Shown: positions 1-64,000 of the stretch, piece by piece
How the letters are laid out: each line of letters starts with the position of its first letter
Numbering within the stretch: position 1 is the stretch's first letter
Source: an uncultured delta proteobacterium
Lineage (GTDB): Bacteria > Desulfobacterota > RBG-13-43-22
Assembly (NCBI GenBank): GCA_963843145.1
Contig: CAWJJC010000022.1
Span: forward strand, 352,001 to 416,000
Length of the DNA stretch: 64,000 nt
Direction: 5' to 3'
Translations under genes and position numbers: made by a program
The notes under the pieces: generated by a model
What the model saw: only the letters and a program-made list of their open reading frames with translations
Told to the model about the DNA's origin: nothing
Database searches by the model: none

Positions 1-14307: not shown

Positions 14308-14997
14308 TTAATGGGCGTGTTCCATGGCTCCCGAGATATAGAGCATGGACAGCAGGGAAAAGATAAAGGCCTGCACGAAGCTGGTAAATACCGCCAGAAA
14401 CATCATGGGCAGGGGAGCTAAGAATTGGCCGGCCAGCATCAGAAGAATGGCCAGGACCAGATCCTCACCCATGATATTGCCGAACAAACGCAGGGTCAGG
14501 GAGAGGACCCGCGAGAGGTGGCCGATGATTTCAATGGGGAGCATCAGCGGGGCCAACCACCAGATGGGCCCCAGGAAGTGTTTAATATACTTTGGTCCGT
14601 GAATTTTGATGCCCACGATATGGGTAGTGATGAAGACAATCAGAGCGCAGGCCAGTGTGGTATTGATGTTGGCCGTAGGAGAGAAAAATCCCGGTACCAG
14701 CCCCAACACGTTGGAGACAAATATAAAAAGAAAAAAAGTGGCGATCAGGGGGAAAAAAACCCGTCCGTCTTCACCCATAACCTCAACCTGAAAATTTTCT
14801 ACCCCGTCGATCACCGCTTCAAACAGATTCTGGCCGCCGTAGGGGACTAATTGGATGGTCTTGGTAGCGATCCAGCCGAAAACAATCATGAGCAGCATGA
14901 TCAGCCAGGTGAAGGTAACATGCGGGTAGGCGTGGGCAAAATGGCCTAACCCTAAGACCTCCAAAAGCTTGGTCAGGAAAAAAATCGGGTGTTCCAT
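14308..14997 (-). CDS. atpB: ATP synthase F0 subunit a
   Basis: [31 protein letters not shown]. Confidence 0.96.
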
Positions 14998-15001
14998 AAA
15001 A

Positions 15002-15412
15002 TTAATTGGCCTCCTTGAAAAGGATTTTCCTCATCTCGTTGCACCCTACCAGGGTAAGATTGATGACGACTACCGACAGTCCCAGGATCAGCCCGAAGGG
15101 ATTCACCAGCCGGTAGGCAATCAGGATGTAAAGAACCAGCGCGGTCCCCAATAGCCGTAAATAATATTTAACGATAACCGCCATGGGAGTGGTCAGTTGC
15201 CCGGGGGTTAGGCCTGATTTCAGCACCCGGGATAACAGGTGAAAATTAATGAGAATGACCAATCCACCGGCCATGACTCCCAGGGTAAAACGCCACGGCC
15301 ATAACCAAAGGCTGGCTCCGATCATGGAAATCCAGACCGCGGCGTTCATCATCCGGATTTTTTGTAACAACGGGTCGGTATCGTTTCCTTTTATTCTATC
15401 GAATAAATCCAT
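15002..15412 (-). CDS. atpI: ATP synthase subunit I
   Basis: Hydrophobic 4-TM protein with YYLRL...GLSVVV directly upstream of atpB. Confidence 0.8.
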   Translation of the reverse strand: MDLFDRIKGNDTDPLLQKIRMMNAAVWISMIGASLWLWPWRFTLGVMAGGLVILINFHLLSRVLKSGLTPGQLTTPMAVIVKYYLRLLGTALVLYILIAYRLVNPFGLILGLSVVVINLTLVGCNEMRKILFKEAN

Positions 15413-15446
15413 AGATCGATAAAAAGAGGGCCTGCCGGGAAGGCCT

Positions 15447-15668
15447 TCAAATCTTGTCCTGGGTTTTTTTCAGAATGATCAAGATATTCTTAAACCCGGC
15501 GACGATCCCGAAAAGCAAAAAAATAAAAAAGAACACGGGTTGGGTTTGAAGCCACTTATCTAAATAGTATCCGATCGCCAGCCCGATTACCAGCGACAGC
15601 CCCATGGAAATACCCATGGAACTGACCATGGCTAATAAACGAAAATATTTTCGGGTCTCCTCCTGCAC
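15447..15668 (-). CDS. AtpZ/AtpI family small membrane protein
   Basis: GLAIGYYLDKWLQTQP...GIVAGFKN motif; first gene of F0 operon. Confidence 0.85.
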   Translation of the reverse strand: MQEETRKYFRLLAMVSSMGISMGLSLVIGLAIGYYLDKWLQTQPVFFFIFLLFGIVAGFKNILIILKKTQDKI

Positions 15669-15917
15669 TAACCCCTATGCGGTGCGGCAAAAAGACCAAT
15701 TATATTATTAATTTGTTGAATTAGTTTAATAATTTAAAGACAGTCCAAAAATTTTGATACCTTTACCATGGGTGGTAGGCAAAGTCAACTTTTTTTTAAG
15801 ATCCGGGAGACATTTTGGGGGTGAATTTCTGGATGAAAATTACCAGGGCGACCAGGCCCAATCCGACGGCATCAAAGATCCAGGAGGAGTAAACCGGCAT
15901 CAACCCGCCGGCCGGTC

Positions 15918-16349
15918 TTATAAGGGCCAGAGGAGAGTCGCGCGGATACAGCCTCCTTGCTCATGGTACACTTTTCCACCCAGAGTCAAGGTTATCCCCA
16001 CCTCGGAGCAATATTGGATTATCCGGGTCCTTTCTTTCAACAGTTGTTCATTCCAGGCGTATACTCCTGCCGTATAATATTCTTCGGTCCCGGGATCCGT
16101 GCGCACCGAAAAGTCGGAGAAATACCAGGGCATTTTAAAACGGATGACTACCGGCCGCCCGGTAACCGAGTTGATGAATTCGACACTTCCTTTTTGCCAG
16201 GCCCAGATCCGAAGGATGCCGGAGCCGTGGTCCCCGGCGATCTTAACTACCCGGATAAATCCCGCCGCAAATAGAAGCGCCGCCAGGATGATCGCCAGGG
16301 ACACGACTTTTAAACGTCCTCCCTCGGCTCGAAAGCCGGCAAAGATCAC
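15918..16349 (-). CDS. DUF1850-like TRAP-associated protein
   Basis: N-terminal TM and FINSVTGRPV motif; overlaps the TAXI gene stop. Confidence 0.55.
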   Translation of the reverse strand: MIFAGFRAEGGRLKVVSLAIILAALLFAAGFIRVVKIAGDHGSGILRIWAWQKGSVEFINSVTGRPVVIRFKMPWYFSDFSVRTDPGTEEYYTAGVYAWNEQLLKERTRIIQYCSEVGITLTLGGKVYHEQGGCIRATLLWPL

Positions 16350-17347
16350 TTCAAGAGGCCTTTTTCCTTAAAATAGCTCAGGGACCCCGGGTCGTAGGGG
16401 ATGGTCCCGTGGACAAATTTTATGGCGTTTGTCAAGGTGTTGTCCTTGGCCGCCTTAATCGCTTTTTGTAAAAGGGGTAGGTTTTCAAACAAGGCTTTGG
16501 TGATGGCGTAAGAATATTTTTCAGGCAAACTTTTAGGTCCCATGAATAGGTTCCAGAAGGCCAGGGTATGAGTGTCCTTTTCGGTTCCGTAAACCTCCTT
16601 GGGAATCAATCCCGGTTCCATGACGCCGGGGAATTTTAGGAGCAACTTTTTGACCAATTCTCCTTTGGGGTCCAGGTCCACCATTTCGATCTTGCTTCCC
16701 TTGCGGGCCAAAGTGGTGACCAACTCGGTCACTGAACTGGTCGGGAGACCTCCGGACCAGAAATAGGCATCCAGAGTGCCTTGGGACAAGGATTCCGCCG
16801 ATTCGGAGGCGCCTAAGCGTTCTTGCTTGCCCAAATCGGTCGTTTTAAGGCCGGCTGCTTCCAGCACCATAAAGGCCTCAATTTCGGTGCCGGATCCGGG
16901 CGCCCCGGTGGAGACGCGTTTCCCCTTCAGGTCGGCTATGGTCTTGATGCCTGCCCCGTGCGCAGTGACGATATGAAGGATGTTAGGATACATGGCCCAC
17001 ATAACTCTAACTTCTTTGGCCGGCTTATCTTTGAACCGTTCAATCTTTCCGGTGTAGGCCAGGTAGGCCGAATCCGGTAGCACCAGGCCCAGATAGTAGG
17101 TGTTTTTGCTCGGGTCAGTACGACGTTGAATCAGGAGCAGGTTGTCGACCGAAGCGGCGGTCTGGATGGCGGTCGCGTCTACTCCGGCATATTTCGTCAG
17201 GATTTCAGCGACGGTCGTGCCGTAGTAATAATAAACCCCGCCGATGCCGCCGGTGGTAATCATGATTTTTGGTCTTTCTTCGGCAAAAACGGATAAACAA
17301 CCCAATCCTAAAATGACAGCAAAAACAACTCCCACGATTTTTTTCAT
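16346..17347 (-). CDS. TAXI-family TRAP transporter solute-binding protein
   Basis: Signal peptide, TGGIGGVYY, DLKGKRVSTGAPGSGTE, DAYFWSGGLP. Confidence 0.9.
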   Translation of the reverse strand: MKKIVGVVFAVILGLGCLSVFAEERPKIMITTGGIGGVYYYYGTTVAEILTKYAGVDATAIQTAASVDNLLLIQRRTDPSKNTYYLGLVLPDSAYLAYTGKIERFKDKPAKEVRVMWAMYPNILHIVTAHGAGIKTIADLKGKRVSTGAPGSGTEIEAFMVLEAAGLKTTDLGKQERLGASESAESLSQGTLDAYFWSGGLPTSSVTELVTTLARKGSKIEMVDLDPKGELVKKLLLKFPGVMEPGLIPKEVYGTEKDTHTLAFWNLFMGPKSLPEKYSYAITKALFENLPLLQKAIKAAKDNTLTNAIKFVHGTIPYDPGSLSYFKEKGLLK

Positions 17348-17390
17348 CTTGCCCTCCTTATGTTATTTTTTCCGTTAATAAACAATCACC

Positions 17391-19514
17391 CTAAGCAAGT
17401 TCCACCGCCTCGGATTTCTTACCAAAGAAGCCGAAAAAAAACCAGGCCAAGGCCGGAAGGATGACGATATTGACCCAAAGAAAGGGTAAAAACATGCCGA
17501 CGGATAGGATCCCCAGAACCCAGGACTCCCATTTAAGCAAGGGCCTTCGGGCATAACCCACAGTGGCGGCAGCCATAGAGATCGCCCCGGCCGAAACCGC
17601 CGCCAGCCGGACGAGAAATTCGATGATCGCCTCGAGCCCCGAGGCGGTGCGCCACATGGGGATCAGGAGAAGAGCCGTGCCTTGGTAGGCCAAGATAAAA
17701 GAAAAGCCCAGCAGGTATTTGGGCAGGGCCACTTTGGCCGCGTAAAACCCGGTTTTTAAGGGATCGGTTAAAAAAACCGAAGCCGAGGCATAGGCCGAAA
17801 GGGCCACGGGTGGCGTGACGTCGGCCAGTATGGCGTAGTACATGAGGAACATATGGGTAGACAGCAGGGCCGCTTCCGCCGGGATGCCGTTGGCCATGGC
17901 CACCTTGAGGATGGCGGGAGCAGTCAGGGACGAGGAGACCACGTAAGTGGCGGTCGGCGGTATACCCATCCCTAAAAGCAGGGTGAACCCGGCTGCGAAA
18001 AAGGTGGCCAGTAGCAGGCTCTCCCCCGAAACCATGGTCAGGAGTTGGGAGAATTTGTTCGGCAGGCCGGTTAAAACCATCAGAGTCAGGATCAGGTTGG
18101 CACAGACTACGGCCGTGCCGATGGGGATCAAAGAGGAGAAACCCGTGGCCAGCCCTTTCAGCAGGACCCGCGGGCTCTTGGGGCGTATCGTGGGGTCAAG
18201 ATAGCATAAAATGACAAAGAGGACCAACGCGCAAACTACGGCCAGGCTGACCGCATAACCCCAAAAGATAAAGGCCACAATCAGAAGAATGGGCAGGAAG
18301 ATGTAACAATAGCGGCGGAAATATTTTCCTCCGTAATGCTCCCCGTCTTCTACGGGTTTCAACCCTTTCTTTTTGACATACAGATAGTTATAAGACAGGA
18401 TGGCCACAATATAGAGCAACATCGGCCCCAGCGCCATGATACAGATCCAAGAATAGGGGATGGAAAGGATTTCCACCATGATAAAGGCCATGGAGCCCAG
18501 TACGGGCGGGGTGACCATGGCAACGGTGCCCGCCGTGGCGGCGATACCGGCGGCGACATAGCGGTCATAACCGGCCTTTTCGTACATGGGTTTGCTGATG
18601 GTGGAGACGAATTGGGTATCGGCTGCACCGGAGCCGCTGAACAGGCCCATGAAGACCGAGGCAATGGTGGTCACAATTCCCGGACCATCGGCCCTTCCGC
18701 GTGAGGCCAGGGAGGCAATGTTGGCAATAATGCGGCCTAAATTCAAGGCCCCGATAACCCCCCCCAGGATGGTGAAGTAAACCAGGTATTTCATGGACAC
18801 GCCGGTAATCATGCCGAACAGGCCGGCCTCGGTCTCGCTGAAAAGTTTGCCCAAGAGAAGATCAAAGTCGAAAGAGGCGTGAGCCAGGACGCCGGTGAGC
18901 AGATTTCCATGAAGGTCGTAGAGAAGAAAAGTAAGCACCAGGCAGGGGAGGATGGCCCCGGTGTAGCGATAGACCTGGCCGAGAAGCAGGAAAGTCAGGC
19001 CGAACCCCATCACCAGGTCCCAGGGTTCCGGCAGCATGGCCCGATCGATGAGGTCATGGAACAAGATGACCAGATAGAGATAGGGGACAAATACCAGGAC
19101 GGCCCCCAGTTTGTCCACCCAGCGGCCCAATGAGGGATAAACCACCGGGAGGACGGCCGTCAGCCAGAAAACCGTGGCGATCAGGTTGAACCTCGGGCCC
19201 AAGCCGATCCGCCAAAAGGCATAGAGCGGAAAAGCGGCCATTATGGCAAAGACAAAAGCCCCGGCCCCGGCCCGCCTCTGGTCCCGAAGCGAGGAAAGAA
19301 GGTACCCGGTGATAAGCAGAAAAAAAACGTGGGTCGCCCGCTGGACCTGGGTGAGGTCCAGGAAGGAGATGGATAATTTGGAAAGAGGGGTGTAGGGATG
19401 AATCACCAGATAAAGGCTGTACAGGCTGGCGATGATCAGGAGGGGCGTGATGACCAGGCGCTTGAGTCCACCTTCTTGGATGACTTGAGATTCATCGTGC
19501 ATGTTCGCGGTCAT
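17391..19514 (-). CDS. TRAP transporter fused 4TM/12TM permease (start at 19514 or 19502)
   Basis: Polytopic; PPVLGSMAF, LGMGIPPTATY, ADVTPPVALSAYA. Confidence 0.88.
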   Translation of the reverse strand: MTANMHDESQVIQEGGLKRLVITPLLIIASLYSLYLVIHPYTPLSKLSISFLDLTQVQRATHVFFLLITGYLLSSLRDQRRAGAGAFVFAIMAAFPLYAFWRIGLGPRFNLIATVFWLTAVLPVVYPSLGRWVDKLGAVLVFVPYLYLVILFHDLIDRAMLPEPWDLVMGFGLTFLLLGQVYRYTGAILPCLVLTFLLYDLHGNLLTGVLAHASFDFDLLLGKLFSETEAGLFGMITGVSMKYLVYFTILGGVIGALNLGRIIANIASLASRGRADGPGIVTTIASVFMGLFSGSGAADTQFVSTISKPMYEKAGYDRYVAAGIAATAGTVAMVTPPVLGSMAFIMVEILSIPYSWICIMALGPMLLYIVAILSYNYLYVKKKGLKPVEDGEHYGGKYFRRYCYIFLPILLIVAFIFWGYAVSLAVVCALVLFVILCYLDPTIRPKSPRVLLKGLATGFSSLIPIGTAVVCANLILTLMVLTGLPNKFSQLLTMVSGESLLLATFFAAGFTLLLGMGIPPTATYVVSSSLTAPAILKVAMANGIPAEAALLSTHMFLMYYAILADVTPPVALSAYASASVFLTDPLKTGFYAAKVALPKYLLGFSFILAYQGTALLLIPMWRTASGLEAIIEFLVRLAAVSAGAISMAAATVGYARRPLLKWESWVLGILSVGMFLPFLWVNIVILPALAWFFFGFFGKKSEAVELA

Positions 19515-19521
19515 CCTTTCA

Positions 19522-21099
19522 TCAATGCACTTTTTTTTCATACCGGTCCCAAAAGGGATCTCGAAGGGCCTTTTTGAATAGCTTGCCCGATCCGGTCTTG
19601 GGCAAGAACTCAAGAAAGGTGATCGACTTGGGGGACTTGTAAGAAGCCAGGTGCTCCTTGCAGAAACGGATGATTTCTTCTTCAGTGGCTTTCTGGTTTT
19701 CCTTCAGCACCACCGCGGCGTGCACGGCCTCGCCCCATTTTTCATCGGGGACGCCGAAAACGGCCGCCTCAAGGATCTTGGGGAACTGGTAGAGCACATT
19801 TTCGACCTCAGTGGAATAGACATTTTCCCCTCCTGACAAGATCATGTCTTTTTTGCGGTCCACGATGTTGACATAACCCTCTTCATCGATAACGGCCAGA
19901 TCCCCGGTATGGAGCCAGCCGTTTTTGATGGTCTTGGAGGTTTCCTCCGGGAGCTTCCAATATCCTTTGGTAATGGTATCCCCCCGAACGATAATCTCAC
20001 CGACCTCTTGATTGTCCCGAGACACTTCTTGGCCGTTTTCCCGTACCACCTTTAGCGAGACGCCGATAAATTCCCGGCCGGTCTTGGCCTTGTATTCAAA
20101 CTGTTTTTCAGGGGGCCAGGCTTTTAAATGTTCCTTTAAAATGGAAAGGGTCAGATAGGGGCTGGTTTCGGTCATCCCATAGGTTTGAATGTAATCACAG
20201 TCAAAACCCTGCATGATCTTCCGGACCACTTCCGGGGCGATGGGGGCCCCGCCGCTTAACAAGACCCGAAGCTGGGGGAAGGAATAATCATGAAAATTCG
20301 GATAATTGATCAGCATATTGAGCATGGTGGGGATCATGTTGGTGATAGTCACCTTCTCCTGGACCATGGTGTCTAGGACCGTCTGGGGGTTGAATTCGTG
20401 AACGATAACGTGGGTTCCCCCCACCCAGGTAATGGCCCAGGTGGCCCAGGCATCGGCCAGATGGAACAGGGGGGCCACATGGATCCAGACATCCGTATCC
20501 TTAAGGTTCAACTCGGCGATAGTGCCCAGGGCATGAAGGGTGTCGTTCCGGTGGGTTAACATGACCCCCTTGGGACGACCGGTGGTCCCGCTGGTGTAAT
20601 AAATCTGAGCCACGGCATCGTCCCCCGGACCCCGGGGCTGGAGCGGATCCGCGGAGGCGGAGGCCAGCAGTCCCTCATATTCCAGATCGGTGGACCTCAT
20701 TTGGGCCCGGGGATCGATCCAGATCGTAGATTCCAGAGCGGGCGGCCGGGATTCAGGGGAAGGGGTCTTCGAGGAAAAATCGGCCTGGGCGATCAGGATC
20801 CGAGCACCCGAATCCCTTAGAATAAAATCGATCTCTTTGGCCGAAAGACGGTAATTGAGGGGGACCAGAATGGTGTTGATGAGCGCCGTGGCAAAATAGG
20901 CTTCCAGGAAAGTATGGCAATTGTATTGTAAAATGGCCACCCGGTCGCCTTCCCGCAGACCTTTTTCGGTCAGGGATCGGGCCAGTCGATAGACCCTTTG
21001 CCCGAACTCCCGGTAGGTAAAGGCGCCCCTCGGGCAGCGAACGGCCTGTTTCTGGGGATAGGCCTTGACGGCTTTCAGCAGCAGGTCGGCTAAGTGAAT
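19522..21099 (-). CDS. Long-chain fatty acid/acyl-CoA ligase (ANL family), probable ATT start
   Basis: YTSGTTGRPKG, YGMTE, GWLHTGD, DRKKDMILSGGENV, PKTGSGK; homologous-looking N-terminus extends to ATT at 21099 behind GAGGAGG. Confidence 0.88.
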   Translation of the reverse strand: MHLADLLLKAVKAYPQKQAVRCPRGAFTYREFGQRVYRLARSLTEKGLREGDRVAILQYNCHTFLEAYFATALINTILVPLNYRLSAKEIDFILRDSGARILIAQADFSSKTPSPESRPPALESTIWIDPRAQMRSTDLEYEGLLASASADPLQPRGPGDDAVAQIYYTSGTTGRPKGVMLTHRNDTLHALGTIAELNLKDTDVWIHVAPLFHLADAWATWAITWVGGTHVIVHEFNPQTVLDTMVQEKVTITNMIPTMLNMLINYPNFHDYSFPQLRVLLSGGAPIAPEVVRKIMQGFDCDYIQTYGMTETSPYLTLSILKEHLKAWPPEKQFEYKAKTGREFIGVSLKVVRENGQEVSRDNQEVGEIIVRGDTITKGYWKLPEETSKTIKNGWLHTGDLAVIDEEGYVNIVDRKKDMILSGGENVYSTEVENVLYQFPKILEAAVFGVPDEKWGEAVHAAVVLKENQKATEEEIIRFCKEHLASYKSPKSITFLEFLPKTGSGKLFKKALRDPFWDRYEKKVH

Positions 21100-21288
21100 G
21101 GCGATCCCTCCTCTATATCGGATTAACCATTCAAATATCTAATCCAGACTGGGTGAAAATTCAATAAAAAATGACGCTTCGCCCTTGATAATGCCCCCTG
21201 AGGCCCAGAGGCCTTTTCTTAGACTTACCCAAAGCGCTGGGCCGAAGGTGGCAGTGGAGGGCGCCAAAATCCGGGATCGCTCCAAATT

Positions 21289-21315
21289 AAAATCCCCCTG
21301 AGTCAGGGGGATTTT
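21289..21315. terminator. Terminator hairpin downstream of serA
   Basis: AAAATCCCCCTGA-g-TCAGGGGGATTTT inverted repeat. Confidence 0.75.
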
Positions 21316-21358
21316 GAAGGCTCGTTTTTAGTCTTTCGAAGTTGGCTTTATTCGCTTT

Positions 21359-22939
21359 TTATAATTCCACGGCCTGGACCGAGGAAACGGGCGGTAGCCC
21401 GGATACATCTTTCAGCACCGATGGCAGCAGAATCTGGTCCGTGGTCAGTAGGATGACGTTGTTTCCCTGGTCCTTTTCCTGGCCCACGTGCATCCGTTCA
21501 ATATTGATGCTGTGTTTGCCCAGGGTGGTGGCGATAGCCCCGATGACCCCGGGACGGTCGATGTTGGTAATGAGCAGCATGTGTCCTTGGGGGACGGCCT
21601 CCAAACGGAAGTTGTTCAGGCGCACAATGCGCGGCTCGGATTTTCCGAAAAGCGTACCGGAAATGGTGCTTTCCATGGACTGGGTTTTTACTTTGAGGGT
21701 GATGAGGTTAATAAAATCATCCGCGGTTTCGCTTTTGGATTCGACCACCTTGATCCCCCGCTCCTTGGCCAACAGGGGGGCATTCACAAAGTTGACCACA
21801 TCCCTCAAGGCCGGGGTGAGCAGGCCTTTTAACAGGGAAACGGTCATAGGCTGGGTATCGAAGGCGGCCACATCACCCAGATATTCGATCGCCACTTCCG
21901 TCAACCCACCCTCGATGATCTGAGCCTGAAAAGCTCCCAATCGCTCGGCCAGGGTCAAATAGGGTTTGATTCGTTCCAGCAGATGGGCACTCACCGAGGG
22001 GACATTCACCGCGTTCCGAATGACCCCATTCAGCAGGTAATCGATTATTTGTTCGGCCACACTCAGGGCCACATTTTCCTGGGCTTCTTTGGTGGAGGCG
22101 CCCAGGTGGGGAGTGCAGATAAAGTTGTCCAATTGCATCAGAGGGGAATCCCCGGGCGGCTCTTTTTCGAAGACGTCCAGGGCCGCGGCCGCCACCTGGC
22201 CGCTGGTCAGGGCTTCAGCCAGGGCCTGCTCGTCCACCACCCCGCCCCGGGAACAGTTTACCAGCATGACCCCTTTTTTCATTTTGGCTATAGCCTTGGC
22301 ATTGATGAATCCTAGGGTATCTTTGGTCTTGGGCACGTGAAGGGTGATAAAGTCGGCCCGCCGGTAAAGTTCGTCCAGGGTCACCCCTTCCACGCCCTGT
22401 TTGGAGATGGTTTCGGACTGGATGAAAGGGTCAAAGGCAATGACGTTCATTTTGAGGCCTTTGGCCCTATCAGCCACGATACTACCGATTTTGCCGATAC
22501 CAATGATGCCCAGGGTCTTGTTAAAAATTTCCCGGCCCTGAAATTTCTTTTTTTCCCATTTCTGGGCCTTCAGGGAGGCCGTGGCCTGGGGGATCATCCG
22601 AGTCATGGCCAGGATCAGGGAAAGAGTATGTTCCGCCGTGGTGATCGTGTTCCCTTCCGGAGTATTCATGACCACAATCCCCCGCTGCGTGGCGGCCGGG
22701 ATATCCACGTTATCCAACCCGATGCCGGCCCGACCGATGACTTTAAGTTTCTTGGCCGCGCCGATGATTTCCGCCGTTACCTTGGTGGCGCTGCGGATGG
22801 CCAGGCCATCGTAATCTTTAATGATAGCCTTCAGTTCTTCGGGAGGCAGTCCGGTCTTCACATCGACGGTAATCCCTTTGGCCTTTTTGAAGAGGTCAAT
22901 CCCTTTTTCCGACATATTGTCGCTTACCAAAACCTTCAT
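21359..22939 (-). CDS. serA: D-3-phosphoglycerate dehydrogenase (with ASB and ACT domains)
   Basis: GRAGIGLDNVD, GIIGIGKIG, TPHLGASTKEAQ, DRPGVIG. Confidence 0.95.
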   Translation of the reverse strand: MKVLVSDNMSEKGIDLFKKAKGITVDVKTGLPPEELKAIIKDYDGLAIRSATKVTAEIIGAAKKLKVIGRAGIGLDNVDIPAATQRGIVVMNTPEGNTITTAEHTLSLILAMTRMIPQATASLKAQKWEKKKFQGREIFNKTLGIIGIGKIGSIVADRAKGLKMNVIAFDPFIQSETISKQGVEGVTLDELYRRADFITLHVPKTKDTLGFINAKAIAKMKKGVMLVNCSRGGVVDEQALAEALTSGQVAAAALDVFEKEPPGDSPLMQLDNFICTPHLGASTKEAQENVALSVAEQIIDYLLNGVIRNAVNVPSVSAHLLERIKPYLTLAERLGAFQAQIIEGGLTEVAIEYLGDVAAFDTQPMTVSLLKGLLTPALRDVVNFVNAPLLAKERGIKVVESKSETADDFINLITLKVKTQSMESTISGTLFGKSEPRIVRLNNFRLEAVPQGHMLLITNIDRPGVIGAIATTLGKHSINIERMHVGQEKDQGNNVILLTTDQILLPSVLKDVSGLPPVSSVQAVEL

Positions 22940-22974
22940 GTGTCTTTCCCCCTATATTTGAGTAAAAATCAGTG

Positions 22975-23200
22975 CGAAAGCCCGGAAATTGTTCCCTGGG
23001 CAGCCAAGGTTTTCAGTGCCCTTTCAGGGCTCTGAAAACGTCAGCCGCCCTCATCCGACCTAGTGGCGAGATCCGGAAAATTTTTCCCAAGACCATGGCC
23101 TGCTCGTCTAAAGGCGATGGCCTCGAGTCTGGCCAAAGGTGTTGTAGGTCCCCGGGACGTTAAAAAAAGCTTTGGCATCAATCCCCCGTAAGGCAAAGAA
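22975..23200 (-). pseudogene. Degenerate fragment resembling the C-terminus of a class V aminotransferase
   Basis: Frame-broken GIDAKAFF...TYNTFG...LGKIFRISPLG...DVFRAL...KTLAAQG recalls the GKIFRI(A/S)HLG region of AGAT/SPT-type enzymes. Confidence 0.4.
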
Positions 23201-23389
23201 AAATTGAAGAAAATTAAGGAATTGGTGATATAGAAGCCAATGGTCTTATTCCTATCAAGTCATTGGCTGTTTGTCAATAGCGATGTTGTTGTCGGTAACA
23301 GACGGAGAGGAGATCAGGCGGCGCATCTTGGCGTACTCGCCAAGGTTTCAGCGGGGGATAAAGTGACAAACCAGCCAATCCCAAAAAAA

Positions 23390-24040
23390 CTAATGAAACG
23401 ATTTGCTTTGGTCAAGGGAAAGGCCGGCCAGGAAATCCGGGTCCAGCACATCTCCGGGTCGGAATTCCTGGCGGGTCCAACTAATCGCGTCTTTTAATTC
23501 GCGACCCATGCGGGCCAGGATTTCCGGGGTATGCATGGCCGGGACCACCGTGGTTCGAAACTGGTAGGGCACCTTTCCGGAAAGCAGCAGGGCAATGGAT
23601 TCCCGAATGGCCTCGACCGTGACCGGGACCCCGGCACAGCGACTGTAGGGATCGGCTTCCAGGGGCGCCTTGACGTCCAGGGCCACGAAATCCACTAGCT
23701 TTTCCTCCACCAAAAATTGCAGTACCTTGGGCCGGGTTCCGTTGGTATCCAGTTTGACCGGAAAGCCCAAGGCCTTGATGTCCATGAGGAGATCCGGCAG
23801 GTCCGGGTGCAGCGTGGGTTCACCCCCGGAGACACAAACCCCATCCAGCCAACCCCGAAGGGTCTGAAATCGTTCCCGGATAAAAGGCCAGGGCAGGGTC
23901 TCGTATTCCTCCGGACGGAGGATCAGGCCGTGGTTGTGGCAGTAGGGGCAGCGAAAATTACAGAAAGGAAGAAAAAGAACGGCGCAGATTTTTTCCGGCC
24001 AGTCGATAAAGGAAGTTTCTAAAAAGCCTTTAATTTCCAT
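23390..24040 (-). CDS. nrdG: Anaerobic ribonucleoside-triphosphate reductase activating protein
   Basis: SFIDWP, CNFRCPYCHN, VSGGEPT, KLDTNG, FRTTVVP; downstream of nrdD. Confidence 0.93.
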   Translation of the reverse strand: MEIKGFLETSFIDWPEKICAVLFLPFCNFRCPYCHNHGLILRPEEYETLPWPFIRERFQTLRGWLDGVCVSGGEPTLHPDLPDLLMDIKALGFPVKLDTNGTRPKVLQFLVEEKLVDFVALDVKAPLEADPYSRCAGVPVTVEAIRESIALLLSGKVPYQFRTTVVPAMHTPEILARMGRELKDAISWTRQEFRPGDVLDPDFLAGLSLDQSKSFH

Positions 24041-24084
24041 CGATTTCGAATTGGAACCAAAAATGCGACTATTTTTGGTTAGCC

Positions 24085-24342
24085 TTAAAGGGACCGGGCG
24101 GCGCGTTTTCCCGATAAATAGTTCTTAATGGGAATCGCCCCGATGACGGATGTTGAATCATCCAGGATCAAGATAGGTAGCTCTTTTTGGGCCGTCTCCA
24201 CCAATTCATGCCAGGCCAGGTGAGCCAAGGCTTCCGGATTGTCTTCGCCCAGGATTTCTTCCCGAATCCCTAAGACCGTTAGATCGAATTTCCCTTTGAT
24301 ATAGTGGCATTTTTGGCAGTCGGCTTTGGTAAACAGGGTCAT
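24085..24342 (-). CDS. Small glutaredoxin/NrdH-like CxxC protein
   Basis: LFTKADCQKC at N-terminus, ELPILI; AAGGAGAGG RBS; between nrdD and nrdG. Confidence 0.7.
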   Translation of the reverse strand: MTLFTKADCQKCHYIKGKFDLTVLGIREEILGEDNPEALAHLAWHELVETAQKELPILILDDSTSVIGAIPIKNYLSGKRAARSL

Positions 24343-24359
24343 GGACCTCTCCTTTTATG

Positions 24360-26484
24360 TTATGAGGATTGGGATTTCTTAAGAAAAGGACTGTTACGAA
24401 AACGATCGGCCAACTCACCCTTCTTGCCTTTATTCCAACCGGAAATCTTGGTGAAATAGCCGGTAATCCGGGTAATGCCGTCCACTTCCGAGGAATGACA
24501 GAGCGGGCAGCGTTCGGTTAGACCCCGGCTGGTCCGACCGCAGTCCCGGCAGGTAGTGAATTCCGGGGAAAAGGCGATCTGATCGTTCTTGGTTTTCCTG
24601 AATGTTTTGACGACGAAACCGGCCAAGGCCACTGGATCCGGCTTGGATTCTCCGATCCAAATGTGGGTCAGTGCCCCGGCCTCGATCAGCGGGTGAAACA
24701 GTCCCTCGTAGCGGACCCGATCAATGGGGTTGATCGGCGCCGAGACGTTGAAAAGGGTGGAATTGGTGTAGTAAATCTCTCCCCGGGAAATATTCCCCTT
24801 AACGACGGCCCGGGCCCGGCCCGGGTATTTTTCCATATCCAGCTTGGCAAAACGGTAGGCCGTGCTTTCCGCCGGAGTCTGTTCCAGAACCAGATGCAGG
24901 CCATGTTTCTGACCGAACCGGTCGGCCACCAATTTCATGTAGGCGATGACTTTTAAGCCAAATTTGATTGACCGGTCGCTGGCCTGGAGTTCCTCCCCGG
25001 TATGGAATTGTACCAACTCGTTTAGGCCCACCATGCCGAGGAGATGCGTGGCCCGGTCCAGACGCAAATAGGGACTGCCATCCCGGTTCATGGTCAGCAG
25101 GGACAGAGGCCCGGTCTCCCCCAGTTGGAGCAGCTTTTGAATGAAAGCCCTTTTCTGAAGATGGGCCTCCACGGCCAGTTCGAGGGTATCGGCCAGTTTG
25201 GAGAAAAGGGCGGTATCTTCTCCTCCGGCCTCATAGGCGATACGGGGCAGGTTGAGGGTCACGTTCTGCAAGGCGCAATACCGCATCCGCCAGGGCTCCT
25301 TGGCATCTTCCAGGTCCCGGGCTTCCAACTTGAAACTCAGCCGGCAGCATTCGGAAATTTTAGCCGTCTGGCCCCGGTCGAAAACGAAGTAGGTGTTACC
25401 CTTCAAAGCAGCTACTTCGCAGATATGATTTAGAAATTCCTGGTGTCCGGGTGTCTCGAAGAATTTCTCGGTAATGTGGACCAGGGGTTTGGGAAAGAAA
25501 AAGGGCCGTCCTGAACCATCTCCTTCTTTAAATACCTCAAAAAGGAGCCAGACGAATTTTTGGGCCAGGGGCAGGTAATCGGCATACGTTTTTCCGGTAT
25601 ATTCTCCCCCGGGCCCGATGGCCGGGACCGATTCAAAATGCTTAGGAATTTCCCAGTAGAGATTGATATCGGTGAAGATGGCCTGCCCTCCCCGGGCCAC
25701 GGCCTGCTGGGAGAATTCAAAAATAAGCATCTGGGCCAACTGTTTGATCTCCTGGTCCGACAACCCTTCCAGGTAGGGGGCAAAGAACAGGTTGACGGCA
25801 TCCCAGCCGATGGCACCGGCGAAATGGCACTGCAGGGCCGCCGCAAACTTGACCATGTGGGCCAGCAGCACTTCCGGGTGTTTGGCCGGTTTGGCCATGG
25901 ACAGGGCGTTGGGCAAGTTCAGGCCGAATTTTTTGATGTATTCCAGAGATTGACCGGAACAATACGGGCGGTCGATAAATCCCAGATCATGGAGATGGAG
26001 ATCGCCGCGCATGTGGGCGTCGCCCACTTCCGGGGAAAAAACGGTCAGCAGGGCGTATTCTTTCTTGATCCCTTCGGCCAGGGTCAGGTTGGTGGCCTCG
26101 GGGCCGTGGGGCACATTGGCGTTTTCCTTGTTGGGGTGGACGATCAACTGGTCCACGTCATACCAGGGGACGCCCAGTCGGGTATGCACGGCGCCGCGGC
26201 TTTTCCAGCCCCCGCTCGACCAGCTTGGCGTTAACCAGTTCCCGGATCAGCGGGGCGGTGACCATGGTGATCCGGGAAGTGAATATCATTTCCTCCACTT
26301 CGCGGCTGATGGCCTCCGCCGTGTCCTCGTCCACCAGCGTTTCCCGAACCAGGGCCTGGACGATGCGCCGGCGGTCCCAGGTAATCAGATCTTCGTCCGA
26401 GGTCCGAACAAACAGGGCCAGATCCGTGGTTTCTCTGGAGGCCGGATCGGCCGACTCGCGGGAAAACTCGATGACAGAACCCAT
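24360..26484 (-). CDS. nrdD: Anaerobic (class III) ribonucleotide reductase with ATP cone; apparent +1 frameshift near 26190
   Basis: ATP-cone ORF 26158-26484 (WDRRRI...IRELVNAKL) joins ORF 24360-26189 (HLHDL, PYC, ECCRL, TPAES, CxxC-CxxC, glycyl-radical RITGY). Confidence 0.9.
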
Positions 26485-26552
26485 GGCAATTCCTTAGTTT
26501 TGGCGGTTAAAAACGAAGCGGACGGCCGACGGGCTGTTTCAACGGACCGGCC

Positions 26553-26604
26553 ATCCTTTATATGGTGGATGACAGAGGTTAAAATACAAGATATGGTATG
26601 TCAA
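26553..26604 (-). promoter_or_regulatory. nrdD promoter with two tandem NrdR boxes
   Basis: Minus strand TTGACA-17-TAACCT; ATACCATATCTTGTAT (26584-26599) and CCACCATATAAAGGAT (26553-26568), 31 bp apart. Confidence 0.75.
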
Positions 26605-26830
26605 GCAAAAAAAAAGAAGCGGGGGCCATTGGCGCTTAAGCCCTCAAAAAGGCAGGCATTTTAGGTGGGGGGCCGGGTGATGGAACCCTTTAGACTGATC
26701 TTTTCAAATAATAACGTTTTTTCTGCTCGAACCCCTGGCAAATCGAATATAATGCTTGTCGGCTTCAGAAAGAGGGATAATCCGGTAAGAAATGGTGACC
26801 GTGAAAAGGAAGGATTCGGGGAAAGGTGGA

Positions 26831-27999
26831 ATGAAAGGGCTTTTCAAAAATAACTTTAGGTGGCGGATAGCCTCTTTGTTTTTATTATCTTTTCTGTTAC
26901 TCGGCGCCTGGGGAGCGAGGATGGGACCTTCCGCCGATAAGGCCCAGCCGGTTTCGAATCACTTTGACGGCAACCGATATTTCAACCCGAATTCACCTTC
27001 CATCATGGGTGAGGGGCCGAAACGGGGGGTTCTGGGATGGGTCTGGCGGTGGATGGTCGGTAACGATTGGCCGCAGTGGCCGAACTTCAAAGATTTCCCA
27101 CCCGGACCACCGCCTTCGGCCCGCGTGCCGAAAGGGACCCTTCGGATTACCTCTGTTGGTCACGCTACTTTCCTGATCCAAATGGATGGGCTCAACCTGC
27201 TGCTGGATCCCATGTGGTCGGACCGCTGCAGTCCGGTATCGTGGGCGGGTCCCCAGCGACACAGCCGGCCGGGCATCCGTTTCGAGGACCTGCCTCCCAT
27301 TGATGCCGTGCTGGTGTCCCACAATCACTACGATCATCTTGATCTGCCCACACTGGAACGTCTCGCGGAAAAAGGCACTCCCCGTAGCATAGTGCCGCTC
27401 GGCAACCGAGACCTGGTTCGAGACAGCGGGCATTCTCATAGTGGACGAGCTCGATTGGTGGCGATCCGTTCAATTGTCTTCAGACGTCATGGTTACCCTG
27501 GTCCCGGCCCAGCACTTTTCATCACGAACGCCTGTGGGACCGTAACCGGGCCCTCTGGGGAGGTTTTGTCGTCTCCGGACCTTCGGGAAATGTCTTTTAT
27601 TCCGGGGATACGGGATATGGCCCCCATTTCCGTGAGATCGCCCGCCGTTTCTCACCCATCCGGGTGGCCATCCTACCGATATCCCCTTTCCAGCCGCAAT
27701 CCCCGGATAACCCTTCTGCCGATCATCGTCTTCGAATCCACATGAGGCCGAGGGAGGCCGTCCAGGCCCACCTGGACCTGGGCGCGCAGGTCAGCATCGC
27801 GGCCCATTACCAGGTGTTCCAGCTTGGACCGGATGGCTTTGACGATGCCGTGCAGGAACTGGCCGCGACAATAAATAGCCGGAATCTAAACCCTGACGCG
27901 TTCATCGTCTTGAGCCCCGGTCAGAGTCGAGAATGGGGTACGCTTTTAACCAAGATAGACAATCCGGTTATTTTTGGAGCACTACCTATTGGAAGATAA
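26831..27999 (+). CDS. MBL-fold metallo-hydrolase (RomA/NAPE-PLD-like), two apparent +1 frameshifts
   Basis: GHATFLIQ, LLDPMWSDR, SHNHYDHLD; after frame correction at ~27429 and ~27531: ELDWW, PAQHFS, LWGGFV, YSGDTGY, HMRPREAVQAH. Confidence 0.8.
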
Positions 28000-28147
28000 T
28001 CGGACGAGTTCATTAGAAGCCGAAAAAGATCCGTAATAAAAAATAAAGAGTTTTAGCAATATTCGTTGATTACGACCCCCCGACATTCCACCTAATCTGA
28101 CGGGAACTCAGGCAAAACAATTGGTGATTAAAAAATTAAGTGACCTG

Positions 28148-29695
28148 TCAATTCGATATGATTGGCAGATAATTCTTGTAGTTCAACGAAGGTTTATCAT
28201 CAAAAGTAGCCGTAAGGGACATGTCACTGCTCATGGTTATCGTGCATTGAGGATCATTGCTAACACAAGCTCCCGACCAGCCGACAAAAATCGAATCGGC
28301 ATCCGGAGTTGCCGTAATGGTTACTGCCGTATCATCATTAAAGGTGGACCCTTCGGGGCTGTTGTTTACCGTACCCCTTCCGGTCCCCTTCTTGGAAATG
28401 CTCAAGGAGTGAGTGGACGAATTAGTTGTTTTATAAATAAAAGTGGCGTTTATCTGGTGATTGGTTCTTACATTTTTGAAAGAATAGGAGCTGACCGTTC
28501 CCACGGAAATCCCGTCCACCTTAACCACACTAATCTGGAAATTTGAAGAGGCATTGATGAGGTAAGTCTGATTTGTACCGTAGGAGACCGTGGTAATTCC
28601 GGCAGGTGTAATGGAGCCATTCGGCCCGGCCAGGGCCGTTAGGCTGTAGGTTTTCAAGGTGAACGAGGCGGTTATCGATTGATTGGCGTCCATGGTCACT
28701 GTGCAGGTGCTGGCTTGGCCACTGCAAGCTCCGCCCCATCCGGAAAATATTGAACTAGAATATGCGGAAGCGGTCAAAGTTACTTTTGTACCTTTTTTGA
28801 AGGTAGTCCCCCCTGGTTTATTGGTCACATTTCCCTGGCCATTTCCGATCTTGGAAATGGATAGAATGTACGCGTCCGCGGATGTTCTGGGCAAGAAGGT
28901 GGCGGACAGGGTGTGGTTGGCCGTGACGGAGGAGAAAGTGTAGGAGGTGACCGCTCCGACCGACACGCCATCCACCAACACATTGGCCACGTTAAATCCC
29001 GTGGCGGGAGTAATGGCATAGGTCTGGCTGCCTCCGTAGTTGACGGTCAGGGACCCGGTGGGACTTACTGTTCCGTTGGCCCCGGCCGAGGCTGTCAGGG
29101 TGAAGGTTTTCAGGGCGAAATTAGCCATTACGGACTGGCTGCCGTTAAGATTCACTGTGCAGGGGTTGGCCGTTCCGCTGCAGGCCCCGTTCCATCCGGT
29201 AAACGTGGAATTGGAATTTGAAGCCGCTGTCAGACTGACCGAGGTAACGCTGCTGAAAGACTCGCTGCAATCGGTTCCGCAGTTGATCCCGGTTCCCGTA
29301 ATCGTACCCGCGCCGGTACCGGCTTGATTGACGGATAGCGAAAAAAGGGTAGTCGAGGGCGTATATTTGACCTCATTGGAAAAGCCACTTTCCATTCCTT
29401 GGGTATTATAAGCGGTTACCGAGAGGAAATAGGTGATATTCTGATCCAGGTTCCCCGCCGTGGCTTGGGTTTGGTTCCCTGTATCTAGAGTCCAGGAGTA
29501 CTGGCGCGATTGAACCCCGAGATAGATTTTATATCCGGCCAGGTCAGGTTCGGTATTTGGATCCCAAGCCAGGGTAACTTCGGCAGAAAAGCCGATGGAT
29601 GAACAGACAAGGTTGAATAAGACGACTGCGGAAAAAGGACCTAATTTGTATAAAATGGGGGAAAGGATCTTTTTGAATCTGGCCTGTAAAAACAA
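28148..29695 (-). CDS. Secreted protein: FN3 domain plus five InlB B-repeat-like domains
   Basis: Signal peptide; VTLAWDPNTEPDLAGYKIY...VTAYN...ESGFSNEV; repeats with LTA...F(T/S)GW.GAC and GSVTP...Y.I...V.VDG.SVG; AAGGAGG RBS before TTG. Confidence 0.82.
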   Translation of the reverse strand: MFLQARFKKILSPILYKLGPFSAVVLFNLVCSSIGFSAEVTLAWDPNTEPDLAGYKIYLGVQSRQYSWTLDTGNQTQATAGNLDQNITYFLSVTAYNTQGMESGFSNEVKYTPSTTLFSLSVNQAGTGAGTITGTGINCGTDCSESFSSVTSVSLTAASNSNSTFTGWNGACSGTANPCTVNLNGSQSVMANFALKTFTLTASAGANGTVSPTGSLTVNYGGSQTYAITPATGFNVANVLVDGVSVGAVTSYTFSSVTANHTLSATFLPRTSADAYILSISKIGNGQGNVTNKPGGTTFKKGTKVTLTASAYSSSIFSGWGGACSGQASTCTVTMDANQSITASFTLKTYSLTALAGPNGSITPAGITTVSYGTNQTYLINASSNFQISVVKVDGISVGTVSSYSFKNVRTNHQINATFIYKTTNSSTHSLSISKKGTGRGTVNNSPEGSTFNDDTAVTITATPDADSIFVGWSGACVSNDPQCTITMSSDMSLTATFDDKPSLNYKNYLPIISN

Positions 29696-29757
29696 TGTTT
29701 CCTCCTTTTTGAGTGATGATGCACGCGTTACGATGGCTTATGGTTATACTGGGATAG

Positions 29758-29773
29758 GCAAAAAATCTGCCAA
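29758..29773 (-). promoter_or_regulatory. sigma54 (-24/-12) promoter of the FN3 gene
   Basis: Minus strand TTGGCAGATTTTTTGC, GG-N10-GC spacing. Confidence 0.7.
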
Positions 29774-29800
29774 TTAGGGGTAAAATAGAAAAGTTTTTAA

Positions 29801-29813
29801 TATCAAACAGTTA
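29801..29813. promoter_or_regulatory. IHF binding site
   Basis: TATCAAACAGTTA is an exact match to WATCAANNNNTTR, just upstream of the -24 element. Confidence 0.65.
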
Positions 29814-29946
29814 TGTTGAAAATGAAATGCGGGACTTAAAGAAGCGGGTGGAGCTCATATTTAATGAATGTTTTTTCATGCAGTCGAACCTGGCTAAAAT
29901 TGACAGGGATAACCTGGACTAGGATTATATTTTTGGAATAGTAGTA

Positions 29947-30578
29947 GTGTCTGCTGTGTAAAACGTATGAGCAGTCGATTAAAGTCCGACCTTGGGAATT
30001 CATTAGCTCGCCCACGTACCTGGGGGGAGGTGTTAATGGTGGCTGGAAGGACTAAGTTCCCCGACCAAGGCTCGGAGAGGGAGCTGAGCAAACCTGTGGG
30101 TTGGAGCGCAAGCGAAGCCGGAAGTAGCCCCGAAATTTTTAAAAAGATTCAGGACATTCAGAGGAAACAATACCGGAAGGCCAAGCAGGAGAAGGAGTAC
30201 CGTTGCTATCTTCTCTATGACAAGGTGTATCGGCTGGACGTCCTGAGCCAGGCCTACCAACTGGTCAAAGCGAACAAGGGAGCGCTGGGCAAAGACGGCG
30301 AAATCTTTGAGCGCCTAGAGGAGACAGGAGGAGGAGTCGAGGAGCATCTGGAAACGATTGCCGGTGAACTTAAGCGAAAATTCTACCAGCCTCAGGCTGT
30401 CCGTGGGCTGTATATACCCAAAGCATCCGGAGGCCGACGACTGCTGGGCATCCCGCTGATCAAGGACAGGGTAGTGCAGATGGCTGTAAAAATAGCGATC
30501 GATCCGATCTTCGAAGTCGATTCTCAGGACAACTCCTACGGATTCAGGCCGGAGCGGAGTGCCCACCAAAGGCAATAA
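29947..30578 (+). mobile_element. Truncated, degenerate group II intron (RT domains 0-2 only)
   Basis: LYDKVYRLDVL..AYQLVKANKGA, Y.PQAVR..YIPK..G.RLLGIP..KDRVVQ, SYGFRP.RSAH then stop; no YADD; possible 5' end GTGTCTGCTGTGTAA. Confidence 0.82.
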
Positions 30579-30584
30579 CTTCAC

Positions 30585-30620
30585 AAAAAGAGGGGGGATC
30601 CGCACATCCCCCCTTTTTTT
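30585..30620. terminator. Bidirectional terminator downstream of dapA
   Basis: AAAAAGAGGGGGGAT-ccgcac-ATCCCCCCTTTTTTT. Confidence 0.8.
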
Positions 30621-30651
30621 ATAGATTAAACGAAAAAATCGTCCCTGAGCA

Positions 30652-31557
30652 TTAACCCTTCAATCGCCCCACGGCGACCAGGTCCTTCCGCAGTTTTTCC
30701 CTATTGGCCGGCTTCATGGGCACCAGGGGAAGGCGCGGCGGGCCGGCCGGAAGGCCCATCATCTGCATGGCTTCTTTGACCGGGACCGGGTTGGTCTCAA
30801 TGAAGAGTGTTTTCACCAAAGGCAGCGTCCGGTAGTGGATCTCCAGCGCCTCGGCGGTTTTACCCTCCTTCATCAGGCGACACATCTGGGTGTATTCTTT
30901 GCCGATCACGTTGGCCACCGCGCTGATGGCGCCGTCTCCGCCCAGGGCCATCATGCCGTAGGTCAGGGCATCCTCCCCGCAGAGGACATAAAAGGTCTTA
31001 CCCCGGCGCTTGGTCCCGGCAATGATCTCCATGGTCTGCCCGAGATCGGCGCAGGCATCCTTGAGGCCGACGATATTATCGATTTCCGCCAGTTGGATGA
31101 TGGTCTGGGGTTCGATGTTTTTCCCGGTACGGCCCGGAATATTATAAATCAGGATGGGCAGCTTGGTGTTTTTGGCGATGGCCTCAAAATGGGCCAGCAT
31201 CCCGTCCATGGTCGGCTTATTGTAGTAGGGGCCTACCTGCAGGGTGGCATCGGCGCCCGCCTCTTCGGCGTGGCGGGTCATCATGATCGCTTCCTGGGTG
31301 CTGTTCGATCCCGTACCGGCAATTACCGGGACCCTCCCCCGGGTTTCCTTGACGGTGATCTCGATGACCTTATTATGTTCCTCGTGGTCCAGTGTGGGCG
31401 ATTCCCCGGTGGTCCCGCAGGGGACCAGTCCGTCCACCTTTTCCTCTTCAATTAAATAATTGATCAAGCGGCGCAGGCCGTCTTCATCCAGAGAAAAATC
31501 GTCCTTAAAGGGTGTTACGAACGGGACATGGCAGCCGGAAAAATCGGTCAAGGCCAT
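30652..31557 (-). CDS. dapA: 4-hydroxy-tetrahydrodipicolinate synthase
   Basis: GTTGESPTL, IAGTGSNST, PYYNKP, YNIPGRTG, GLKDA, ETNPVPVK. Confidence 0.93.
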   Translation of the reverse strand: MALTDFSGCHVPFVTPFKDDFSLDEDGLRRLINYLIEEEKVDGLVPCGTTGESPTLDHEEHNKVIEITVKETRGRVPVIAGTGSNSTQEAIMMTRHAEEAGADATLQVGPYYNKPTMDGMLAHFEAIAKNTKLPILIYNIPGRTGKNIEPQTIIQLAEIDNIVGLKDACADLGQTMEIIAGTKRRGKTFYVLCGEDALTYGMMALGGDGAISAVANVIGKEYTQMCRLMKEGKTAEALEIHYRTLPLVKTLFIETNPVPVKEAMQMMGLPAGPPRLPLVPMKPANREKLRKDLVAVGRLKG

Positions 31558-31700
31558 AAGACACCTCCTTTATTTGGCTTAAACCCTTCGTTTTTGGGTT
31601 AAAAAAACCGCAGGGAGTCATGCCCCACGGCCCTATTAGTTTAGATTTAGCCAAAAGTAGGGGGTCTTGTCAATACTTTATCGTGGAACCGAAGAATCGT

Positions 31701-31746
31701 TTGACTTTTTATCAGGGTTGAGATTATGCTTAAGGCAATTGCTTAA
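31701..31746 (+). promoter_or_regulatory. tetR promoter and candidate operator
   Basis: TTGACT-18-TATGCT followed by imperfect palindrome TTAAGGCAATTGCTTAA. Confidence 0.5.
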
Positions 31747-31772
31747 ATCAACACTCGACAGGCTATGGGAAC

Positions 31773-32378
31773 ATGCCCAAAGAAGAAAAAAGAACCAAGA
31801 TCCGGGAGGCCGCCGCCAGACTCTTTGCCGAGAAAGGCTTTGAAAATACTACTACCCGAGATATTGCCGGGGCCGCGGGGATTAATAATGCCTCTCTGTA
31901 TTATTATTTCGATAGTAAAGAGCAATTACTCTACCAGATCCTGGAGGAAGTCATTCGCACCGGATTGGAACGAATTACCGAAATTGAACAAAGCTCCAGA
32001 CCCTTAAAGGAAAAATTGGCCCTGACCCTCCGAATTCATACCACAGCGGCCGTGGACTTTGATAAAATGAAACTCTTGGTCCATGATCAACGATCGTTGA
32101 GCCCCGGCCATCGGAAAGAGCTAAATCAGAAACAAAGCGAGTATGTGAGCCGGCTTATTGCTATCCTGCAACAGCTCCAGGACCAGGGGGAGATGCTCGA
32201 TATCGACCTGACGGTCTGCGCCTATGCTTTTTTCGGCATGGTCAGTTGGGCCTATCGCTGGTATCGGCCGGACGGGAAAGTGAAATTGGAAGAACTATCC
32301 GAGATATTCTATACGATTTTTACCCAGGGGATCTATCGCGAGCGGGGAACTGGAACAAAGAAGGCAAAACGCAGCTAA
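31773..32378 (+). CDS. TetR/AcrR family regulator (KstR2/PaaR-like C-terminus)
   Basis: AAARLFAEKGFENTTTRDIA...SLYYYFDSKE; W.YRWYRPDG. Confidence 0.9.
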   Translation: MPKEEKRTKIREAAARLFAEKGFENTTTRDIAGAAGINNASLYYYFDSKEQLLYQILEEVIRTGLERITEIEQSSRPLKEKLALTLRIHTTAAVDFDKMKLLVHDQRSLSPGHRKELNQKQSEYVSRLIAILQQLQDQGEMLDIDLTVCAYAFFGMVSWAYRWYRPDGKVKLEELSEIFYTIFTQGIYRERGTGTKKAKRS

Positions 32379-32385
32379 AAAGATA

Positions 32386-32443
32386 TTGACAAAAAGGGGC
32401 TTTTTAATAGAAGGTGGAGCGGAAGGTTAAAGCAAGCGCTCAA
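32386..32443 (+). promoter_or_regulatory. Catabolic operon promoter and candidate TetR operator
   Basis: TTGACA at 32386; TTAAAGCAAGCGCTCAA (32427-32443) matches the tetR-proximal palindrome at 13/17. Confidence 0.5.
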
Positions 32444-32508
32444 ATAAATCCAACACAACGCCCCAATAACCCGTCCTTCGGTTCGGCGGATCTTAATAGA
32501 AACCGTTT

Positions 32509-33393
32509 ATGCCCATAGGCGACCAAGTAGCCCAATTCATTGTTTCCGGCCTAACCACCGGCAGCATCTATGCCCTCATCGCCCTCGGTTTTTGTATTAT
32601 CCATAATGCCACCGGGATTGTGAATTTCACCCAGGTGGATTTCATCACCTTGGGCGGATTGATGATGTATACCTTTTTGCTGGGCCTGGGCCTGCCGCTG
32701 CCCCTGGCCTTCGTATTAGCGGTCATCACCGTTACGCTGGTGGGGGGGTTGGTGGAGCGGTTGGCCATCCGACCGGCCAAGTCCCGCGCGGTCATCGTCC
32801 TGATCTTTATTACCATCGGGGTCTCGATCCTGATGCGCGGGACCTTTAAAGTGATCTGGGGAAAAAACCAGATGGCCGTGCCTCCCTTTAGCGGGGATAC
32901 GCCCTTTATCCTTTTACGGGCCGCGGTGCTGCCTCAAAGCATCTGGATTTTCTTCATCACTTTGGCCGTCGTCATCATCCTCCATCTCTTTTTTAATCAC
33001 AGCTTGACGGGCAAGGCCATGCGGGCCACCTCCTTCAACCCCCGGGCTGCCGCCCTGATGGGGGTCAATGTTAACCGCATGATCTTCCTTTCCTTTGCCC
33101 TGAGCGGGGCCTTGGGGGCCATTGCCGGTATTATTATCGTCCCGATTACCACCTTGTCTTACAATATCGGCGTCATGCTGGGGTTAAAGGGGTTTGCCGC
33201 CGCGGTCTTGGGAGGGTATGGAAATATTATTGGGGCCGTCATCGGCGGCTTGTTATTGGGGGTTTTGGAATCGTTGGGGGCCGGTCTGATCTCTTCCAGC
33301 TATAAAGATGTGCTCGCCTTTATCATCCTGCTCCTGGTTCTGTTTTTGAAGCCGAGCGGCCTGTTAGGCTTCGGCGAAAAGGAACGGGTCTAA
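32509..33393 (+). CDS. Branched-chain amino acid-type ABC permease (LivH-like)
   Basis: GSIYALIALG, GKAMRA, KGFAAAVLGG. Confidence 0.9.
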   Translation: MPIGDQVAQFIVSGLTTGSIYALIALGFCIIHNATGIVNFTQVDFITLGGLMMYTFLLGLGLPLPLAFVLAVITVTLVGGLVERLAIRPAKSRAVIVLIFITIGVSILMRGTFKVIWGKNQMAVPPFSGDTPFILLRAAVLPQSIWIFFITLAVVIILHLFFNHSLTGKAMRATSFNPRAAALMGVNVNRMIFLSFALSGALGAIAGIIIVPITTLSYNIGVMLGLKGFAAAVLGGYGNIIGAVIGGLLLGVLESLGAGLISSSYKDVLAFIILLLVLFLKPSGLLGFGEKERV

Positions 33394-33397
33394 CCTG

Positions 33398-34375
33398 ATG
33401 ATTTGGGGATGGATTAAGAATAAATCCTATTTGGGCTTGCTGCTCCTGGGCCTGATTCTCCTCCTCTTCCCCCTGGTCATCAACAATCCTTATTATTTGA
33501 ACGTAGTCAATATCATCGGCCTGAACACCCTGATCGTGGTGGGGCTCAATCTGCTGATCGGGTATGCCGGCCAGATCTCTCTGGGCCACGCCGCTTTTTA
33601 TGGCCTGGGGGCCTATCTTTCCGGCATTTTGACGGTCAGTTATCATTTTTCTCCCTGGATCGCCATGGGTCTGGCATTGATGGTCACCGGGTTGCTGGCC
33701 TTGCTGATCGGTATTCCTACCCTGAAATTGCACGGCCATTATTTGGTTATGGCCACCCTCGGATTTAATATAATCGTCAATATTGTTATGATCCAGTGGG
33801 ATCAGGTCACCGGCGGTCCTTCCGGGTTTCCCGGGATACCCAACCTGAAAATCGGGAGCCTGGTCTTCGATTCCGACCTAAAGATGTACTATTTGATCTG
33901 GTTCTTTACTTTTGTCGGGATTGCCTTGGCCTTAAACCTGGTTCATTCCCGGGTCGGCCGAGGCCTCCGGGCCTTACACGGCAGCGAAGTGGCCGCCGGT
34001 TCTCTGGGCGTAAATACCGCGGTCTACAAAGTGAAGGTCTTTGTTTTGAGCGCCCTCTATGCCTCCCTGGCCGGGAGCCTCTATGCCCACTATTTGACTT
34101 TTATCAGCCCGAAGACCTTCGATATCTTCTTTTCCATCGAATTGGTGACCATGGTCATCGTCGGTGGTATGGGCAGTATTTGGGGAACCCTTTTCGGGAC
34201 TACCTTCATCACCCCTCTACCGGCGATGCTGCACTTTTTTGATGAATATAAGGATATCTTTTATGGATTAATCCTGGTCTTTATTCTAATCTTTTTACCC
34301 GAAGGGGTGGTGGTCGCCCTTCGAAACCGGTTCCGCAGCGGAAAGCGGAACTTGAGCGGAGCGGATCTCCGGTGA
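33398..34375 (+). CDS. Branched-chain amino acid-type ABC permease (LivM-like)
   Basis: GYAGQISLGHAAF, SRVGRGLRA, MVIVGGMGS. Confidence 0.9.
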   Translation: MIWGWIKNKSYLGLLLLGLILLLFPLVINNPYYLNVVNIIGLNTLIVVGLNLLIGYAGQISLGHAAFYGLGAYLSGILTVSYHFSPWIAMGLALMVTGLLALLIGIPTLKLHGHYLVMATLGFNIIVNIVMIQWDQVTGGPSGFPGIPNLKIGSLVFDSDLKMYYLIWFFTFVGIALALNLVHSRVGRGLRALHGSEVAAGSLGVNTAVYKVKVFVLSALYASLAGSLYAHYLTFISPKTFDIFFSIELVTMVIVGGMGSIWGTLFGTTFITPLPAMLHFFDEYKDIFYGLILVFILIFLPEGVVVALRNRFRSGKRNLSGADLR

Positions 34376-35139
34376 CGGATCTTATCCTGCAGGTTCAGGA
34401 GGTCTCCATCAGTTTTGGGGGATTGATGGCTCTGGGGGAAGTGAGTTTTGACCTGCCCCGGGGACGGATCACCGCCCTGATCGGACCCAACGGCGCCGGC
34501 AAAACAACCGCGATCAATGTCATTTCGGGAATTTATCGGCCGCAGAAAGGGAGGGTTCTTTTTAACGGGCGTTCCGTCACCGGGCAGCGGCCTTATCGGC
34601 TGGCCCGTCTGGGGCTGACCCGGACCTTTCAGAATATACAGATTTTTCAAAACATGACCGTTCTGGAAAACGTGATGGTGGGTCTGCACGGGCGGACACA
34701 CAAGGAGTTCCTCTCCTCCCTCTTTTTTCTCCCGGGTGTCCGTCAGGAGGAGCGGGAGATCGAACGGAAGGCCTGGGAGATTTTGGATCTTTTTAACCTC
34801 CGCAACCAGGGGCCCTGGTCGGCGGCCAGCCTGTCCTACGGGGATCAAAAGCGAATTGAAATGGCCCGGGCCTTGGCTTCCCAGCCCGATCTGATTCTGC
34901 TGGACGAACCGGTGGCCGGCCTGAATATGACCGAGACCCTGGAAGTGGCCAACCTGATTCGCCGGATCTGCGCTCAAGGGATTTCGGTGCTGTTAGTCGA
35001 ACACGACATGAACCTGGTCATGGGGATATCGGATCAGATCGTGGTTCTCAATTTTGGACAAAAGATTGCCGCCGGGCCTCCGGAGGCGATTCAGAAGGAT
35101 CCCCAAGTCCTGGCGGCTTACCTGGGAACCGAGGTCTGA
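34372..35139 (+). CDS. ABC ATP-binding protein (LivG-like)
   Basis: GPNGAGKTT, RTFQN, LSYG, LLDEP, VEHDM. Confidence 0.9.
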   Translation: MTDLILQVQEVSISFGGLMALGEVSFDLPRGRITALIGPNGAGKTTAINVISGIYRPQKGRVLFNGRSVTGQRPYRLARLGLTRTFQNIQIFQNMTVLENVMVGLHGRTHKEFLSSLFFLPGVRQEEREIERKAWEILDLFNLRNQGPWSAASLSYGDQKRIEMARALASQPDLILLDEPVAGLNMTETLEVANLIRRICAQGISVLLVEHDMNLVMGISDQIVVLNFGQKIAAGPPEAIQKDPQVLAAYLGTEV

Positions 35140-35861
35140 TGTTAGCGGTAGAAAACCTGGAAGCCTATTACGGCGGCAACCAGGCTTTAAAAGGGGTCTC
35201 CCTGGAAGTTAAACCGGGGGAAATTGTTTCCTTGATCGGGGCCAACGGGGCCGGCAAGACGACCTTGCTCAATTGCCTCTCCAGCGTCCATCGCCGGCGG
35301 AAAGGTAAAATTGTTTTTATGGGGCAGGATGTCAGCGGGACGGATTCCCAGCAACGGGTCCGTCTGGGGATCGTTCAGGTTCCGGAAAGCCGACAGCTTT
35401 TTGGCCCCCTGACGGTCAAAGAAAACCTGGAAATGGGGGCCTTTGGCCGTTCCTGGCAGGAGAGGAAAAAGGCGCTGATCCAAGAAATAGAGCGGATTTA
35501 TGCCCTTTTCCCCATTCTTAAGGAGCGCCGAAAACAGCGGGCGGGTACCCTCTCCGGAGGAGAGCAGCAGATGCTGGCCATCGGTCGAGGATTAATGGCC
35601 AACCCCAAACTGCTCCTGCTGGATGAGCCTTCCCTGGGGTTGGCCCCCATGATCGTTCAGGAAATCTTTCGCATCATCAAGACGCTCCAGGACGAGGGCC
35701 GGACCATTCTGCTGGTCGAGCAGAATGCCCGCGGAGCGCTACAAATCTCACAGCGGGCCTATGTCCTGGAGACCGGAGAGATCACCTCCAGCGGTCGGTC
35801 GAAAGACCTGTTGCAGGATGGGAAGGTCCGCCGGGCCTTTCTAGGACAGGACATAACTTGA
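35139..35861 (+). CDS. ABC ATP-binding protein (LivF-like)
   Basis: GANGAGKTT, LSGGEQQMLAIGR, LLDEPSLGLAP. Confidence 0.9.
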   Translation: MLAVENLEAYYGGNQALKGVSLEVKPGEIVSLIGANGAGKTTLLNCLSSVHRRRKGKIVFMGQDVSGTDSQQRVRLGIVQVPESRQLFGPLTVKENLEMGAFGRSWQERKKALIQEIERIYALFPILKERRKQRAGTLSGGEQQMLAIGRGLMANPKLLLLDEPSLGLAPMIVQEIFRIIKTLQDEGRTILLVEQNARGALQISQRAYVLETGEITSSGRSKDLLQDGKVRRAFLGQDIT

Positions 35862-35903
35862 TCGCTTTAATCCGAACTATTCGTTTTCCCGAAGGGAGTT
35901 ACC

Positions 35904-37532
35904 ATGGGTGTAGCCAAATATCAGAAAGATAAAAAAGATGGGATCCAGGAAGTTACCCTGCAGTCCGGTATTAAGGTCAAACCGGTATATACCCCGAAGG
36001 ATTTAGAGGCGGCCGGTTTCCAGTATGAAAGGGATCTGGCCGATCCAGGGACCTACCCGTTCACTCGAGGTATCCATCCCCTGGGCTACCGTAGTCGGGC
36101 CTGGACTACTCGACAGTACACCGGCTTTGGGACTCCGGCCGAGACCAACGAGCGCTTTAAGCTGATGATCGGCCACGGGCAGACCGGGCTGAACGTGGCC
36201 TTCGATCTTCCCTCCCAGATGGGTCTGGATTCCGACGATCCCCTGGCCGAAGGCGAGGTGGGCCGGGTGGGCATGGCCGTGGATTCCCTGCGGGACTTTG
36301 AAATTGCTTTTAAGGACATTCAATTGGACAAGATCGGCGTGGGACTGACCATCAACGCCGTGGCTGACATCATGCTGGCCATGTTCCAGGCCATGGCCGA
36401 AAAATCCGGCTACACCAAGGACCAGATCAGCGCCACCCCCCAGAACGATATCCTCAAGGAGATGATCGGCCGCGGAGCCTGGATTTTCCCCATCGAACCG
36501 GCCGTAGCCCTGATCGGGGATACCATCGAGTATTCCATGAAGGAGCTGCCCAAATGCAATCCGGTCAGCGTCTGCGGCTACCACATCCGGGAATCCGGGG
36601 CCACGCCGGCCCAGGAGATCGCTTATGCCATCCTGATCGCCAACGCCTATATCGACGAGGTCGTCCGCCGGGGCTACACGGCCGACCAGTTCGTGGGTCG
36701 TTTTTCCTTCAATCTGAACATCTTCGGCAACCTCTGGGAACAGGTGGCCAAGTTTCGGGCCGCCCGGAAACTCTGGGCCAAGAATTTGAAGGAGAAATAC
36801 GACGTCAAAAAGGATAAGGACCTGTACCTCCGGGGTCTCTTCGGCGGCGGCGGCTACGGGCTGACCAAGGCCCAGCCGGAAAACAACATCATCCGCGGGG
36901 CCTACTATGCTCTGGCGGCCGCCTTGGGCGGGGCCCAGACCACGGCCCTCTGCTCCTTCGATGAGGCCTACACCATTCCGACTGAACGGGCGGCCCTGCT
37001 TTCCCTGCGGACCTTGGAGATCCTTATGGAAGAGGTGGGGCTCCGCGACACGGTCGATCCCCTGGCCGGCTCCTATTTCATCGAGACCCTGACCAAGGAG
37101 ATGGAAAACAGGATTTTGGCCGAAATGCAGGAAATTGAACAAATCGGCGGCGTGATCCGGGCCGTAGCCCAGGGCTACATTCAACAAAAGGTTTCCCGGC
37201 AGGCCTATGAATTCGAGAAGTCCGTCCAGGAAGGGGAATTGATCAAGGTGGGGGTGAACAAATACGTAGTCGGGGAGGAGGAGGACGTGGCCCTGCACGA
37301 CTACCGGGAGGAAACAGCGGTGGAGAAGATTAAAGACCTGCAGGCCCTGCGCCGGGAGCGGTCCGCCGCCGAAGTTTCCCGATCTTTGAAAGCCCTGGAA
37401 CGGACCGTAGGGGAAAAGAAAAATGTCATGCCCTTTCTGGTGGACTGCTGCCGGGCTTACTGTACGGTGGGGGAGATGACCCGGGTGTTCCGGGAGGCCT
37501 ATGGAACCTTTGAGGAGCCCAGTATTTTTTAA
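35904..37532 (+). CDS. Cobalamin-dependent acyl-CoA mutase, large (substrate-binding) subunit
   Basis: YPFTRG, RQYTGFG, AFDLP, GEVGRVG, QNDILKE, GYHIRE, DPLAGSY; no DxHxxG B12 domain. Confidence 0.9.
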   Translation: MGVAKYQKDKKDGIQEVTLQSGIKVKPVYTPKDLEAAGFQYERDLADPGTYPFTRGIHPLGYRSRAWTTRQYTGFGTPAETNERFKLMIGHGQTGLNVAFDLPSQMGLDSDDPLAEGEVGRVGMAVDSLRDFEIAFKDIQLDKIGVGLTINAVADIMLAMFQAMAEKSGYTKDQISATPQNDILKEMIGRGAWIFPIEPAVALIGDTIEYSMKELPKCNPVSVCGYHIRESGATPAQEIAYAILIANAYIDEVVRRGYTADQFVGRFSFNLNIFGNLWEQVAKFRAARKLWAKNLKEKYDVKKDKDLYLRGLFGGGGYGLTKAQPENNIIRGAYYALAAALGGAQTTALCSFDEAYTIPTERAALLSLRTLEILMEEVGLRDTVDPLAGSYFIETLTKEMENRILAEMQEIEQIGGVIRAVAQGYIQQKVSRQAYEFEKSVQEGELIKVGVNKYVVGEEEDVALHDYREETAVEKIKDLQALRRERSAAEVSRSLKALERTVGEKKNVMPFLVDCCRAYCTVGEMTRVFREAYGTFEEPSIF

Positions 37533-37541
37533 GGAGGAAAA

Positions 37542-39641
37542 ATGGCAGAAAAGAATTACCGGTTGGGCTGTGATATCGGCGGCACTTTTACCGACTTTGT
37601 CCTGCTTGATGATCACACCGGCGAGATAAAGACCGGCAAGTGCCTGACGACCCCTCGGGACCCCTCGGATGCCGTGGAAGAGGGGATACGGGTGCTGGAA
37701 GCCACCACGCCGGACTTTGTGACCAAGCTGGATGAGCTGATTCATGGAACGACCCTGGTCATCAATGCCATTATCGAGCGCAAAGGGTCTAAAACCGGAC
37801 TGATCACCACCAAGGGCTTCCGAGACGTCCTGGAAATCGGCCGGGAGATGCGCTATGCCCCCTACGACCTGTTCGCCGAATTCCCCCAGCCACTGATCCC
37901 CAGAAGATATCGGCTGGAGGTGGACGAGAGGGTCCGAAGCGATGGGAGCGTTCTGAAGGTTCTGGACCCGGAAGAGGCCCGACAGGTGGTCCGCGCCCTG
38001 CTCGGGTTGGGTGTGGAATCGATTGCGGTCTGCCTGCTCAATTCCTTCGAAAATCCGGCCCATGAGCTGCTGCTCCAGGAGATTATCGAACAGGAAGCCC
38101 CGGGCCTTTCCGTTTCCATTTCCTACCATGTTTTGCCCCAGATCAAGGAGTACGAGCGCACCAGCACCACGGTGACCAATGCCTATGTCAAGCCCCTGAC
38201 CGGACGGTATCTGTCCAAGCTGGCCGGCCGGCTGGAGGCCATCGGATTTCGAGGCAAGCTTTTTATTATGCTTTCAAGCGGCGGCGTCACCTCTCTGGAA
38301 ACGGCGGCCGAGTTTCCAGTGCGGATTATCGAGTCCGGGCCGACCGCGGCGGTTATCGCCGGCCAATACTACGGTAAACACTTCCATATTTCGGAAATGT
38401 TCTGCTTTGACATGGGAGGAACGACGGCCAAGTCCTGCCTGATCCAGAAAGGGGTGGCCGGTGTGGTCCCGACGTTTGAAGTCGGGCGCGTCCAACGGTT
38501 CATGAAAGGGAGCGGCCTCACCATTCAGGTCCCGGTCGTGGACCTGATGGAGATCGGCGCCGGGGGCGGTAGTATCGCCAAGGTAAGCAAGCTGGGCACC
38601 TTGCAGGTCGGGCCGGAAAGTTCCGGAGCGTCACCCGGGCCAATCTGCTATGGTCTGGGAGGCACCGATCCCTGCGTGACCGATGCCGATCTCCTGTTGG
38701 GTTACCTGGATCCGGACTACTTTCTCGGCGGGGCGATGAAACTCGACTACGAGGGGGCCCGGCGCGGCGTCGAGAAAAAGATCGCTCAACCGCTCGGGGT
38801 CTCTTTTATTCAGGCCATCTGGGGGATCCACGATCTCATCAATGAAACCATGGCGGCGGCCGCCAAGACCCACATCGCCGAAAAAGGCGGAAACCCCAAG
38901 CTGGTGACTATCGTGGCCTTCGGGGGTGCGGGACCGGTTCACGCCTATGGGCTGGCCAAGAAATTGGGGGCCCCCCGTTTGCTGGTCCCGCCCAATGCCG
39001 GGGTAGGGTCGGCCATGGGTTTTTTCACCGCCCCCCGGGCCTTTGATCTTCTCCGGAGTCACAAAGTTTCCCTGAATGAGGCGGCCCTGGATGAAATCGA
39101 GCGCATCTTCCAGGGGTTGGAGGGGGATTCGGCCAAGATACTGAAGAAGGAAGCTGGAGAGGAAACGCTCCAATTCGAGAGGGCGCTCGACATGCGCTTC
39201 GTGGGACAGGGTTCGGAGATCACCGTTCTCTTGCCTACTGGAGATTTCACCCGCCTCGAGAAAACTGAAATTCGTCGCCTCTTTGATGAGGCCTATGAAA
39301 AACTCTATGGCCGGACCTATCCGGACTCCGAAGTGGAATTCATTAATTTCAAAGTGCGGGCCAGCCTGCCCGAACGGCTTCTGCAACTGCCTAAATTGGT
39401 CGTCAAGGGGAAACAGTCCCTGGAGGCGGCCGTCAGGGGGCGGCGGCAGGCCTACTCTCCCCTGGCTCGTGAGTTTATCCCCTATACGGTCTACGATCGC
39501 TACCCATTGTTTCCCGGGGCCCGGTTTCCCGGTCCGGCTATTATCGAGGAGAAGGAGTCGACTCTCATTGTGGGGGAGGATGCCCGGGTGGCCGTAGATG
39601 ACTTCGGATTCCTGTGGATAGATTTGACCAAGCCTGATTGA
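37542..39641 (+). CDS. Hydantoinase A/oxoprolinase (ATP-binding subunit)
   Basis: DIGGTFTD, HGTT, EYERTSTT, ESGP, DMGGTT, IGAGGGS, GPESSGA.PGP.CY. Confidence 0.92.
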   Translation: MAEKNYRLGCDIGGTFTDFVLLDDHTGEIKTGKCLTTPRDPSDAVEEGIRVLEATTPDFVTKLDELIHGTTLVINAIIERKGSKTGLITTKGFRDVLEIGREMRYAPYDLFAEFPQPLIPRRYRLEVDERVRSDGSVLKVLDPEEARQVVRALLGLGVESIAVCLLNSFENPAHELLLQEIIEQEAPGLSVSISYHVLPQIKEYERTSTTVTNAYVKPLTGRYLSKLAGRLEAIGFRGKLFIMLSSGGVTSLETAAEFPVRIIESGPTAAVIAGQYYGKHFHISEMFCFDMGGTTAKSCLIQKGVAGVVPTFEVGRVQRFMKGSGLTIQVPVVDLMEIGAGGGSIAKVSKLGTLQVGPESSGASPGPICYGLGGTDPCVTDADLLLGYLDPDYFLGGAMKLDYEGARRGVEKKIAQPLGVSFIQAIWGIHDLINETMAAAAKTHIAEKGGNPKLVTIVAFGGAGPVHAYGLAKKLGAPRLLVPPNAGVGSAMGFFTAPRAFDLLRSHKVSLNEAALDEIERIFQGLEGDSAKILKKEAGEETLQFERALDMRFVGQGSEITVLLPTGDFTRLEKTEIRRLFDEAYEKLYGRTYPDSEVEFINFKVRASLPERLLQLPKLVVKGKQSLEAAVRGRRQAYSPLAREFIPYTVYDRYPLFPGARFPGPAIIEEKESTLIVGEDARVAVDDFGFLWIDLTKPD

Positions 39642-39650
39642 AATTTTGGC

Positions 39651-39825
39651 TAAACCCGAAACTCGAAATACGAAATCCGAAACAAATTCAAATGACCAAA
39701 ATTCAAAATAAAAGACACTTGCTCTTGAACCGAAGCGGTCCATCAAGGGAGGTGAAGTTGTTTCAGTCATTTGAATTTTGAACATTGTTTATTGTTTCGA
39801 ATTTCGTGCTTCGGATTTCGAATTT
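39651..39825. repeat. Heptamer-repeat inverted element between hydantoinase subunits
   Basis: CCCGAAACTCGAAATACGAAATCCGAAACAA...TTGTTTCGAATTTCGTGCTTCGGATTTCGAATTT long imperfect hairpin. Confidence 0.8.
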
Positions 39826-39898
39826 AAAAATGCCGTTGTTTGAATGTGCGAAAAAAATCCTCAAATTTATTTTGTAAGCACCTAAGGGAGGTTGACTG

Positions 39899-41611
39899 AT
39901 GGGTCACGCGTTTGATCCAATCACGTTGGAAATTTTATGGCGCAGGCTGATTGCCATCGTGGACGAGGCGGACGGCAGTGTGGCCCGAACCGCCTTCTCC
40001 AGTTTGCTCCGGGATGCCCACGATTACACCTGTATGTTTACCGACCGCAGGGGTCGGGAACTGGCCCAGGGGACCTTTGCCACACCCGGCCAGTCGGGGG
40101 CCATGGCCCTGGGGGTAAAGGCCCTCATCAATAAGTATCCGGCCGACACCTACCAGCCCGGGGACGTATTTATTACCAATGATCCTTGGGCTCTGGCGGG
40201 GCACCTGAATGACATCTGTGTCATGAGTCCGATTTTCTACCAGAAACAATTGGTCGCCTTCACGGCCTGTGTTTTTCATCACTCCGATATCGGAGGCCGC
40301 GTGGCCTCCGACAATCATGACGTCTTCGAAGAAGGCCTATTCATCCCTTTCGTGAGGCTCTATGACCGAGGGGTCCTCAACCAATCGGTCCTGGATTTGA
40401 TCCGCTGGAATGTTCGGACGCCTGATGAGGTTACCGGAGATATCCGGTCGCAAATTTCAGCAAACTTCGTCTGTGCCGAAAAGGTAGGCCAGATGCTCAA
40501 GGAGAGTGACCTGGAGAACCTGGACGACCTGGCCGACCAGATTATCCGTCTGACGGAAAAAAGCATGCGGGAAGAGATCGAAAAGATCCCGGACGGTATT
40601 TACCGGGCCCAAGGCCTCATCGAACAGACCAGGGGAAAAGAGGACATCGTGATCCAAGCCCAGGTCGAGATCCAGGGGAGCGACATCCTGGTGGACCTCG
40701 CCGGCTCTTCCGGGCAGGTCAACTGGGGCGGCAACGTGGTTTTCAATTTTACCTTTGCCTATGTCTTCATGGCCATCAAAAGTATGTTTGCTCCGGATAT
40801 CCCTAATAACGAAGGCTGTGCTCGGCCGATACGTTTGACCGCCCCGGAGGGGAGCGTGGTAAACTGCAAATTTCCGGCCGCCGTGGCGGCTCGGATGGGG
40901 GTGGGACATTTCATGACCGAAGTCATCTATCGGGCTCTTTCCGAAGTGTTACCTCAAAAAGTCATTGCCGGATCCGGCGGGACCCCGGCGGCGATGAACG
41001 TCTTTTACGGGAGAAGGAAAGACGGGAAGCCCTGGCATTCCGTGATCATCCGGGGAGGCGGCATGGGAGCCGGAGCGGCCAACGACGGCAATTACGTTTA
41101 CATCTTCCCGGCCAACGGCGCGAATACCCCGGTAGAAATATTTGAAAGCGACACCCCGCTTATCGTGGAAAAGCGGGAGCTCCTCATCGATTCGGGAGGA
41201 CCCGGAAGAATGAAGGGCGGCCTCGGGAAAAGAGAGGTTTTTCGGATACCCGCTGACCAGTACGCCCCGATCCCGCCGGTCAACCTGGGAATCCAGGCGG
41301 GAAGGTTCAGCTATCCGGCGGAAGGGCTCTTTGACGGCCGGCCCGGTGCCCGGGCCCAATTCCTCATCAACGGGGAACCGGGGAATTCCTATGGATTAAC
41401 CCAGTTGAAGCCCGGGGACCGGGTGATCATCGATGCTCCTGGCGGAGGCGGCTACGGTTCTCCCTTTGAACGGGAGCCCGAGTTGGTGGCGGAGGACGTG
41501 CGGGAAGGGTATGTCAGTCCGGAAAGCGCCCGAAAGGAATATGGGGTTGAAATAGACCCCGAAACCCAGGAAGCCAATGGGACTGAAACAACAAAACTTC
41601 GGGGCCGGTGA
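39899..41611 (+). CDS. Hydantoinase B/oxoprolinase (metal subunit)
   Basis: DPITLEI, RTAFS, NDPW..GHLND, HHSDIGG, EEGL, NTPVE, DSGGPG, PGGGGYG. Confidence 0.92.
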   Translation: MGHAFDPITLEILWRRLIAIVDEADGSVARTAFSSLLRDAHDYTCMFTDRRGRELAQGTFATPGQSGAMALGVKALINKYPADTYQPGDVFITNDPWALAGHLNDICVMSPIFYQKQLVAFTACVFHHSDIGGRVASDNHDVFEEGLFIPFVRLYDRGVLNQSVLDLIRWNVRTPDEVTGDIRSQISANFVCAEKVGQMLKESDLENLDDLADQIIRLTEKSMREEIEKIPDGIYRAQGLIEQTRGKEDIVIQAQVEIQGSDILVDLAGSSGQVNWGGNVVFNFTFAYVFMAIKSMFAPDIPNNEGCARPIRLTAPEGSVVNCKFPAAVAARMGVGHFMTEVIYRALSEVLPQKVIAGSGGTPAAMNVFYGRRKDGKPWHSVIIRGGGMGAGAANDGNYVYIFPANGANTPVEIFESDTPLIVEKRELLIDSGGPGRMKGGLGKREVFRIPADQYAPIPPVNLGIQAGRFSYPAEGLFDGRPGARAQFLINGEPGNSYGLTQLKPGDRVIIDAPGGGGYGSPFEREPELVAEDVREGYVSPESARKEYGVEIDPETQEANGTETTKLRGR

Positions 41612-41632
41612 GGACAAGCTACGGGAAAACCC

Positions 41633-41730
41633 GTCATTGCGACCCCGGACTTGATCCGGGGGAAGCCATCCCATCCCGGTAACTGGTTGATTCTTGGGGA
41701 TTGCTTCGTCGCTTCACTCCTCGCAATGAC
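41633..41730. repeat. REP/BIME-like palindromic element (GTCATTGCGA...TCGCAATGAC)
   Basis: Terminal inverted repeats; right arm 41699-41730 is the exact reverse complement of 45929-45960. Confidence 0.8.
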
Positions 41731-41772
41731 AGAACAAAAATAATCTGAGGAGAATCTATTAAGAGAATACCT

Positions 41773-43062
41773 ATGCCAAACACCTTCATGCCTTCTTTTC
41801 ATTCCCTTGAGGAATTAGCCGCCCATCAACTTAAGGGCCTGCAATGGACCGTCAACCATGCCTATGGCGGATCGGCTTTCTACCGAAATAAATTCGAAGA
41901 AGCCGGAATCCAGCCTGAAGATATCAAATCGTTGGACGATATCCGACGGCTGCCTTTTGTCACCGCCCAGGACCTGCGGGACGGGTATCCCTTTCCGCTG
42001 CTTTCGGTCCCCTTGGAACAAGTGGTCCGCATCCACGCCTCCTCCGGCACAACCGGGAAGCGGAAAATCCTGGCCTATACCCAGAAAGACATCGACGATT
42101 GGGCCCATTTTTTTGCGCGCTGTTACGAGATGGCCGGATTGTCCCGCGAGGACCGGGTCCAGATCGCCGTGGGCTACGGGGTCTGGACCGCCGGCGTCGG
42201 TTTTCAATTGGGCTGCGAAAGGTTCGGAGCCCTGGCCATCCCGATAGGACCCGGCAATATCGATCTCCAATGCCAGTTTCTGGAAGACCTGCAGTCCACG
42301 GTCCTTTGCTGTACCGCTTCCATGGCCCTGCTGATGGCCGAGGAGGTGGAAAAGCGGGGGCTACGAGGAAAAATCGCTTTAAAAAAAATCATCTTTGGTT
42401 CGGAACGAAGCAGTGCGGCCCAACGAAAGCGCATCCAAGAACTGCTGGGGCTGGAAGAACTGTTTGATATCCCGGGATTGACGGAACTCTACGGTCCGGG
42501 AACCGGGTTGGACTGCGTTCGTCACGAGGGTATTCATTATTGGGCCGATTATTATCTGCTTGAACTGCTGGACCCCTTGTCCCTGGAACCGGTGGAACCC
42601 GGCCAGACCGGAGAAATGGTGGTCACCACCTTGTGGAAGGAGGCGGCGCCCTTAATCCGTTACCGAACCCGGGACCTGACCCGGTTGATCGCCGGCCCCT
42701 GCTCCTGCGGGAATATCCTGCCTCGGCACGACCGGATCTTGGGGCGTTCCGACGACATGATTATATTTCGGGGCGTCAATCTCTATCCGGCCCAATTGGA
42801 TCATATCCTTTCGGAAATCCCCGAGGTGGGCAGTGAATATCAGATCCATTTAAACCGGGGGACGGACGGGAAAGATACCCTGCTGGTCCGCCTCGAACGG
42901 GCCGGCGGAGAAGACGCGGCTCGGGATAGCGATCTCGCCAAAAAGATTGAAGCGCGCATCAAACAGCAGGTCTTGGTCAGCGCCCGGATTGAGCTGGTCG
43001 ACTACGGGATGCTGCCCCGATCGGAACGGAAGTCGAAGAGGGTTTTCGACAGCAGGATATAA
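41773..43062 (+). CDS. Phenylacetate-CoA ligase family (PaaK-like) aryl-CoA ligase
   Basis: RIHASSGTTGK, GLTELYGPG, PLIRYRTRD, GRSDDM..RGVN.YP, K.KRV.D.R. Confidence 0.9.
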   Translation: MPNTFMPSFHSLEELAAHQLKGLQWTVNHAYGGSAFYRNKFEEAGIQPEDIKSLDDIRRLPFVTAQDLRDGYPFPLLSVPLEQVVRIHASSGTTGKRKILAYTQKDIDDWAHFFARCYEMAGLSREDRVQIAVGYGVWTAGVGFQLGCERFGALAIPIGPGNIDLQCQFLEDLQSTVLCCTASMALLMAEEVEKRGLRGKIALKKIIFGSERSSAAQRKRIQELLGLEELFDIPGLTELYGPGTGLDCVRHEGIHYWADYYLLELLDPLSLEPVEPGQTGEMVVTTLWKEAAPLIRYRTRDLTRLIAGPCSCGNILPRHDRILGRSDDMIIFRGVNLYPAQLDHILSEIPEVGSEYQIHLNRGTDGKDTLLVRLERAGGEDAARDSDLAKKIEARIKQQVLVSARIELVDYGMLPRSERKSKRVFDSRI

Positions 43063-43145
43063 GCCGGCGTGAGGAGGTGAAGGGGGCTAACTTGCAAGAA
43101 GGAGAGGGTAATTTCCAATAAATTTCAAAAAAGGAGGAAGAACAA

Positions 43146-44309
43146 ATGAAAAAACTGGGAATCTTTGCTTTGCTGGGTTTGTTGGTGCTGTGCTGGTCTT
43201 CGGCCTTTGCCGCGGAGCCGATTAAGATCGGCGCCTTTTATTCCTTATCCGGCCCGGCGGCCGCCATCGGGACTCCGACGAAACTGGTTACGCAGATGGT
43301 GGTGGAAAAAATCAACAAAGAGGGAGGAATCAACGGCCGGCCTATCGAGCTGGTTCTGGGGGATACCGAATCCGACCCCACGAAAGCGGTGATGGTTATC
43401 AAAAAGTTCATCAACGTGGACAAGGTAGCCGCCATCATCGGCCCGGACCGTACCGACCTGGGCATGGCCGTGAAAAAACTGGTCGAGGAGGCCGAGATTC
43501 CCACCTTCATGACCGTGGGCGGAGATCCGGTGATCATGGGCGGCGGTCCGCTGGGGACGTTCAAATGGGTCTTCAAGTCTCCCCAGCGCAGTTCGACCGC
43601 AGTTGAAAAAGTTTACCAGTATCTGCAGAAGAAGAACCTGAAGAAGATCGCTTTGATCACCGCCTCGGACGGCTTCGGCAAGGACGGCAAGCGTTGGTTG
43701 GAAAAACTGGCCTCCCAACATGGACTGACCATTATTGCCGATGAGTCCTTTAATCCCAAGGATACGGATATGACCTCCCAGTTGACTAAGATCAAGGCCG
43801 CCAATCCCGAGGCGATCATCTGCTGGACTATTGGCCCGGCCGGAGCGATCGTGGCCAAGAACGTGAAGCAACTTAATATCAATACGCCTCTGTTCCAGTG
43901 CCATGGTCTGCCGGATCCTAAATATATTGAGCTGGCCGGATCGGCCGCCGAAGGGAACATGATGCCCTCCACCAAGCTCATGGCCTGGGAGCAGCTCTCC
44001 GACAAGGATCCCCAGAAGAAGGTCATCAAGGAATTTGTCCACCTGTATAATGATGTCTATCACCACGATAAACAGTTTGCCATCAATGCCCACTCGGGCT
44101 ATGCCTGGGATGCCATCTATATTGTGGCCAATGCCATGAAGAAGGTGGGCACCGAAAAAAATAAGTTACGGGACGCCATCGAACATACCAAGAATTATGT
44201 CGGCGTCAGCGGAATCTACAATTTGACTCCCGAAGACCACAATGGTTTGGGCACCGATTCCATGATCATGGTGCGCATTGAGAACGGGAAGTGGAAGCTG
44301 GTCGAATAA
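43146..44309 (+). CDS. ABC substrate-binding protein (LivK/Leu-Ile-Val-binding family, aromatic-acid type)
   Basis: Signal peptide, IKIGAF.SLSG, INKEGGINGRPIEL...DTESDP; AAGGAGG RBS. Confidence 0.9.
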   Translation: MKKLGIFALLGLLVLCWSSAFAAEPIKIGAFYSLSGPAAAIGTPTKLVTQMVVEKINKEGGINGRPIELVLGDTESDPTKAVMVIKKFINVDKVAAIIGPDRTDLGMAVKKLVEEAEIPTFMTVGGDPVIMGGGPLGTFKWVFKSPQRSSTAVEKVYQYLQKKNLKKIALITASDGFGKDGKRWLEKLASQHGLTIIADESFNPKDTDMTSQLTKIKAANPEAIICWTIGPAGAIVAKNVKQLNINTPLFQCHGLPDPKYIELAGSAAEGNMMPSTKLMAWEQLSDKDPQKKVIKEFVHLYNDVYHHDKQFAINAHSGYAWDAIYIVANAMKKVGTEKNKLRDAIEHTKNYVGVSGIYNLTPEDHNGLGTDSMIMVRIENGKWKLVE

Positions 44310-44313
44310 AATC

Positions 44314-44408
44314 AGGTACAAGGTGCAGGGCGCAAGGCTCAAGGTAAAACATAAAAGAAGTTATCCTATAAGCCTTCTGCCTTGCGCTCGTGCCTTGCAC
44401 CCTGAGCC
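44314..44408. repeat. Heptamer-repeat inverted element (AGGYRCA/CCTTG type)
   Basis: AGGTACA-AGGTGCA-GGGCGCA-AGGCTCA arm; CCTTGCG...CCTTGCA-CCCTGAG arm. Confidence 0.7.
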
Positions 44409-44444
44409 AACTCCTGTTGGGAAAAATTGCCAGAAAGGATTTTC

Positions 44445-45320
44445 ATGCCTTCTTTCGAATACTTGAGACCAAAGTCCATTAATGAAGCCATTTCACTTTT
44501 GGAGTCCCATGGCGAAAAGGGTCGCTATATCGCCGGGGGTACCGATGTGATCGTTAAAATCAAAGAAAGGAAGATGACGCCGGAGTACTTGATTTCCCTG
44601 CGCCATATCCCCGACCTGGCCTATATCCACCGGGACCCGGAAGGCATCTTGCGTCTCGGCGCCCTGACCACCCACCGGATGCTGGAGCAATCGTCCTTGA
44701 TCCGTCGCTATTATCCCTGTATCTCCGATGCCGTCGAGCATATCGGGTCGGTGCAAATTCGCAATGTGGCCACCATCGGGGGCAACATCTGCAATGCCGT
44801 CCCCTCCGCCGATGGGGTGATCCCTTTGCTCATCCTGGGTGCCCAGGTAACCCTGGCGGGACCCAAAGGGAAACGTTCCCTGCCGCTGAAAAGTTTTTTT
44901 CTGGGGCCGGGCCTGACCTTGATGGAGCCGGGGGAGATATTGACCGAATTTTTTATTCCACCGCTGCCGGCGAACAGCAGCGGCGGCTATGTCAAGCATA
45001 CCCGGCGGGAGGCCATGGAGCTGCCCATCGTGGGCGTAGGCTGTTTCCTGGCCCTGAGTCCGGATCTGAAAACTTGCGCCAAGGCCCGGTTCGGACTGGG
45101 CGTGGCCGCTCCCACTCCTATCCGCGCTTATTTGGCCGAAGAATTTTTGGAGGGGCAGGAAATCAGCGAAGCCACCCTGACCGAAGCCGGCTTGATCGCC
45201 GCCAAGGAAACCAAAGTCCGCGACAGTATCCGCGGACAGGCCTGGTATCGCCGGGAAATGGTGGAGACCCTGGTCCGGCGAATGGGTTTAAAAGTGCTGG
45301 AAAGAATTAAGAATAAATAA
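44445..45320 (+). CDS. Xanthine dehydrogenase family FAD subunit (CoxM-like)
   Basis: FEYLRP, IAGGTD, IGSVQIRNVATIGGN.CNA.PSAD; no 4Fe-4S insert. Confidence 0.9.
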   Translation: MPSFEYLRPKSINEAISLLESHGEKGRYIAGGTDVIVKIKERKMTPEYLISLRHIPDLAYIHRDPEGILRLGALTTHRMLEQSSLIRRYYPCISDAVEHIGSVQIRNVATIGGNICNAVPSADGVIPLLILGAQVTLAGPKGKRSLPLKSFFLGPGLTLMEPGEILTEFFIPPLPANSSGGYVKHTRREAMELPIVGVGCFLALSPDLKTCAKARFGLGVAAPTPIRAYLAEEFLEGQEISEATLTEAGLIAAKETKVRDSIRGQAWYRREMVETLVRRMGLKVLERIKNK

Positions 45321-45356
45321 TCTTAGCATTCCTATTCAGGAGGTTCTAATCTTATT

Positions 45357-45855
45357 ATGCAAAAAATGGTTTTTAAATTAAACGGCCATCCGCTGGAGAC
45401 CCTGGTGGAACCCCACTGGACCCTATTGGAATTATTACGGGACCATCTGGAACTTACCGGGACCAAGGAGGGCTGCGGGCAAGGGGAATGCGGGGCCTGT
45501 ACGGTATTGCTGGACGGTCTGGCGGTCAACGCCTGCCTTTTCCCGGTGCTGGAGGCTGAAGGACGGGAGGTGACCACCATCGAAGGACTGGCCGGCTGCG
45601 GATGGATCCCTCCATCCCCTCCAGGAGGCCTTTATTAACTATGGGGCCGTTCAGTGCGGTTTCTGCACCCCGGGAATGATCTTGTCGGCCAAGGCGCTTC
45701 TGGACGAAAATCCCCATCCGGCGGAAGACGATATCCGGACAGCCCTGGCAGGCAATTTCTGCCGTTGCACCGGCTACGCCCAGATCATCCAGGCCGTTCA
45801 GTCGTTAAGCGCCTATGAAGAAAAGGACGTGGAGTTCATAACCCGGGAGACCTAG
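45357..45855 (+). CDS. Xanthine dehydrogenase family 2Fe-2S subunit (CoxS-like), apparent +1 frameshift near 45594
   Basis: GTKEGCGQGECGACTV...TTIEGL; shifted frame continues LHPLQEAF..GAVQCGFCTPGM...GNFCRCTGY to TAG 45855. Confidence 0.88.
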
Positions 45856-45928
45856 AACCACGGATACTGGATAAAAGCGAAAGACGATGCTGGATACTGG
45901 ATGCTGAAAAGCAGGCCATTATCCCGCG

Positions 45929-45960
45929 GTCATTGCGAGGAGTGAAGCGACGAAGCAATC
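45929..45960. repeat. REP-like arm
   Basis: GTCATTGCGAGGAGTGAAGCGACGAAGCAATC; preceded by GGATACT/GGATGCT heptamer repeats at ~45860-45906. Confidence 0.75.
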
Positions 45961-46033
45961 TCCAAGGAACCGAGAGTTGCTATTTTCGAAGGTTGTCATC
46001 AAATTCTGAGAAACGATAAGAGACGAGGGACTT

Positions 46034-48304
46034 ATGGAAGAACTACAGGTCGTAGGTCAACGGATTCCCAAGCGGGATGCGTTAGATAAGGTTACCGGCC
46101 GGGCCCGGTATATCCAGGACGTGAAGCTGCCGGGGATGCTCTATGGAAGGATTCTTTACAGCAAATATCCGCATGCCAAAATAGAAAAAATCGATACCTC
46201 CCGTGCGGAAAAACTTCCCGGGGTCCGGGCAGTGTTGACCGGCGACCAACTTCCACCGCTCAAATTCGGGTTTTATAAAGACAACACGCCGCTCAAAACC
46301 GGCAAGGTGCGGTCCTATCGCGACGAAGTGGCCGCCGTGGCGGCCATTGATCCGGAAATCGCCCGGGAGGCCCTGAACTTAATCGAAGTGACCTATAGCC
46401 CGCTGCCGGCCCTCTTCGACCCGGAGGAGGCCCTGAAGGAAGGGGCCCCGCTGATCCATGAAGCGCATAAGTCCAATCTGCTCAAACTGCCCTGGAAACT
46501 CATCTGCGGCGATGTGGAGGAGTCGCGTAAAAATTCGGACTTTGTGGCCCAGGACCGGTTCAAAGTCACCTGGGTGACCCATTGCTGCCTGGGCACCAGC
46601 GGCTGCATCGCCGACTTCGATTTGCGCAACAACCTGACCATGTACAGCAATACCCAGATCCCCTCGCTGGCCCAGAAAGATTACCTGGAATTCTTGAAGG
46701 CCCTGGGGTTGAAGGAATCCCGGGTCCGGATCATCCAGACCTTCATCGGCGGGGCCTTCGGCAGCAAGCTGGACACCTATGCCTATGAGTACATCGCCAT
46801 CCTGCTGGCCCGGGCCGTCCGTAAACCGATCAAGATCATCTTTGACCGCCAGGAGGAATTCAAGGCCACCTCCACCCGCCAGCCGGCGATCATCGATATC
46901 GCCCAGGGCTGCACCCGGGAAGGCCAGCTCACCTTCCGCGACCTGACCATGATTCTCGATAACGGGGCCTACACTTCCTGGGGAGCGACGACCCCTTCGG
47001 TCATGATGATGCCCATCTCCTCCCTCTACCGAGTCCCGAATATCCGCTTTATCGCCCAGTGCGTCTATACCAACAACACCTATAGTCAAGCCATGCGGGG
47101 CTACGGCAATCCCCAGGCCACGTTCGCCATCGAAAGCCAGTTGGACACCCTGGCCGAAAAGGCCGGGATCGATCCCTATGAATTTCGGCGTCTGAACAGC
47201 AACACCCCGGGTGAAATCAGCCCTCAGGGCCTTAAAATAACCAGTTGCGGCCTCCCGGCCTGTCTGGAATCCGTGGCTCGGGAACTGAACTGGACGGAAA
47301 AAAGAGGGCGGCAGAAAAACCGTGGGGTGGGGATGGCTTCCCTGATCCATGTGGGCGGCGGGGCCCGGGTGTACAAATCCGACGGCTGCGGGACCATCAT
47401 CAAGATGGACGACTACGGCAAGGTGGATGTTTTTACCGGGGCCAGCGAAATGGGACAGGGATCGGAAACGGTGATCGCCCAGATCGTCGCCGAAGAATTA
47501 GGGCTGACGGTGGAGGACATCAACGTGATCAACCAGGATACCGACGTCTGCCCCTGGGACGTGGGCGCTCACGCCAGCCGGACCACCTTTGTGGCCGGCA
47601 ACTCCGCCCTGTTGGCCGCCCGCCAGGTGAAGGACCGGATTCTGGAAATCGCCTCCCGGGAACTCGAGGCCCATCAGGCCGATTTGATTTTGAGCGGTCG
47701 AAAGGTCTCCGTCAAGGGCAGCCCCGACCGGTCCCTCACGCTGGAGAAGGTCTTGCGCAAGGCCCACTACAGCCCCGGGGGCACGATGATCATGGGGGAA
47801 TATTTTTACGATCCAGCCAATGAAAACCTCGACCGGGAGTTCAAGGGGAATATGTCCATGGCCTACGCCTTCGGGGTCCACGGGGTGGAAGTCGAAGTGG
47901 ATCCGGAAACCGGCAAGGTCAAGATCCTGAACTACGTGGCCGCCCACGATGTGGGCCGGGCCATCAATCCTTTGCTCCTCGAGGGGCAGGTCTACGGCGG
48001 GATCGCCATGGGGGTGGGCTATGCCCTGAGCGAACAGCTCATTCTGCATAAAGGCGAGGTCATGAACGCCAATTTCCGGGATTACAAAATGCTCACCGCC
48101 AAGGACCGGATTCCGATCAAGGCCCTGGTGGTCGAAACCGACGACCCGGCCGGCCCCTTCGGCGCCAAAGGCATCGGTGAGCCGGGCTGCGTGCCCACCG
48201 CCCCGGCCATCGCCAACGCCATCTACGACGCCATCGGGGTCCGGATCCATGATTTGCCGATCACCCCGGAAAAGATCGTGGCGGCGTTGAAGCAGAAAAA
48301 ATAA
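46034..48304 (+). CDS. Xanthine dehydrogenase family molybdopterin subunit (CoxL-like Mo-hydroxylase)
   Basis: KVTGRARY, GGAFGSK, AMRGYG.PQ, EMGQG, HASRTT, DVGRAINP...GQ, GAKGIGEPG. Confidence 0.93.
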   Translation: MEELQVVGQRIPKRDALDKVTGRARYIQDVKLPGMLYGRILYSKYPHAKIEKIDTSRAEKLPGVRAVLTGDQLPPLKFGFYKDNTPLKTGKVRSYRDEVAAVAAIDPEIAREALNLIEVTYSPLPALFDPEEALKEGAPLIHEAHKSNLLKLPWKLICGDVEESRKNSDFVAQDRFKVTWVTHCCLGTSGCIADFDLRNNLTMYSNTQIPSLAQKDYLEFLKALGLKESRVRIIQTFIGGAFGSKLDTYAYEYIAILLARAVRKPIKIIFDRQEEFKATSTRQPAIIDIAQGCTREGQLTFRDLTMILDNGAYTSWGATTPSVMMMPISSLYRVPNIRFIAQCVYTNNTYSQAMRGYGNPQATFAIESQLDTLAEKAGIDPYEFRRLNSNTPGEISPQGLKITSCGLPACLESVARELNWTEKRGRQKNRGVGMASLIHVGGGARVYKSDGCGTIIKMDDYGKVDVFTGASEMGQGSETVIAQIVAEELGLTVEDINVINQDTDVCPWDVGAHASRTTFVAGNSALLAARQVKDRILEIASRELEAHQADLILSGRKVSVKGSPDRSLTLEKVLRKAHYSPGGTMIMGEYFYDPANENLDREFKGNMSMAYAFGVHGVEVEVDPETGKVKILNYVAAHDVGRAINPLLLEGQVYGGIAMGVGYALSEQLILHKGEVMNANFRDYKMLTAKDRIPIKALVVETDDPAGPFGAKGIGEPGCVPTAPAIANAIYDAIGVRIHDLPITPEKIVAALKQKK

Positions 48305-48326
48305 GAAAGAATTCAGATGCAGGGAT

Positions 48327-48662
48327 TCAAACGGCTCGCCTTTTTTCCCTACGACCGTTCGATCGAGGCAGGCATTTGTCCAAGGTTTCACGAACGGCAT
48401 CGCGAAGAACGTCTGCCAGAGTAAGCCCCTGGGCAAACTGTCTTAATGCTTCGTTCATCAGAGTTTGGTAGTTGCCGCCAACCATTTCGGCACGGGCCTT
48501 GAAAATGGCCAATACATCACTATCAACCCTCATCGTGATGCGTGCCTTGTTGCCGGATTTGGCCTGCAGATTGAAAAGATGCGGGGTTTCGGCAACCGAT
48601 TTTGCTTCGGCAAAATCATACTCTTTAAATTTCTCGTATGCTTTATCGGAATTGATTTTCAT
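48327..48662 (-). CDS. BrnA-family antitoxin (orphan)
   Basis: KARITMRVDSDVL..FKA...NYQTLMNEALR; GGAGG RBS; no brnT adjacent. Confidence 0.8.
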   Translation of the reverse strand: MKINSDKAYEKFKEYDFAEAKSVAETPHLFNLQAKSGNKARITMRVDSDVLAIFKARAEMVGGNYQTLMNEALRQFAQGLTLADVLRDAVRETLDKCLPRSNGRREKRRAV

Positions 48663-48690
48663 AACGCCTCCGTTGCGGTCGAACCTTTTT

Positions 48691-48756
48691 TTATTCGTAG
48701 TATTGGGCCGCCTCTCGGAATTCCTTGTCGGCTTCGGGAAGAAATTCAATGTTCAT
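48691..48756 (-). pseudogene. N-terminal stub of a ParE/RelE-family toxin
   Basis: MNIEFLPEADKEFREAAQYYE*, ATG overlapping the antitoxin stop (ATGA). Confidence 0.7.
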
Positions 48757-48983
48757 GAAATGTCTTTAATCGCCCGTTGGAATACCTCTTCGGCCGGAAT
48801 CCCCCTAACTTTTCCCTCGCGATATTCTTGAAGACGACGCTCAGCCTCGGCTATCCAGAGTTTTTCTATCTCTTCTTCAGAGAGCTCTTCCAAGCTAAGG
48901 AGGATCTTTGCGGCCAGTTGCCCCCGTTCGTCAAGGCTGAGTTCATTCAAAATGGCCATGGCTTCTTCGAGTTTCTTGGACAT
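48753..48983 (-). CDS. Addiction-module antitoxin (TIGR02574-like)
   Basis: LSLDERGQLAAKILLSL...WIAEAERRL...GKV..IPAEEVF; AAGGAG RBS. Confidence 0.82.
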   Translation of the reverse strand: MSKKLEEAMAILNELSLDERGQLAAKILLSLEELSEEEIEKLWIAEAERRLQEYREGKVRGIPAEEVFQRAIKDIS

Positions 48984-49126
48984 TTTTTGATTCTCCTTTT
49001 CAAGCCGCCCTGACTGCGGGTTTACTCTTGGCGAATCCTTGTGTAGCCTGAACCTCATTTCTAATCGCAAACGACCTTACAAGTCGTCTCAATCTTTGTC
49101 GTTTCGGTGACACTATATGCTCTGTC

Positions 49127-49687
49127 TTAGGAAACCGGGACCGTTCCATCCCTTTGGACATCCCAATATTTTGGTTGATTAGGCACAAGCTTCCCCTGTT
49201 CAATACTGACCGCAAAGATCTCCTTTTCAACTATAGCAAGAGCCTGAAGGTTCTGCTTGGCTAACTGTTTGAATGGAATTTCCCCAACCTTTGGATTCGT
49301 GTGATGAACGTCATTTCGGAAACTTGTCCAAATTCTTTCCGAAGCGTGCGCGCAGCCTTGCGAAATAATTCGTTTCAAGACAAGTATTTCCATGAGAAAC
49401 TGATGATCCTTATCTTGGATGCTATTCCGTTCGGCAAGGAACTTGAGGATTCCCTCGTTGACAGCCTGACTTGCCATAACAGTTGCAATAAAATGCCCAT
49501 CACGATAGAGATCGATGCATTCTGATGATGCCGCTGCGAAGTAGTGGCTTCCAATGATGTGCTGGTGATCTATTTCAAGGTAGCGGTCAACTTTCTCGTC
49601 AAGAGTTTGCTCACAAGCCTGGCGCAGATCCTCCTTGAGTTGCGCTCGACGAATGGCCTGCATCGCCTTTTCATTATTTGAGTACAT
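49127..49687 (-). CDS. Hypothetical protein (HEPN-like helical; Rx4H motif RNDVHH)
   Basis: Intact 186-aa ORF, low GC; ECIDLY.DG.F.ATV...AVNEGILK...RNDVHH pattern. Confidence 0.55.
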   Translation of the reverse strand: MYSNNEKAMQAIRRAQLKEDLRQACEQTLDEKVDRYLEIDHQHIIGSHYFAAASSECIDLYRDGHFIATVMASQAVNEGILKFLAERNSIQDKDHQFLMEILVLKRIISQGCAHASERIWTSFRNDVHHTNPKVGEIPFKQLAKQNLQALAIVEKEIFAVSIEQGKLVPNQPKYWDVQRDGTVPVS

Positions 49688-49755
49688 TTTATTTTATCGA
49701 GCGAAAAAATGAACGCCGGTCTTGAAGCAGCCGTTGATATAATCGACTCCCATGA

Positions 49756-50202
49756 TTACTCATTTCTTATCAATTTAGTCAGTGTCTTGTCCATTAGAAC
49801 ATCGCGCAAAGAGTTAGTAATAATACTTGCTTCTGATTCAAGACGGCTGATTTCTTTCTTGTCATTTTCGTCAATTTGGTCTGTTGATCCTTCTCGCAGG
49901 TTACACAAATTATCGATGAATTTCACTATTTTTTCCTTCAGTTCTTCATCATCTATTAGCAGCGTGGCTTCTGAAGCAACCGCCACTGTCTCGAGTATGT
50001 CCTCCCGACTGTCCCTTAATCCAAGGGTTGCAAAGTCTCCCGACAGTTCCCTAAAGACTCTAAGCCTTTGGTCCCGAAGCCATCGGATGCTTTCATTCCG
50101 CAAAACGGTTTTTTGCAACCAAAGTATGTCGAAAAGCTTTGAAATGACGATACCAAGTACACTACCAATGCCAAGGATACTGACGAATTCAGTCCATACC
50201 AT
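49756..50202 (-). CDS. Hypothetical single-pass membrane protein
   Basis: Low-GC ORF, N-terminal TM (FVSILGIGSVLGIVI) then charged helical region. Confidence 0.55.
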   Translation of the reverse strand: MVWTEFVSILGIGSVLGIVISKLFDILWLQKTVLRNESIRWLRDQRLRVFRELSGDFATLGLRDSREDILETVAVASEATLLIDDEELKEKIVKFIDNLCNLREGSTDQIDENDKKEISRLESEASIITNSLRDVLMDKTLTKLIRNE

Positions 50203-50264
50203 ACCGTGTGCCTTGTAATGAGGGGAATTACTAATCCGAGATGGTTCCCAGGCAATAGGCGGAC

Positions 50265-50329
50265 AAAAAAACCCCATCGCTCAAACGAGAAATGGGGTCA
50301 CCTGCCTCCATATTGCCTCCCGTAAAGGG
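50265..50329 (-). terminator. Structured element with intrinsic terminator (copy A)
   Basis: Minus strand CCCCATTTCTC-gttt-GAGCGATGGGG TTTTTTT; downstream of TTGACA-17-TATGAG promoter (~50377-50405). Confidence 0.65.
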
Positions 50330-50529
50330 TTTAAGAAAAAAACCGCCAAACGTTCTCAATAATTAAAAGATTATTTCTCATACCAAACTCCAGCCCACCT
50401 GTCAATTCAAAGGGAAACCTCCTTGGAGGAGACGTATCCATTATTGGCCGTTACACGCAGGCTAAGCCTCCACAAGTGGCGGTCAACCGGCCTTTCCCAA
50501 CCTTTCGGCAATCCACTGGTTCAGGCTTT

Positions 50530-50750
50530 TGCCCGCCCCAGGTTCGGAAATCCCTGGGAATCGTGCCCGGAACCAAAGTCGACCTGGTGCGCCAGGAGGA
50601 CCTATTCGTTTTGGTGGCCGATCCCCTGGGACGGCTTAAAAAGAAATGGCGCGGTAAATATAGGAGTACTCAGACGACCGAACAATATATCGAAGAAATC
50701 CGGGGAAGCGTCTGATGCGGGTCTGTATCGTAAATATTTTCAGGAGGTAA
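50530..50750 (+). pseudogene. 5'-truncated AbrB/MazE-type antitoxin plus PIN-toxin stub
   Basis: QVRKSLGIVPGTKVDL...WRG...EQYIEEIRG*, then TGATG-coupled MRVCI(V)N stub ending after 11 codons. Confidence 0.55.
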
Positions 50751-50872
50751 AAGGCTACAGGAATTGTTTGAATCTTTAATTGCTATGACTTCTATCCCCT
50801 GAAGGATGGTAGATCCGCTCCGCTTGATCCACCTTGCAGGTATTGAGCGGTGGCTCGGTAAAAGGGAATAGT

Positions 50873-50938
50873 AAAAAAAACCCCGTCGCTCCAAAGAGAA
50901 ACAGGGCCTTCAGTCCAACTATTTCCTTCCGAAACCGG
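50873..50938 (-). terminator. Structured element with intrinsic terminator (copy B)
   Basis: Minus strand CCCTGTTTCTC-tttg-GAGCGACGGGG TTTTTTTT; homologous to copy A. Confidence 0.65.
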
Positions 50939-50957
50939 AGGTGAAGAGCACATCGGA

Positions 50958-51149
50958 TTACATCTTCAGCTTTTCCTCCAACTGCCGGATATCCGCTTCC
51001 AGTTCCTTTTTCTCCCGGGGTGAAAGACGTTCTTCCTCCAGTCGCTTTTTCAGGGCCAGCAGCAGCAGGCCCTCGCGATGTTCATTACAGGAAACGGGCA
51101 TGGGAATTCAGGCCGCTTCCGGTAATGGATAAAACAGCCGGGAAATCAT
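50958..51149 (-). CDS. Small coiled-coil protein with in-frame UGA (candidate selenoprotein; 47-aa form from 51101 if not recoded)
   Basis: MISRLFYPLPEAA-UGA-IPMPVSCNEHREGLLLLALKKRLEEE...LEEKLKM*; ATG overlaps the response-regulator stop (TAATG). Confidence 0.55.
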
Positions 51150-51508
51150 TAATCCTTCAGATGCCGCTTGACCGCGTCTTTCAACTCGGTTAAATCCGAA
51201 GATTTGACCACGTAATCGTCGGAGGCCCAAACCGAAAAATCCTGTTTGAATTCACTATAGGCCGAGCACAGGATAACCGGTATCTGGGGCAGCTTTTCCT
51301 TGATGATCCGCAAGGTATCGATCCCGTTCAGGTCGGGCATGCGAATATCCATGACGATCAAATCCGGAAGATGGTCCAGATCCTCCAAGCGTTCCAGGAC
51401 TTCCCGACCGGTGCCGGCCAGGATCACCTCATAGCCCTCGTCTTCGAACTCCTCCTGGTACAAGCGCTGCAAGGCCTCTTCATCATCGGCGATCAGAATT
51501 CTTTTCAT
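51149..51508 (-). CDS. Single-domain response regulator
   Basis: ILIADDE, PDLIVMDIRMP, ILCSAY, YVVKS; GGAGAGG RBS. Confidence 0.92.
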   Translation of the reverse strand: MKRILIADDEEALQRLYQEEFEDEGYEVILAGTGREVLERLEDLDHLPDLIVMDIRMPDLNGIDTLRIIKEKLPQIPVILCSAYSEFKQDFSVWASDDYVVKSSDLTELKDAVKRHLKD

Positions 51509-53936
51509 TAGATTCCTCTCCATTAAATTTAAATTTACGAAACAATGACGGCGATCCCTTCAATAGAGGCAACTTGACAAAGAAAGACACTCCCTCGCCG
51601 GGCCGATTGTCGATTTCCACATTTCCATAATGGCGGGTCACGATTTTATGAACAATGGACAACCCCAACCCTGAACCGCTGGCTTTGGTGGTGAAGAAGG
51701 GGTTGAAGATATTATGCAGGAGTTCCGGGGGAATGCCTCCTCCGGTATCCCTGATTTCCACCGTCACCCAACCCGGATCCGATCCCTTGCTCAGTTCGGT
51801 CCGGATACCCAGGACCCCGCCGTGCGGCATGGCCTGGAGGGCGTTTAAGAAAAGGTTATAGAAGACATGACGGATCTGGCGTCCATCGCAGTACAGCCGG
51901 GGTAGGGGATTCAATTCCTTCTGGACCACAATCCGGCTTTCATCCAATTCCCGTCGGATGAGCTCCAGTGCCCCCTCGACGATCTGGTTCAAGTCTTCCT
52001 CTTTGAACTTGCCTTGGGTATCCTGCGAAAAATCCAAAATCTCGTTTAACGTTTTTTCCAGGCGTTCCACTTCATTAATAATGACTTGGAAATAGGTTTG
52101 AACCTGGGCGTCTCCCTGAAATTTCTTAAAAAGACGGCGGACAAAACCTCCGATGGAAACCAGCGGATTGCGGATTTCATGGGCCATCCCGGCGGCCATT
52201 TCCCCGAGGGCCATTAATTTTTCGGATTCCAAAAGACGTTCCTGGGCCGACTTCAACTCCTGATTGGTCTGTTCAATATATTCATAAAGTCGGGCATTCT
52301 CGATAGCCAACCCGGCCTGACGGGCCAGCATGGATAAAATTTGAAGATCTTCCTCCCTGATCGGATGCCGATTGAGGGAATTGTCCACGGAGATCACCCC
52401 GATCACCTTGTCTTTGGCAAAGATGGGTACCGAGGCAAAGGCATCGATGCCCAACCGTTCCACGAGGCCTTTGTTGGTGCGGGGGTCCTGTTGGGCCCCT
52501 TTAATTGAAAAAACCCGTCCTTCCAGCACAGTCTGGGCCAGAATTCCGTTCTCCTTGCTCAACGGAATGGCGATGGGCTGGAGCAGGCGGTCCAAGGCCA
52601 GGGCCTCGGCCGATACCTGGGAGGCCTTGGAAACCAGCAGTTGACTTAATCCCGTTCCGGAAGTGTCGGGCTTTTCTTTGGCTGAAACCGTTTCCAGTTC
52701 CTGGACCGATCCTTTAACGGCCTTCAGCCTTTTGCTTTCCTCATCCACCAATAGAAGAATCGCCCGATTGAACCCCAGGCCTTCTTTCAGGGTGATGGAT
52801 TCCAGGATAATCCGGAGCAGTTCCTCATAGGAGGCCGTGGTCATCATGGCGCTGTTGATTTGATAAAGGATCGACAGGCTTTTGACCATCATTTCGTTTT
52901 TTCGAGCCAGGGCCTCCAACTGCTGAAAAGTCAGGGCGTTTTCCAGGGAACTGGCGATGATATTGCCGATGGTGGAGAGGATGGACAGCTCGTCCTGGCT
53001 GAATTGGGCCTCGCCCTCCGTTTCCCTAGCCACCCGCCCATAGACGCATAAACGTCCTTGATAAGGCCCTTTAAAGTGCAGCGGGGCACACATCCAGGAA
53101 GTCGGAGCATTCTCTCCCCTGGAGCGGGCCTTGGGTTGCCTTTCCTCCGGGACGGCCGGGATGGGGGCTTTGGGAGTTTCCAGGGGTGAAATATAGGGCC
53201 CCTTTCCCTCGAGGATTTCCCGGGTTAAAACACCCTTGGTGAAAGGCGGGATGACTCCAAATTCGGCTTCGATTTTGACGGCCTGATCGGCCCCATTGGT
53301 AATAATCAGCGCCGACCCCCTGGCGTTGATCACCTGGGCGATAATGGCCACGGTTCGTTTAGCCAGATCTTCCAATTCCAGGGTGGAGCCGATGACTTTT
53401 CCCACCTGGTAGAGAACGCTTAACTCCGCAATCCGCTTCTTCGCTTCGGTATACACTCTTGAATTTCGGATCACCCCGGCCATTTCCCGGCAGACCATTT
53501 GGAGAATCTCCTGCTCCTCCTCTCCCTGGCCCTGCCCTTCCTGGGATAGCAGACAAAGCAGTCCGTATAAATAATTATCATCTTCCACCGGCCAGACCAG
53601 CAAGGAGGCATATCCCTTTAAAAAGGGTATTTTTAATATGTTTTTATGCTCCCGGCGGTTTAATCGGGGGATGAAGAGGAATCGCCGGCTTTTCAAACAG
53701 TCGGCAAAAGGGTTCTTTTCCAGGGGGATCGACCAGGTCGGCCGGGGGACCTCGCGGGGGCTGATACTTTTCAGTTCCAACCTGTCCTTGTTGGGATGCA
53801 GGAGTAAAAGTACCCCTTTTTGAATATCTCCCCGATGGGTTACTATCTCCAGAATACCCTGCAGGCGCTCGTCAAAATCAATGTTGGCGTTGGCGACCTG
53901 GATAACTTTTTTAATCGTTTGAATTCCGGATTCCAC
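51483..53936 (-). CDS. Multi-GAF sensor histidine kinase (NtrB-like)
   Basis: Cytoplasmic GAF repeats (AIENARLY), H-box AHEIRNPL, NALQAM, DTGGGI, FNPFFTTK, GSGLGL. Confidence 0.92.
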   Translation of the reverse strand: MESGIQTIKKVIQVANANIDFDERLQGILEIVTHRGDIQKGVLLLLHPNKDRLELKSISPREVPRPTWSIPLEKNPFADCLKSRRFLFIPRLNRREHKNILKIPFLKGYASLLVWPVEDDNYLYGLLCLLSQEGQGQGEEEQEILQMVCREMAGVIRNSRVYTEAKKRIAELSVLYQVGKVIGSTLELEDLAKRTVAIIAQVINARGSALIITNGADQAVKIEAEFGVIPPFTKGVLTREILEGKGPYISPLETPKAPIPAVPEERQPKARSRGENAPTSWMCAPLHFKGPYQGRLCVYGRVARETEGEAQFSQDELSILSTIGNIIASSLENALTFQQLEALARKNEMMVKSLSILYQINSAMMTTASYEELLRIILESITLKEGLGFNRAILLLVDEESKRLKAVKGSVQELETVSAKEKPDTSGTGLSQLLVSKASQVSAEALALDRLLQPIAIPLSKENGILAQTVLEGRVFSIKGAQQDPRTNKGLVERLGIDAFASVPIFAKDKVIGVISVDNSLNRHPIREEDLQILSMLARQAGLAIENARLYEYIEQTNQELKSAQERLLESEKLMALGEMAAGMAHEIRNPLVSIGGFVRRLFKKFQGDAQVQTYFQVIINEVERLEKTLNEILDFSQDTQGKFKEEDLNQIVEGALELIRRELDESRIVVQKELNPLPRLYCDGRQIRHVFYNLFLNALQAMPHGGVLGIRTELSKGSDPGWVTVEIRDTGGGIPPELLHNIFNPFFTTKASGSGLGLSIVHKIVTRHYGNVEIDNRPGEGVSFFVKLPLLKGSPSLFRKFKFNGEESNEKNSDRR

Positions 53937-53940
53937 GTGT

Positions 53941-55401
53941 CTAGCGGTTCCTCTTTATGGCGATCGCCTTCCGGTACAATTGTTGATAGGCCTCGGCGGA
54001 TTTGGCCCAGGAGAAATCCTGGGCCATGGCCCTTTGCATCAAACGAGTCCAGCGCGGTTTATCTCGAAAAAGGTTCAGTGCCCGTTGGATCGTCTGCCAA
54101 AACTTTTCGGGTTCATATTCTTTGAATTTAAAACCGGTCCCCTGTTCGGTGTGAGGATTATAGTCTTCCACGGTATCATCCAATCCGCCCACGGCCCGGA
54201 CGATGGGGATGGTCCCGTATTTGAGGGCGTACATTTGATCTAGACCGCAAGGTTCATAACGGGAGGGCATCAGTAAAATATCCGCCCCGCCCTGTATGAG
54301 ATGGGCCAGATTGTCCTGGTAATTCAATTCCAGTCCGATTTGTCCGGGGTATTTTTTCACCATTTCCAAAGCCCAGCTTTGATAATGGTCCACCCCTTGC
54401 CCCATCAAAATGACTTCCAGATCCAATTCCATTAACTTGGGGAAAACTTGACTGATTAAATCCAGACCTTTTCGGTCCAGCAATCTGGAAATAATGGCTA
54501 TAATAGGGGTTTCCGCTTTCTTTTTTAGCAGAAAAAGCCCCTGCAGGTGATTTTTGCAAACCTTTTTCTTGCCCAGATCGGCAGCGGAATAACGGGCCGG
54601 CAGCAAGGGATCGACGGAAGGATTCCAGACCTCATAATCCACCCCGTTAAGGACGGCGAAAAGGTCTTTCTCCCGATTTTTCAGCACTCCTTCCAACCCG
54701 AAGCCGTTTTCCGGGGTCAGAATTTCGTTCCGATAGGTTGGACTTACCGTGTTGATCAGGTCCGCGAAGATGATCCCGCCTTTCATCAAATTGATCTTTC
54801 CAAAAAATTCCAGGGCGTTGGGGGTGAAAAGTTCCCAACCTAACCCGGTGAGGTGCAGATCATAATGCCAGAACAGGCCCTGATACCCCAAATTATGAAT
54901 GGTGAACAGACTGGCCGTGGACGCTAATTCCTCCTCCTGGGTGTAAATCGTTTTTAAATAAACCGGGATCAATCCCGTCTGCCAGTCATGGCAGTGAATC
55001 AGGTCCGGCTTTAGTCCCAGGGACTTGCAAAGTTCCAGTGTGGCCCGGGAGAAAAAGATAAATCGTTCGGCATTGTCCTGATAATCCCCGTATTCATTAC
55101 CGTAAAGTCCCTCCCGATCATAGAGGTCATCCTGACCGATCAGGTATACCGGGATTTGATCTTTTAAAGAGGATTGATAGACCTGGGCCGTTTTCTTCAT
55201 CCAGGAAATGGGGACTTCCAGGGCCGTCTCCACGAGCTTCAGGGAAGGTTTATTGGGTGAGGGGAGTCGATACTTTGGGGTTACCACGATGATCTCATGG
55301 CCCAAACGTCCCAGATAAGATGGCAGTGACTGGGAAACATCGGCCAGGCCTCCGGCCCGGGAGAAGGGTAGGACCTCGGAAGTAACAAAGAGAATCTTCA
55401 T
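53941..55401 (-). CDS. glgA: Glycogen synthase
   Basis: MKILFVTSEV.P..RAGGLADV, IHCHDWQ, FTIHNL.YQG, MPSRYEPCGL. Confidence 0.93.
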   Translation of the reverse strand: MKILFVTSEVLPFSRAGGLADVSQSLPSYLGRLGHEIIVVTPKYRLPSPNKPSLKLVETALEVPISWMKKTAQVYQSSLKDQIPVYLIGQDDLYDREGLYGNEYGDYQDNAERFIFFSRATLELCKSLGLKPDLIHCHDWQTGLIPVYLKTIYTQEEELASTASLFTIHNLGYQGLFWHYDLHLTGLGWELFTPNALEFFGKINLMKGGIIFADLINTVSPTYRNEILTPENGFGLEGVLKNREKDLFAVLNGVDYEVWNPSVDPLLPARYSAADLGKKKVCKNHLQGLFLLKKKAETPIIAIISRLLDRKGLDLISQVFPKLMELDLEVILMGQGVDHYQSWALEMVKKYPGQIGLELNYQDNLAHLIQGGADILLMPSRYEPCGLDQMYALKYGTIPIVRAVGGLDDTVEDYNPHTEQGTGFKFKEYEPEKFWQTIQRALNLFRDKPRWTRLMQRAMAQDFSWAKSAEAYQQLYRKAIAIKRNR

Positions 55402-55411
55402 GGTTTCTCCA

Positions 55412-56410
55412 TCATAAAGTAACATCCCTCAAAAACTTGGCCGCGTCTTCGGGAGGGGTCGGGTTAATGTAAAAACCGGATCCCCATTCAAAACCGGCAA
55501 TGCGGGTCAGTTTAGGGACTATCTCGAAATGCCAATGGTAATACTCCTGGTGGTTTTCCTTAACCGGTGAGGTGTGGAGCATGAAATTATAGGGTCGTTT
55601 ATTCAGCGCCTTATCCAGGCGTTTCAGGGATTCCGAAAAAATTTCAGCCAGGGCGCGGTTTTGAGTCTCGGTGATCTGGGTGTAATCGGCGTTATGGATT
55701 TTGGGGATGATCCAGACCTCAAAGGGTTGGCGGGGGGCGAAAGGCGCGATAACCAGGAATTCATCATTTTCGCAAACCAGTCGGATCTTCTGTTCCTGTT
55801 CCTGGCGAAGGAGGTCGCAATACACGCAGCGATCCTTATAACTGAAATATTTTTTGGAGCCGTTCAATTCTTCGGAGGCAATCTCCGGGATAACCGGGAG
55901 GGCAATTAATTGGGAATGGCTGTGCTCCAGGGAGGCCCCGGCCGAACGCCCCTGGTTTTTAAAAATAAGGATGTAGCGGAAGCGGGGATCTTTCGACAGA
56001 TCCACAATGCGGTCACGATAGGCCCGGAGGACGTCCTGGAACCTTTCCAGGGGCATGGTGGAAAGGGTCTCCTCGTGATTAGGGGTTTCGATAATTACTT
56101 CGTGAGCCCCGATGCCATTCATTTTGTCATAAAGCCCGTCGCCCAGTTTTCCTAGGTTTCCCTCAATCACCAAGGCGGGGAACTTGTTCGCCACGACGCG
56201 CAAGGTCCATCCCGGGCTATTGGCTTCCCCCCCCGCCGGCCGAAAAGCAGCAATCTCCGGTGGGGTGGTCTTTTCATTCCCGGGATCGAAGGGACAAAAA
56301 CCGCCTTTTGCCGTTTCTTCTTCCGGGGCGAAATCAAATGGTCTCTTAGCCCTTTCCGTGGCTATAATCACCCATCGTCCCACAATGGGGTCTTTGCGTA
56401 ATTCGGGCAT
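55412..56410 (-). CDS. galT: Galactose-1-phosphate uridylyltransferase-family nucleotidyltransferase
   Basis: MPELRKDPI..RWVIIA.ERAKRP, CPFDPGNE, AGASLEHSHSQ (HxH), AGFEWGSG. Confidence 0.9.
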   Translation of the reverse strand: MPELRKDPIVGRWVIIATERAKRPFDFAPEEETAKGGFCPFDPGNEKTTPPEIAAFRPAGGEANSPGWTLRVVANKFPALVIEGNLGKLGDGLYDKMNGIGAHEVIIETPNHEETLSTMPLERFQDVLRAYRDRIVDLSKDPRFRYILIFKNQGRSAGASLEHSHSQLIALPVIPEIASEELNGSKKYFSYKDRCVYCDLLRQEQEQKIRLVCENDEFLVIAPFAPRQPFEVWIIPKIHNADYTQITETQNRALAEIFSESLKRLDKALNKRPYNFMLHTSPVKENHQEYYHWHFEIVPKLTRIAGFEWGSGFYINPTPPEDAAKFLRDVTL

Positions 56411-56725
56411 TGCCTCCTCCTGATTGAAAGGGAATGAACCGTAAGGCGGTTTTAGGCCCGGTCCTCTGAGCCGTAACGATTTTCACCCCATCCCGGTTCA
56501 CTCGATTTTCTGGAATCATATTAACACAATGCAATTTTATCATTCTTCCTCCTGAAAGTATATGCTAAAACCAGAGTTTTTCCACTTGACAGTCCGGCTG
56601 CTCCCGTTTAATAACAAATTCAGAGTCTTTTGATGAATCCTCGGCCGGCTCGGCCTCCTGGACGATTTAAGAACACGGGGGGGCCGGTTAGGACCTGAGG
56701 GAAATACAGAAAGGGGCGGATAACA

Positions 56726-57406
56726 TTGAGGGAACTTTTTAAAACCCTACCCAAGGCCTTCCTGTTTTTTCTAATAACCGCGGCGCTGTTTTCTTGTCGT
56801 TCCTTCCTGCCGGCCGAAAAAGTGGTCTCTGCCCCGCCGCCCCCTTTAAAGCAGGGATTGCCGTCCTCTTTGGCCGTTCCTCCCGAGGCCGCACCCGCGG
56901 AAGATATCCCTCCCCTGGAACCTCGAAAACCGGCCGCTGTCAGGAAGCCTCCTCTGCTCCCTCCTCCTTCGATCGCTCTCTCGGAAGAATGGTTGATCGT
57001 GATTAAAAAAGGGAAACGCAAGCTTAACCTTTACCGGGATTGCCGGCTGGTTAAAACGTTTCCCATTGATCTGGGGGAAAACCCCCAGGGCCCCAAGCTT
57101 TGTCAGGGAGATATGCGGACTCCCGAGGGCTTGTATCGAGTCATCGAAAAAAAAGATCGGGGACAGACCAAATATTTTATGGCCCTGCTCTTGGATTATC
57201 CCAACGAACAGGACCGGGTGAGGCATGATTTGGCGGTCAGGAAAGGAAAAATTCCATCCGAAGCCGGGCTCGGTGGGTCAATCGAAATACATGGGGAAGG
57301 TCGAGGAGAGGATTGGACCTATGGTTGCGTCGCCCTCTATAATCAGCATATGACCGAGCTTTTTAAAAACATTCCCCCCGGCACCCCGGTCTTGATTGAT
57401 CCATAA
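56726..57406 (+). CDS. L,D-transpeptidase (YkuD) lipoprotein
   Basis: Lipobox LFSC, Pro-rich linker, GD.RTPEG.Y, IEIHG...WTYGCVAL. Confidence 0.85.
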   Translation: MRELFKTLPKAFLFFLITAALFSCRSFLPAEKVVSAPPPPLKQGLPSSLAVPPEAAPAEDIPPLEPRKPAAVRKPPLLPPPSIALSEEWLIVIKKGKRKLNLYRDCRLVKTFPIDLGENPQGPKLCQGDMRTPEGLYRVIEKKDRGQTKYFMALLLDYPNEQDRVRHDLAVRKGKIPSEAGLGGSIEIHGEGRGEDWTYGCVALYNQHMTELFKNIPPGTPVLIDP

Positions 57407-57445
57407 ATTTCTTCCCCCATGGCCTTTTCTTAGGGTCCCTCTTGC

Positions 57446-57477
57446 TTGACTAAATAAGAAGAATGATTATCATTTCA
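57446..57477 (+). promoter_or_regulatory. sigma70 promoter overlapped by a Fur-like box
   Basis: TTGACT-16-TATCAT; palindrome AATGATTATCATT at 57462-57474. Confidence 0.55.
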
Positions 57478-57501
57478 ATAAATATGTTATTGGAGGGATA
57501 A

Positions 57502-57717
57502 ATGCCGATTTACGAATATAATTGTCTAGATTGTTCTAAGACCTTTGAAAAGATTGTTTGGAATACCGAGGAGAAAGAGGTATGTTGCCCTTATTGCCAG
57601 GGGAAAAATAACCTTCGTGTTCTTTCAGGTTTTTCCAAAGGGAGCGGGGGGATCAAAGGTATTTCGGCTGCTTCCAACTGTGGTCCCTCCAGCGGCGGGT
57701 TTTCCTGAGCCCATTAA
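57502..57717 (+). CDS. FmdB-family zinc-ribbon protein; UGA at 57706-57708 possibly Sec (ends 57708 if stop)
   Basis: MPIYEYNCLDC...CPYC...LSGF...SNCGPSSGGFS-UGA-AH-TAA; SECIS-like hairpin at 57720-57736. Confidence 0.85.
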
Positions 57718-57750
57718 ACAGGAACCGTGGGTTCCTAAGGAAAAACGACT

Positions 57751-57903
57751 ATGAAGACGGTAATTTGGATGGTGGTGATTTTTGGGGCCTGGTATTTAAT
57801 CAATCGCTGGATACTGCCTAAAATGGGGGTTCCTACCTGAATGGCCCCAAACTCCTGCCAGGTTCCTGGCCGGGACAATAAAGGGGCCGATAAACCGCTT
57901 TGA
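57751..57903 (+). CDS. Small membrane protein with in-frame UGA (candidate selenoprotein)
   Basis: AAGGA RBS; MKTVIWMVVIFGAWYLINRWILPKMGVPT-UGA-MAPNSCQVPGRDNKGADKPL*; SECIS-like hairpin at 57853-57875. Confidence 0.65.
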
Positions 57904-57919
57904 TGGATCCAGGGGGATT

Positions 57920-58516
57920 TTAGGGGGATGGTTGGGCTTGGTCCTTCTTGGGCCCCTGAGCATTGAACTCATTCATAGCCCGTTCAACGCCGTCCCGGAG
58001 TATCATTTCCAAGGCCAAGCCGGCTTCCTCCACCAGTTGTTCCATTTCCGCACGCCGGCTTGCCGGGATTGTTTCCAGCACGTATACTTCCGGCGGTTGA
58101 TCTCCGGGGGGGCGTCCTACACCCAGGCGTAGTCGGACAAAAACGTTGGTTTGCAGGTGTTCGATCAGGGAAAGGACCCCTCGGTGGCCCGCTGCTCCGC
58201 CTTTGGCTACGATCCGTATTCGGCCCCAGGCCAAATCCAAATCATCGTGGACCACCACCAACCGCTCGGGGCTGCTGTGAAAATAGCGAACCCAGTGACC
58301 GACCGCCACCCCGCTTAAATTCATATAGGTCTGGGGAAGAAGGAGGTGAACTTTATGTCCCTCAATGTTTCCCTGACCGAAAATACTTTGAAATTTTTTT
58401 TGATTTAACGAAATTCGATGATTCTGGGCCAGGGTTTCAATCACCCTGAAGCCCAGATTGTGGCGGGTAAATTGATATTTTCGACCTGGATTCCCTAAAC
58501 CGGCAATCAGGTACAC
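57920..58516 (-). CDS. pth: Peptidyl-tRNA hydrolase
   Basis: GLGNPG..Y..TRHNLGF, PQTYMNLSG, VHDDLDL, GHRGV. Confidence 0.96.
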   Translation of the reverse strand: MYLIAGLGNPGRKYQFTRHNLGFRVIETLAQNHRISLNQKKFQSIFGQGNIEGHKVHLLLPQTYMNLSGVAVGHWVRYFHSSPERLVVVHDDLDLAWGRIRIVAKGGAAGHRGVLSLIEHLQTNVFVRLRLGVGRPPGDQPPEVYVLETIPASRRAEMEQLVEEAGLALEMILRDGVERAMNEFNAQGPKKDQAQPSP

Positions 58517-58530
58517 GGACGCCGCTTCCC

Positions 58531-59178
58531 CTATTCTTCTTTAGGTTTACCCTTTTTGGAAACCACTTCCACCTCAGCCGCCCCGGCCGTCGCTTCCTCA
58601 GCCGCCTTTTCCTCTATGGGCGGAACGACGGTGATTATGGTGGTTTGGGGATCGTTCAAGACCTGGATTTCTTCAGGCAATTGAAGATCTCGTACATGGA
58701 TGGAATCCCCGATATCCAGTCCGCTGATATCCACTTCAATATATTCCGGAATATTTCGGGGCAGGCAGCGAATCTGCAGATCGCGCCGGGCTTCTTGCAG
58801 CATTCCCCCTTTTTCCACGCCCTTCGCCTTTCCCAGAATCCGCAGACCCACTTCCACCTCCAGTTCCTTGGTCAGGGAAACCTCATAAAAGTCCACATGG
58901 AGGAAAGCCCGGCTGACCGGGTCCTTCTGAAGTTCTTTGAGCATGGCCGTTCTTGATTCTTCCCGTCCCTCCCCTTTTAACTGCACCTGAAAGAAGAGAT
59001 TCTCGCCGGAATGTTTTTTAAATATCTTTTCCAAGTCCATTTGTCGGACATAAAGGGAAATGGGCTGGGTTTCAGGACCGTAAAAAACAGCCGGAATTTG
59101 TCCCGACCGGCGCAAGGTTCGGGCCGGCCCCTTCCCCGATTGATTTCGGATAAATGCTTCTACCTGAATTTGTTCCAT
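58531..59178 (-). CDS. rplY: 50S ribosomal protein L25/general stress protein Ctc
   Basis: GKGPAR.LRR.G.IPAVFYG, Q.DPV...LHVDF, IGDSIHVRDL. Confidence 0.95.
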   Translation of the reverse strand: MEQIQVEAFIRNQSGKGPARTLRRSGQIPAVFYGPETQPISLYVRQMDLEKIFKKHSGENLFFQVQLKGEGREESRTAMLKELQKDPVSRAFLHVDFYEVSLTKELEVEVGLRILGKAKGVEKGGMLQEARRDLQIRCLPRNIPEYIEVDISGLDIGDSIHVRDLQLPEEIQVLNDPQTTIITVVPPIEEKAAEEATAGAAEVEVVSKKGKPKEE

Positions 59179-59239
59179 GGTAACTCCTCATCTTTTTCCA
59201 GGCCCGGGCCTGCAACCTATTATTTTTTGTTTTAATTCG

Positions 59240-60181
59240 TTAGATAAATAAAGAACTGACCGAATCTTCCATATGGATCCGCTTGATGGCTTCCCCTAAC
59301 AAAGAGGAAACCGATAAGGCCTTAATCTTAGAACATTCTTTCGCCCGGGAGGAAAGGGGAATGGTATCGGTTACCACCAATTCATTTAGAGGAGAATTTT
59401 CGATTCGCTCCAAGGCCGGTCCGGATAAAACGGCATGGGTGGCGCAGGCAGAGATTCTTTTCGCCCCCGCTTCGGCCAAGGCCACCGCTGCTTTGGTCAG
59501 GGTCCCGGCCGTATCAACCATATCGTCCAGCAAAACGGCGTTCATGTCGTTGACCTGCCCGACGATATTCATCACTTCGGAGGAATTGGGACGGTCCCTT
59601 CTTTTATCGACGATGGCGAAATTGGCATTGAGTCGTTTGGCAAAGGCCCGGGCCCGTTCCGCCCCGCCCACATCCGGCGATACCAATACAATGTTGTTCA
59701 GAAAATGCTCCCGGATGTAATTGATCAGTATCGGGGCGGCGAAAAGATTGTCCACCGGAATGTTGAAGAAACCCTGAATCTGGCCGGCGTGGAGATCCAT
59801 GGTCAAAACCCGGCGGGTGCCGGCGGCCGTAATCAGGTCGGCCACGAGCTTGGCGCTGATGGGAACGCGAGGGGCCACCTTGCGGTCCTGCCGGGCATAC
59901 CCATAATAAGGCATAACCGCCGTGATCCGTCGCGCCGAAGCCCTCCGCAAGGCATCCATGATGATCAGCATTTCCATTAAATTGTCGTTGACCGGAGAAC
60001 AGGTGGACTGCATCACAAAAACGTCCTTCCCGCGGACGTTTTCCCCGATCTCCACAAAAATTTCCCCGTCACTGAATCGTCTGACCTGGACCAAGCCCAG
60101 CGGAATGCCCAAATAATCACAGATGCTTTCAGCCAATTGCGGGTTGGAATTGCCGGTAAAAAATTTTAACTGATCGTCCAT
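59240..60181 (-). CDS. prs: Ribose-phosphate pyrophosphokinase
   Basis: [44 protein letters not shown]. Confidence 0.97.
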
Positions 60182-60238
60182 GGTTTCCTTACATTCCGAC
60201 TCGATCCAGGGGTATTTAAGTGACGCCATATAAATAGT

Positions 60239-60313
60239 TGGCTGGGGTGGGAGGATTCGAACCTCCGAATGCGGGTTCCAAAGACCCGTGTCTTACCGCT
60301 TGACGACACCCCA
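60239..60313 (-). tRNA. tRNA-Gln(TTG)
   Basis: TGGGGTGTCGTCAAGCGGTAAGAC...CTTTGGA...GTTCGAATCC...CCCCAGCCA; canonical ispE-tRNA-Gln-prs position. Confidence 0.96.
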
Positions 60314-60348
60314 ATCGTTTTAAGCCAAACGGACTGTTCGGTATCCCG

Positions 60349-61206
60349 TTAAGGCAATCCCGGGGCAATGAAAACCTTGCCCCAAGTTCCCTTTCTTAAA
60401 TGATGAAAGGCCTCAACCGCCGCTCTTTTTTCCCTCCAAAGACCAAAAAACGTTGACCCGCTTCCGGTCATCAGGGCGCCGAGGCTTCCCTGAGCCAAAA
60501 GGGCATCTTTGATCCGAGCAAGGTGCGGATAATGGGCCAAGACCGCCTTTTCCAAATCATTTTCCAGAAAATCAGGCCCTAATCCGATCGGGCCTGTTTT
60601 TAAACTTTTAATGTTAGTATATTGTTTTTTTTCTGTCAACGGAATTTTAAGCTCCTGGTAAACCCATCGGGTAGCCAGCGGAAATCCGGGATATATCAGA
60701 ACATACCACCAGACCGGAAAATTCGGCAGCGGTTCCAAAATCTCCCCCCGTCCCCGAGCCAGTGAGGTTTGTCGGGTCAGGAAAAAAGGGATATCGGAAC
60801 CCAGGACACCGGCCAACTCAGTCAAACGTCCGGCTGAAACCGGCCCACCCAGGAAATCGTTTATCCCGGAAAGGATGGCGGCGGCATCACTGCTCCCCCC
60901 TCCCAGACCCGCGCCCAGAGGAATCCGTTTTTTTAAATAAATACGAAAAGATAAACGTTTTTTTCCTTCCTCCTCCAGCAGACGCACCGCCTGCCAAATC
61001 AAGTTTTTCTTCCCTTCCAGGTCGGGGAAACCAGGGCAGCGAATCTCCAGACCCTTGGCGGCCGGTTCGACCCGGATGATATCCCAAAGGCCGATCCGCT
61101 GCATGATGGTTTCAATTTCATGGAAACCGTCAGCCCGTTTCCCTAACACCTTTAAGCGGAGATTGACCTTGGCCGGGGCCTTTAATTGAAATCCAGGGAG
61201 AGACAA
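60349..61206 (-). CDS. ispE: 4-diphosphocytidyl-2-C-methyl-D-erythritol kinase
   Basis: APAKVNL, KRIPLGAGLGGGSSDAA, LGSDIPFF, MTGSGST. Confidence 0.96.
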   Translation of the reverse strand: MSLPGFQLKAPAKVNLRLKVLGKRADGFHEIETIMQRIGLWDIIRVEPAAKGLEIRCPGFPDLEGKKNLIWQAVRLLEEEGKKRLSFRIYLKKRIPLGAGLGGGSSDAAAILSGINDFLGGPVSAGRLTELAGVLGSDIPFFLTRQTSLARGRGEILEPLPNFPVWWYVLIYPGFPLATRWVYQELKIPLTEKKQYTNIKSLKTGPIGLGPDFLENDLEKAVLAHYPHLARIKDALLAQGSLGALMTGSGSTFFGLWREKRAAVEAFHHLRKGTWGKVFIAPGLP

Positions 61207-61252
61207 AGGAGTCCCCTTTTAATCGTTATAATAAAAGGGCGAAGAAGCAATT

Positions 61253-61284
61253 AAAAAGGGGGGCCGGTCTGCCCCCCTTTTTTT
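61253..61284. terminator. Terminator downstream of degQ
   Basis: AAAAAGGGGGGC-cggtct-GCCCCCCTTTTTTT. Confidence 0.8.
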
Positions 61285-61301
61285 AAGAAAATTATTTGAA
61301 T

Positions 61302-62768
61302 CTACTCGGCAATACGGATACTGACAAAGAGGTTGCTATCCCCTCTTTTTATCCGCAGCAACAAGGCGGTTCCTTTCTTTTGCCCGGCCATCAGATTTTC
61401 ATAAGACCTTAAGTCTCTGACCGGCTTGCGGTTAATCTCTTTGATTAAATCACCGGGCTGGATGCCGGCTTCGTCGGCCGGGCCGCCCTCTTTAACCTGG
61501 AGGACGATAACCCCGGGCTCATAATTGAGGCTGTAACGACGGGCCAGTTCCGGAGTGAATTCCTTTACCGATAATCCCAGGCCCTCTTTCGCCGGGCTGG
61601 GGCCGGCCTCCAAAGCTTTATCCTGCAGTTCCTGGATCTGGGCCTTGACCACTAAAGGTTCCCCGTTGCGCAGGACCTTGACGTCCACAGTTTTGCCCAC
61701 CGGGATGGCGGCCACCTGGCGCGGCAGTTCACTCATCTCCTGGATCGCCTTTCCGTTAAACTCGATAATGATATCACCGGCCTTGATCCCGGCCTTTTCC
61801 GCCGGGCTCCCGGAGATCACGTCACCCACCAGGGCCCCGGATTCTTGCTTCAGGTTAAAAGCCTTGGCCAGGTCCGGAGTTATCTTCTGAACATTAACGC
61901 CCAGCCAGCCTCGAACCACTTTACCTTTTTCTTTCAATTGGGATACCAGGTCCTTGGCCGTGTTGATCGGGATGGCGAACCCAATGCCCTGACCGCCGGC
62001 AAAAATGGCCGTGTTGATCCCCACCACTTCCCCTTTCAGGTTGATCAGCGGCCCGCCGCTGTTTCCCGGGTTGATGGAGGCATCGGTCTGAATGAAATTA
62101 TCATAAGGGCCCGCGCCGATCACCCGGCCCTTGGCGCTGACGATCCCGGCGGTAACCGTATTCTCCAAGCCGAAGGGGTTGCCGATGGCCACCACCCAGT
62201 CCCCAACCCGCAGTTCATCCGAATCGCCCAATTTGATGGTGGTAAGTCCTGTCCAGGACTTGATCTTGATCAGGGCCAGGTCGGTTTTGGCATCTCGTCC
62301 CACGACCTTGGCCTCGTAATCTTTATGATCTTTTAATATGACTTTAATTTCATCGGCATCATCGACCACATGATTATTGGTCAGGATGTACCCTTCATTG
62401 TCAATGATGAATCCGGAACCGAGGCTCTTTTGCTTGAACTCCCGCTGGGGCATCTCTCCCCCGAAAAAACGTTCAAAGAATTCATCCATGGGGTTCCGGC
62501 GTTCACCCCGGGGCCCCGAAAAGAATTCGTGTACCTGGCCGCCGCCCTTGACCCGCTTGACGGTGCTGACATTGACCACGGCGGGAGATACTTTCTGGGC
62601 TAATTCGGCAAAGGTGGGAACCCCGCCGACGATGGGGATTTCGCTCTTGGCCGACAGGGGGTAGGTCCAATTGAGATTGGCGGCAATAATCAGTCCGGCG
62701 ATTACGGACAATACCGAAACCCCGGCTAACGTCCAGATATAACGATGTTTGGCAAATGGCTTAGCCAT
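61302..62768 (-). CDS. DegP/DegQ (HtrA) serine endoprotease with two PDZ domains
   Basis: SLGSGF, TNNHVV, TDLAL, QTDASINPGNSGGPL, PDZ x2. Confidence 0.95.
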   Translation of the reverse strand: MAKPFAKHRYIWTLAGVSVLSVIAGLIIAANLNWTYPLSAKSEIPIVGGVPTFAELAQKVSPAVVNVSTVKRVKGGGQVHEFFSGPRGERRNPMDEFFERFFGGEMPQREFKQKSLGSGFIIDNEGYILTNNHVVDDADEIKVILKDHKDYEAKVVGRDAKTDLALIKIKSWTGLTTIKLGDSDELRVGDWVVAIGNPFGLENTVTAGIVSAKGRVIGAGPYDNFIQTDASINPGNSGGPLINLKGEVVGINTAIFAGGQGIGFAIPINTAKDLVSQLKEKGKVVRGWLGVNVQKITPDLAKAFNLKQESGALVGDVISGSPAEKAGIKAGDIIIEFNGKAIQEMSELPRQVAAIPVGKTVDVKVLRNGEPLVVKAQIQELQDKALEAGPSPAKEGLGLSVKEFTPELARRYSLNYEPGVIVLQVKEGGPADEAGIQPGDLIKEINRKPVRDLRSYENLMAGQKKGTALLLRIKRGDSNLFVSIRIAE

Positions 62769-62803
62769 ACGCTGCTTCCTCCTCTGGTACAATTATAATT
62801 TAA

Positions 62804-63193
62804 TTAAGAAGCCCGGATAAAGCACATGCGCAAGTCGTACAACATGCTTTCCAGAAGCTTCTGTTCCTCTTCGTTGAGATTCCCTTTAGATTTTTCCTGA
62901 AGCATGGCCAGGGTATCGATGGCGTGCTTGGCCAGGGGCAAATTCTTCTGGCGCTCTCCAGTGCCCGGATGGGCGATTTCTCCCAAGTGGAAGAGGACCT
63001 CCGTGCTGAGGGAAATGATAAAAGTGGAAAAATTGACTTCCGGTAAAGGGGGATAAGCCTGATCATCTGTTTTTTCTTCCTGGGTCTGGACAGGTTCTTC
63101 CCGGGGTTTTTCTTCCTTAACAGGTTCCTCGTCTTCCTGGGAGAGTTTTCTTCGATCCTTAAAAACGAACCCCTTGTCCTCTGATTCCGTCAT
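62804..63193 (-). CDS. DUF1844 family protein
   Basis: FSTFIISL...LGEI...LAKHAIDTL.ML.EK.KGNL..EE..LL...LYDLRM. Confidence 0.85.
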   Translation of the reverse strand: MTESEDKGFVFKDRRKLSQEDEEPVKEEKPREEPVQTQEEKTDDQAYPPLPEVNFSTFIISLSTEVLFHLGEIAHPGTGERQKNLPLAKHAIDTLAMLQEKSKGNLNEEEQKLLESMLYDLRMCFIRAS

Positions 63194-63363
63194 AGTCCTT
63201 ATTGCCTCCTTTAGTCGGATTTCCATTTATTTGGACTAATGTTAACCATTTCCCGTTATAAAATCAATGCCCCCAAATAATTGACACCGTTAACAGGTTC
63301 GGGTTAAAATGGATTTAAGATCTTAACCCTTTAACATTTAGATAAAAATAGTCGATAAAAAAA

Positions 63364-63585
63364 ATGGGCCCTTTCGCCGGTATAGGAAAGCTACTGATTC
63401 TGATGGGGATTATCCTGATCGTTTTCGGCGGGATTCTTGTTTTTCTCCCTAAAATTCCGTGGTTGGGGAAATTACCCGGTGATTTATTCTTTAAAGGTGA
63501 AAGGGTCAGTTTCTATTTTCCTTTAACCACCTCTATCCTCATCAGCCTGCTGTTAACCCTGCTATTGGCCCTTTTTCGCCGTTGA
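63364..63585 (+). CDS. DUF2905 family membrane protein
   Basis: GKLLI..G...WLGKLPGD...FYFPLTTSILIS. Confidence 0.85.
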   Translation: MGPFAGIGKLLILMGIILIVFGGILVFLPKIPWLGKLPGDLFFKGERVSFYFPLTTSILISLLLTLLLALFRR

Positions 63586-63593
63586 ACTCCCTT

Positions 63594-64000
63594 TTAATTT
63601 GATTTTTTTGGGGGATATTGCCCATAGCGTTCCACGATACGGCGGATAATCTCCGTGGTGGAGATGCCGCCCAACAGCGCCACCCGGAAAACTCGACCCC
63701 CGTAAGAGCGGACCAACCCAGCCCCGATAATATCGTTCTCCGCCCAATCCGCCCCTTTAACCAGGACATCGGGTTTAATGGCCTCAATCAAGGTCAAAGG
63801 GTCCGGTTCCTCAAAAAAAACTACGTAGGAAACGCAACTCAAGGCGGCCAGCACCTCGGCCCGCTGCTCTTCGGGAATGAGAGGCCGATGAGGATCTTTA
63901 ATCCGGTTGACCGACCGGTCGGTGTTCAGACCCACGATCAGGCAATCTCCCTGGGCGCGGGCCTCGGTCAGGTAGCGGACATGGCCGGCATGGAGCAAAT
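63594..64000 (-). CDS. rfaE2: D-glycero-beta-D-manno-heptose 1-phosphate adenylyltransferase (5' end outside window)
   Basis: LHAGHVRYL..A...GD.LIVGLN.D.SV, PDVLVKGADW, ISTTEII. Confidence 0.9.
   Translation of the reverse strand, partial: LLHAGHVRYLTEARAQGDCLIVGLNTDRSVNRIKDPHRPLIPEEQRAEVLAALSCVSYVVFFEEPDPLTLIEAIKPDVLVKGADWAENDIIGAGLVRSYGGRVFRVALLGGISTTEIIRRIVERYGQYPPKKSN

Follow-up and report, generated by a model that had tools for sequence, protein, structure and literature searches.

Two adjacent small genes predicted to encode selenoproteins, an FmdB-type zinc ribbon and a membrane microprotein, in an uncultured delta proteobacterium

The locus and its two small genes

We analysed a window of 64,000 nucleotides from the genome of an uncultured delta proteobacterium. 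Two small genes on the forward strand, named here FmdB-U and TM-U, would make up a two-gene unit between positions 57446 and 57903 (Table 1). One promoter-like site precedes FmdB-U, and no terminator was found between the two genes. Each gene has an in-frame UGA with a hairpin behind it.

Table 1. Features of the FmdB-U/TM-U locus, in positions of the window.
Feature	Positions	Strand	Remarks
Promoter-like site TTGACT-16-TATCAT, upstream of FmdB-U	57446..57473	+	consensus scan only, 10/12 matches
Shine-Dalgarno-like GGAGGG, 4 nt 5' of the FmdB-U ATG	57492..57497	+	from sequence
FmdB-U, FmdB-type zinc-ribbon selenoprotein gene (predicted)	57502..57717	+	71 codons and TAA; TIGR02605, PF09723; read-through translation
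Candidate Sec-UGA, codon 69 of FmdB-U	57706..57708	+	first stop is TGA in 28/28 loci found by protein similarity and in 26/26 ribbon genes beside TM-U
bSECIS-like hairpin of FmdB-U, entirely 3' of the true stop	57720..57736	+	stem 7 bp, loop GUG, loop start 18 nt after UGA
Shine-Dalgarno-like AAGGA of TM-U, adjoining the FmdB-U hairpin on its 3' side	57737..57741	+	from sequence
TM-U, unannotated candidate membrane-anchored selenoprotein gene	57751..57903	+	50 residues; true stop TGA 57901-57903
Candidate Sec-UGA, codon 30 of TM-U	57838..57840	+	TGA in all family loci examined
bSECIS-like hairpin of TM-U, inside the coding region	57843..57888	+	core 57853-57875, loop GUUC 57862-57865, one bulged C

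The frame of FmdB-U runs for 68 codons from its ATG to ...SNCGPSSGGFS (ORF 57502-57708). The TGA is followed by GCC, CAT and then TAA (57715-57717), so that the product of read-through has 71 residues and ends in C60-GPSSGGFS-U69-A-H, with the arm before the candidate selenocysteine (Sec) rich in Gly, Ser and Pro. The first-pass annotation of this DNA had described the frame, the TGA-GCC-CAT-TAA series, the 11-nt gap, the 7-bp stem and the GTG loop exactly. It had also taken the product for an FmdB zinc-ribbon protein, an identity borne out by matches above the cut-offs of both family profiles (TIGR02605: E 9.6e-14, 51.2 bits, cut-off 31.3; PF09723: E 1.4e-12, 47.8 bits, cut-off 34.4). The ribbon has the knuckles of the family, C8-x2-C11 and C29-x2-C32, with 17 residues between them. 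The extension was rightly expected to escape routine annotation: all of the 17 related database proteins end at the TGA or earlier, with gene calls that end at 68 residues, and none carries a selenoprotein name. We rejected a gene on the opposite strand, where we found just ORFs of 47 and 58 codons, both unsupported.

The hairpin of FmdB-U consists of an 11-nt spacer (57709-57719), the stem arms AGGAACC (57720-57726) and GGTTCCT (57730-57736), and the loop GTG (57727-57729). By itself it folds with -8.3 to -9.1 kcal/mol. In fdhF of Escherichia coli, the essential stem starts 11 nt downstream of the UGA. We rejected an intrinsic (Rho-independent) terminator because there is no U-tail: no T-run lies 3' of the stem, which continues as AAGGAAAAAC, and a terminator scan returned no site at 57720-57745. 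Since just two codons follow the UGA, the SECIS-like element would be wholly untranslated.

TM-U starts 14 bases behind this hairpin. The ORF has 29 codons ahead of its in-frame UGA and reads MKTVIWMVVIFGAWYLINRWILPKMGVPT, TGA (57838-57840), MAPNSCQVPGRDNKGADKPL and the true stop. The predicted product is MKTVIWMVVIFGAWYLINRWILPKMGVPT-U30-MAPNS-C36-QVPGRDNKGADKPL, with the motif U-x5-C. This second candidate selenoprotein is absent from the first-pass annotation. A hydrophobic core of 16 residues (mean hydropathy 2.1), presumably a helix, stands at the very start of the protein; it is followed by a positively charged segment N-R-W-x-x-P-K-x-G, the U30-x5-C36 motif and a charged tail. Among the 80 family loci listed (see below), the charge of the N-terminal tip is zero or negative in 77, and that of the segment behind the helix is at least +2 in 77. 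The positively charged flank of a membrane helix usually marks its cytoplasmic side (the positive-inside rule). Hence, the charge pattern would place the N-terminus outside and the Sec on the cytoplasmic side. Searches of TM-U against Pfam and NCBIfam gave no matching model, and a collection of 5.8 billion protein clusters held no candidate for it; the absence of protein records is expected if ORFs of 29 codons are never called. Of 14 sequencing runs just one is RNA, with a small share, and the four runs examined gave contigs only; the RNA contig covers only 57870-57960, towards the convergent pth gene, and is uninformative on FmdB-U and TM-U.

The hairpin of TM-U is the larger of the two. The folded segment reaches -25.2 kcal/mol (z -2.5); folded separately, the core gives -11.7 and the extended hairpin -23.7 kcal/mol; the lower stem pairs 57843-57848 with 57883-57888. 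A simple scan reports it as a 5-bp stem with a loop from 21 nt. The published bSECIS model (PMC13188914) comprises a loop of 3-9 nt with a G in positions 1-2, a stem of 4-16 bp, a minimum free energy of at most -7.5 kcal/mol and 16-37 nt between UGA and loop. Both hairpins lie within these bounds, that of FmdB-U with GUG, 7 bp, 18 nt and -8.3 kcal/mol, and that of TM-U with GUUC, nine pairs and a bulged C, a loop 24 nt after the UGA, and -11.7 kcal/mol. Neither matches an Rfam family (gathering score; E ≤ 10).

Conservation of the UGA codons and of the hairpins

We collected orthologues of FmdB-U by a six-frame search of 61 related genomes and inspected the loci individually. The architecture is shared by 28 loci in 27 of these genomes, with proteins 38-90% identical to that of the window. 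The first stop is TGA in all 28, as the first-pass annotation had anticipated, and is followed by one or two codons (seven in one locus), whereas the true stop varies between TAA, TGA and TAG. The tail before the TGA follows the pattern C-x(5-8)-[FS]-[ST], with Phe in 27 of the 28. The four ribbon cysteines, C60 and the position of the TGA are invariant in the alignment. The tail of the type C...U that had been pointed out earlier is thus a genuine motif, its Cys standing 5-8 residues before the U in every locus; it may have a redox or metal role. The commonest tail behind the TGA is Ala-Ser, the codons of which differ at third positions only (GCT/GCC/GCA; TCA/TCG/TCT/TCC, counted over entries that include duplicates), as one would expect if these codons are translated. 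With two codons only, the coding signal past the UGA is thin. The same loci contain 21 non-Sec FmdB paralogs, which stop at TGA (6), TAA (10) or TAG (5). Their tails are of other kinds and rich in Cys (CxxC-x4-CxxCH; SCxxGxCxTIDIPGPSK; CCGSAPG...CAGPGSCCG).

When all sources are pooled and deduplicated, 52 distinct Sec-type ribbon ORFs have TGA first, with TAA (28), TGA (18) or TAG (6) as second stop. For 30 of the underlying loci the search pattern admitted neither TAA nor TAG as first stop; free of this bias are the 28 of 28 given above and the 26 of 26 ribbon genes beside TM-U. That pattern covered the tail in DNA, C-G-P-x3-G-F-S-[TGA/TGC/TGT]-x2-T-R-R, and was run on one genome each of about 185,000 species. 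It gave 76 matches. All 30 that fall inside ribbon ORFs have TGA, whereas the 46 chance matches outside them are a mixture of TGA (21), TGC (18) and TGT (7). The Cys substitution that had been expected in some taxa did not materialise: none of the 30 ribbon genes has TGC or TGT, and no Cys form of the tail was returned from the about 185,000 species by a pattern that admits both. As far as these genomes go, the tail appears to exist with TGA only, which is unusual for a selenoprotein family. A Sec-only tail escapes the methods that rely on Cys/Sec pairs.

A hairpin of 5-11 bp lies behind the TGA in all 28 loci, with the loop starting 17-24 nt after the UGA. In the aligned hairpins (n = 28) the sole invariant column is a G at the 5' side of the loop. 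The stem covaries, which answers another of the checks proposed at first pass: the covariation score is 0.781 against 0.218 in shuffles, a value reached by none of 500 shuffles. Paired cells make up 90.5% of the alignment, against 62.8% when shuffled and 38-59% in slid controls, but the alignment was centred by maximal pairing, which biases the pair counts towards structure. The same search was therefore run on paralog and shuffle controls. All seven stem pairs show changes on both sides, and compensatory stems include AGAGC/GCUCU, GUAACC/GGUUAC, CCCCG/CGGGG and GCGGCG/CGCCGC. Our criterion asked for a stem of 5 bp or more, a loop that starts 17-24 nt behind the stop, and a G ahead of the loop centre. 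All 28 Sec-type loci have such a hairpin, against one of the 21 non-Sec FmdB paralogs and 117 of 5600 shuffles. The hairpin is retained in loci that have no membrane gene behind FmdB-U (L020, L037, L038, L041, L044, L066-L069). As positive control, a generalised criterion was applied to the canonical Sec-UGAs of this genome, in the FdhA, SelD, HdrA-like and MvhD-like genes; it picks up 11 of these 12 against 352 of 3000 random TGA triplets. Both FmdB-U and TM-U pass it.

The TGA of TM-U is equally constant. In the 19 loci near FmdB-U it is present throughout, and W6, W14, R19, P23, G26, U30 and C36 are invariant. We scanned for the family more widely with the peptide pattern NR[WF][VIL][FL]PK[LMF]G[IVL], which excludes the Sec codon, and obtained 159 stretches, of which 138 were confirmed and 80 listed. 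In all of the 80 listed loci the motif is followed by TGA and then x(3-6)-C. A DNA pattern ending in TGH, which admits TGA, TGC and TGT, gave 90 loci. All 90 have TGA, none has a Cys codon (TGC or TGT) at this position, and in 88 a Cys follows 4-8 residues later. The residue directly after the U is M in 70 of them, L in 11, I in 4, A in 4 and R in 1. By the hairpin criterion, 69 of the 80 listed loci score positive, as do 689 of 8000 shuffles; the stem sequences differ greatly between the loci, and the remaining 11 loci are negative. By the titles of their records, the carriers belong to at least eight phylum-level groups. The titles name Thermodesulfobacteriota ('delta proteobacteria'), Desulfuromonadales, Geobacter, Spirochaetota, Leptospirales, Verrucomicrobiota, Acidobacteriota, Planctomycetota, KSB1, Cytophagia and Bacteriovoracaceae.

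The genome that holds the window is equipped for Sec, as had to be confirmed for the original proposal: it has selA (609 bits), selB (369 bits) and selD (395 bits, with one in-frame TGA of its own), and ARAGORN finds one tRNA-Sec among its 48 tRNAs. It is rich in selenoproteins, with FdhA and several HdrA-like and MvhD-like genes that have single in-frame TGAs in canonical contexts. Since selA is present in 56 of the 61 related genomes, these offer no contrast, and we compared carriers from other phyla instead. All 10 other-phylum carriers of one or both genes have selA above the cut-off, against 1 of 14 model genomes.

Linkage of the two genes and interpretation

The two genes are often neighbours. 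TM-U follows in 17 of the 18 family-level FmdB-U loci and is also next to FmdB-U in two more distant loci. A scan for the TM-U DNA motif found it in 17 of the 61 related genomes (18 sites; none for a reversed control pattern), all of which have FmdB-U, and about 8 to 10 related genomes have FmdB-U without the motif. From the side of TM-U, 26 of the 80 listed loci have a ribbon gene within 1.5 kb. It is always on the same strand and always Sec-type, and it lies upstream in 16 and downstream in 10. Besides this lineage, neighbouring pairs occur in records that bear the labels KSB1, Acidobacteriota, Cytophagia and Syntrophobacteraceae/Desulforhabdus. The other 54 listed loci have no ribbon gene within that distance. 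The neighbours there, in a scan of 114 of the 157 flanking ORFs that leaves out the nine closest relatives and some FmdB-bearing loci, include MerR-type regulators (four loci), Lon (spirochaetes), lgt (Geobacter) and, in Desulfuromonadales, histidine kinase and phospholipase-D-type genes. In five distant carriers of TM-U, a query with the 68-residue ORF retrieved Sec-type FmdB tails from two and none from three. A thioredoxin follows FmdB-U in one locus (L041) and a pyridine-nucleotide disulfide oxidoreductase follows the pair in another (L150), both weak hints towards redox chemistry.

The reading that best accounts for these data is that the unit encodes two small selenoproteins by the ordinary bacterial route, to which we assign a probability of roughly 0.85. 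Both UGAs are very likely decoded as Sec, with SelB bound to the adjacent hairpins. On this proposal SelB and Sec-tRNA(Sec) would be recruited to the stem-loop just 3' of each UGA, and the recoding mechanism of both genes would be the standard one of bacteria. What is new would be an uncatalogued Sec-only subgroup of FmdB and an unannotated Sec-only family of membrane microproteins, both predicted from genome comparisons.

It might be objected that the TGA of FmdB-U is an ordinary stop backed up by the TAA, and that the hairpin is a structural element that stabilises the mRNA, terminates transcription weakly or, as a switch, hides the ribosome-binding site of TM-U. Just two codons lie behind the TGA, and the database gene calls all end at 68 residues. 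Moreover, the AAGGA of TM-U begins right behind the hairpin, which could also, or instead, regulate that gene; in a longer alternative fold, which has the minimum energy, UUUUCC just 5' of the UGA pairs with GGAAAA of the same ribosome-binding site. An ordinary stop would hardly be TGA in every orthologue when the paralogs use all three stops and the second stop varies freely, nor would it be followed by Ala-Ser codons that differ at third positions only. The covarying hairpin with its invariant loop G also occurs where the membrane gene is absent, it has no U-tail, and its geometry matches that of 11 of 12 true Sec sites of this genome. We consider the ordinary stop very improbable. Slightly less probable still is that the UGAs are recoded as something other than Sec, by near-cognate read-through or as Trp or Cys, or that TM-U consists of two micro-ORFs, of 29 and 20 codons, that meet in a stop-start junction at UGA-AUG. 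With AUG after the UGA in 70 of the 90 loci, the stop-start reading is conceivable for those, and 15 more have Leu or Ile codons that might serve as starts. In the five remaining loci the Ala or Arg codons after the UGA cannot start translation, and such a junction would tolerate TAA or TAG, whereas the 80 listed loci, found without using that codon, all have TGA. Both variants are hard to reconcile with a SECIS-like hairpin at the right distance in most of the listed loci and with selA in all 10 of the other-phylum carriers tested. TGA is also the normal stop of other genes in these genomes, and the true stop of TM-U itself, for which reason we rejected a reassigned genetic code.

Granted two selenoproteins, they could still be independent, their adjacency being inherited synteny without functional coupling. 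This has substantial weight, if somewhat less than even: most listed TM-U loci have no ribbon gene nearby and have heterogeneous neighbours, three of the five distant genomes gave no Sec-type FmdB, and several related genomes have FmdB-U without the TM-U motif. Mere synteny would, however, have to explain why the adjacency recurs in records from several groups besides this lineage, in both gene orders and always on one strand, and why the neighbouring ribbon is Sec-type in every case although the genomes hold several non-Sec FmdB paralogs. That FmdB-U and TM-U act together is, in our estimate, just short of an even chance.

FmdB-U would be a cytoplasmic zinc ribbon with a Gly/Ser/Pro-rich arm ending in C60-x8-U69-A-H, and TM-U a single-helix membrane anchor that presents U30-x5-C36 at the cytoplasmic face. 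If the two act together, the mirrored arms, C-x(5-8)-U and U-x(4-6)-C, might exchange a selenylsulfide or diselenide. Alternatively, the two arms might jointly supply the four ligands (Se2S2) of a soft-metal site, which would stand in for the CxxC-x4-CxxCH tail, with its four Cys, of the non-Sec FmdB paralogs. Because each of the mirrored tails brings two soft ligands, against four Cys in the paralogs, we judge these two forms of joint action the likeliest. Even given joint action, a selenol/thiol exchange relay or joint soft-metal binding by the C...U and U...C pairs is less likely than not, and we prefer neither of the two. We also hold the complete picture unlikely, in which both proteins form one selenium centre on the cytoplasmic side of the membrane. 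The function served may be that of a selenol/thiol redox couple or a soft-metal couple at the inner membrane face.

Significance and comparison with known systems

Selenoprotein catalogues rest mostly on Sec/Cys pairs and on called ORFs, and both genes slip through: FmdB-U has only two codons after its UGA, TM-U has only 29 before it and is never called, and neither has a Cys form at the Sec position. If the prediction is right, all database entries of the FmdB-U subgroup end two to three residues too early, without the probable active residue, and annotation overlooks an entire family of membrane microproteins that occurs in records from at least eight phylum-level groups. Sec-only families are rare and would argue that selenium is indispensable to their chemistry. 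For the FmdB family, which is large and uncharacterised, the recurrent pairing would also be a first clue to function. The prediction is testable, since one cultured carrier of the adjacent pair is on record, a Desulforhabdus isolate (L133).

FmdB selenoproteins have been predicted before. In the Global Ocean Sampling data, Zhang and Gladyshev (2008, PMC2398784) listed two sequences with 807 Cys homologues; the family appears as TIGR02605 with the motif U/CxxU or UxxU (PMC9312934, PMC13188914). Like FmdB-U, these are small proteins of TIGR02605/PF09723 predicted from an in-frame TGA and a bSECIS. They differ in that Sec replaces a Cys of the CxxC knuckle of the ribbon, whereas in FmdB-U the four knuckle cysteines are invariant, the candidate Sec is the third residue from the end (position 69), and the CxxU or UxxU motif is absent. 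C-terminal Sec is known from other families, namely UXX-star 1 and 2 (NF041114, NF041211), KCU-star (NF033934) and SaoC (NF040734; Table 1 of PMC13188914). UXX-star proteins, as described there, share with FmdB-U the order Sec, two residues and stop, with a SECIS that necessarily lies behind the true stop, and are likewise small proteins of anaerobes; they and the other C-terminal-Sec families have glutaredoxin-like or other folds, unlike FmdB-U. A search of FmdB-U against NCBIfam (hmmscan) returned no UXX-star or other C-terminal-Sec family at E ≤ 1, and this genome matches NF041211 on other contigs only.

Both hairpins resemble the fdhF-type bSECIS and the bSECISearch consensus, with a stem-loop just 3' of the UGA and a small apical loop that opens with G followed by U or G. 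The element of FmdB-U is set apart by being wholly untranslated, since a bSECIS typically lies inside the coding region (PMC13188914). According to the same 2026 review, nearly all selenoproteins have a Cys homologue. Cys homologues at the Sec position, though not strictly defining, were found neither for FmdB-U nor for TM-U, and the classic Sec/Cys-pair test therefore lends them no support. The 119 families of its Table 1 include no C-terminal-Sec FmdB and nothing like TM-U; the family lists of Haft and Gwadz (2023), Haft and Tolstoy (2025) and BSepDB lie outside the scope of this comparison.

Among eukaryotes the resemblance is one of working principle. It would be bold to claim, and we hold it unlikely in this strong form, that TM-U is the first obligately Sec-containing family of membrane-anchored bacterial microproteins and a functional analogue of SELENOK and SELENOS. 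These two proteins and thioredoxin reductase (-GCUG) carry Sec in a flexible C-terminal arm. They have no sequence relationship with FmdB-U or TM-U, and they use another SECIS type and other machinery. By analogy, however, SELENOK and SELENOS join a single membrane helix to a cytosolic Sec tail, as TM-U is predicted to do, and thioredoxin reductase has its Sec near the end of a Gly-rich, disordered arm with a Cys close by, as FmdB-U would.

Variation and predicted folding across the two genes

A contig of a related strain, recovered from a public DNA run, covers window positions 57684-57875 and retains the in-frame TGA codons of both the gene of the predicted FmdB-type zinc-ribbon selenoprotein (FmdB-U) and that of the predicted 50-residue membrane-anchored selenoprotein (TM-U). 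It carries A>G at 57716, so that FmdB-U has TGA as its true stop instead of TAA, and C>T at 57735 in the 3' arm of the SECIS-like hairpin, which leaves a G-U pair in the stem.

In the minimum-energy fold, at window 57700-57745, the UUUUCC immediately 5' of the Sec-UGA of FmdB-U pairs with the GGAAAA of the TM-U ribosome-binding site, and the resulting lower stem encloses the SECIS hairpin. Given this predicted pairing, ribosomes reading through to the TAA of FmdB-U could unmask the translation of TM-U.

Tail variants and gene neighbourhoods

Two Syntrophobacteraceae/Desulforhabdus loci (L131 and L133) encode an FmdB tail ending in ...GPSGGFK-U-C-stop, in which the partner cysteine follows the selenocysteine instead of preceding it.

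A thioredoxin-like ORF with a WCGPC motif lies directly behind the FmdB-U gene in one relative (L041), and a Cytophagia record (L150) encodes a pyridine-nucleotide disulfide oxidoreductase downstream of its TM-U/FmdB-U pair. In four Desulfobacterales-type records (L098, L111, L116 and L148) TM-U is closely preceded, on its own strand, by a MerR-family regulator gene; all of these records except L111 also have a small GTPase gene downstream of TM-U, on the opposite strand.

Other features and FmdB paralogs close to selA

Two small frames elsewhere in the genome that holds the window (G000) each contain one in-frame TGA. Both match the glutaredoxin-like UXX-star model NF041211 below threshold and may encode further selenoproteins that the annotation has missed.

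Locations of features in the window, in its genome and in one Cytophagia locus
Feature	Location	Evidence
Ordinary rRNA operon (16S rRNA gene end, tRNA-Ile, tRNA-Ala, 23S and 5S rRNA genes)	window 1-4048	
Match to group II intron domains D1-D4	window 29972-30111	Rfam RF02003, 51.8 bits
Small frame with in-frame TGA	G000:C32:53520-53711	NF041211, below threshold
Small frame with in-frame TGA	G000:C28:314356-314553	NF041211, below threshold
Non-Sec FmdB paralog (outside the window)	G000:C28:722946-723143	
Pyridine-nucleotide disulfide oxidoreductase	L150:1908-3110	

The same genome encodes an FmdB paralog lacking the Sec-UGA, with a CxxC-x4-CxxCH tail, on the same strand as the Sec machinery gene selA. 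Paralogs with this tail are likewise linked to selA, on the same strand, in four related genomes (G001:C29, G003:C2, G046:C100 and G053:C27). Comparison of coordinates shows that, within the window's genus, three genomes have the paralog 4.5-4.6 kb from selA, and that in two genomes from other families it directly adjoins selA, with gaps of ~40 and ~780 bases. This proximity may reflect a tie between the FmdB family and selenium metabolism.

What the first reader, a model, noticed from the sequence alone, without database searches (positions are those of the whole stretch)
57751..57903. Unannotated membrane micro-protein with in-frame UGA and SECIS-like hairpin: tandem selenoprotein operon
Seen: below the ORF-track cutoff. 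AAGGA RBS, a 29-aa TM segment ending LPKMGVPT, then TGA (57838-57840), then MAPNSCQVPG... Hairpin TCCT-GCCAG-GTTC-CTGGC-c-GGGA starts 12 nt after TGA, with the loop starting G-U. Two adjacent genes each having UGA plus a correctly spaced hairpin is unlikely by chance. Inference: a two-gene, possibly metal-regulated system of a soluble Zn-ribbon selenoprotein and a membrane-anchored U-x5-C selenoprotein, for redox relay or metal(loid) handling. I do not recognise it as a described system. No sel genes are in this window.
Basis: partly seen in the sequence, partly recalled or inferred. Interest (0 to 1): 0.85.

Follow-up and report, generated by a model that had tools for sequence, protein, structure and literature searches.

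The report
Tiny membrane selenoprotein, overlooked but widespread
A 50-residue membrane-anchored protein that carries selenocysteine just after its membrane helix is real, is widespread in two bacterial phyla, is missing from the family catalogues searched, and sits beside a second small selenoprotein.

Summary
Window 57751-57903 (+) encodes a 50-aa protein: an N-terminal helix, then a conserved Sec-x5-Cys motif (UGA at 57838-57840), then a disordered basic tail.

- **In-frame UGA is conserved.** A profile of 20 relatives matched 185 of 401 genomes sampled from the window's phylum. All 150 listed matches carry an in-frame TGA.
- **Cys forms exist.** They put Cys exactly at the UGA position, mostly in Planctomycetota.
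- **SECIS hairpin.** A hairpin of at least 6 bp, with its loop starting 20-28 nt from the UGA, follows 83 of 104 distinct Sec forms and 3 of 46 Cys forms. Its stem covaries.
- **Sec machinery.** The genome has selA, selB, selD and tRNA-Sec.
- **Partner gene.** The upstream FmdB zinc-ribbon gene ends in U-A-H-stop, with its own covarying hairpin after the stop codon. Such a gene adjoins the small gene in 38 of 72 loci.

No Pfam or NCBIfam model, source name or review entry covers the small protein. Function is inferred. Gene neighbours (persulfide-dioxygenase/rhodanese-type genes, TauE, thioredoxin, anti-sigma factors) point to thiol/selenol or sulfane-sulfur chemistry at the membrane's cytoplasmic face. 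Metal regulation is not supported.

The parts
57446..57473 (+). sigma-70-like promoter (TTGACT, 16 nt, TATCAT) in front of the FmdB-U gene; contains the palindrome AATGATTATCATT at 57462-57474
   Evidence: Consensus scan, 10 of 12 matches. Relatives of the same family keep a TTGACA-type -35 element and a TATAAT-like -10 element at the same place, but not the palindrome.
57502..57717 (+). FmdB-family zinc-ribbon selenoprotein gene (71 codons plus TAA); its tail reads ...CGPSSGGFS-U-A-H
   Evidence: PF09723 E=1.4e-12 and TIGR02605 E=9.6e-14. Read with TGA=U. 39 distinct relatives have the same C...F-x-U-x(1-2)-stop tail.
57706..57708 (+). Sec codon (UGA) of the FmdB-U gene, codon 69
   Evidence: The U column is invariant in 16 of 16 aligned relatives.
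57720..57736 (+). SECIS-type hairpin of the FmdB-U gene (7 bp, loop GUG), lying wholly after the TAA stop; its 3' arm abuts the ribosome-binding site of the next gene
   Evidence: The loop starts at nt 22 from the UGA. In 36 of 39 distinct FmdB-U genes the best hairpin has its loop start at nt 20-28, and 34 of those have at least 6 bp. There are 27 distinct 5' arms. The single-sequence minimum-energy fold prefers another pairing, so the assignment rests on comparison.
57737..57741 (+). Shine-Dalgarno-like AAGGA of the micro-protein gene
   Evidence: Read directly from the sequence; 9 nt before the ATG. Similar AGGA motifs stand before the start codon in relatives.
57751..57903 (+). micro-selenoprotein gene: MKTVIWMVVIFGAWYLINRWILPKMGVPTUMAPNSCQVPGRDNKGADKPL plus TGA stop
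   Evidence: Translation. Relatives. No Pfam or NCBIfam family.
57754..57822 (+). N-terminal hydrophobic helix (residues 2-24), read as a single membrane span with the C-terminus in the cytoplasm
   Evidence: The AlphaFold2 model gives a helix at 2-24 with pLDDT about 88-89 and the rest unstructured. Net charge of the C-terminal flank exceeds that of the N-terminal flank in 114 of 150 family members. Topology is inferred from the positive-inside rule.
57838..57840 (+). Sec codon (UGA), codon 30
   Evidence: Aligned with TGA in all 150 listed genome matches and with Cys in 87 of the top 150 library proteins.
57856..57858 (+). codon of the conserved partner cysteine (Cys36; motif U-x5-C)
   Evidence: Invariant column in alignments A1 and A6. 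The spacing is x4 in 77 and x5 in 27 of 104 Sec forms. Those 104 were picked with a pattern that requires a Cys 2-9 residues after U.
57853..57875 (+). SECIS-type hairpin of the micro-protein gene (UCCUGCCAG / loop GUUC / CUGG-c-CGGGA)
   Evidence: fold. (position). (covariation in a 35-sequence subset). (a hairpin of at least 6 bp at nt 20-28 in 83 of 104 Sec forms and 3 of 46 Cys forms).
57901..57903 (+). true stop (TGA) of the micro-protein gene
   Evidence: Relatives end within a few codons of the same point, several with TAA or TAG.

Best explanation
Window 57751-57903 is a real gene for a 50-residue, single-pass membrane selenoprotein.

**Shown by comparison**
- UGA-30 is decoded as selenocysteine with the help of a SelB-type hairpin placed about 12-25 nt downstream.
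- The protein belongs to a large Sec/Cys family with the motif helix - L-P-(K/R)-x-G-x-x-T-[U/C]-M-x(3,4)-C - disordered tail. The family has no Pfam or NCBIfam model.
- The gene directly upstream (57502-57717) is a second small selenoprotein. It is an FmdB zinc ribbon whose flexible tail ends C-x(5-9)-F-x-U-x-x-stop. Its SECIS hairpin lies after the stop codon.
- The two genes form a conserved pair behind one promoter-like site.

**Inferred**
- The helix anchors the protein with its C-terminus in the cytoplasm.
- The Sec...Cys pair therefore sits at the inner membrane surface.
- There it cycles between selenol/thiol and a selenenylsulfide, or carries sulfane sulfur as Se-S-.
- It would thus act as a membrane-tethered redox or sulfur-relay centre.
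- Its likely soluble partners are the Cys...Sec tail of FmdB-U in the window's phylum, and thioredoxin or rhodanese/persulfide-dioxygenase-type enzymes in other lineages.
For: **Identity as a selenoprotein**
1. *Coding conservation across the UGA.* 31 of 32 matches at E<0.01 and 150 of 150 listed matches have one in-frame TGA with the alignment running through it. 185 of 401 sampled genomes of the phylum have a match.
2. *Cys homologues.* A profile search of 1.84 billion representative proteins gave 670 hits at E<=0.001. The top 150 break down as follows.
   - 87 have Cys at the U position.
   - 27 stop exactly there.
   - 21 have W and 2 have G there, which is TGA read under another genetic code.
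   - 13 have something else there.
   
   Of 80 named genome loci, 79 held the motif, 33 as Sec and 46 as Cys forms, interleaved among close relatives.
3. *SECIS hairpin.*
   - The best ungapped hairpin has its loop start at nt 20-28 from the UGA in 96 of 104 distinct Sec forms, against 6 of 46 Cys forms.
   - With the added requirement of at least 6 bp, the counts are 83 of 104 and 3 of 46.
   - G is among the first two loop bases in 94 of 96.
   - There are 58 distinct 5' arms.
   - In a 35-sequence ungapped subset, 90% of cells pair, against 68% in shuffles and 23-41% in slid controls. 7 of 8 pairs change on both sides. The covariation score is 0.662 against 0.250, reached by 0 of 500 shuffles.
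4. *Machinery in the same genome.* selB 368.8 bits, selA 609.4 bits, selD 395.3 bits (itself with one TGA), and tRNA-Sec with anticodon TCA.
5. *The codon after the UGA.* It is not ATG in 19 of 104 Sec forms, and Met follows Cys in 44 of 46 Cys forms. The Met is therefore a residue, not a restart.

**Pairing with FmdB-U**
- FmdB-U is adjacent on the same strand in 38 of 72 distinct loci, in either order.
- Its hairpins are conserved.
- In 5 genomes where it is not adjacent, an FmdB-type gene with a C-terminal U-x-x-stop was seen elsewhere in 4. One of those 4 is an atypical GGGU-A-I form.

**Function (context only)**
- In 79 mostly planctomycete loci, a rhodanese or MBL-rhodanese gene lies within 4 kb in 48. 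TauE does so in 27, a zf-HC2 anti-sigma factor in 26, thioredoxin in 19, and at least one of these in 60.
- One library protein fuses the module to a thioredoxin domain.
- The structure model gives one helix plus a disordered tail.
Against: **No direct evidence for Sec**
- There is no protein or RNA evidence, and no RNA run holds the stretch.
- Sec insertion rests on comparative criteria only.

**Weaknesses in the hairpin statistics**
- The sequences compared are related to one another.
- The 35 sequences of the formal covariation test were chosen from 104 because their own best hairpin sat in that register.
- No Rfam family matched.

**selA says little**
- It was found in 371 of 401 genomes of the phylum.
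- By my hand cross-tabulation, that is 174 of 185 genomes with the gene and 197 of 216 without it.
- 11 genomes with the gene show no selA at E<=1e-30. Four of these are 98-100% complete.

**The function has no direct support**
- Contexts differ between lineages. The window's own neighbours are housekeeping genes: YkuD, Pth, L25 and Prs.
- FmdB-U is adjacent in only 2 of 79 loci outside the phylum sample.
- Only truncated forms, and no Cys form, of FmdB-U turned up in the one close-relative search.
Confidence: 0.8

Rival explanations
1. The same two selenoproteins exist, but they handle a metal or metalloid. The membrane-proximal G-x-x-T-[U/C]-x4-5-C site and the zinc-ribbon partner would bind or pass on a soft metal ion such as Hg, Cu, Zn, Cd or As at the inner membrane face, rather than doing thiol or sulfur redox chemistry.
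For: - Sec/Cys pairs are good soft-metal ligands (general chemistry).
- By my recollection the motif resembles the GMTCxxC site of heavy-metal-associated domains.
- ArsR-family regulators lie near some loci (Pfam HTH_5 in L104).
- One Kuenenia-labelled locus has, by eye, an ArsA-like ATPase and a large P-type-ATPase-like ORF nearby (not checked against Pfam).
- The partner is a zinc ribbon.
- A Fur-box-like palindrome sits in the window's promoter.
Against: - The recurrent neighbours are sulfur and thiol genes, not metal transporters: MBL plus two rhodanese domains, rhodanese with a YgaP-type membrane domain, TauE, an SQR-like flavoprotein, DsrE, thioredoxin and zf-HC2 anti-sigma factors.
- ArsR-type regulators in such clusters are, by recollection, often persulfide sensors.
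- No HMA or other metal-binding Pfam domain matches.
- The palindrome is not conserved in relatives.
Confidence: 0.12
2. The micro-protein is mainly a structural or regulatory accessory subunit of a membrane transporter, for example the TauE/SafE-type exporter encoded just downstream in many planctomycete loci. The Sec/Cys pair would then serve as a gate or sensor rather than a relay.
For: - TauE starts within 300 nt downstream on the same strand in 18 of 79 loci. The gap is only 2 nt in three Sec-form loci.
- The TauE proteins of these loci have invariant cysteines in a loop.
- Small single-pass proteins are often transporter subunits (general knowledge).
Against: - TauE is missing from the window's locus.
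- TauE clustered with none of the 72 Sec-form loci of the window's phylum.
- The family persists with very different neighbours.
Confidence: 0.06
3. The UGA is an ordinary stop. The product would be a 29-residue hydrophobic peptide, and the downstream conservation would reflect an RNA hairpin with another role or a separate tiny ORF starting at the ATG after the TGA.
For: - TGA-ATG is the commonest arrangement: Met follows U in 85 of 104 forms.
- Public gene calls stop at the TGA: 27 of the top 150 library hits are 29-42-residue truncations.
- No expression data exist.
Against: - Cys forms are continuous ORFs with the same T-C-M-S-G-x-C motif.
- 19 of 104 Sec forms have no ATG after the TGA.
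- The hairpin keeps its distance to the UGA, not to the Cys codon, and is largely lost in Cys forms.
- The genome has the full Sec machinery.
Confidence: 0.02

Closest known systems
Bacterial SECIS/SelB-dependent selenoproteins with a Sec...Cys redox pair and Cys orthologues (the class catalogued in the 2026 review PMC13188914, Table 1; I read section 7, parts 1 and 2)
   Same: - In-frame UGA aligned with Cys in homologues.
- Hairpin immediately downstream, with G in the apical loop.
- A nearby partner cysteine.
- The genome has selABD and tRNA-Sec.
   Different: - None of the 119 listed families or subfamilies is a ~50-residue single-pass membrane protein with this motif.
- The spacing is U-x4/5-C rather than the usual UxxC or CxxU.
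- No thioredoxin-like fold is predicted. The model shows one helix plus a disordered tail.
FmdB-family selenoprotein from the GOS marine metagenome (PMC2398784, passages read; listed in PMC13188914 and PMC9312934 with motif CxxU or UxxU)
   Same: The upstream partner is an FmdB zinc ribbon (TIGR02605, PF09723) and is a selenoprotein.
   Different: - In the published form, Sec replaces a zinc-ribbon cysteine.
- Here all four ribbon cysteines are Cys in 16 of 16 aligned sequences.
- Here Sec lies in the tail, one or two residues before the stop.
'UXX-star' selenoprotein families 1 and 2 (NF041114, NF041211; names and motifs taken from the review's table only)
   Same: - FmdB-U ends U-x-x-stop in 28 of 39 cases and U-x-stop in 11 of 39.
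- Its SECIS hairpin must therefore lie beyond the stop codon, and it does.
   Different: - None of 11 FmdB-U proteins scanned matched NF041114 or NF041211 (E up to 10, up to 1).
- They match only the general FmdB model.
Eukaryotic SELENOK / SELENOS (single-pass ER-membrane selenoproteins; recalled, not from a call)
   Same: - Small size.
- One N-terminal membrane helix.
- Disordered cytosolic tail.
- Sec thought to act with a nearby Cys or a partner protein.
   Different: - No sequence relationship was detected; no Pfam family matched at E up to 10.
- Sec here sits directly after the helix (residue 30 of 50), not near the C-terminus.
- The SECIS is bacterial and in-frame, not a 3'-UTR element.
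Sulfide/persulfide detoxification clusters: persulfide dioxygenase-rhodanese fusions, SQR, TauE, ArsR-type persulfide sensors (system recalled; domains shown by Pfam)
   Same: In Planctomycetota-type loci the micro-protein gene lies between an MBL-rhodanese-rhodanese gene and a TauE gene. An ArsR regulator, a rhodanese-YgaP protein, an SQR-like flavoprotein and a DsrE-domain protein lie alongside.
   Different: - As far as I could find, such a micro-protein has not been described as part of these clusters.
- The window's own locus has none of these genes.

Membership tests
Bacterial SECIS-dependent selenoprotein (comparative criteria) | In-frame UGA with coding conservation on both sides | tested here: met
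   31 of 32 matches at E<0.01 and 150 of 150 listed matches carry an in-frame TGA inside the aligned stretch. All 31 carry exactly one. In one search, 149 carry one and 1 carries two, and 4 rows list a TAA or TAG as well.
Bacterial SECIS-dependent selenoprotein (comparative criteria) | Homologues with Cys at the UGA position | tested here: met
   87 of the top 150 library proteins. 46 of 79 named genome loci.
Bacterial SECIS-dependent selenoprotein (comparative criteria) | Stem-loop at a fixed short distance 3' of the UGA, G in the apical loop, stem kept by compensatory change | tested here: met
   A hairpin of at least 6 bp with loop start at nt 20-28 in 83 of 104 Sec forms and 3 of 46 Cys forms. 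G among the first two loop bases in 94 of 96. 7 of 8 pairs covary in a 35-sequence subset.
Bacterial SECIS-dependent selenoprotein (comparative criteria) | selA, selB, selD and tRNA-Sec in the same genome | tested here: met
   All are over the curated cut-offs. ARAGORN calls a tRNA-SeC with anticodon tca.
Bacterial SECIS-dependent selenoprotein (comparative criteria) | Selenium shown in the protein | not testable with these tools
   Needs 75Se labelling or mass spectrometry.
FmdB family zinc ribbon (TIGR02605 / PF09723), upstream partner only | Match to the family model over its cut-off; two CxxC pairs | tested here: met
   51.2 bits against a cut-off of 31.3, and 47.8 bits against 34.4. C8, C11, C29 and C32 are invariant.
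Published FmdB-family selenoprotein (GOS type) | Sec inside the zinc-ribbon CxxC motif (CxxU or UxxU) | tested here: not met
   All four ribbon positions are Cys. Sec is residue 69 of 71, in the tail.
UXX-star selenoprotein families 1 and 2 (NF041114, NF041211) | Match to the NCBIfam model | tested here: not met
   No match for 11 FmdB-U proteins (E up to 10, up to 1).
LULAXC-motif selenoprotein TsoA (NF045695) and the other small 'hypothetical' selenoprotein models in NCBIfam | Match of the micro-protein to any NCBIfam selenoprotein model | tested here: not met
   The window protein was scanned at E up to 10. All 20 Sec forms of alignment A1, the window's included, were scanned at E up to 1, and 9 Cys forms plus one thioredoxin fusion at E up to 1. 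The only hits were chance-level ones to unrelated membrane proteins, plus thioredoxin-type models on the thioredoxin domain of the fusion.
SELENOK/SELENOS-like membrane selenoproteins | Single N-terminal membrane helix with a disordered tail | tested here: met
   Helix at residues 2-24; the rest of the model has low confidence.
SELENOK/SELENOS-like membrane selenoproteins | Sec near the C-terminus; sequence match to the family | tested here: not met
   Sec is residue 30 of 50. No Pfam family matched at E up to 10.

The most novel reading that the evidence does not exclude
FmdB-U and the micro-protein together form a dedicated relay made of two selenoproteins. A soluble zinc-ribbon carrier with a Cys...Sec tail would exchange a selenenylsulfide, a diselenide or sulfane sulfur with a Sec...Cys site tethered to the inner membrane surface. 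This would be a new module for trafficking reactive sulfur or selenium. Its Cys and Sec versions would be built into sulfide-detoxification clusters (persulfide dioxygenase, rhodanese, TauE) in Planctomycetota. It would also be one of the most widespread bacterial selenoprotein families, missed so far only because gene callers stop at 29 codons.
Probability: 0.3. Interest if true: 0.8.

Novelty: new member of a known kind. Interest (0 to 1): 0.68.

Why it matters
**For annotation**
- The gene matched 185 of 401 sampled genomes of one phylum.
- It also occurs in many Planctomycetota.
- Public collections hold it only as 29-residue stubs, as forms with W or G at the Sec position, or as unnamed Cys forms.
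- The FmdB partner is likewise filed truncated at its Sec.
- Selenoproteome counts for these lineages are therefore too low by at least these two genes.

**For biology**
- A Sec/Cys switch marks the functional residue of an uncharacterised micro-protein family.
- The Cys forms sit inside sulfide/persulfide oxidation clusters and thiol-stress loci.
- This gives a concrete, testable candidate for a missing membrane-side component of reactive-sulfur handling.

**For Sec decoding**
- The FmdB-U gene adds 39 natural examples of a bacterial SECIS hairpin that works from beyond the stop codon.

Tried and rejected
- **Rfam scan of 56000-59500:** no relevant family. All five hits were far below their gathering scores.
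- **Word-indexed homologue search with the window protein:** nothing found.
- **The same tool with a Cys form and lengths 'longer':** none at E<=0.01. The one thioredoxin fusion (P0121) therefore stands alone. It comes from a single 1-kb contig.
- **RNAalifold on the MAFFT alignment A2:** no consensus structure, because MAFFT had put the hairpins out of register. I replaced this with a position-based hairpin scan and an ungapped subset.
- **Co-occurrence with selA across the phylum:** not discriminating. selA is present in 371 of 401 genomes.
- **Fur-box or metal-regulation idea:** the palindrome at 57462-57474 is perfect only in the window. It has 1-2 mismatches in 3 close relatives and is absent in the others. 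It overlaps the -10 element.
- **Complex prediction of a planctomycete TauE with its neighbouring Cys-form micro-protein:** no verdict, score 0.00.
- **ESM Atlas:** only an unnamed 'hypothetical protein' cluster at 0.84, which is a lead and no more.
- **Literature:** 'CMSGAC' gave 0 papers. 'selenoprotein + SECIS + small membrane protein + bacteria' gave 0. 'UXX-star' appears only in the review. A four-term search gave one unrelated preprint, of which I saw only the listing.
- **Close-relative search for Cys forms of FmdB-U:** only forms truncated at the Sec or frame-shifted (16 hits, 8 read).
Full report
**What is in the window**

On the + strand, an AAGGA at 57737-57741 precedes an ATG at 57751. 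The frame runs 29 codons to a TGA at 57838-57840 and then 20 more codons to a second TGA at 57901-57903. Read with TGA as Sec, the product is MKTVIWMVVIFGAWYLINRWILPKMGVPTUMAPNSCQVPGRDNKGADKPL.

A hairpin with loop GUUC occupies 57853-57875, starting 12 nt after the TGA. For 57838-57890 the folding energy is -25.2 kcal/mol and z is -2.46.

The gene upstream (57502-57717) is an FmdB-family zinc ribbon (PF09723 and TIGR02605). Its frame reads ...CGPSSGGFS, then TGA (57706-57708), then Ala, His and TAA. The hairpin AGGAACC-GUG-GGUUCCU follows at 57720-57736, after the stop codon and directly before the next gene's ribosome-binding site.

A sigma-70-like promoter (TTGACT, 16 nt, TATCAT) lies at 57446-57473.

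The flanking genes are ordinary:
- a GalT-like transferase and a YkuD transpeptidase upstream;
- on the other strand downstream, peptidyl-tRNA hydrolase, ribosomal protein L25 and ribose-phosphate pyrophosphokinase.

**Is the UGA read through?**

*Coding conservation.* A six-frame search of 61 related genomes with the window protein (Sec written as Cys) gave 32 matches at E<0.01. In 31 of them the alignment ran through exactly one in-frame TGA.

The relatives share W-[YF]-x-L-N-[RK]-W-x-x-P-[KR]-x-G-x-x-[STG]-U-M-x(3,4)-C, followed by a variable basic tail.

A profile of 20 such sequences matched 185 of 401 genomes drawn evenly from the window's phylum, and 120 of 254 genera. All 150 listed matches contain an in-frame TGA; 48 further matches were not listed.

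*Cys homologues.* The same profile was run against 1.84 billion representative proteins. It found 670 at E<=0.001. The best 150 sort as follows:

| Residue at the Sec position | Count of 150 |
|---|---|
| Cys (mostly ...G-[IV]-x-T-C-M-S-G-A-C) | 87 |
| Protein ends exactly before the Sec position | 27 |
| Trp (TGA read by a gene caller under another code) | 21 |
| Gly (same cause) | 2 |
| Arg | 4 |
| Leu | 1 |
| Ser | 1 |
| Does not fit my pattern | 7 |

A scan of one genome per species with an alignment of Cys forms returned 80 loci. Most are labelled Planctomycetota. A few are labelled Deltaproteobacteria, Myxococcales, Acidobacteriota or Geopsychrobacter. Of these, 79 held the motif, 33 as TGA forms and 46 as Cys forms, often in near-identical proteins.

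*The Met after the UGA.* Met follows Cys in 44 of 46 Cys forms, and 19 of 104 Sec forms have Leu, Ala, Val, Ile or Gly instead. The Met is therefore a residue of one protein, not the start of a second ORF.

**The hairpin behaves as a SECIS element**

For 104 distinct Sec-form DNAs I took the best ungapped hairpin within 48 nt of the UGA.

| Measure | Sec forms | Cys forms |
|---|---|---|
| Loop starts at nt 20-28 | 96 of 104 | 6 of 46 |
| Loop at nt 20-28 and stem of at least 6 bp | 83 of 104 | 3 of 46 |

Fisher's exact test on the second row gives p about 4e-18. That figure overstates the case, because the sequences are related.

Other features of the Sec-form hairpins:
- G is among the first two loop bases in 94 of 96.
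- The commonest loops are GGA, GUC, GUU and UGGAU.
- The 96 hairpins use 58 different 5' arms.
- The loop keeps its distance to the UGA, not to the Cys codon. Forms with U-x4-C and with U-x5-C place it at the same nucleotide.

For a formal count I aligned, without gaps, the 35 of 104 sequences whose own hairpin has its loop at 27-29 or 26-30:
- 90% of cells pair, against 68% in shuffles and 23-41% when the partner is slid.
- 7 of 8 pairs change on both sides.
- The covariation score is 0.662 against 0.250, reached by 0 of 500 shuffles.

Because the subset was chosen by its register, the pairing percentage is partly built in. The variety of pair types is the informative part.

RNAalifold on the plain MAFFT alignment found nothing because the hairpins were misaligned. 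Rfam has no matching family.

**Machinery**

The same genome has the following, all over the curated cut-offs:
- selB, 368.8 bits;
- selA, 609.4 bits;
- selD, 395.3 bits, itself with an in-frame TGA;
- a tRNA-Sec, which ARAGORN confirms with anticodon tca.

selA is nearly universal in the phylum sample, at 371 of 401 genomes. By my hand cross-tabulation it is present in 174 of 185 genomes with the micro-protein and in 197 of 216 without it. Co-occurrence therefore says nothing either way. Eleven genomes with the gene lack a selA match. Four of them are 98-100% complete, and this remains unexplained.

**The partner gene**

Of 72 distinct Sec-form loci from the window's phylum, 38 have an FmdB gene next to the micro-gene on the same strand. 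It lies upstream in 23 and about 130-210 nt downstream in 15. In 37 of them the tail C-x(5-9)-F-x-U is followed by one or two residues and a stop. The 38th gene (L047) is cut off by the contig end before its tail.

In an alignment of 16 of these proteins, the four zinc-ribbon cysteines, the tail cysteine, the Phe and the Sec are invariant.

In 36 of 39 distinct genes the best hairpin after the UGA has its loop at nt 20-28. Of those, 34 have at least 6 bp, and there are 27 distinct arms. The whole element lies beyond the stop codon.

Public databases hold the close relatives as 68-70-residue proteins cut at the Sec. Where they are named at all, the name is 'putative FmdB family regulatory protein'.

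In five near-complete genomes where the two genes are not adjacent, an FmdB-type gene ending U-x-x-stop was found elsewhere in four. One of these is an atypical GGGU-A-I form.

Outside the phylum sample, adjacency is rare, at 2 of 79 loci.

**What it might do**

The AlphaFold2 model gives a confident helix at residues 2-24 and no structure beyond it. The flank after the helix carries more positive charge than the N-terminus in 114 of 150 family members. By the positive-inside rule, the Sec...Cys site then lies at the cytoplasmic face of the membrane. This fits a cytoplasmic partner such as FmdB-U.

The window's own neighbours are uninformative. The 79 mostly planctomycete loci are informative. 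Pfam on representative neighbours shows this gene order in L104:
1. ArsR-type regulator
2. rhodanese with a YgaP-type membrane domain
3. metallo-beta-lactamase fold with two rhodanese domains (the architecture of persulfide dioxygenase-rhodanese fusions, by recollection)
4. micro-protein
5. TauE/SafE exporter
6. SQR-like flavoprotein
7. methyltransferase with a DsrE domain

A CoA-disulfide-reductase-like flavoprotein with a rhodanese domain lies upstream in a Lacipirellula chromosome (L097).

| Neighbour type | Adjacent, same strand, within 300 nt | Anywhere within 4 kb |
|---|---|---|
| Rhodanese-type gene | 23 of 79 (upstream) | 48 of 79 |
| TauE | 18 of 79 (downstream) | 27 of 79 |
| zf-HC2 anti-sigma factor | 16 of 79 (upstream) | 26 of 79 |
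| Thioredoxin | 3 of 79 (upstream), 4 of 79 (downstream) | 19 of 79 |
| At least one of the above or an SQR-like flavoprotein | n/a | 60 of 79 |

The loci are related to one another, so the counts are not independent.

Further hints:
- One metagenomic protein fuses the helix-plus-motif module to a thioredoxin domain.
- In the window's phylum, loci without FmdB-U show, by eye, thioredoxin, ArsR, DUF302-like or CcdA/TlpA-like neighbours. These were not checked against Pfam.

Together this points to thiol/selenol or sulfane-sulfur chemistry rather than metal handling. It is context, not proof.

**Regulation**

The palindrome AATGATTATCATT at 57462-57474 resembles a Fur box (recalled). It coincides with the -10 region. 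It is perfect only in the window, has 1-2 mismatches in three close relatives, and is absent elsewhere. The promoter itself is conserved in the family. I therefore do not support metal regulation.

**Comparison with what is known**

No Pfam or NCBIfam model matches the Sec or the Cys forms. The only source name on record is 'hypothetical protein'.

The 2026 review of prokaryotic selenoproteins lists 119 families or subfamilies. I read its Table 1 in section 7, parts 1 and 2. None fits the micro-protein. FmdB appears there only with Sec inside the zinc ribbon, which is not the case here.

The 'UXX-star' families share the C-terminal position of Sec with FmdB-U, but their models do not match it.

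Architecturally the micro-protein recalls eukaryotic SELENOK and SELENOS (recalled). It has Sec in a different place and no detectable sequence relationship.

I cannot exclude that 'hypothetical protein GOS_A' of the 2008 GOS paper is this family, because its alignment is in a figure that is not held.

**Verdict**

This is a genuine, widespread Sec/Cys micro-protein family that I did not find described in the sources available. In the window's lineage it is paired with a second small selenoprotein.

| Claim | My confidence |
|---|---|
| It is a selenoprotein | about 0.93 |
| It works as a membrane-tethered redox or sulfur relay | about 0.5 |
| FmdB-U is its direct partner | about 0.4 |

Noticed in passing
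window 57720-57741: The 3' arm of the FmdB-U SECIS hairpin ends one base before the AAGGA ribosome-binding site of the micro-protein gene. Relatives of the same family keep the arrangement of hairpin followed by TAAGGA. SelB binding or ribosome passage at the first gene might therefore affect initiation at the second.
   Followed up: no
own genome, L023 (C27:447576-448499, - strand): The genome's selD match itself contains one in-frame TGA. This fits a Sec-containing selenophosphate synthetase.
   Followed up: no
library proteins P0011, P0016, P0018, P0020 and others: Among the top 150 library hits, 21 have Trp and 2 have Gly at the Sec position. This suggests that gene callers translated these contigs under a code that reads TGA as an amino acid. 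Four hits have Arg there (P0038, P0055, P0096, P0140); the cause is unknown.
   Followed up: partly
genomes G063, G132, G155, G164 (98-100% complete): These genomes have a TGA-containing micro-protein match but no selA match at E<=1e-30. Seven further, mostly less complete genomes show the same.
   Followed up: no
L106 (Planctomycetales MAG), about 1435-1600: This Cys-form gene still carries the hairpin typical of its Sec-form relatives: GTGCGGT, loop GTC, ACCGCAC. It looks like a recent Sec-to-Cys change.
   Followed up: no
alignment A7 (TauE proteins next to the micro-protein gene): These TauE/SafE proteins have invariant cysteines in a loop region, C138 and C152 of the L104 protein.
   Followed up: no
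P0121 (171 aa, one 1-kb metagenome contig): A natural fusion of the helix-plus-C-M-S-G-A-C module to a full thioredoxin domain, PF00085 E=2e-30.
   Followed up: partly
L184 (G276:C1:366443-369589): An FmdB-type zinc-ribbon gene whose frame reads ...C-R-K-G-G-G-U-A-I and then TGA. This is a G-x-G-U tail like the motif the review gives for UXX-star family 2.
   Followed up: no
window 57462-57474: A perfect 6-1-6 palindrome, AATGATTATCATT, overlaps the -10 hexamer of the promoter. It is not conserved in relatives.
   Followed up: yes
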